The translations under genes and the position numbers were made by a program. Positions 1 to 8,710 of a DNA stretch of 8,710 nt are shown piece by piece. Position 1 is the first letter of the stretch. Every line of letters starts with the position of its first letter. Location: NCBI GenBank assembly GCA_000388065.2, contig KB932206.1; one strand, given 5' to 3'. This DNA is from Fonticula alba ATCC 38817 (taxonomy: Eukaryota; Protista; Nucleariida). The notes beneath the pieces were generated by a model. It had not been told where the DNA came from and made no database searches. It saw only the letters and a list, made by a program, of their open reading frames with translations.

Positions 1-31
<31 letters not shown>
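1..31. repeat. Poly-C run (at least 31 nt, may continue upstream)
   Basis: Read directly; lies in the inferred intron ending at 60. Confidence 0.95.
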
Positions 32-33
<2 letters not shown>

Positions 34-60
34 GGGCCCCTCTTGCTGTCTTGTTCTCAG

Positions 61-3000
61 CTTCCCCCGCCGAAGAAGCCGGTATCTCAGCCCCAGCAGA
101 TCGCCGCCCGCGCCCCGGCCGCGGTCCCCAATCACCTGTCCTCGCTTGGCCGCAGTGGCTCGGTTCGCTCGATTGACACGGGCGCCGGCATGTCGCGCAC
201 GCCGGTCATGAGGCATCCGCATGAGCTGGTCGACAGCGACCTGGTCGTGCCGATGCTCTCCTTTTCCGTGACCCCCGGCCATGAGACATCCTTCATGCTG
301 AGCTCCGAGAGCCTGGCCCTGGAGGGGTCCCATTCGCAGGCCACCTCGCTGGCCGGCGACACCGGGACACCCCTGTCCTCGTCTTTGCCCCTGTCTGTGG
401 TGGCCTCCTCTTCGCTGGTCGATGATGGCGGGCTGGCGATCGCCGTGGACCGGGCCCCGAAGAAGGGCACGAAGAAGCGCCGAAAGAAGCGCACCCCGAC
501 GGTGCGTGCTCACATGGTGAATGTGTCTCCTCGATCGGGGCCGGCCCTTGCAGCCCCTTGACTGACCTGTGCTTCGTCCTTGGGCAGACCTCCGACTCCC
601 TGCCGCCCCTGCCCGGGAGCCTGCCAGCCGACAGCTCGGTTCCCCTTGCCCGGGCGTCCGTTTCAACGGTGTCCCCCTCACAGCGCACATCCATCCTGAC
701 CGGCGGAACCATCATCAGCCAGGTGGATGAGATTCTGCTGAAGTATGCCGGCGCCAGTGAGCCCGAGGCCGCGGGCTCCGCCCCGGTCACCATGCCGATT
801 GCCATGCCAGGTGCCCCGCAAGCCGGAGCCCCGGCGACCGGGGCCTCCTCATTCACGGGCCCCACGTCCGTGGGCGACTCGCGTTCCGGCACCACCGGGA
901 GCGCCACCACCCCCACAAGGAGGGGCATCCTGTCGGCCACTGTGGTCCCGGCTCCGGGCGAGCCAATGGCCCGGTCAGCAGACTCGACGTTCGGCGTGTC
1001 CCCCCTGTCGTCGGTCGAGTCGTCTGGTGCCGGCGTGGCCCCGGTGCCCGAGAGCAGTCCCGATTCGCCGGCCCTGCTGGTTTCGCTCGATGGGACGACC
1101 GTGGCCGATTGCGAGGCTGCCTCCCTGGCGGCCGGGTCACGGCCACCATCCTCGGTGATGGTGGCCACCATTGGGTCCCCCCTTTCGCCCTCTTCCTCGG
1201 ATGCCGGGTCCCCGTCGGCCGTTCTCGTGTCGGCGATGGGCCCCTGCCCGACGGCCGGCATTGATGCGGTCGACGATGACGAGGGGAATGCCGACGGGAA
1301 CAGCGCCGAGGAGGACGACGATGAGGGGGATGCGGCGGAGGAGGAGGAGGATGATGACGAGGACGAGGACGACGAGGACTACGCCCTGGGCTCCAGCTCC
1401 GACAGTGACTCCTCCATCGACATGATTTCCTCTTCGCCGGTTTTGGTGTTTGTCCCGGCCACGGTGGTCAGCGCCCCGCGGCCGGCGCCCTCGGCCCAGC
1501 TGGCCCAGCTGTCGACCGGGTCCCAGCTCAGCAGTGCCCTGGCCCGCGCGGACCCGGCCAATGGGGCTGTCTTCAGCGCCCAGCAGACACACCCCCACCG
1601 GTCGATCTTCTCCTCGGTTAGCCCACTGGCCGGGTCTCTGGCTGCCAACCTGGCGGATCAGGTCATCAGTCGGTCTCTGAGTTTCACCGGCGATCGGGCC
1701 GCCCGTAAGCGTGCGCATCTCCCTGGGCCTTCTTCTTTTTTTTTTTTTTTTTTTTTCATTTTACACCTACCATTTGCGTCCCCCCCCCCCTCCCTCTCCG
1801 CCTCCCTCACACTTGCCTGACCCGTGTCCCCCTTCCCCGCTGCCGGCAGTCACCGACAAGGATGTCTCGCGTGCCCATTGGATTCCGGACAATGCGCCGG
1901 AGGCAGCCACCTGTCGGGTGGCCTACTGCCACAAGCGCTTCTCGCTGAAGCACCGCCGGCACCACTGCCGCGTGTGCGGGCTGACCGTTTGCACGGACCA
2001 TTCGACCAAGCGCCTGCCGCTGGATCGCCAGGCCCGGTATGATTTGGTTCACGGTGTCAACTGCCGCGTTTGTGATGTCTGCTTCTCCGATGCCAAGTGT
2101 ACGCCCTTTCTCCCCCCCTCCCCCCCCCCCTCCTCCCGCCATCGCGTGCGTTGGTATCAATATCACCTGCTGGCTTGCTCACATGTAACCACCCTAAAGC
2201 TCTTTCACGGCAGCGGCAGACCTCCGAGCTCGGCGACGAACTCCCATCCAGTGCGGTGTGTCTTTCTTCACGGGAACCCCCCCCCCATCATTCCTCTTCT
2301 TTCTTCCCGGGGCCCCCTTTCATCCACCTTCTGGCCTCTTTCGCCACCCACAGACTGCTCTGACATGCTGCCGGTTCGCCCGCCTTCCCTTCCTCTCTCT
2401 CTCTCTCTCTCTCCCTGCCTCCTCTGCCCAAGCTCGCCATCCCCGTGAGCAACCAGCTGGTCAGCTGGCAGAAGGCCGATTTCGGCCGCCTCAGTCTCTC
2501 GGTCTTCGGGCCGGAGTATGTGATGAATCGTCTGCTGTCCTTTGCGCGGATGCCCAATTGCGCGGTTTGCGGATCTACCGTGTCCGTCTCCTCGATCGTG
2601 TCGCTGGTCCAGCAACTGCTCGGTGCCACCGGGCTGACGGAATTCCAGAAGCGCCTCCGCTTGAAGGGGGGACCCACCCGGGATTCGTCCACCGGGTTGG
2701 CGGTTTCGCTGGAGACCAATGGCCTGGAGCCCCCGAGTGGGACATCCCGGGCCTCCTTCACCGGTGGTGGGCTGTCCTCCTCCGGGTCGGGCCCCGGTGG
2801 CCAGCCCCCCGCTGCCACCATCTCCAAGAAGCAATTCACCATGGTGGCCAGCTTCTGCCATGCCACCGGCATGGTCTTTTGCGAGCAGTGCATGCTGCCG
2901 GCCGATGTGACTCCCTGCTTGCCGGGCCCGGCCCTGCTGCACTGGGATTTCCAGGGGCAACCGGTGTCCAAGCACATTGTCCACCTTCTGGAAGCACTTC

Positions 3001-4493
3001 ATGGGTTCCTGGTGGCCGACGACCTGCCGGACCTGCCGAGCCTGGTGGAGCTTTCCACGCCGGCCGGTGGGGAGCTGCTGCGACTGGCCCCTGCCGGGTT
3101 TGGGCAGAATTTCCAAAAGTACAATGTGGCCGAGTGCTTCATCGCCAATGACGAGTGCCCGGAGACCGGGATGATTTACACTTCGCGGTGTAGCCTCTTG
3201 GATGTCGTGCGCCCCGTGCGCCTGGCTGTTGTACGTTGCCTCGCCTCCCTTTGCCAGTGCTCCATTGCATCCCTGCCCATGTGTCTGACATGCATGTGTC
3301 CCTGTGTGTGTGTGTGTGTGTGTGTGTCAATGTGCCCATCACGCTGGCAGCTCATTCGCACTCGACTCCAGCGCCTGCTCGCGCGGATTCACGATTGCCC
3401 GGAGCGCGCAACCAACCCCCTGCTGGATCGACTCATCGACAGCCCCCTGTCCCCGCGGCTGGACCAGCCGGCCACGCTCTTCACCCTGGCCGAATTGGTG
3501 TACCTCAATCGCGGGCAGCTGCTCGACCTGCTGCGAGCCATCACCCTCAAGGCGCACTTGCATGTGGTGGACTGTCACCATTGCTCGGTGGTGGTGGGCG
3601 AGACTTGCCCCCGGTGCTCGCAGCCCCTCCCGGACATCTACTTCCCGCAGGCCGATGGAGATGGGTGCTTCCGTCTTGCCAATACCCGCGACCATGACCC
3701 GGACCAGCCGGCCAGCCAGGAGGATGCCGAGATGGCCTCCTTCCTGGACACGGCCAGCCAGGACTTCACCGACGTGCTGTTGCAATTTGACCGGCCGCCC
3801 TTCCACACGTCGCCGGGGCCCAGCCCGTCGCCGCTGATGGCCGACGGCAGCTCGGCCTCTCCCACTGACTATCGGCCGGCCGCTTGGCGATCGGTCACCT
3901 CGCTTCTGTCAAAGAAAAAGCGCCATGACAGCATGGCCGGCAGTCCGCCCACCAGGACCAGCCTTTCGGAGTCTTCGCGTCCATCGGACAGCCTGGCCAT
4001 CAGCGACGACGCCTCGGACCGGTGGCACTACATCGACGCCGAGGAGTGGGCCGATTTGCCGGAGGTCTTGCAGTCGCTCATGGAGAAGACCCACCGGTCG
4101 GCGGTCACCTGCCCGGGGCTTTGCCGGCGGATGATGCACTCCGAGTGCTATGATGGCCGGCTGGGGTCGTTCATTGCACCGGCCAGCCCCAGCGGTGCCC
4201 GACGTGCCGGTGGTTCCTCTCGTGGGGGGTCCTCCGTTCTGCCGACCCTGACAACCTTGCAGGTGTCCTCCATGGTCTACTCCGCCATGCAGTACGCGTC
4301 GCGCATCAATCCCGGCCACGATGCGCGCACCTCGCGCCTGGAGATCATCGACTACCTGTCCAGCTCAAGCCTGGCCCGGAAAGCCGGGTCCCCGAAGCAC
4401 AGGGGGATTGCCTCCTTCCTCAATGCCCCGGTGCCGGGGTGTCAGTCATGCTCCATGATTGCCTCCATGCTGGAGATGATGCCAGACCAGTGA
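61..4493 (+). CDS. FYVE zinc finger + Rubicon-homology (RH/DUF4206) domain protein, 5'-partial. Predicted exons 61-501, 588-1710 (or 588-1704), 1850-2098, 2200-2255, 2433-3230, 3351-4493; about 1269 aa in the window
   Basis: Acceptor TTGTTCTCAG ends at 60 after a poly-C tract. Exons join in frame through GT-AG introns (total 3810 nt = 1270 codons including TGA 4491-4493). FYVE and RH motifs were recognised by eye. The 2200-2255 mini-exon and the 1705/1711 donor choice are inferred from phase compatibility. Confidence 0.85.
502..587 (+). other. Spliceosomal intron, gene 1 (86 nt, phase 0)
   Basis: GTGCGT donor, CTGAC branch 562-566, GGGCAG acceptor; joins ORFs 43-561 and 558-1820 in frame. 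Confidence 0.85.
1711..1849 (+). other. Spliceosomal intron, gene 1 (phase 1; alternative donor at 1705)
   Basis: GTGCGC (1711) or GTAAGC (1705) donor, T21 and C runs, CTGAC 1817-1821, GGCAG acceptor; either donor joins to the FYVE exon in frame. Confidence 0.8.
1736..1756. repeat. Poly-T run (T21), intronic
   Basis: Read directly. Confidence 0.9.
1879..2085 (+). other. FYVE zinc finger domain (within gene 1)
   Basis: WIPD...CRVAYC..F...RRHHCRVCG..VCTDHS...RVCDVCF contains the WxxD, RRHHCR and RVC signatures that define PI3P-binding FYVE domains. Confidence 0.93.
2099..2199 (+). other. Probable spliceosomal intron, gene 1 (101 nt, phase 1)
   Basis: GTACGC donor right after the FYVE domain; AAG acceptor chosen because it is the phase-compatible one leading into the 2200-2255 exon. 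Confidence 0.55.
2256..2432 (+). other. Probable spliceosomal intron, gene 1 (177 nt, phase 0)
   Basis: GTGTGT donor, CTGAC 2360-2364, (CT)n tract; the first AG after the branch point is AAG 2430-2432; in-frame TGA at 2361 inside the intron. Confidence 0.6.
2393..2413. repeat. (CT)n microsatellite in a polypyrimidine tract
   Basis: About 10 CT units read directly. Confidence 0.9.
3231..3350 (+). other. Spliceosomal intron, gene 1 (120 nt, phase 0, no stop codon)
   Basis: GTACGT donor, (TG)12 microsatellite, GGCAG acceptor; removal gives a clean RH helix (VRPVRLAV|LIRTRLQRLL). Confidence 0.8.
3303..3327. repeat. (TG)12 microsatellite, intronic
   Basis: Read directly; it produces the spurious CVCVCV stretch in the ORF track. 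Confidence 0.95.
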
Positions 4494-4526
4494 AGCGCTG
4501 AGGAGAGGGGCGGGGGGGGGGGGGGG

Positions 4527-4686
4527 NNNNNNNNNNNNNNNNNNNNNNNNNNNNNNNNNNNNNNNNNNNNNNNNNNNNNNNNNNNNNNNNNNNNNNNNNN
4601 NNNNNNNNNNNNNNNNNNNNNNNNNNNNNNNNNNNNNNNNNNNNNNNNNNNNNNNNNNNNNNNNNNNNNNNNNNNNNNNNNNNNNN
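4527..4686. other. Assembly gap (160 N)
   Basis: N run directly after a G-run. Confidence 1.
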
Positions 4687-4789
4687 GCCCACCCGAGTAT
4701 TGGCCCGTGCCTCGGGGGCCCATCCTGCCGTTTGAAAGCTACGGGGGTCCTCACCGTACCCCGGCCCCCCGCGCGCACACCACCGGGGG

Positions 4790-4810
4790 CCCCCCCCCCC
4801 CCCCCCCCCC
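4790..4810. repeat. Poly-C run (C21), intergenic
   Basis: Read directly. Confidence 0.95.
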
Positions 4811-4935
4811 TCGCGCGCGCCTACTGCATGCGTCCGTTGGCACGAGGAATGACGCTGGAGTTGGCTCAGCCTCCCCCGGCGGGCGGCGGAGGCCGCCGGC
4901 GCGCCCGGAAACTGGGCTCCGGCCAGGCCGGGCTG

Positions 4936-4943
4936 TGACTCAT
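4936..4943 (+). promoter_or_regulatory. Candidate GCN4/AP-1-type bZIP site TGACTCAT upstream of HGD
   Basis: Exact consensus match about 490 nt upstream of the ATG; motif match only. Confidence 0.3.
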
Positions 4944-5307
4944 CGCCCGGGGGTACTGGGTCATCACACAGGGCCCCAAGAAAAGCAGGCCGCTTGCCCG
5001 GCCAGGGGGGTGCTCATTGTGACGAATGAATTCAGTTGGCAGCCGGCGCCCTTGACTGGGAGGTTCCTGAATGATAGCCGGCTGCCGGGGCACAATCGGC
5101 GCGCCCTTTGATGGGCACAGCGGCCTGCGGGTATGGACGAATGCGAGGTAGGCCTGCACGTCGCACACGCTGGAGCCGGGGGGCGGGGGGGCGGGAGGGG
5201 GCGGATTGGGGTGCCCCCCCCATCCTATCGGTGCCCAAGTGTGTTGCCCATCCCCGTCCCGCCCCCCCGACCCCTCCCATCCCGTCCTGCTGTCGTCCCG
5301 GGCGGGG

Positions 5308-5316
5308 AATTAAAAA
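5308..5316 (+). promoter_or_regulatory. AT-rich TATA-like element (AATTAAAAA)
   Basis: The only clear AT island in a very GC-rich upstream region, about 120 nt before the HGD ATG. Confidence 0.3.
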
Positions 5317-5435
5317 GCCCCACCATGCTCTAGACACCGCCCGGGGGCTTGAGCCAGAGAATTGGTGAACTTGTGCCCTCACCCCCTCCCCCCTGTGCAC
5401 ACTCCCCTCCCTTTCCTCCCTTGCTTGCCTGCCCG

Positions 5436-6493
5436 ATGACTTCCTCCTCTGCCCCGATGGACGCCGTCATGGACGCCCCCAGCGCCAAGCGCGTCAAGCT
5501 CTCCCCTTACACGTGCGTGTGCCAGCCCGCTTGCCTCCTGTTCGCCTGGTGCCTCCGCTCGGGCAATTGCCGCCCCTCTTGCGCGTGGAAATGCCTAACA
5601 CCCGGACCGATGATCCCGCAGCAAGGTCAACGCCAACGGCGCCTCCTCCTCCCGGTACCGCTACCACACCGGCTTCGGGTCGCACTTCTCCTCCGAGGCC
5701 CTGCCGGACACCCTGCCCAAGGGGCAGAACTCGCCGCAGGTCTGCCCGCGCGGCCTCTACGCCGAGCAGCTGTCCGGCACGGCCTTCACCAAGCCCCGGA
5801 CCACCGGCAACTTCTTTTCCTGGCTGTACCGCATCCGCCCGTCCGTCGGGCACCGCGGCTACTCGGCCATCAATGCCCCCACCGAGATTGTCGGGGACTT
5901 CTCCTGCTCGACCGTGGCCCTCCCGGTGCCGGACCAGCTCCGCTGGTCGCCCTTCCGCATGCCGGCCGACTCGGAGGCCACGGACTTCATCTCGGGCCTG
6001 AAGTCGGTCGCCGGTGCTGGCTCCGCGTCCGTCCGCAATGGCCTGGCCATCCACGTGTACACGGCCAACCGCTCCATGGAGCGGACCTCCTTCTACAACA
6101 GTGACGGTGATTTCCTGATCGGTGCGACCCCACTCCCGACAGGCGCTTTGCCGTTCGCCGGCCTGCGCTCGCCCCCTTGCGCATGTGCCCCCTCGTCATA
6201 TCCACTGCTCGCCCCCGCCCCCGGCAATTTTCCATTCTCACACCATCTCCCCCCATGGCCGGCCGCTTCGTCGCGCGCAGTCCCCCAGCTCGGTGGTCTC
6301 GACATCCAGACCGAGTTCGGCATGATGGACCTGCTGCCCAACCAGATTGCCGTCATCCCCCGCGGCATTCGCTTCTCGGTCAACCTCCACGACAAGCAGG
6401 CGTACGTTCGACGGTGGCCACCGGCTTCCCTTTGCCCTGTGCCCTGTTGCCTGGTGGTAGTGGTCCCCCCCCTCCCTCCTGACATCCTCCCTT

Positions 6494-6525
<32 letters not shown>

Positions 6526-7545
6526 CCTTTCTCTCTCTCCCCTCTTCGACCCCAGCCGCGGGTATGTTCTCGAGGTCTTCAACGGGCGCTTCGACCTGCC
6601 GGACCTCGGTCCGATCGGTGCCAACGGCCTGGCCAACCCCCGGGACTTCGAGTACCCGATGGCCCACTACGACCAGGATGCCGCCACCAATGTCGCCGCG
6701 CCTGGGCCGGATGGCGCCCCGACCGACGAGTGGTGGCGCGTGGTCACCAAGTTCCAGGGGAAGCTCTTCTCCGCGGCGCAGCCCTTCACCCCGTACGATG
6801 TGGTCGCCTGGCACGGCAACTATGCCCCGTACAAGTATGACCTGGCCAACTTCATGGTCATCAACACGGTCAGCTTCGATCATTGTGTACGTTGCTCTTG
6901 TCTGTTGGATTGCTTGGCCGCCGGTGCCCGGCCCCGGGGCACCGGCTGCCGGCCGCCAGCCCGCTCGTTTGGTGTGCATGCGTGTGCATGTGCTCGCTCC
7001 CACTCACCTGCGACATGTCCGGCCCTTGCCCTCGCACCCACGCACCCACGCACCCACACGCGCAGGATCCCTCCATTTTCACCGTGCTCACTTGCCGGAG
7101 CCTGGAGCCCGGTGTTGCTGTGGCCGATTTCGTCATCTTCCCCCCGCGGTGGGGTGTTGCCGACCACACCTTCCGGCCGCCGTACTACCACCGGAACTGC
7201 ATGTCCGAGTTCATGGGCCTCATCAATGGCGCGTACGAGGCCAAGGCCGGCGGCGAGGAGGACGGCTTCGCCCCGGGTGGCGCGTCCCTGCACAACACCA
7301 TGACCCCCCATGGCCCGGACCGCAACACGTTCATCGCCGCCAGCGATGAGAAGCTCCAGCCCCGGCGTATCGCCGACGGCACCCAGGCCTTCATGTTCGA
7401 GACGCACTTCATGCTCAGCCCCACTCGCTGGGCGCTGGAGCGCTCGGGCGTCGTTCAGCCCCGGTATGTGAGCTGCTGGGAGAACATGCCGGTGCGCTTC
7501 AACCCCGATGGGCTGGAGGCCATCCGCGAGGACTCCTCCGCCTAA
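5436..7545 (+). CDS. HGD: Homogentisate 1,2-dioxygenase (tyrosine catabolism). Exons 5436-5512, 5622-6121, 6281-6401, 6556-6886, 7066-7545; 502 aa from the first ATG (in-frame alternatives at 5457 and 5469)
   Basis: Spliced product contains [145 protein letters not shown] and [14 protein letters not shown]. Fe(II) ligands equivalent to human H335/E341/H371 are at 7189, 7207 and 7309. Exon total is 1509 nt, ending in TAA. Confidence 0.97.
5513..5621 (+). other. HGD intron 1 (109 nt, phase 2)
   Basis: GTGCGT donor, CTAAC 5595-5599, CCGCAG acceptor; restores the frame into the HGD core. Confidence 0.85.
6122..6280 (+). other. HGD intron 2 (159 nt, phase 1)
   Basis: GTGCGA...GCGCAG; removal restores the conserved GDFLIVPQ. 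Confidence 0.95.
6402..6555 (+). other. HGD intron 3 (154 nt, phase 2)
   Basis: GTACGT...(CT)11...CCCCAG; removal restores the conserved ARGYVLEVF. Confidence 0.93.
6499..6520. repeat. (CT)11 microsatellite in HGD intron 3
   Basis: Read directly. Confidence 0.9.
6887..7065 (+). other. HGD intron 4 (179 nt, phase 0)
   Basis: GTACGT...CGCAG; removal restores the conserved FDHC|DPSIFTVLT. Confidence 0.95.
7033..7056 (+). repeat. (CGCACCCA)3 tandem repeat near the 3' end of HGD intron 4
   Basis: Three exact 8-mers. A related CACGCACCCAC lies on the minus strand at 8230-8240, in the presumed intron of gene 3. Confidence 0.85.
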
Positions 7546-7894
7546 GGCAGGAGCCAGGCTGCCGAGCGCACAGCACATGGCCATCGGTCTCCCCTGTGTC
7601 GTGCTCCGACGTGCCCCCGGCGTCCTGGTTGGGCTGCACATTGTGCTGGTTCTCCTGGCACCGCGGGACTGCCCATGTCATTTCACCTCTCTCCACACGG
7701 GGCTCTTTGTGCCCTGGTGCACCTGCCTCAATCACATCCCATGGAATCACATCTTCTCGCCCCAAGGAGCAGGTCTATTTCTATCCTCAACAGAGGGGGG
7801 AGGGGGCGGGGAGGGGAACGCAAGGACGGGGGGAGGGAGGGGAGGGCGAAGAAAAGGAGAAGGCTTGGGGGGAGGGGGGGGGGGGGGAATGGCT

Positions 7895-8118
7895 CTACTC
7901 GGAAGGTGGCCCGGGCTCGGGGGGCGGCACCGGGTCCGAGTGGAGGCGCCGCTTGCGGCCGACCGAGTGCAATTGCCGGGCAAAGGCGTGCGGATCCTCG
8001 ACACCGGACGTGGTGACCGGACTCTGGGTATACATGTCCAGGATGGTGTCTTTGACGGCTTCGGAGTTGACTGTCCGCCGGAAGAGCCCCTCGCGGGAGT
8101 CCTGCGCAAAGTGAGGCA
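7895..8118 (-). CDS. Terminal coding exon of an unidentified gene convergent with HGD (xPHFAQDSREGLFRRTVNSEAVKDTILDMYTQSPVTTSGVEDPHAFARQLHSVGRKRRLHSDPVPPPEPGPPSE*), 5'-partial
   Basis: On the minus strand: branch point GCTAAC (8148-8153), pyrimidine-rich spacer, acceptor CGCAG (AG at 8120-8119), a GC3-rich open frame and stop TAG at 7897-7895. Upstream exons are not resolved (gap at 8220-8229). Confidence 0.6.
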
Positions 8119-8219
8119 CTGCGACGGGCGCGAAGGGGCCGCGAAGGGTTAGCACAGGAGCCAGGGATCGCGCTTGATGGGCAGGTCGGCGGAGTCCCGA
8201 GCCCGGGGGTGGGGGGGGG

Positions 8220-8229
8220 NNNNNNNNNN
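8220..8229. other. Assembly gap (10 N placeholder)
   Basis: N run directly after a G-run. Confidence 1.
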
Positions 8230-8296
8230 GTGGGTGCGTGAGGGCCAGGTGGATCGAGTGTGGTCTGTCTTTGCTCCCTCCGTCCTCTCTTTCCCT

Positions 8297-8336
8297 TGCC
8301 TGCCTGCCTGCCTGCCTGTCTGCCTGCCTGCCTACC
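8297..8336. repeat. (TGCC)n tetranucleotide microsatellite, 10 units with 2 variants
   Basis: Read directly. Confidence 0.9.
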
Positions 8337-8563
8337 TCCGTGTTCCCCCCTTGCTCTCGCCTCTCCGGCGTCCGCCACCTGCCTGGCCCAATGCACTTGT
8401 ATCTTCCCCTTTGCCCATCCTCTTGTGTTCCCTTGTCGTCCTCTGTGCCTCGCGATTGATCGCGTGAAAGGGGGCGGCAAGCGGCTTCCTCTTTCTTTCG
8501 CCCCTTTTTCGCGCCCGGTCCCGGGGGCGCCGCGGCGGACAGAGGGAGGGACCGCGGGCGTGC

Positions 8564-8565
<2 letters not shown>

Positions 8566-8596
<31 letters not shown>

Positions 8597-8626
8597 AAGG
8601 GAAGGGCGGCCCCCCCCCCCCCCCCC
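8566..8626. repeat. Two poly-C runs (C29 at 8566-8594, C17 at 8610-8626)
   Basis: Read directly. Confidence 0.95.
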
Positions 8627-8710
8627 GGCGTAAGCGTAATTCCGGAGGTCAACCCCCAGGCCCCGTGCGCGCCCGCGTGCGGCCCCCGCGTGCCAGCCCC
8701 GGAAATGACG

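What the first reader, a model, noticed from the sequence alone, without database searches (positions are those of the whole stretch)
1879..4493. FYVE finger fused directly to a Rubicon-homology domain: candidate PI3P/Rab7 coincidence adaptor
Seen: a FYVE domain with all three PI3P signatures is followed about 65 aa later by an RH domain. Known: characterised animal RH proteins pair RH with RUN (Rubicon), RUN plus PH (PLEKHM1), PH (PLEKHM3) or C1 (DEF8), and RH binds Rab7-GTP. I do not recall a characterised protein with a true FYVE next to RH. Inference: a late-endosome/autophagosome adaptor that reads PI3P and Rab7 together, functionally like FYCO1 but built from different parts. It could inform how the Rubicon family evolved outside animals.
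Basis: partly seen in the sequence, partly recalled or inferred. Interest (0 to 1): 0.72.

Follow-up and report, generated by a model that had tools for sequence, protein, structure and literature searches.

The report
RUN–FYVE–Rubicon-homology protein of Fonticula
The FYVE and Rubicon-homology domains are real and sit in one spliced mRNA, but the gene starts upstream of the window with a RUN domain, so this is an uncharacterised, very divergent Rubicon/PLEKHM1-type endosome adaptor of the amoeba Fonticula alba that also carries a true PI3P-type FYVE finger.

Summary
Pfam finds FYVE (49.8 bits, cut-off 27.8) in exon 1850-2098 and RH_dom (51.8-59.5 bits, cut-off 28.1) across exons 2433-3230 and 3351-4493. 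Spliced cDNA contigs from four runs (two samples, one study) join all six window exons, so both domains lie in one transcript.

The gene is public: NCBI hypothetical protein H696_03983 of Fonticula alba, 1550 aa. It begins about 5 kb upstream of the window with a RUN domain (44.7-48.5 bits). The architecture is therefore RUN, long disordered linker, FYVE, RH. That is a Rubicon/PLEKHM1-type frame (RUN + RH) that also has the RUN + FYVE pair of RUFY/FYCO1.

The RH domain is very divergent. It appears to be split by three Ser/Gly/Pro-rich inserts, and its last 37 model positions could not be aligned. An exhaustive phmmer search of 1.84 billion representatives found only the protein itself. No FYVE+RH set appeared among the nearest Atlas clusters or in the literature searched. 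I could not query domain-architecture databases, so rarity is not shown.

Reading PI3P and Rab7 together is a reasonable inference and is untested. I rate it a new variant of a known kind, of moderate interest.

The parts
61..501 (+). Exon coding P0001 residues 282-428, part of the disordered Ser/Pro/Ala-rich linker. An upstream exon is joined at the acceptor AG at 59-60.
   Evidence: cDNA contigs. Exact translation match. No Pfam hit.
502..587 (+). Intron, 86 nt, GT..AG.
   Evidence: Skipped in all four runs.
588..1710 (+). Exon coding residues 429-802, more disordered linker with an acidic D/E run. No PIKBD, PH or C1 domain was detected.
1711..1849 (+). Intron, 139 nt, GT..AG, containing a T run of about 23 bases.
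   Evidence: sequence.
1850..2098 (+). FYVE exon, residues 804-885. The Pfam FYVE match covers about 1876-2091. WIPD is at 1879-1890, RRHHCR at 1954-1971, RVC at 2065-2073.
   Evidence: Pfam 49.8 bits. Vps27 FYVE 47 bits..
2099..2199 (+). Intron, 101 nt, GT..AG.
2200..2255 (+). 56-nt micro-exon coding residues 886-904, a linker.
   Evidence: Present in the cDNA contigs. Exact match to P0001.
2256..2432 (+). Intron, 177 nt, GT..AG, with a (CT)n tract.
   Evidence: The contig pieces 2200-2254 and 2432-3230 are adjacent in each record. The joint row itself was dropped by the tool at a repeat.
2433..3230 (+). Exon with the first half of the RH domain, residues 905-1170. It holds the C-x2-C knuckle (2559-2570), a 94-aa Ser/Gly insert, then the core from about 2853 to 3002 that ends in a WDF motif.
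   Evidence: RH_dom model positions 2-49. The only PDB hit of P0001:1040-1105 is the human Rubicon RH domain, 6wcw_A, chain 43-82, E 0.61.
3231..3350 (+). Intron, 120 nt, in frame, without a stop codon, carrying a (TG)n repeat. If retained it would add 40 aa inside the RH helical stalk.
   Evidence: Spliced out in all four runs. The open reading frame 2445-4493 runs through it.
3351..3647 (+). Second half of the RH domain, residues 1171-1269: the helical stalk, then the knuckles C-x2-C and C-x2-C, then an FP motif.
   Evidence: RH_dom model positions 62-169. Weak collinear hit to 6wcw_A chain 150-208, E 3.3.
3648..4493 (+). C-terminal tail, residues 1270-1550, ending in the stop codon at 4491-4493. 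It has two low-complexity inserts and two Cys clusters: C-x3-C-x4-H-x2-C at 4110-4148 and C-x2-C at 4440-4451. These clusters may be the missing last zinc sites of the RH domain. Two LIR-like motifs, WHYI (4023-4034) and WADL (4047-4058), lie in an acidic context.
   Evidence: All five Cys of the 265-aa tail fall in these two clusters. Random placement gives this pattern at about 0.001, though the pattern was defined after seeing it. No HMM or PDB support.
4494..4511 (+). 3' UTR as far as the cDNA contigs reach. An assembly gap of Ns follows at 4527-4686.

Best explanation
The window holds the 3' two-thirds of one expressed Fonticula alba gene, H696_03983. The annotated model is 1550 aa. The order of parts is: RUN domain (encoded upstream of the window), a disordered linker of about 700 aa, a Vps27-like FYVE finger, and a divergent Rubicon-homology (RH) domain with inserts.

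Shown: the domains, the exon structure, and that one mRNA carries them all.

Inferred from what these families do elsewhere: the FYVE finger binds PI3P. The RH domain binds GTP-loaded Rab7. The RUN domain binds a further small GTPase, as PLEKHM1's RUN domain binds Arl8. The protein would then sit on membranes that carry PI3P and Rab7 together, such as maturing phagosomes, late endosomes and autophagosomes of this bacteria-eating amoeba. There it would act as an adaptor or regulator of fusion with lysosomes. In this reading the FYVE finger fills the lipid-reading slot held by PH domains in PLEKHM1/3 and by C1 in DEF8.
For: - Pfam scores: FYVE 49.8, RH_dom 51.8-59.5, RUN 44.7-48.5 bits, all well above their cut-offs.
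- The FYVE finger has WxxD, RRHHCR and RVC. Its closest solved relative is Vps27, with the same C-x2-H ligand pair.
- The RH halves match human Rubicon RH (6wcw_A) in the right order, though weakly.
- The nearest Atlas clusters are RH families, with scores of 0.90-0.91.
- The RUN domain is closest to those of RUFY3, FYCO1 and PLEKHM1.
- cDNA contigs from four runs join all exons, and each exon matches P0001 exactly.
- The RH-Rab7-GTP mechanism comes from PMC7382272.
Against: - No binding was tested.
- The RH domain is so divergent that phmmer against 1.84 billion representatives found only the protein itself.
- RH model positions 170-206 are not aligned. These cover the last zinc sites and the C-terminal helix, which in Rubicon supplies Arg contacts to Rab7. 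The candidate terminal helix here has no Arg (sequence).
- The first FYVE knuckle is C-x4-C, not the usual C-x2-C.
- The single-sequence AlphaFold model was unusable, with mean pLDDT 34.
- The first 84 or so RUN residues are missing from the model, which starts directly after a 901-N gap.
Confidence: 0.55

Rival explanations
1. The RH domain has decayed. With three large inserts and an unalignable C-terminal third, it no longer binds Rab7. The protein would then work as a RUFY/FYCO1-like RUN+FYVE endosomal adaptor with a cysteine-rich tail of other or no function.
For: RH_dom covers only model positions 2-49 and 62-169 of 206. The tail gives no HMM or PDB hit. No relative was detectable by pairwise search. 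The RUN domain is closest to RUFY3 and FYCO1.
Against: The RH score is about twice the Pfam cut-off. The tail keeps all its cysteines in two zinc-knuckle-like clusters. The reading frame is intact and expressed. The inserts are low-complexity loops of a kind that earlier scan notes report in other proteins of this genome.
Confidence: 0.2
2. It is the Fonticula orthologue of Rubicon proper, a regulator of the VPS34 PI3-kinase complex. The Beclin/UVRAG-binding segment would be hidden in the disordered linker. The FYVE finger would sense the kinase's product, PI3P, as feedback.
For: The RUN ... RH frame is that of Rubicon. One of the nearest Atlas clusters carries RH_dom together with RUBC_PIKBD.
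Against: No PF21054 RUBC_PIKBD hit at E up to 1, either on the linker exons or on the whole protein. The RUN domain is closer to RUFY3, FYCO1 and PLEKHM1 than to anything called Rubicon in the PDB search. No phylogeny was possible.
Confidence: 0.15
3. It is a gene-model artefact: two neighbouring genes, one with FYVE and one with RH, merged by annotation or misassembly.
For: The scaffold is full of N gaps: three within or beside the gene's upstream part and one just after its 3' end. The annotated model also includes a 231-nt exon that the cDNA contigs skip.
Against: Single cDNA contigs of 4.4-4.9 kb in four runs span from upstream of the window, through the FYVE exon and both RH exons, to the stop codon. 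All five introns are removed at GT..AG and there are no mismatches.
Confidence: 0.03

Closest known systems
Rubicon (RUBCN), human; RH-Rab7 structure 6WCW
   Same: N-terminal RUN domain, long disordered middle and C-terminal RH domain. The RH core motifs (the Cys-rich start through the WDF motif, the helical stalk, and the paired C-x2-C knuckles followed by FP) align in the right order.
   Different: Rubicon has a PI3K-binding domain (PIKBD), which was not detected here. It has no true FYVE: its FYVE-like zinc cluster 1 lacks the basic PI3P residues (PMC7382272) and is reported not to bind PI3P (PMC7431699). The Fonticula protein has a canonical FYVE in addition, and three large inserts in the RH domain.
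PLEKHM1 / PLEKHM3 / DEF8
   Same: An RH domain paired with a membrane- or lipid-reading module. PLEKHM1 also has an N-terminal RUN domain, which is among the solved relatives of this protein's RUN domain.
   Different: Their lipid modules are PH or C1 domains, not FYVE. No PH or C1 hit was found here.
RUFY1-4 and FYCO1 (RUN + FYVE adaptors)
   Same: RUN and a PI3P-type FYVE in one protein. The RUN domain is closest to RUFY3 (27.7 bits) and FYCO1 (25.5 bits).
   Different: In those proteins a coiled coil separates the domains, and the FYVE is at or near the C-terminus (FYCO1 adds LIR and GOLD). They have no RH domain. A review states that rufy genes are absent from fungi and arose in animals (PMC7431699). 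Fonticula is a relative of fungi.
Plant PX + RH (DUF4206) proteins (recalled from memory, not checked here)
   Same: A PI3P-reading module (PX) fused to an RH domain. That would be the same logic built with a different lipid reader.
   Different: PX instead of FYVE, and as far as I recall no RUN domain. I could not verify this with the tools (searches found nothing).

Membership tests
FYVE zinc finger (PF01363) | Score above the Pfam gathering cut-off | tested here: met
   49.8 bits on the exon and 42.4 bits on P0001, against a cut-off of 27.8.
FYVE zinc finger (PF01363) | The three PI3P-binding signatures: WxxD, R(R/K)HHCR and RVC | tested here: met
   WIPD at residue 813, RRHHCR at 838, RVC at 875. 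They align to Vps27, Hrs and EEA1.
FYVE zinc finger (PF01363) | Eight zinc ligands in four pairs with canonical spacing | tested here: inconclusive
   Seven Cys plus one His (C-x2-H, as in Vps27) are present. The first pair is C-x4-C instead of C-x2-C, a two-residue insert in the alignment.
FYVE zinc finger (PF01363) | Binds PI3P | not testable with these tools
   Needs a liposome or lipid-strip assay.
Rubicon homology domain (PF13901) | Score above the Pfam gathering cut-off | tested here: met
   56.4, 51.8 and 59.5 bits against a cut-off of 28.1.
Rubicon homology domain (PF13901) | Full-length domain with all zinc sites (nine conserved Cys and one His; four zinc clusters, PMC7382272) | tested here: inconclusive
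   Model positions 2-49 and 62-169 of 206 are aligned. The last 37 are not, and the tail pieces give no hit. Candidate ligands exist in the tail at C1424, C1428, H1433, C1436, C1534 and C1537.
Rubicon homology domain (PF13901) | RH fold (L-shaped, four zinc clusters) | tested here: inconclusive
   The single-sequence AlphaFold2 model had mean pLDDT 34 and was unusable, so no fold search was run.
Rubicon homology domain (PF13901) | Binds Rab7-GTP | not testable with these tools
   Needs a pull-down, or a complex prediction built on a deep alignment.
Rubicon (RUBCN) orthologue | RUN domain at the N-terminus | tested here: met
   PF02759 at 44.7-48.5 bits against a cut-off of 22. Only model positions 44-130 are present, because the gene model starts directly after an N gap.
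Rubicon (RUBCN) orthologue | PI3K-binding domain (PF21054 RUBC_PIKBD) | tested here: not met
   No hit at E up to 1 on the linker exons or the whole protein.
PLEKHM1-type | PH domains between RUN and RH | tested here: not met
   No PH hit.
RUFY/FYCO1-type | RUN plus a PI3P-type FYVE | tested here: met
RUFY/FYCO1-type | Coiled coil between the domains, and FYVE as the last zinc domain (no RH) | tested here: not met
   An RH domain follows the FYVE. The linker is Ser/Pro/Ala-rich low complexity. No coiled-coil predictor was run.

The most novel reading that the evidence does not exclude
RUN-FYVE-RH is a three-part architecture that has not been described. Found in a sister lineage of fungi, it could be a survivor of an ancestral opisthokont adaptor. 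Two animal families would then have arisen from it by losing one module each: RUN+FYVE (RUFY/FYCO1) and RUN+RH (Rubicon/PLEKHM1). Alternatively it is an independent invention of a PI3P-plus-Rab7 coincidence reader, perhaps tied to this organism's reported Leu67 Rab7.
Probability: 0.12. Interest if true: 0.65.

Novelty: new variant of a known kind. Interest (0 to 1): 0.42.

Why it matters
RH proteins (Rubicon, PLEKHM1, Pacer) control late steps of autophagy, phagocytosis and endosome-lysosome fusion, and they have mostly been studied in animals. A protein outside animals and fungi that joins RUN, a canonical PI3P-reading FYVE and an RH domain would have three uses:

- It would give a natural test of whether RH domains are generally paired with a lipid reader for coincidence detection.
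- It would bear on how the RUFY/FYCO1 and Rubicon/PLEKHM1 families are related.
- It would offer a way into phagosome maturation in a bacteria-eating relative of fungi.

The value is limited. The protein is already in public databases as an unnamed prediction, domain shuffling of this kind is common, and nothing about its function has been tested.

Tried and rejected
- **Word-based homologue searches.** I ran three: the RH region in the 377-1200 aa class, FYVE+RH, and RH alone in the 852-2712 aa class. They returned only the protein itself, plus two unrelated FYVE proteins (a Fab1-like protein and a RhoGEF-PH protein).
- **Exhaustive phmmer.** The 686-aa C-terminal reading frame against 1.84 billion representatives hit only itself. 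No alignment, phylogeny or architecture survey could therefore be built.
- **Structure prediction.** AlphaFold2 on P0001:800-1290 without an alignment gave mean pLDDT 34. I ran no fold search on it, because a poor model gives meaningless matches.
- **Pfam and PDB on the tail.** Scans of residues 1385-1550 and 1412-1450 gave nothing. P0001:1236-1285 against the PDB gave only chance hits.
- **Cassette exon as the missing RUN part.** I tested whether the 231-nt upstream exon (P0001 residues 205-281) is the missing N-terminal part of RUN. There was no Pfam hit, so I rejected the idea.
- **Upstream exons.** I looked upstream of the model's start in L001:3500-6000. There was nothing before the 901-N gap.
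- **Paper searches.** Searches for DUF4206, PF13901, RH-domain evolution and Fonticula autophagy were unproductive.
  - I sent no joined exon model to any search. Exons were searched by reference, and the full-length sequence used was the database protein P0001.
  - I did not type the human Rubicon C-terminal sequence from memory into any tool. The mapping of the tail knuckles onto Rubicon's last zinc sites is therefore recollection plus inference only.
Full report
**What is in the window**

The window is GC-rich eukaryotic DNA, about 65% GC, with homopolymer runs and N gaps. On the + strand, Pfam recognises two domains:
- A FYVE finger in window:1849-2097: PF01363, 49.8 bits, E 3.6e-13, cut-off 27.8.
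- A Rubicon homology domain in the open frame 2433-4490: PF13901, 56.4 bits, cut-off 28.1. It matches in two stretches, model positions 2-49 and 74-169.

The FYVE exon reads WIPD, RRHHCR and RVC at the expected places. Its best solved relative is the PI3P-binding FYVE of yeast Vps27 (1vfy, 47 bits), followed by Hrs, EEA1, WDFY3 and RUFY1. Like Vps27, it has C-x2-H as the third ligand pair. One oddity is a two-residue insert in the first knuckle, which is C-x4-C rather than C-x2-C.

**One gene, one transcript**

Four small runs from 2012 hold 78% of the sampled words of this stretch. They come from two samples in one study and are labelled only as 'RNA?'. Laid on window:34-4526, each run gives one contig of 4.4-4.9 kb with no mismatches. 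These contigs lack exactly five segments, each bounded by GT..AG: 502-587, 1711-1849, 2099-2199, 2256-2432 and 3231-3350. They are therefore cDNA.

The exons are 61-501, 588-1710, 1850-2098 (FYVE), 2200-2255, 2433-3230 and 3351-4493 (RH and tail), with 3' UTR to at least 4511. The intron at 3231-3350 is 120 nt, in frame and without a stop. That is why a single 682-codon open frame runs through it. The contigs also extend 609-1039 nt upstream of window position 60, so the gene begins outside the window.

**The full protein**

The word-index search with the RH region found nothing. The exhaustive phmmer search of the 686-residue reading frame against 1.84 billion representatives found exactly one protein, at 100% identity: P0001, 1550 aa. 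A later search names it 'hypothetical protein H696_03983 [Fonticula alba]' at NCBI and 'FYVE-type domain-containing protein' in UniRef. Its precomputed Pfam domains are PF02759, PF01363 and PF13901.

The protein is encoded on scaffold KB932206.1 of GCA_000388065.2, and the window equals locus L001 shifted by 11174. Each of the six window exons translates to an exact substring of P0001: residues 282-428, 429-802, 804-885, 887-904, 905-1170 and 1171-1550. I did not send a joined exon model to any search. The exons were searched by reference, and the full-length sequence used was this database protein.

Pfam on P0001 gives RUN (44.7 bits, or 48.5 on residues 1-210; cut-off 22; residues 4-88 matching model positions 44-130), FYVE (residues 813-884) and RH_dom. 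The closest solved RUN domains are RPIPx/RUFY3 (27.7 bits), FYCO1 (25.5) and PLEKHM1 (22.7). Query residue 3 aligns to chain position 85. The annotated start codon lies directly after a 901-N gap. Together these suggest the first 84 or so RUN residues are hidden in the gap. Nothing RUN-like lies before the gap.

**Architecture**

The order is RUN, a short Cys-rich stretch, a Ser/Pro/Ala-rich acidic linker of about 600-700 aa with no Pfam hit, FYVE, then RH.
- It has the RUN ... RH frame of Rubicon and PLEKHM1.
- It has the RUN + FYVE pair of RUFY1-4 and FYCO1.
- No PIKBD, PH or C1 domain was detected. It is therefore not a strict member of the Rubicon, PLEKHM1 or DEF8 subfamilies.

**How good is the RH domain?**

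The score is about twice the cut-off, at 59.5 bits on residues 1030-1290. When residues 1040-1105 are searched against all PDB sequences at E up to 10, the only hit is the human Rubicon RH domain (6wcw_A, chain 43-82, E 0.61). The alignment pairs the Cys-rich core and the WDF motif. Residues 1205-1285 hit the same chain further along (150-208, E 3.3), so the two hits are collinear. Each hit is weak on its own. The nearest ESM-Atlas clusters to residues 930-1290 are RH families, with scores of 0.90-0.91 and 187-190 shared features.

Against this, model positions 170-206 do not align. In Rubicon these cover the last zinc sites and the C-terminal helix, whose arginines touch Rab7 (PMC7382272). 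The domain appears to be cut by three low-complexity inserts, at residues 951-1044, 1277-1422 and 1437-1532. The 265-residue tail has only five cysteines, and all of them fall in two knuckle-like clusters: C-x3-C-x4-H-x2-C at 1424-1436 and C-x2-C at 1534-1537. Random placement gives such a pattern about once in a thousand, but I defined the pattern after seeing it.

From my memory of the human Rubicon C-terminus, these clusters match its last zinc ligands. That sequence has no reference here, so I did not type it into a tool, and this step is recollection only. The tail pieces gave no HMM or PDB hit. The single-sequence AlphaFold2 model was useless, with mean pLDDT 34, so the fold was not tested.

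**Is FYVE + RH known or common?**

I could not answer this properly. The protein is too divergent for pairwise searches to collect RH relatives, so no architecture table or tree could be made.

The indirect evidence is as follows:
- Among the 30 nearest named Atlas clusters, the family sets were RH alone, RH + RUBC_PIKBD, RH + C1 and FYVE alone. None combined FYVE and RH.
- Papers that mention both terms refer only to Rubicon's own FYVE-like zinc cluster 1. That cluster lacks the basic PI3P residues (PMC7382272) and is reported not to bind PI3P (PMC7431699).
- The RUFY review states that RUN+FYVE genes are absent from fungi and arose in animals. A RUN+FYVE protein in a fungal sister lineage does not sit easily with that statement.

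From memory only, plants have PX + RH proteins, which would be the same 'PI3P reader + RH' logic. I could not confirm this.

**Mechanism**

What is shown: the three domains, their order, and expression as one mRNA.

What is inferred:
- FYVE binds PI3P. The signature motifs are intact, but the first knuckle is unusual.
- RH binds Rab7-GTP, by family precedent. The contact residues could not be aligned.
- RUN binds another small GTPase.

The most likely role is an adaptor or regulator on membranes that are positive for both PI3P and Rab7: maturing phagosomes, late endosomes and autophagosomes. Here FYVE would take the slot that PH or C1 modules hold in other RH proteins.

Two tryptophan motifs in an acidic stretch of the second insert look like Atg8-binding LIRs: WHYI at residue 1395 and WADL at 1403. 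Such motifs are common by chance and were not tested. If that is true, a second input such as PI3P could matter more for timing. I did not check that note.

**Verdict**

The protein is already in public databases as an unnamed prediction. I rate it a new variant of a known kind, of moderate interest.

Noticed in passing
L001:9743-9973 (upstream of the window; P0001 residues 205-281): The annotated model includes a 231-nt in-frame exon with good splice sites. The cDNA contigs of all four runs skip it. The loose end before window position 60 translates to ...AVCRNDVLSW, joined directly to LPPPKK. This is either a cassette exon or an annotation error. It has no Pfam hit.
   Followed up: partly
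L001:6165-6448 (upstream of the window, inside the RUN-coding part of the same gene): A perfect or nearly perfect tandem duplication of 142 nt (100% and 99% identity). It holds the micro-exon for P0001 residues of about 44-50.
   Followed up: partly
L001:5066-5966, 7309-9528, 10123-11174; window 4527-4686 and 8220-8229: Large N gaps flanked by long C or G homopolymers lie inside and around the gene. The window's first 33 bases are a C run directly after a 1052-N gap. The annotated start codon directly follows a 901-N gap, so the N-terminus of the RUN domain is probably missing from the assembly.
   Followed up: partly
window 3231-3350: A 120-nt intron that is in frame and stop-free, with a (TG)n microsatellite. 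If retained it would insert 40 residues into the RH helical stalk. It is spliced out in all cDNA contigs seen.
   Followed up: yes
window 4023-4058: Two adjacent LIR-like motifs, WHYI and WADL, flanked by acidic residues. They lie in a disordered insert of the RH region and are possible Atg8-binding sites. They are weak evidence on their own.
   Followed up: no
window 5436-7545 (+): The neighbouring gene is a multi-exon homogentisate 1,2-dioxygenase of 502 aa, with Pfam HgmA_N and HgmA_C in the precomputed annotation.
   Followed up: no
window 7895-8418 (-): A small annotated gene of 81 aa without any Pfam hit on record.
   Followed up: no
window 1325-2137: Short contig pieces of 22-26 nt from highly expressed unrelated contigs (depth 99-142) land on the C-rich tract at 2112-2137 and give spurious 'joints' at 1325/1497 to 2112/2114. 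These are low-complexity artefacts, not splicing.
   Followed up: partly
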